This document shows, in pieces, positions 1-13,441 of a DNA stretch of 13,441 bases (positions are counted from its first letter, which is position 1; every line of letters begins with the position of its first letter). The DNA is taken from the NCBI GenBank assembly GCA_036676495.1, contig JAKFCT010000096.1, forward strand, positions 1 to 13,441. The letters run 5' to 3'. This DNA is from Candidatus Sericytochromatia bacterium. GTDB lineage: Bacteria > Cyanobacteriota > Sericytochromatia > S15B-MN24 > UBA4093. Position numbers and translations under genes: made by a program. Under the pieces are notes generated by a model. That model saw nothing but the letters and a program-made list of their open reading frames with translations. It was not told the origin of the DNA and did no database searches.

Positions 1-940
1 AGAGCTCGGGGTTCTGGCGCAGGTATTCCTTGGCTCCCTCGCGGCCCTGGCCGATCTTGTCGGAGCCGTAGGAGAACCAGGAGCCGGACTTGTTGACGAT
101 GCCGTGCTCGACGGCCATGTCGAGGACGCAGCCCTGGCGGCTCACGCCTTCTCCGAAGATCAGGTCGAACTCGGCGACGCGGAACGGGGGCGAGACCTTG
201 TTCTTGACGACCTTGGCCTTGACGCGGTTGCCGATTTCCAGGCCGTCCTTCTTGAGGGTCTCGATGCGGCGGACCTCGATGCGGACGGAGGAGTAGAAGC
301 GCAGGGCGCGGCCGCCGGTGGTGACCTCGGGGTTGCCGAACATGACGCCGACTTTTTCGCGAAGCTGGTTGATGAAGATGACGATGGCGTTGGACTTGCC
401 GATGGTGGCGGTCAGCTTGCGCAGGGCCTGACTCATGAGGCGGGCTTGCAGGCCGACGTGGGTGTCGCCCATGTCGCCTTCGAGCTCGGCCTTGGGAACG
501 AGGGCGGCGACGGAGTCGACGACGATGATGTCGACGGCGGCGGAGCGCACCAGGGCGTCGGCGATCTCGAGGGCTTGTTCGCCGGTATCGGGCTGGGAGA
601 CGAGCAGGTTGTCGATGTCGACGCCCAGGCGGCGGGCGTACTGGGGATCCAGGGCGTGCTCGGCATCGATGAAGGCGGCGACGCCGCCGGCCTTCTGGAC
701 CTCTGCGACCACCTGCAGGCTGACGGTGGTTTTACCGCCGGACTCGGGGCCGTAGATCTCGACCACGCGGCCGCGCGGCAGGCCGCCGACGCCGAGGGCG
801 ATGTCCAGGGGCAGAATTCCGGTGGGCACGGATTCGACCTGCATGCGAGCGGAGTCGCCCAGCTTCATGATCGATCCCTTGCCGAACTGCTTCTCGATGC
901 CTGCGAGCGCGAGCTCGAGCGCTTTCATACGATCCGACAT
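1..940 (-). CDS. recA: Recombinase RecA (5' ~313 codons; 3' end outside window)
   Basis: Absent from the ORF track because it runs off the edge. Manual translation from ATG at 940: [28 protein letters not shown]...[21 protein letters not shown]...[10 protein letters not shown]...[12 protein letters not shown]...[20 protein letters not shown]...[14 protein letters not shown]...[36 protein letters not shown]...[13 protein letters not shown]-like AAGAGG upstream. Confidence 0.99.
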
Positions 941-965
941 CCAATACCTCTTCTCACGGGAACGC

Positions 966-1050
966 CCGTGGCTGATTAAGAAAACCGTGGCTGATTAAGA
1001 AACCGTGGCGGGTGGGGGCGCCTGCGGCTGATGGGGGCGCCTGCGGCTGA
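966..1050. repeat. Composite ~19-bp tandem repeat array in the recA leader
   Basis: CCGTGGCTGATTAAGAAA(A) at 966-984 and 985-1002, partial CCGTGGC at 1003-1009, then TGGGGGCGCCTGCGGCTGA exactly twice (1013-1031, 1032-1050). Both unit types share GGCTGA. Confidence 0.9.
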
Positions 1051-1072
1051 CGGGGAGGATAAACCGAAGCTC

Positions 1073-1082
1073 CAGTATACCA
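1073..1082 (-). promoter_or_regulatory. Extended -10 element (TGgTATACT) for recA
   Basis: Minus strand reads TGGTATACTG about 135 nt upstream of the recA ATG; no clear -35. The same GGTATACTG 9-mer lies upstream of two other genes in the window. Confidence 0.55.
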
Positions 1083-1311
1083 GGGACGGGGCTGGAAGGC
1101 GGTGTCGCCCGTGCTTGAGGCGGGAGAAGGGGTGGGCATGCGGGCCCCGCGGGACCCGTCAAAACCCCCGAGGAACTTGGGTCAGATCGACCATACGGAG
1201 GCATGCGAGCGACCCGCTAGGATGGGCATGTTACATTTCTTAACGGTTGCTCGCAATCAGGGGTTTCGGAGAACGGAGCGCCGGTGATTCGGGCGAGAGG
1301 AGGGCCGGACG

Positions 1312-1491
1312 ATGATTGAAGCGGAAGTGCATCGCAACGACGAAATCCTCATGCAGCGGACCTACTACGAACCGTCCCTTTCCCTGGAGATGGTTTTGAA
1401 GCAGCTCGAGATGTACATCGTCGCCGAGCAGCTCAACAATTCCGGGGAATGCCTCCTCCGGGTCCGTTTCGGCAACCTGTCCAAGCAATAA
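1312..1491 (+). CDS. Small hypothetical protein, 59 aa (MIEAEVHRNDEILMQRTYYEPSLSLEMVLKQLEMYIVAEQLNNSGECLLRVRFGNLSKQ)
   Basis: Just below the apparent 60-aa ORF-track cutoff. Strong SD GAGAGGAGG ~8 nt before ATG 1312, mostly G/C third positions, protein-like composition, fills the recA-thiL gap, followed by a hairpin. Confidence 0.75.
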   Translation: MIEAEVHRNDEILMQRTYYEPSLSLEMVLKQLEMYIVAEQLNNSGECLLRVRFGNLSKQ

Positions 1492-1511
1492 GTCGTGTCC
1501 GAGGGTCCTGA

Positions 1512-1539
1512 GCCGGCTCGCTGCGCCATGCGGGCCGGC
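1512..1539. terminator. Stem-loop between the convergent small ORF and thiL
   Basis: GCCGGCTCGC-N8-GCGGGCCGGC, 10-bp stem with one G.U on the + transcript; no U-tract. Confidence 0.4.
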
Positions 1540-1547
1540 CTCCACGG

Positions 1548-2603
1548 CTAGGGGGCCGGCTTCCCCCCGAAGTGCTGGAAGGCATTTTGAGATCTCAAGG
1601 GCTCGGCGTGACCGTTCCGCTCCAGGACGGCGATCGCGGGCCCTTTGCCCATGCGGCCGACCACCCAGACCTTCCCGCCGACGGCTTCCACCGCGCGGGT
1701 CACGGCCAAGAGTCCCTCCGGCTCTACGCTGAAGACCAGGTTGTAGTCCTCGCCCCCCCAGAGCCCCCAGTCGAGCGGATCGACCTTCGCATGGGCCGCG
1801 AGCCTCCTCAGGGGCTGGGAAAGCGGCAGGCGATCCGCTTCCAAGCTCACGGTCACCTGGTTCGCCTGCGCCAGGATCAGTGCGGAGCGCCCCAGGCCAT
1901 CCGAGTTGTCGAGCACGGCGACGCGGAAGCCCGACTGGGCCAGGGCCCGGCCTTCCGCCACGTGCGGGCGCGGCTGACGGTGCGCCCGCGTGAGGGCGTC
2001 CCTTTCGGCGTCGCTGAGCGGGACGTTGCCCGCAGCTTCGCCGAGCGGGGCGTCGCCCGCGTGTTCGAGCAGCCAGAGACCGGCCGCCGACTCCCCGACG
2101 GGACCCGTGACGCAGACCCAATCGCCGGCCTGTGCGCCCGAACGCAGCAAGGGGCGCTCGGCTTCTCCCACCACGGTGACGGAAACCATCAGGGGGCCCG
2201 GTGAGCCGGTGGTATCCCCTCCGACGATGGCGAGCCCGACGCTGCGCGAGCCTTCCGCCACTCCCCGGTAGAGCTCCTCGACCCACGCGGCGGGGCAGTC
2301 CTTGGGAAGGGCCACGCTGACGGTGGCCCAGCGGGGCAGGGCTCCCATGGAGGCGACGTCCGAGACGTTGACGGCGATGGCTTTCCAACCGAGCTCGCGG
2401 GCCGAGGTGGTCCGGCGCCGGAAGTGGATGTCCTCGACCAGGATATCCGTGGTGGTGACGGCCTGCATGCCGGGCGTCAGGGTGGTGACCGCCGCGTCGT
2501 CCCCGATCCCGACCCAGCCCTCGGGCATCGGGACGTCGGCAAGCGTTTCCGAGATGAGGGCGATCGCCCGATCCTCGCCAAGCTGTGCGAGCGTGGGTTC
2601 CAT
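1548..2603 (-). CDS. thiL: Thiamine-monophosphate kinase
   Basis: GEDRAI, GIGDDAA, TTDILVEDIHF, GWKAIAVNVSDVASMGA, GGDTT, DNSDGL, GGEDYNLVF motifs; 351 aa. Confidence 0.97.
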   Translation of the reverse strand: MEPTLAQLGEDRAIALISETLADVPMPEGWVGIGDDAAVTTLTPGMQAVTTTDILVEDIHFRRRTTSARELGWKAIAVNVSDVASMGALPRWATVSVALPKDCPAAWVEELYRGVAEGSRSVGLAIVGGDTTGSPGPLMVSVTVVGEAERPLLRSGAQAGDWVCVTGPVGESAAGLWLLEHAGDAPLGEAAGNVPLSDAERDALTRAHRQPRPHVAEGRALAQSGFRVAVLDNSDGLGRSALILAQANQVTVSLEADRLPLSQPLRRLAAHAKVDPLDWGLWGGEDYNLVFSVEPEGLLAVTRAVEAVGGKVWVVGRMGKGPAIAVLERNGHAEPLRSQNAFQHFGGKPAP

Positions 2604-2753
2604 GACGCGCTTCCTTCTAGAGTCGGTTCCGTCGTTGCGAGCCCCCCTAATCTACTGCCTCCCCTCCCCCCGGACAAGGCCCCGCTCCTTCTTTCTCAGG
2701 TTTGGACGACGGTTTTCGGCGCGTGCAGGCTTGCTCGGAAGGGGATCTCCAGG

Positions 2754-2783
2754 ATTAAATAAATCTTAACCTCGGCATAAGTC
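2754..2783 (+). promoter_or_regulatory. Three 8-bp direct repeats at 11-bp period (Pho-box/OmpR-family-like site)
   Basis: ATTAAATA-aat-CTTAACCT-cgg-CATAAGTC; the middle unit equals the cyanobacterial Pho-box unit CTTAACCT; AT-rich patch in GC-rich DNA, ~60 nt upstream of 2841. Confidence 0.4.
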
Positions 2784-2840
2784 AGCCCCGGGGTCTGGGC
2801 CCGGATAAGTCTCGTTAAGAGGCTGTACCGGAGGAGTTCC

Positions 2841-3347
2841 ATGAGCTGGATCAACGAGCGGCAAGAAGCGAAGTTCAACCGGTTGCGGAACGATCCGCAC
2901 TACCGTCCGATCGTCGATGCCGTCCGCCAGGTTCAAAAGGATGGCGTCGCCCCCGCCACCGTCGTCCAGCAAGCCGTCCGCGCCACCCGCGACCAGTACG
3001 TCGCCTCCGGCCGCAAGATCGACCAAGAGGATATCCGTCGCGATGCCTTCCTGGCCGCCACCGCCGCCAGCATCGAAGCGCCTTACAGCCTTGATGGCCT
3101 CCCCGAGGGCAACGACAAGACCAAGCACTACTTCTGGAGCGGCGCCTTCGCCGCCAAGGTCGATCAGACCCTCGACGCCCTGCGGATCATCCCCCAGGGC
3201 CTCCGCGAATCCGTCGCGGTCGGCAGCACCCTCTTCGTGGGCTGGCTCAAGGAAGTCGCCGACATCTTCACCACGGGCTACAGCCGCGAGGATCTCGTCG
3301 CCGATCGCCTGGGCGCCAAGAGCCCCTTCGAGGTCGTGGTCTCATGA
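2841..3347 (+). CDS. YfiM/DUF2279(VanZ-like)-domain protein
   Basis: SD GGAGGAG. C-terminal DKTKHYF...GWLKEVAD...GYSREDLVADRLG matches the DKxxH / KExxD / SxxDLxxDxxG pattern recalled for YfiM-like proteins. Stop overlaps the next start (ATGA). Confidence 0.7.
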   Translation: MSWINERQEAKFNRLRNDPHYRPIVDAVRQVQKDGVAPATVVQQAVRATRDQYVASGRKIDQEDIRRDAFLAATAASIEAPYSLDGLPEGNDKTKHYFWSGAFAAKVDQTLDALRIIPQGLRESVAVGSTLFVGWLKEVADIFTTGYSREDLVADRLGAKSPFEVVVS

Positions 3348-4327
3348 TCCGCCGCACGCTCTTCACCTTCTTGACGGCTTCCTTGCTCGCAGGCTGCGGC
3401 ACGGGGCTTCCCGGCACCAGCCAGCCCTATGCCGCTCCCCAGTTCACCCTCGCTCCCGGCTGGGCCGCGAGCCCCGCAGCCACGCTGGATGCGCCCCGGG
3501 TGGCGAGCTTGGTCTCCCGTAAGGCGGGCGGCTTCGCGCTCGCCTACGATACCCAGAAGCTCGGCGGCAAGGATGTCTTCGTGACGCTCAGCTCGGACGG
3601 TCAGCGCTGGAGCGCCCCCGTGGTCGTCGGCAAGACCCGCCGCACCGAGGAATCCCCCGCCCTCTGGGAGGACGCTTCGGGCAAGCTTCACCTGATCTAC
3701 TCCGGCAACGTGTCGGGAGGCTTCCAGCTTTACGCCGCGTCCTCGATGGATGGGACGACCTGGGACGAGCCCGTGGTCATCACCAACGAAGACGAGCAGG
3801 CGAAAACCCCCGCCATCACCCGCACTCCCAAGGGCGTGGCCTTGGCCTACCAGACCATGGGCGGGTCCTGCGAGGTGATGACCAGTTCGGACGGGGAAGT
3901 CTGGGGCCTGGCGCGCCGGATCGACGTCTCGGGCGGGGACCCGGCGATTGCCCACGACGGCGAAGGCCTGCGCGTGGTCTACCACCGCAACGAAAAGCTT
4001 TACGAGCGCGTCGAGCGCCAGGGTGTCTGGTCGGATGCCGTCCAGGTGCCGGGTTCGGCGGCGATGCGGGAACCGGCGATCGCCCGGATCTCCGGCACGC
4101 TCACGCTCGCATACAGCACGCTCTCCTCGGACGGCACCTGGAAGCTCGTCGCCCGGGAAGCTGGCCCCTCGGGATGGGGGCAGGAACAGGACCTGGTTCA
4201 AGGGCCCGACGATCATGGATTCCCCAGCCTGGCCGAAGGCCCGAACGGTGGATCCTGGCTCGCTTGGGGTATAAGTAGGCTAACCGAGGAGCGGGGGATT
4301 TTCGTCGCCCGTTCGGGCGGCCGGTAG
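3344..4327 (+). CDS. Lipoprotein with Asp-box (BNR) repeats, sialidase-like beta-propeller
   Basis: Signal MIRRTLFTFLTASLLAG-C (lipobox LAGC); Asp-box-like SSDGQRW, SMDGTTW, SSDGEVW, SSDGTW; repeated 'PAI/PAL' blade starts. Confidence 0.85.
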   Translation: MIRRTLFTFLTASLLAGCGTGLPGTSQPYAAPQFTLAPGWAASPAATLDAPRVASLVSRKAGGFALAYDTQKLGGKDVFVTLSSDGQRWSAPVVVGKTRRTEESPALWEDASGKLHLIYSGNVSGGFQLYAASSMDGTTWDEPVVITNEDEQAKTPAITRTPKGVALAYQTMGGSCEVMTSSDGEVWGLARRIDVSGGDPAIAHDGEGLRVVYHRNEKLYERVERQGVWSDAVQVPGSAAMREPAIARISGTLTLAYSTLSSDGTWKLVAREAGPSGWGQEQDLVQGPDDHGFPSLAEGPNGGSWLAWGISRLTEERGIFVARSGGR

Positions 4328-4358
4328 CGGTCACCCATCCGCGGAAAGGGACGGAGAA

Positions 4359-5636
4359 ATGAGCGTTGTGGAAACGACCCTGATGACGAAGCGCCGCCTG
4401 GGCGAGGTCCTGGTTGACGGCGAGTTCATCTCGCCCTCGGACCTCGATCGGGCTCTCGATGAGCAGAAGCGCACCAACGAGCGCCTCGGCGAGGTTCTCA
4501 AGCGCCTTGGCGTCCTCTCCGACATGGAGCTCAAGGCCGTGCTCGCCAGCCAGGCCGACCTCACCGATGCCGACGACGTGGCCGGCGTCCGCCAGCGCCT
4601 CGGCGATCTCTTGCTCAAGAGCAAGCGCATCACCTCCCGCCAGCTCAACCGCGCCCTCGACGAGCAGAAGCGCACCAACGAGCGCCTCGGCGAGGTCCTG
4701 GTCCGCTTCAACCTGATCAGCCCCTACGAGCTCGAGGCCGTCCTCGCCCTCCAGGAGGACATGTCCAGCGGAGCGATGGCCGCCCGCTTCATGCTCGGCG
4801 AGATCCTGGTCGCCACCGGCACCATCTCCCGCAAGCAACTCGAACATGCCCTTGCCGACCAGCGGCTGACCAAGCGCCAGATCGGCGAGATCCTGGTCGA
4901 TGCCGGGATGGTCAAGCCCTCCTTGATCTCCGAGGCCCTGAAGATCCAGTCCAAGCTCGTGGCCGCCTCCCTGGTCGCCATGCTCGCGACCGGCGCCCTC
5001 AGCGGTTGCGGCCTCACGCCCATCACCGGATCGATCAACGACGGCCCCCGCCAGGGCATCGTCTCGCAGTACCGCGACGGCTCGGGCATCCTCGAGTACC
5101 GCACGACCCAGAACGCCACCAAGCGCTCGGCGACCACGGTCTACGCCAGCGGTGCGGTGGTCGTCAACGACGTGCCCTTCTTCGAGCAGGACGCGCAGGA
5201 CAACACCTGCGCCCAGGCGGCGATGTCGGTGGTGATGAACTACTGGGGCAAGCAGACCACCTACTCGAAGGTGGTCCACGAGTCCAACCGCTTCAACCTT
5301 CCCACCAGCCCCCAGACCGTGGAGACCTACCTGAAGCACAACGGCCTGAAGGTTCAGCCCTACCGCCAGGGCAAGATTTCCTTCCTGCGGAGCCTGGTCG
5401 ACCAGGGCCGCCCCCCGATGGTCCTCCTGCAGTTCGGCAACTCCGAGCACTGGGTCGTCGTGGTCGGCTACAACCAGTCCCAGAAGTCGATCATCATGCA
5501 CGACTCGATCGACGGCGCCTTCAGCGAGATGTCCGAGGCCGAGTTCGTCGGCAAGTGGCAGAACAAGATGATGACCGGCATCCCCGTGGTCGGAGGCGCC
5601 AACTACGAGGGCCTCATCATCGATATCCAGGGCTAG
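4359..5636 (+). CDS. Triple-MshEN (c-di-GMP-binding) + internal lipobox signal + C39-like cysteine peptidase
   Basis: Six 24-aa RLGxxLxxxGxIxxxxLxxALxxQ-type motifs in three pairs with 5-aa linkers (KRTNE, KRTNE, RLTKR). Then SKLVAASLVAMLATGALSG-C217, then VPFFEQ..NTC284AQAAMSVVMNYWG...H364WVVVVGY...HD382S. Confidence 0.85.
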   Translation: MSVVETTLMTKRRLGEVLVDGEFISPSDLDRALDEQKRTNERLGEVLKRLGVLSDMELKAVLASQADLTDADDVAGVRQRLGDLLLKSKRITSRQLNRALDEQKRTNERLGEVLVRFNLISPYELEAVLALQEDMSSGAMAARFMLGEILVATGTISRKQLEHALADQRLTKRQIGEILVDAGMVKPSLISEALKIQSKLVAASLVAMLATGALSGCGLTPITGSINDGPRQGIVSQYRDGSGILEYRTTQNATKRSATTVYASGAVVVNDVPFFEQDAQDNTCAQAAMSVVMNYWGKQTTYSKVVHESNRFNLPTSPQTVETYLKHNGLKVQPYRQGKISFLRSLVDQGRPPMVLLQFGNSEHWVVVVGYNQSQKSIIMHDSIDGAFSEMSEAEFVGKWQNKMMTGIPVVGGANYEGLIIDIQG

Positions 5637-5712
5637 CTCCCCTTTTCGATCCCAGGATAACGCTCGCTTCTTGAGGGCGTTTGGCGCCCGGATTAACCGC
5701 AAATGAACCCGC

Positions 5713-5745
5713 CGCGAGGCCCGGAGAGATTCTCCGGGCCTCGCG
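5713..5745. terminator. Perfect 15-bp hairpin after the peptidase operon
   Basis: CGCGAGGCCCGGAGA-gat-TCTCCGGGCCTCGCG; no U-tract. Confidence 0.6.
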
Positions 5746-5769
5746 ATCCGCCACGGCGGCCGAGGGGTG

Positions 5770-5797
5770 TTGACTTGAGGCGAAGCTACGCTATAAT
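5770..5797 (+). promoter_or_regulatory. Sigma70-type promoter of tRNA-Val
   Basis: TTGACT (5770-5775), 16-bp spacer, TATAAT (5792-5797), 22 nt before the tRNA. Confidence 0.85.
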
Positions 5798-5819
5798 GAG
5801 ACTCTCAAGCATTCAACTT

Positions 5820-5891
5820 GGGCGTATAACTCAGCGGTAGAGTACTACCTTCACACGGTAGGAGTCACTGGTTCGAATCCAGTTACGCCCA
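5820..5891 (+). tRNA. tRNA-Val (anticodon CAC), CCA not encoded
   Basis: Acceptor GGGCGTA/TACGCCC + discriminator A; D arm ACTC-AGCGGTA-GAGT; anticodon arm CTACC-TTCACAC-GGTAG; T arm ACTGG-TTCGAAT-CCAGT. Confidence 0.97.
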
Positions 5892-5896
5892 CTTAG

Positions 5897-5941
5897 AAGC
5901 GGATTTCAGGTCTTCGGACCCGGAATCCGCTTTTCGCTTTT
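5897..5941 (+). terminator. Rho-independent terminator after tRNA-Val
   Basis: AAGCGGATTTCAGGTC-TTCG-GACCCGGAATCCGCTT: ~15-bp stem, C(UUCG)G tetraloop, followed by TTCGCTTTT. Confidence 0.85.
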
Positions 5942-6293
5942 GAACTCCTTGGCCGCGAAAGCCAGTAAATCAAAGGGTTTCCGGTACTCCGGCTCGACTT
6001 TGCCATCTCAGACCTCACCCATGTCTGGGAACTCTACACCTAGGGAAAGCCATCCGATGCACGGTCCTGAACCTCAAACGGTTCTTCAAACTTGCGGGAA
6101 GACAGATGAGGCCAGCTTGGGGACAGAGCAAAAGAGCAAGGGGTATGGCCGGGTGAATGGCCCCACCCCGATACCAAATCCCCGAAAAACCTGAATCGGG
6201 TAAATGATGCTCTCCTGCTCAAAGGGCCACCAATCATTTACGAGCGTTACCATCAAGCCTACGCAGTACAATTTAGTGATCACCTCACTGAAA

Positions 6294-6656
6294 CTACCTG
6301 CCTTGGGCATTATTCTGAATTCCCCATAATAAGTAACCACTAATCAAAAAGAATAGAAAAGAAGCAGGAATTGAAAGAAGTGCGAACAAAATACTTAGAC
6401 CATGCCCAGAATAATACAGGACAATATTAATAACGATGTCAATTGATGCAAAAAATAGAGCTCGTTGCCATATGATAGAGGGGCTCGATGGCGCGATCAT
6501 CCATTCTTTAAAACGTGGCGACATAGCTTGCAGTAACAAACCGCTCGCCACGACTATAATTGCCATTACGACAAGCACCACAATCACAATAATAACGTGC
6601 ATATAAAAAGGTAAAGGACCTGACAGGTAGCTAATAGTATCTTGAAGCCATCGCAT
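6294..6656 (-). CDS. Small integral membrane protein (3 predicted TM helices), candidate immunity protein
   Basis: SD AGGAG 7 nt before ATG; hydrophobic segments FYMHVIIVIVVLVVMAIIVVASGLLL, ALFFASIDIVINIVLYY, LSILFALLSIPASFLFFLISGYLLWGI. The immunity role is inferred from context only. Confidence 0.7.
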   Translation of the reverse strand: MRWLQDTISYLSGPLPFYMHVIIVIVVLVVMAIIVVASGLLLQAMSPRFKEWMIAPSSPSIIWQRALFFASIDIVINIVLYYSGHGLSILFALLSIPASFLFFLISGYLLWGIQNNAQGR

Positions 6657-6696
6657 ACTAGTCTCCTACGAACTTACAAGTAACCAAGAACAAGCT

Positions 6697-7116
6697 TTAC
6701 ATACTATTTTTGTAGAACTTATCAACGCTCTCTTTTCCGTTAATTAGCACGTACACATTATTTACGCCCGCAACTCTAAGATTGTATGCGAGTACTTTTG
6801 CTGAATGGTCATCAGCACATCCACAAAATGGAATTACAACATCAGGATTTCGCATATTAATTTCGCTAAGAATAGTTTCTTGCTTGTATTTTATTGCGCC
6901 GCGAACAGTCTCGATATTCCCAGTCAAGTCAATTAGGAGTACGCGCTTTCCTTCGTTTTCCATAGAGCGCCAAGAGTCATAATCAGTCGTTATGACTTCA
7001 TTCATTTGGACTTCTGTCGGAAACTTGATTTGCGAAATCCCATCGGGCGGTCGATTTTTGCTGCAGGAAATCAGAATCGGAAGACTTAACAGCAAAATAA
7101 TTCGAATGATATTCAT
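6697..7116 (-). CDS. Rhodanese-like domain lipoprotein (139 aa from ATG 7116)
   Basis: MNIIRIILLLSLPILIS-C signal/lipobox; VLLIDL...VRGAI...VVIPFCGCADDHSAKVLAYNLRVAGVNNVYVLING matches the rhodanese pattern. The upstream track start (7209) lies inside a hairpin. Confidence 0.8.
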   Translation of the reverse strand: MNIIRIILLLSLPILISCSKNRPPDGISQIKFPTEVQMNEVITTDYDSWRSMENEGKRVLLIDLTGNIETVRGAIKYKQETILSEINMRNPDVVIPFCGCADDHSAKVLAYNLRVAGVNNVYVLINGKESVDKFYKNSM

Positions 7117-7153
7117 GGTGATATCGACTTTCTTAAGTCCAACTCCATACAAC

Positions 7154-7215
7154 ACAAAGTTGCGCGAGCCAGCATTCGTGAAAAACGCAATTCCCGCTGA
7201 CTCACACAACTTTGT
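7154..7215 (-). other. Long intergenic RNA stem-loop
   Basis: 20-bp arms 7154-7173 / 7196-7215; the three non-Watson-Crick positions are all G.U pairs on the minus-strand transcript; 22-nt loop with a small inner hairpin. Confidence 0.75.
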
Positions 7216-7226
7216 CGTTATTATTG

Positions 7227-7529
7227 CTACCTCGGCACTTGATTAAAAGAGTCGATTACAGAAGGAATTGCATAACAACTCATTAGCACTCGCGCTCCAG
7301 CAAGTCCAACCGTAGCAAGCATACACGCCACAAAATAAGGCGGCGCTACAAGGGCGGGCCAACATTGTTGTGTTCCTGACACAAGCGGCCAACCACCGTT
7401 CCAAAGCAAACAAAACCACGGAATTGCCGGAAGATTTTGAGTGTTGTAATTGCTCGCAAGGGGTAATGAAGCTGACAATTCTTGCTTAATCTTCGAATTT
7501 ACGTCGGCCAGCATTTCATCCGAAATCAC
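7227..7529 (-). CDS. Hydrophobic 4-Cys peptide domain; probable 3' half of a frameshifted gene with 7537-7935
   Basis: No SD before GTG 7529; its frame is open back to ~7553, overlapping the upstream ORF end; contains C-x15-C-x12-C-x15-C in a hydrophobic region after ...SNYNTQ. Confidence 0.6.
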   Translation of the reverse strand: MISDEMLADVNSKIKQELSASLPLASNYNTQNLPAIPWFCLLWNGGWPLVSGTQQCWPALVAPPYFVACMLATVGLAGARVLMSCYAIPSVIDSFNQVPR

Positions 7530-7536
7530 CGGCGGA

Positions 7537-7935
7537 CTAGCGAAGCGCGGCCTCTAAGTCGGGAATGGCATTAAAATTATCGATATGTTCCGCCGGAATC
7601 TGGAAGTCGATACTCCTAGTCCCCACTGGCGTAACAACCATATATCTGATCGTATCAATCTTACCCGACCCGTTCGCATCCAGAGCTCGATCGTAGAAAA
7701 TACTAAATGAATTTTCGTCCAGGCTTTGAATTCGTTGTTCATCTAATGATGCGCGCCGAACACTGATGTCACCCATATTCTGAACACTAATGTGAATTCC
7801 CGAAGTAACCTCCGGAACGACTTCCGATTGGATTATAGGGACACGAGGCTCCTGTAGAGGAAGGCCTGCTTGGGGTGACGTGCAGGACACCGTTGAGAAA
7901 AGTGCTACGAGTGCTATCGCTATTGCTTTTTTCAT
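7537..7935 (-). CDS. Lipoprotein; probable 5' half of a ~235-aa precursor (7227-7935) split by a one-base frameshift
   Basis: SD AAAGG, signal MKKAIAIALVALFSTVS-C. Removing one base near 7540-7553 fuses ...IPDLEAA to FASPPVISDEML... Confidence 0.7.
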   Translation of the reverse strand: MKKAIAIALVALFSTVSCTSPQAGLPLQEPRVPIIQSEVVPEVTSGIHISVQNMGDISVRRASLDEQRIQSLDENSFSIFYDRALDANGSGKIDTIRYMVVTPVGTRSIDFQIPAEHIDNFNAIPDLEAALR

Positions 7936-8019
7936 ATATGCCTTTTCTATTCTGCGATAAGTCTGTAAACCAATGGGCTATTCCTGCAGGAGACCCTCTC
8001 ACACTTGGGGAAACAACCA

Positions 8020-8063
8020 AGTATGATATTATGGATTATGATGTCAAGAAAATTCAACGTCAA
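8020..8063 (-). promoter_or_regulatory. Two overlapping sigma70-type promoters for the island operon
   Basis: TTGACG(8063-8058)-17-CATAAT(8040-8035) and TTGACA(8047-8042)-16-CATACT(8025-8020). The inverted repeat TCACACTTGG-N8-CCAAGTATGA (7999-8026) overlaps the second -10. Confidence 0.6.
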
Positions 8064-8199
8064 CAGTGATGGGGGCTTTTGGTGAGGAAGCATGATCGAT
8101 TCGCCTCCAGTAACCGTTCATGGGGTCTAATTTTGGCGCTATCACTTGATCCTAGTGACGTTAAAGAAGGGGCTGATTTTAGGCGAGGAGGGCTAAAGC

Positions 8200-8366
8200 C
8201 AGGCAAATACGTGGATGAGAGCAGCTTGAACCGCTTCTTGAAATACCGGACACGACCTCGATGCCCCAGCGCAAAGGCACCAAGCGAAGCACCGTGGGCA
8301 CGTTCACCAGCACGGAGCATATCCAGCACTTCATGTCATCCCGGTTGGCCTGGAACCGAAGACTGA
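8200..8366 (+). pseudogene. Possible eroded C-terminal fragment of a tyrosine integrase
   Basis: Fragments HDL (8251), GH (8296) and HVIP (8332) in one frame and KAPSEA in another, echoing HDLR...KxVSExLGH...YxHVxP; sits just before att-like sequence. Weak. Confidence 0.25.
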
Positions 8367-8432
8367 CTTTGCCCCTTCATTTGCTTCTAATTTAGAGGTT
8401 GAGGAAGGTCTCAATTTCGCTTAATTTGGAAG

Positions 8433-8477
8433 GTTCGATTCCCGTAGGGGTACTAGGCACCCCTACGGGAATCGAAC
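8433..8477. repeat. Perfect 19-bp inverted repeat of a tRNA T-arm/3'-end fragment
   Basis: GTTCGATTCCCGTAGGGGT-actaggc-ACCCCTACGGGAATCGAAC; each arm reads T-loop + T-stem + acceptor start, tRNA-Glu-like and not matching this tRNA-Val. Confidence 0.9.
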
Positions 8478-8523
8478 TAAGGGCGCCTTACTATGGATCA
8501 TAAGGATGTCGAAATGGTTCTAA

Positions 8524-8544
8524 GTTCGTCCAGCCAAGCCCACT
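8524..8544 (+). repeat. Degenerate attR-like copy of the tRNA-Val 3' end
   Basis: GTTCG--TCCAGCCAAGCCCACT vs tRNA 5871-5893 GTTCGAATCCAGTTACGCCCACT (18 of 23 positions), immediately followed by a terminator. Confidence 0.7.
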
Positions 8545-8583
8545 GCCCCGGAAGCGAGACATCGCTTCCGGGGCTTTTGCTTT
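8545..8583 (+). terminator. Rho-independent terminator (probably the original tRNA terminator; may also end the convergent cytochrome transcript)
   Basis: GCCCCGGAAGCGA-gaca-TCGCTTCCGGGGC perfect 13-bp stem + TTTTGCTTT. Confidence 0.85.
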
Positions 8584-8607
8584 GAGGGAGCGAATTCCGC
8601 AAGCCTC

Positions 8608-9096
8608 TCATCGGCCCGAGGCATGCCCCTTCAGCATTGCGCCCAGGCGCCCGCGATTCTTCGGGACCAGGAAGAGCATGGCCAGGTGCACGGCGACGAA
8701 GGCCGCGAGCGCCAAGGCGCCGTAGCCATGGCCGTTGCGCAGGAGGCTCTTGAGGAACTTGCCCATCGGCAGCGCATAGCGAAGCTCGAGCAGGACCCCG
8801 CTCACGGCGAGGAAGGCCAGGACGACCTGCGTATAGCGTAGCGCGAGGCGCTGCCCCGGGTTCCATCCATGCGCCGGGGCCGATCGCTTCCAGAGTGCGA
8901 GGTAGAAGGCGCAGCCTCCGAACAAGAGCAGGCCCCCGATCCAGACGTGAGCCCAGGCGATCGCATTGACTCCCAGCACTTCCCACTCGTCGTCGCCACG
9001 CCAAATGAACCATCCCGAGGCACCCAGGAGGCTCACGGCGATCGCCGTCGTCCAGTGCAAGAGGCGATCCGCGAGACTGAAACGTTCGGCCTTCAT
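8608..9096 (-). CDS. Di-heme cytochrome b, FdnI/HyaC-like (162 aa from ATG 9096)
   Basis: RFSLADRLLHW, AWAHVW, WNPGQR (NxGQK-like), HGYGALALAAFVAVH: four His ligands in 4 TM segments; SD GAGG just after the cytochrome c stop. Confidence 0.85.
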   Translation of the reverse strand: MKAERFSLADRLLHWTTAIAVSLLGASGWFIWRGDDEWEVLGVNAIAWAHVWIGGLLLFGGCAFYLALWKRSAPAHGWNPGQRLALRYTQVVLAFLAVSGVLLELRYALPMGKFLKSLLRNGHGYGALALAAFVAVHLAMLFLVPKNRGRLGAMLKGHASGR

Positions 9097-9104
9097 GAGG
9101 GCCT

Positions 9105-9488
9105 CTACCGGACGTACTTCTTCACATGGGCCTGCCATGTGGACGGCACGGCACCGAAACCGCGGTCAGGCAGCTGCTGCACGAAGGCCAGCAGGTCGTT
9201 CAGCTCCGGGGTGGAGAGGCTCATCTCCTGATACTTGAGGAACTTGAGCGTCTTCTTCTGGATCTTGGCCTCGTTGAAGCGCTCGTTCACGAGATCCGGG
9301 ATGTCCTTTCCCTTGAACGTCTCGTTCGTCGTCAGGCCCGCCGGGTGACAGGTCATGCAAGCCTTGCCGTTGGCTCCCTTGGTCATGAAGATCTTCTTGC
9401 CGTTTTCCACGTTTCCGCTGAAGGCGAAGGCTGGGGATGCGAGCGACGCCACCAAGGCGGCGAGGGGGACGAGGTGCAATCCGTTCAT
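9105..9488 (-). CDS. Secreted monoheme cytochrome c (127 aa from ATG 9488)
   Basis: SD AAGGAGG; signal peptide ending AFA; GNVENGKKIF...CMTCH; candidate axial Met in YQEMS; C-terminal 'ELNDLLAFV' helix. Confidence 0.9.
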   Translation of the reverse strand: MNGLHLVPLAALVASLASPAFAFSGNVENGKKIFMTKGANGKACMTCHPAGLTTNETFKGKDIPDLVNERFNEAKIQKKTLKFLKYQEMSLSTPELNDLLAFVQQLPDRGFGAVPSTWQAHVKKYVR

Positions 9489-9662
9489 CACTGCCTCCTT
9501 CTTTAGGAATGAAAGCGCTCCCGTTTCATCCCCATGTAAGCGACCGGCCGTGAAATCGCAGTGAAGTCCAAGAGTCGACGTCTCGTCATCCTCCACGCCC
9601 AGCGGATCCTACCGGCGGTCAAAGCGTCGTCGTGAGGGTCGGGACGCCACGCCGGCGGTCGA

Positions 9663-9671
9663 GGTATACTG
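9663..9671 (+). promoter_or_regulatory. -10 element (GGTATACTG) upstream of the kinase
   Basis: TATACT at 9665-9670, ~85 nt before the start; the same 9-mer occurs at recA and the YdjC-family gene. Confidence 0.45.
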
Positions 9672-9756
9672 GCATGGTCGGCCGCTTTTCCTCGGCTCGA
9701 CCTGTCGACATCAACGGAACGCGCAGCGAAACCCACGGCATGGTTTCGGGGAGTGA

Positions 9757-11004
9757 GTGACGGTGACGATCCCAGCTAGCACGACTGATCCGGTCTACAT
9801 GAGGGGCATGGAGCGCCTCGTCGAGGTGATCCAGGAACTCTCGATGGCGCGTAGCCTCGAGCGCGTGATGGAAATCGTGCGGCACGCGGCGCGCGAGATC
9901 GTGGGGGCGGACGGCGCCACCTTCGTGCTACGCGATGGAGAGCAGTGTTACTACGCCGATGAAGAGGCGATCGCCCCGCTCTGGAAGGGACGCCGCTTCC
10001 CCCTCGATGCCTGCATCAGCGGCTGGGCGATGCGCAACAAGGCCTCGGTGCGCATCGAGAACATCTACGAGGACGCGCGCATTCCCCTGGAAGCTTACGA
10101 GCCGACCTTCGTGCGCAGTCTGGTCATGGTGCCGATCCGGCAACTGGACCCGATCGGGGCCATCGGAACGTACTGGGCCGGCCGGCACGCGGCCCCCGAC
10201 TACCAGGTCCGGCTGCTCCAAAGCCTCGCCGACAGCACGTCGATCGCCTTGGAAAACGTCTCGATCCTGCAGGACCTCGACCAGCGGATCCGGGCACGCA
10301 CCGCCGAACTCGAAGCCGCCAACCTCGAACTCGGTGCCTTCAATTCAGCCGTGTCGCATGACCTGCGCAATCCGCTCAATGCCATCCTGGGCTTCTCGGA
10401 GTTCCTCTTGATGAGCAATGGCGAGCAGCTCTCGCCCCAGGTGAAACAGGGGCTGGAAACCATCGCCCGGTCATCAGGCAGAATGCGGCACCTCATTGAA
10501 GATCTGATGCGGCTTTCGTCGGTGGCCTACGGAGAGCTGAAGCACGAGTCCGTCGACCTTTCAGCACTGGCCGGCGGGATCTTGGATGAGTTTCGGCATG
10601 CGGATCCCGAGCGTTCCGTGCAGGTCCAGGTGGAGCCCGGCCTGGTCGTGACCGGGGATCCGGGGCTCTTGCAGATCGCCCTGACGAACCTGCTCTCCAA
10701 TGCGTGGAAATACAGCTCCCAAGAGCAGGAGTCGCGCATCGAGGTCGGGCGCAAAACGGTCGACGGCGAGGCCGTTCTGTTCGTTCGGGACAACGGCATC
10801 GGCTTTGACATGGCGCAAGCCGATCGCCTGTTTCGCTCCTTTGCGCGTCTCAACTCGAGCAAGGAGTTCCAGGGGACGGGGATCGGGTTGGTGACGGTGC
10901 GACGCATCATCGAGCGCCATGGCGGTCGCATTTGGGCCGAGAGTCAACCGGGAATGGGAGCGACCTTCTTCTGGACCTGCCCCAACGCCGCCACGCCTCA
11001 GTGA
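9757..11004 (+). CDS. Cytoplasmic GAF-domain sensor histidine kinase
   Basis: N-terminal GAF (ADGATFVL...GRRFPLDACISGWAM...RSLVMVPI...GAIGTYW), H-box SHDLRNPL, N-box NLLSNAWKY, G1 DNGIGF, G2 GTGIGL, GATFF. No TM segment, no receiver. Start could be 9763. Confidence 0.95.
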   Translation: MTVTIPASTTDPVYMRGMERLVEVIQELSMARSLERVMEIVRHAAREIVGADGATFVLRDGEQCYYADEEAIAPLWKGRRFPLDACISGWAMRNKASVRIENIYEDARIPLEAYEPTFVRSLVMVPIRQLDPIGAIGTYWAGRHAAPDYQVRLLQSLADSTSIALENVSILQDLDQRIRARTAELEAANLELGAFNSAVSHDLRNPLNAILGFSEFLLMSNGEQLSPQVKQGLETIARSSGRMRHLIEDLMRLSSVAYGELKHESVDLSALAGGILDEFRHADPERSVQVQVEPGLVVTGDPGLLQIALTNLLSNAWKYSSQEQESRIEVGRKTVDGEAVLFVRDNGIGFDMAQADRLFRSFARLNSSKEFQGTGIGLVTVRRIIERHGGRIWAESQPGMGATFFWTCPNAATPQ

Positions 11005-11115
11005 GGCATCTGCCCAGGTAGGCCCGGCCTGAACATCGGCCCAGCCCACTTGAGCGCCGAGTTTGGGTCATCCGGAAACGGTGACATGAGGATCCGGTTC
11101 CGCCTTCTCCGATCC

Positions 11116-11124
11116 GGTATACTG
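11116..11124 (+). promoter_or_regulatory. -10 element (GGTATACTG) upstream of the YdjC-family gene
   Basis: TATACT at 11118-11123, ~30 nt before ATG 11155; supports the shorter start. Confidence 0.5.
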
Positions 11125-11154
11125 AGCGTGCAGCCGATCTGTCGAGAGTATGCC

Positions 11155-12198
11155 ATGCGTCCGAACATCCAACTCCTGGTCTTGATTACCGTGCTGGTAT
11201 CCGGGTGTTTGCCCGTCTGGAGCCGGCAAGCCGCCCAGTCCGAGGTTCCTGCGCACCCCACGGCGCCGCGTGCCTTGATCGTGAACGCCGATGACCTGGG
11301 GTTGAGCGAGGGCGTCACCAATGGCATCGTGCAGGCATGGCGCGAGGGGGTGGTGACCTCCACGTCGGCCCTCGTCAATCTCGAGGGGGCCATGGAGCGC
11401 ATCGTCTCGGCTCATCAGACGAATCCTCGCCTCCCGATTGGGCTGCACCTCAACGTTACGACCGGACGTCCGGTCTTGCCTCCCAGCCAGATCCCCACCC
11501 TGGTGGATTCAAAGGGCTATTTCTACGATCGTGATGCGCTCATCGAGCGGGCTCCTGACATTTCGCTCGCCGAGTTGAAGGCCGAACTGCGTGCGCAAGG
11601 AGAGCGGCTTCAGGCGGCAGGTATCCGCATCGATCACCTGGATTACCATGAGGGGATCTTGTTTCTATATTCCCCTTTCTTCCAGGTCGTCCGGGAGCTG
11701 GCTCGTGAATGGGCCGTTCCGGTGCGCCATCCGGTTCCCGAGACCCTTTACGGGCGCGTCACTTTTCCGGGGGGCGGAGGAAACTCCGGAATGATCTGGA
11801 AAATGATCGCCTTCGGGATCCTCCACCCCTTTCGTGCCTGGCAGATGATGCCGCACATGACCCCGGATGCCTACAAGCGACAAGCCGCCCTGCTCGCCGA
11901 AGAACGAACCCCAACGCCCGTCAGCTTCCTCGACGGCTTCTTTGGAGTCGCCACGGTCGAGGGCTTTGTCGGGATGTTGCCCCAACTCCCGCCGGGTATC
12001 AACGAGGTGGCCGTGCATCCTGGTCTCGTGGATGAGCCCCTGCGCAAATGGGGGGGCGGTTACGTGCAGTTGCGGGAGGCCGAGTTGGCCGTTCTGCTGG
12101 ATCCGCGCTTAAGGGAGGCGCTCGTCAGGAATCAGGTCGAACTGACGACCTTCTCCTCGCTCACCTCAAGGCCGGACGTCGTATCCGGCCGGCGCTAA
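11155..12198 (+). CDS. ChbG/YdjC/HpnK-family carbohydrate deacetylase with lipoprotein signal (347 aa)
   Basis: LIVNADDLG, GVVTSTS, IGLHLN, DHLDYH, EVAVHPG, REAEL motifs; N-terminus MRPNIQLLVLITVLVSG-C; SD GAGAG. Confidence 0.9.
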   Translation: MRPNIQLLVLITVLVSGCLPVWSRQAAQSEVPAHPTAPRALIVNADDLGLSEGVTNGIVQAWREGVVTSTSALVNLEGAMERIVSAHQTNPRLPIGLHLNVTTGRPVLPPSQIPTLVDSKGYFYDRDALIERAPDISLAELKAELRAQGERLQAAGIRIDHLDYHEGILFLYSPFFQVVRELAREWAVPVRHPVPETLYGRVTFPGGGGNSGMIWKMIAFGILHPFRAWQMMPHMTPDAYKRQAALLAEERTPTPVSFLDGFFGVATVEGFVGMLPQLPPGINEVAVHPGLVDEPLRKWGGGYVQLREAELAVLLDPRLREALVRNQVELTTFSSLTSRPDVVSGRR

Positions 12199-12219
12199 TC
12201 CCGGGAGGGTTTGGCTTCT

Positions 12220-12921
12220 TCACCAGACCCCAGGGAACAGGCGGTAGCGAACCTGCTTTCGGTAGTCGTCATAGCCTTCCAGCTGGTCTGCCAGCAGGCG
12301 TTCTTCTCCGAGGATGCGGAGGGCAAGCACGGCGATGATCAAGAGACCGAGCGCCAGCCCCCACCGTGAGCCGAGCAACAGCGGCGCTCCGAGGGTCATG
12401 GCGGTCGCCCCCAGGTACATCGGGTGGCGCACGAGGCGATAGACCCCTGACGAGACGACCTGCTGTCCGCGCTCCGCTTGAATCCGGACCATGGCGGAAG
12501 CGAACGTGTTGTCGGCCACGGCCCGGAACATGAAGAAGGATCCCAGCAGCAGCAGGACGCCCCCCAGCACCTGCCAGGCGACGGGGAAACCCGCCGTCCA
12601 GTGAAAGCGCCTGGCATCCAGGGGCATCAGGACGAACCACGCCATGAAGAGCACGGTGATGGCGACGAGGGCGACGCGATCCCAGGTCGGCTCTCCGCCC
12701 GTCCCGGGCCGGCGCGAGCGCTCGGCGAGCAAGGCGGGATCGCGCACGTAGAGGTAGCTGAGCGTCGCGAGGCAGAAGCCCGAGAACCACAGGCCGAAGG
12801 CCCAACCCGCGCCCCAGCGCCAATCCCCTCCCAAGCCCACGACCAGGATCGGGTACACGAACTGGCAAACGATCGCCAGGAAGAACTTCGGAAAGCTGGG
12901 ACGGCGGGGCGCGTCGGCCAT
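12220..12921 (-). CDS. Isoprenylcysteine carboxyl methyltransferase (ICMT/PEMT)-family membrane protein (233 aa from ATG 12921)
   Basis: SD GGGAGG; DPALLAERS, DARRFHW, NTFASAMVRIQAERGQQVVSSGVYRLVRHPMY, EERLL..QLEGYDDYRKQVRYRLFPGVW. Confidence 0.93.
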   Translation of the reverse strand: MADAPRRPSFPKFFLAIVCQFVYPILVVGLGGDWRWGAGWAFGLWFSGFCLATLSYLYVRDPALLAERSRRPGTGGEPTWDRVALVAITVLFMAWFVLMPLDARRFHWTAGFPVAWQVLGGVLLLLGSFFMFRAVADNTFASAMVRIQAERGQQVVSSGVYRLVRHPMYLGATAMTLGAPLLLGSRWGLALGLLIIAVLALRILGEERLLADQLEGYDDYRKQVRYRLFPGVW

Positions 12922-13177
12922 GAGTTCCTCCCGCGCGCGGCGCTGACGCGCGTTCCTCCCGCATGGTAGGCGAAAAGGCGACAATCCGGATCGGCCAGAT
13001 CTTGCGAGAGATCTCGTTGACCGTGCTTTCGCGCGCACTCCTTCGGCACGAGGGAGCGTCTATCCCACCAGGGAACGATAAATCGGCCACTATGATCGAT
13101 AGTTCTTCCATTGATGCGCGTTGCCCGTCTCTGCGAAGCTGGAGATTCGTGAATTTCCCCGCTTTTTAGGAGATCGC

Positions 13178-13441
13178 ATGTCACGCATTCTTCTCACCGC
13201 CTTGCTGGGCGTGGGCTTGCTCACCGGCTGCCCCGCGCCAGGAGCCGACACTTCCGACAAGCCGGGCGAGACGCCGCCCTTCAAGACGCAAACGAGCCTC
13301 ACGCTCAGCCTCTCGGGGGCCGTCCTCCGGGTGGCCCAGGTCGAGACGGCGCTCTTCAAGCTCGAAGGGGATACGGAAGTGGCCGTGCCCAGTACCGCCC
13401 TCACGCATGACCGGGGCGAGCTGCCTCGGGCCCTTCCCTTG
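13178..13441 (+). CDS. Lipoprotein, partial (runs off the window)
   Basis: Not in the ORF track. SD AGGAG; MSRILLTALLGVGLLTG-C-PAPGADTSDKPGETPPFKTQTSLTLSLSG... open to the window end. Confidence 0.8.
   Translation, partial: MSRILLTALLGVGLLTGCPAPGADTSDKPGETPPFKTQTSLTLSLSGAVLRVAQVETALFKLEGDTEVAVPSTALTHDRGELPRALPL

Follow-up and report, generated by a model that had tools for sequence, protein, structure and literature searches.

A predicted c-di-GMP receptor array in front of the lipoprotein signal of an exported cysteine peptidase in Sericytochromatia

Genes and receptor modules at the locus

The window, by which we mean the whole stretch of 13,441 nucleotides that was analysed, belongs to an uncultured non-photosynthetic relative of cyanobacteria (Sericytochromatia), the host of the gene at 4359..5636. 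A GGAG sits a few bases 5' of the ATG of this gene, and two further genes precede it on the same strand. The features of the locus are the following.

2841..3347, forward strand: orf168, with no Pfam match and with NCBIfam matches that are all sub-threshold
3344..4327, forward strand: BNR/sialidase-like beta-propeller lipoprotein, 327 aa (BNR_2, 33 bits against a cut-off of 31.4)
4359..5636, forward strand: coding sequence of the precursor with three MshEN modules, signal and C39-like domain, an open frame of 425 aa plus stop
4395..4553, forward strand: MshEN_N module 1, residues 13-65 (NF053729, 62.8 bits; Arg opens both motifs, R13 and R42)
4596..4754, forward strand: MshEN_N module 2, residues 80-132 (NF053729, 65.2 bits; R80 and R109)
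4791..4949, forward strand: MshEN_N module 3, residues 145-197 (NF053729, 58.4 bits, HMM match at 4794-4949; M145 and Q174 instead of Arg)
4950..5006, forward strand: signal segment, residues 198-216 (S198-K199, hydrophobic core, lipobox positions -3 to -1, L214-S215-G216)
5007..5009, forward strand: codon of Cys217, the lipobox +1 cysteine (Cys in 36/36 aligned homologues)
5010..5144, forward strand: tether from residue 218 to about residue 262, whose sequence and length are hypervariable (indel-rich alignment columns 330-400)
5145..5633, forward strand: C39-like papain-fold peptidase, residues ~263-425 (Pfam matches, invariant residues, pLDDT >90)
5208-5210, 5448-5450 and 5502-5504, forward strand: catalytic codons of C284, H364 and D382, respectively; the oxyanion residue is Q277

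The original prediction had read the product as pairs of MshEN motifs followed by a signal-like segment, a lipobox, a linker and a C39-like domain, and the open reading frame, HMM and alignment checks upheld this layout in every detail. They confirm, at the sequence level, a design in which three MshEN c-di-GMP modules stand immediately N-terminal to the lipoprotein signal of an exported cysteine peptidase. A search of the genome for a second copy of the C39-like peptidase found none.

Contigs from RNA libraries of a 90-95% relative cover positions 4658-5020 (from module 2/3 to past the Cys codon) and also bridge the gene junction at 4195-4481; both are weak hints. Such contigs of a relative cannot give transcript starts, ends or single-transcript status, and stretches that they leave uncovered carry no information. 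A promoter and terminator scan of 2500-6100 returned nothing informative for an operon. For the low-GC stretch 3' of the tRNA-Val, flanking direct repeats and phage family matches were sought, and none were found.

The NCBIfam model NF053729, a 53-position MshE-related c-di-GMP motif, matched the protein three times (whole-protein E = 5e-49), with its cut-off of 38 bits applied to each module; the whole genome holds about 38 MshEN modules. Every module consists of 24 + 5 + 24 residues, in agreement with the predicted tandem 24-aa motif pairs and 5-aa linkers. The span proposed for the array, residues 13-197, also held for the three modules, except that module 2 begins at R80, one residue beyond the literal reading. 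Of the HMM matches expected, the one with NCBIfam was obtained and the one with Pfam was not: T2SSE_N gave no match to the 425-aa protein at E up to 1, where a weak DUF4388 match was seen. Neither of the two 24-aa regular expressions of Wang et al., the strict or the relaxed one, matched any half-motif literally (0/6), owing to one-position shifts. Because literal matching gave none, membership in MshEN_N rests on the HMM scores and on sequence matches to PDB entries, together with a position-by-position comparison. Module 1 aligned to residues 7-66 of V. cholerae MshE (PDB 5HTL, E = 3.8e-7), and the array aligned to T. thermophilus PilF (PDB 6F8L, E = 1.2e-12).

The comparison revealed that the positions equivalent to the ligand contacts of V. 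cholerae MshE (L10, G11, L25, L29, Q32, L39, G40, L54, L58 and Q61) are kept, or changed from Leu to Ile, in all three modules. All ten of these Leu/Gly/Gln positions are also kept across 36 homologues, the Gly positions in 36/36. The first position of the motif, which in the relaxed form may also be K, P or N, is Arg in modules 1 and 2 and not in module 3, whose motifs start with MLG and QIG and lack the binding Arg, as had been predicted. The accompanying proposal that module 3 may instead shield the signal was left unsupported, as all the ligand-contact positions are retained in this module. PMC5013675 describes binding of c-di-GMP by an isolated MshEN_N domain at 0.35 uM and, among the changes it reports, those of Arg9 shifted the affinity by fivefold at most (Wang et al.). 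From the conserved ligand positions, we infer that the array of residues 1-197 is a c-di-GMP receptor, that is, a predicted binder.

Alternatively, the array could be a protein-docking domain and not a c-di-GMP sensor, and would then bring the precursor to one specific membrane machine, much as GspE docks on GspL through its N-terminal domain. In agreement with docking, some MshEN/T2SSE_N domains of ATPases are described as no longer binding c-di-GMP, such as that of XpsE (PMC5013675), and module 3 lacks both Arg residues. However, the changes given for the non-binder XpsE (G11V, L29R, G40L, L54H, L58C and Q61V; Wang et al., PMC5013675) are absent from all three modules, the ten ligand contacts are retained in the modules and homologues, and the genome encodes 19 GGDEF domains. 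We regard a docking role in place of sensing as improbable.

The lipobox cysteine, the peptidase and its neighbours

As predicted, a signal-like segment directly follows the Gln of the last motif: Q197-S198-K199 is continued by LVAASLVAMLATGA and then by L214-S215-G216-C217. From K199, 17 uncharged residues lead to L-S-G-C217, which agrees with the lipobox pattern [LVI][ASTVI][GAS]C. This segment is the sole strongly hydrophobic stretch of the 425-aa protein, with the hydrophobicity peak at residue 200. In the alignment of 36 homologues, position 199 is Lys in 28 and Arg in 8, position 214 is Leu in 30 and position 216 is Gly in 31. The conservation of the lipobox Cys, on which the prediction could be checked, was complete, both in these homologues and in 137/137 family proteins with one or more modules (96 + 41), where it lies exactly 20 aa past the module end in 127. 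Among 143 family sequences, the lipobox has L at -3 in 124, G/A/S at -1 in 141 and G at +2 in 102.

According to the PROSITE-type rule, the Cys of a lipoprotein is found within about 15-35 residues of the N-terminus. At residue 217, the Cys described here lies far outside this window, and its position is the unusual point of the design. Paralogues without MshEN (L053-L059, L062-L067, P0162, P0181, P0190 and others) have their Cys 16-30 aa from the first start codon, where it opens the same C-x-P-P-x-V-P-x-Q. The alignment shows Cys217 to be homologous to the +1 Cys of these ordinary lipoproteins, which have a normal N-terminal signal peptide. This supports the reading of the MshEN array as a cytoplasmic n-region, about 200 aa long, of a lipoprotein-type signal. 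The host encodes the corresponding machinery, with one copy of lgt (265.7 bits) and two of lspA (141.5 and 132.9 bits). Apart from the catalytic C284, the 36 homologues have no conserved Cys able to pair with C217 in a disulfide. Self-cleavage by the C39 domain at a double-glycine site, G216-C217-G218, was considered and rejected: positions -2 to +2 vary as in a lipobox (T/S, G/A/S, C, G/A/S/K), unlike a GG site.

The distance would be normal if translation from an internal start yielded the peptidase as an ordinary lipoprotein, with the long form incidental, since from Met184 the Cys would fall at position 34. Met184 does correspond to ATG 4908, as stated in the prediction, which had named a separate start as a test. 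However, this column is Met in only 6/36 homologues, a Shine-Dalgarno-like sequence is missing 5' of this ATG, and >90 homologues conserve the MshEN part at the protein level. Two separate products are, on these grounds, highly improbable, and the internal start was rejected.

The predicted C39-like domain with Cys284, His364 and Asp382 was recovered with two Pfam models, Peptidase_C39_2 (residues 271-383, E = 7e-14, 53 bits against a cut-off of 24) and Peptidase_C39 (residues 277-406, 39.6 bits against 22). Q277, C284, H364 and D382 are each present in 36/36 homologues; judged by this residue set, the cysteine peptidase is shown to be catalytically intact. A Foldseek search with the AF2 model of the peptidase returned 3ERV, 3K8U and 6MPZ at probability 1.00, and PCAT1 was also matched, which confirms the papain-like fold. 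C39 proper is the N-terminal domain of ABC transporters that export bacteriocins, where it cuts double-glycine leaders. Since an ABC transporter part was found neither in the same chain nor in the neighbouring genes, we refer to the domain as C39-like and not as a PCAT peptidase. Around the start of the tether that precedes it (residues 211-230), the mean pLDDT drops to 40-58.

Immediately upstream, the gene for the beta-propeller lipoprotein encodes an ordinary N-terminal lipobox, LAGC18, with G17-C18-G19 in 10/10 sequences, and the protein has weak sialidase matches in the PDB. It occupies this position next to the peptidase homologue in 16/55 loci. In close relatives, orf168 opens the conserved cassette and overlaps the next start by 4 nt; its homologue is found upstream in 6/55 loci. 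When the peptidase and the beta-propeller protein were modelled together, the complex reached an ipSAE of 0.81 (0.86, 0.81 and 0.80 in three runs), compared with 0.00 for the best of 3 controls. This mark was reached by 58/80 solved complexes and 2/110 mismatched pairs, counts that are only roughly valid here, as we used our own alignments. Agreement between runs was at least 95% and the pLDDT of the partner at least 89; the score expresses the confidence of the model and is not a measurement. The beta-propeller lipoprotein is thereby predicted to dock on the peptidase beside the active-site His. Both this neighbour and its predicted docking are new here. The neighbourhoods of the distant paralogues L035, L037, L039, L041, L047, L055 and L060 revealed no shared partner and no common theme.

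Other cargos and the proposed mechanism

A further check concerned whether the cargo varies, and the array and signal were indeed also found before other extracytoplasmic proteins, namely FN3/Ig (FN3/Big_7), beta-helix and CAP proteins and multihaem (CXXCH) cytochromes. A hydrophobic segment follows the array directly in 120/141 of these other-cargo proteins, which were gathered by similarity to the N-terminal part of the target, so that the profile carries an ascertainment bias. The profile, tabulated from +1 to +31 after the array, begins with basic residues at +1/+2, continues with a core of 13 residues, has small residues at both +18 and +20 and becomes charged from +21 onwards; the sites are mostly of the AxA type. 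The h-region is conserved across cargo families, with L at +3 in 112/120, A at +6 in 93/120 and L at +8 in 102/120. By these similarities, the array-plus-signal unit is a cassette used before several exported proteins, and sister families of the same build stand before adhesin-like, cytochrome and pilin-like cargos.

Several of these observations bear on whether the segment is cleaved at all. In a permanent signal-anchor, residues 199-216 would form an uncleaved transmembrane helix, and the protein would be a bitopic receptor-enzyme that passes the c-di-GMP signal outward to the peptidase, as LapD-LapG in one chain; Cys217 would then be retained because it is lipidated but not cleaved, or on other grounds. 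The AF2 model does contain one helix, 187-215, that continues from the last helix of module 3 into the h-region, and the Cys keeps a constant distance from the module end in nearly the whole family. Moreover, the unusual conservation of the h-region and the length of the uncharged stretch (17 aa, as against 14 aa in the plain paralogues) are easier to reconcile with a transmembrane helix that persists than with a signal that is discarded. However, the peptidase hangs on a tether whose length and sequence vary widely and which is modelled without confidence, and for these reasons a conformational signal cannot pass it. The small -1 residue needed by Lsp is kept in all except two of the 143 family sequences, and the 13-residue core before the AxA-type sites of the sister cargos is too short for a stable anchor. 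We consider a permanent anchor rather unlikely.

We lean towards the view that the gene product is a c-di-GMP-sensing prolipoprotein in which occupancy of the array acts at the precursor stage. Residues 1-197 must remain in the cytoplasm, the last helix of module 3 runs unbroken into K199 and the uncharged segment that ends in the lipobox, and the intact C39-like peptidase is exported behind its variable tether. Sec would insert the chain N-in, C-out. After insertion, Lgt would lipidate C217, and Lsp could then cut between G216 and C217, a cut that would separate the lipid-anchored peptidase from a 216-residue N-terminal piece. Binding of c-di-GMP to the array probably immobilises or displaces the continuous helix presenting the lipobox at the membrane face, and occupancy would in this way choose between an enzyme tied to the inner membrane and a released mature lipoprotein. 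In the envelope, the peptidase is predicted to work with the beta-propeller lipoprotein. The gating of export, lipidation or Lsp cleavage by c-di-GMP, which had been suggested originally, stands in our analysis as an interpretation of this arrangement.

A broader version is more tentative and, in our judgement, doubtful: the array and the conserved hydrophobic helix may constitute a portable, second-messenger-gated signal peptide, in which c-di-GMP controls whether a cut can be made, by Lsp in the target and by signal peptidase I in the FN3, cytochrome and pilin-like cargos. If this were true, the cell could keep a whole set of envelope proteins as precursors tethered to the inner membrane or release them in mature form; the switch would be post-translational, without new gene expression. 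Cleavage would in addition give rise to a cytoplasmic, tail-anchored fragment that binds c-di-GMP.

Bacterial signal peptides are viewed as short, disposable address tags. To our knowledge, the c-di-GMP effectors described so far act through cytoplasmic domains, membrane-embedded synthases or, as in LapD, a separate transmembrane receptor. A conserved family with a predicted high-affinity c-di-GMP receptor array as the n-region of a lipoprotein signal would tie the biofilm messenger directly to export or maturation, and the conserved design hints at second-messenger control over the maturation of an envelope enzyme. It would also offer a first functional entry point to c-di-GMP signalling in the Sericytochromatia, the non-photosynthetic sister group of the cyanobacteria.

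Comparison with known systems

The original prediction knew of no described system with this design, and our literature search likewise found no description, nor any bacterial signal peptide with a folded domain as its n-region; the MshEN architecture tables that supplement PMC5013675 may list it. The closest relatives of the array itself are those of V. cholerae MshE and T. thermophilus PilF, which share the same 53-aa two-motif module and the Leu/Gly/Gln contacts (5HTL, 6F8L; PMC5013675); PilF also has a tandem array of three modules. In MshE and PilF, the modules control a cytoplasmic ATPase for secretion or pili that is part of the same polypeptide, whereas the target is devoid of the MshEN_C subdomain and of the ATPase and has a lipoprotein signal and an exported enzyme instead. 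PA3740 of P. aeruginosa binds c-di-GMP and has an MshEN domain (PMC5013675); it appears to differ in having a single module and a different cargo. NfrB, a glycosyltransferase activated by c-di-GMP, has its MshEN domain at the C-terminus (PMC8669469) and resembles the target in that this module is joined to a membrane protein acting on the envelope. In NfrB, the sensor comes after a polytopic enzyme that faces the cytoplasm, whereas that of the target comes before a single signal segment and its output is extracytoplasmic. NCBI mis-names homologues of the target after NfrB.

The signal peptide of MMTV Rem is an extended signal that has a function besides targeting. In the 'NtraC' model, proposed for long signals of vertebrates, an extended n-region has its own function (PMC2447879). 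As in these cases, the N-terminal extension of the target is proposed to be functional apart from targeting; however, these long signals are eukaryotic or viral, comprise 40-150 aa and are not arrays of ligand-binding domains.

The peptidase domain shares its papain-like fold and the Gln-Cys-His-Asp set with the peptidase domains of ComA and PCAT1, with LahT and with B. anthracis 3ERV. It differs in being free of an ABC transporter and predicted to be lipid-anchored and extracytoplasmic. In the LapD-LapG system of Pseudomonas fluorescens, a cytoplasmic c-di-GMP receptor reportedly sets the location, and hence the access to substrate, of a periplasmic cysteine protease. LapD, with its HAMP-GGDEF-EAL architecture, is a protein of its own, and LapG is a BTLCP/C93 enzyme; neither type was detected in the Pfam and NCBIfam scans of the target protein. 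The likeness to LapD-LapG is one of logic only, drawn by analogy: in the target, the MshEN and C39-like domains belong to one chain, with a lipobox between them.

Domain architecture and genomic context

The closest public relatives of the window, which is GC-rich (~65%), are metagenome-assembled genomes labeled Candidatus Sericytochromatia. The genes relevant here are the following:

2841-3347, plus strand: orf168, first of three close-set genes
3344-4327, plus strand: gene for a 327-aa lipoprotein (the propeller) with a weak BNR/sialidase-like signature, second of the three
4359-5636, plus strand: the target, 425 aa on translation, third of the three
elsewhere in the window, minus strand: recA and thiL

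The first two genes share 4 nt (ATGA, 3344-3347), 31 nt (4328-4358) separate the propeller gene from the target, and in some relatives (loci L018, L023 and L028) the propeller and target frames overlap. The overlaps and close spacing suggest that the three genes form a single operon with coupled translation. RNA contigs from a 90-95% relative (two libraries of one study, P4) cover 4195-4682, 4658-5025 and 5199-5636; one spans the junction with the upstream gene and another extends from module 2/3 to beyond the Cys codon, a weak hint that the region is expressed in that relative, since contigs cannot reveal transcript ends. Downstream lies tRNA-Val(cac) (5820-5892); a promoter-like site close to consensus (TTGACT-16-TATAAT, 5770-5797) stands ahead of it. 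The low-GC stretch that adjoins this tRNA (region 5770-8500; 0.40-0.49 vs ~0.65 in its surroundings) is probably an acquired island; its ORFs matched no Pfam or PHROGs family, and no direct repeat was found flanking it. Further on (8608-9596, minus strand, and 9757-11004, plus strand), a gene of the cytochrome b561 type and a small gene overlap; the product of the latter, as read in translation, has a signal peptide and a CxxCH motif, and the pair adjoins a GAF-histidine kinase.

Pfam and NCBIfam searches, hydrophobicity and residue checks located all the elements of the original prediction where it had placed them, with one correction: the start of module 2 is R80 rather than 79. T2SSE_N was absent from the Pfam matches. 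NF053729, a 53-position MshE-related c-di-GMP motif of NCBIfam, matched the target three times (E 5e-49), with 62.8, 65.2 and 58.4 bits in the whole-genome search against a cut-off of 38. Peptidase_C39_2 was found at 271-383 (53 bits vs 24), Peptidase_C39 was also matched, and the only strongly hydrophobic stretch begins at residue 200. An AF2 model built from 36 sequences (mean pLDDT 79.8, pTM 0.50) presented three helical modules and a single unbroken helix (187-215) that starts in module 3 and spans the hydrophobic segment, with low confidence at 204-220. In this model the tether is poorly resolved; the C39-like domain is placed with confidence (pLDDT >90), and its Foldseek neighbours were 3ERV, the peptidase domains of ComA and PCAT1, and LahT. 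Three homologues (P0003, P0004 and P0007) bear the NCBI name "bacteriophage N4 adsorption protein B", evidently inherited from NfrB by way of its MshEN part; for C39-like lipoproteins the name is misleading. A 422-aa protein (L035:7651-8916) encoded downstream of a four-module distant paralogue had no Pfam match; by eye, its sequence has a Cys and, further on, a His, both in papain-like surroundings.

In sequence alignment, module 1 corresponds to V. cholerae MshE 7-66 (5HTL) and the array to Thermus PilF (6F8L). When the ligand contacts described in passages of Wang et al. (PMC5013675) were mapped onto the modules, L10, G11, L25, L29, Q32, L39, G40, L54, L58 and Q61 (MshE numbering) proved to be retained in all three, and the module Gly positions were invariant across 36 homologues. 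The target differs from MshE in having no MshEN_C subdomain; this is no obstacle, because MshEN_N of MshE on its own binds c-di-GMP with an affinity of 0.35 μM, according to the same passages. Modules 1 and 2 are likely to bind c-di-GMP. The third pair had been thought to lack the binding Arg and perhaps to shield the signal. The Arg that starts each half-motif is indeed kept in modules 1 and 2 and replaced by M145 and Q174 in module 3; however, changing Arg9 altered the affinity at most fivefold, against more than tenfold for hydrophobic residues (passages of PMC5013675), and the contact Leu, Gly and Gln are kept, so module 3 should not be dismissed and a shielding role is unsupported. The genome has 19 GGDEF matches, and thus c-di-GMP synthesis is present. 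It also contains 38 MshEN-motif matches in ~21 open frames; among three of these (C9:5892-7472, C64:5235-7229 and C14:71092-73209), one places a module before a polytopic protein with a HEYGH metalloprotease motif, and two are TPR proteins in which MshEN modules are followed by a single transmembrane segment.

The lipobox cysteine

Conservation of the lipobox cysteine, on which the original prediction depended, was borne out. C217 was invariant in an alignment of the query and 35 homologues chosen from 120 listed (identity down to 32%), with L or M at −3 in 35/36 (L30, M5) and G, A or S at −1 in all 36. In the same alignment position 184 is Met in only six sequences, and ATG 4908 has no ribosome-binding sequence ahead of it; both findings make separate translation of the peptidase from Met184, which had been named as a possible refutation, a weak alternative.

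A larger set combined 104 database proteins with the open frames of 55 loci (L013-L067; 159 in total, the sets overlapping), leaving out L068-L077 as weak matches from outside the group. The cysteine passed a strict filter in 143/159; among these, −3 is filled by L in 124, −2 by T/S in 111, −1 by G/A/S in 141 and +2 by G in 102. Fourteen of the 16 misses have the Cys after a shorter uncharged run, and two (P0193 and L048) are missing their N-terminus. With modules counted by an HMM built from those of the peptidase family itself, the cysteine was present in every protein bearing at least one (96/96 database proteins and 41/41 locus frames), exactly 20 residues past the module end in 127/137.

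Some members of the family have no MshEN module, and a genome may encode both kinds (MAG_89 has the plain L055 alongside the fused L035, L037 and L039). In these plain paralogues, the Cys lies 16-30 residues past the first start codon, with a hydrophobic stretch and a basic residue ahead of it, and the motif C-x-P-P-x-V-P-x-Q at the Cys is common to them and many fused members. They are ordinary lipoproteins, and Cys217 is thus the homologue of the standard +1 lipoprotein cysteine; across the family, zero to four MshEN modules have been set before this signal. The genome encodes lgt and two lspA genes. Lipidation of C217 is predicted with good confidence. The lspA copies lie at C34:28626-29081 and C47:48475-48930 of the 4.1-Mb genome.

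Other cargos and membrane topology

Searching 1.84 billion representatives without a profile gave 2842 matches, many covering residues ~9-215 only. We collected 237 proteins in which one or more modules are followed by 30 residues or more: 96 C39 members and 141 with other cargo, so the cargo does vary. A hydrophobic segment immediately follows the last module in 120 of the 141. Aligned on the module end, these 120, gathered by similarity to the N-terminal part of the query, revealed that +1/+2 are basic and that a hydrophobic core of 13 residues follows (+3 to +15); small residues occupy +18 (57%) and +20 (62%), and charges start at +21. A Sec signal peptide ending in an AxA-type site is built in just this way; some members have a lipobox in place of that site (...LTACGGGG, ...MTGCGKGG). 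Domains behind the signal in 25 chosen proteins (FN3/Big_7/DUF4082, beta-helix, CAP, doubled-CXXCH cytochromes and dockerin) are all of extracytoplasmic types, which establishes an N-in, C-out orientation and shows that array and signal together form a cassette.

The sequence of the core is itself markedly conserved (of the 120, 112 have L at +3, 93 have A at +6 and 102 have L at +8), which is unusual for a disposable signal and is the strongest argument that residues 199-216 persist as an uncleaved transmembrane helix. The tether from Cys217 to the domain, however, differs greatly between homologues in both length and sequence, which speaks against such an anchor transmitting a mechanical signal across the membrane to the enzyme. 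We consider cleavage at C217, under at least some conditions, the probable outcome.

Predicted propeller partner, proposed mechanism and relation to known systems

A propeller homologue lies directly upstream of the target homologue in 16/55 loci, all among the closer orthologues (L013-L029); none was found at the neighbourhoods of distant paralogues. Complex prediction for peptidase 240-425 with propeller 30-327 gave a median ipSAE of 0.81 (three runs: 0.86, 0.81 and 0.80; best of three controls, 0.00), a mark reached by 58/80 solved complexes and 2/110 mismatched pairs, counts that are only roughly valid because we used our own alignments. At least 95% of contacts agree between runs, and the partner pLDDT is at least 89. 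The modeled interface takes in H364 and residues 384-390, adjoining D382. As a prediction, the model supports binding between the two proteins, and the propeller may serve the peptidase as substrate, guard or helper.

Sequence comparison establishes how the protein is built, that this design is conserved and that the cysteine is homologous to a lipoprotein +1 cysteine, as well as the presence of the processing enzymes and of c-di-GMP synthesis genes. We propose that the precursor inserts with the module array left in the cytoplasm and that Lgt would modify C217, after which Lsp could split the lipid-anchored peptidase from the 216-residue N-terminal piece. c-di-GMP may act on the precursor through the helix linking module 3 to the lipobox, and its state would set the fate of the enzyme, held at the inner membrane or released. 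That c-di-GMP gates the cut itself is a tentative idea that we regard as rather unlikely.

Literature searches found no match joining MshEN to a C39 peptidase and none for "internal lipobox"; those combining MshEN or T2SSE_N with a signal peptide or lipoprotein signal, or c-di-GMP with lipoprotein signal peptidase, returned only unrelated matches. The PA3740 passages of PMC5013675 and PMC12943098 do not treat the topology of that protein. The view that no system of this design had been described thus holds for the literature searched: what is undescribed there is a lipoprotein signal whose n-region is a receptor array, while the c-di-GMP receptor module and the peptidase fold are both already known.
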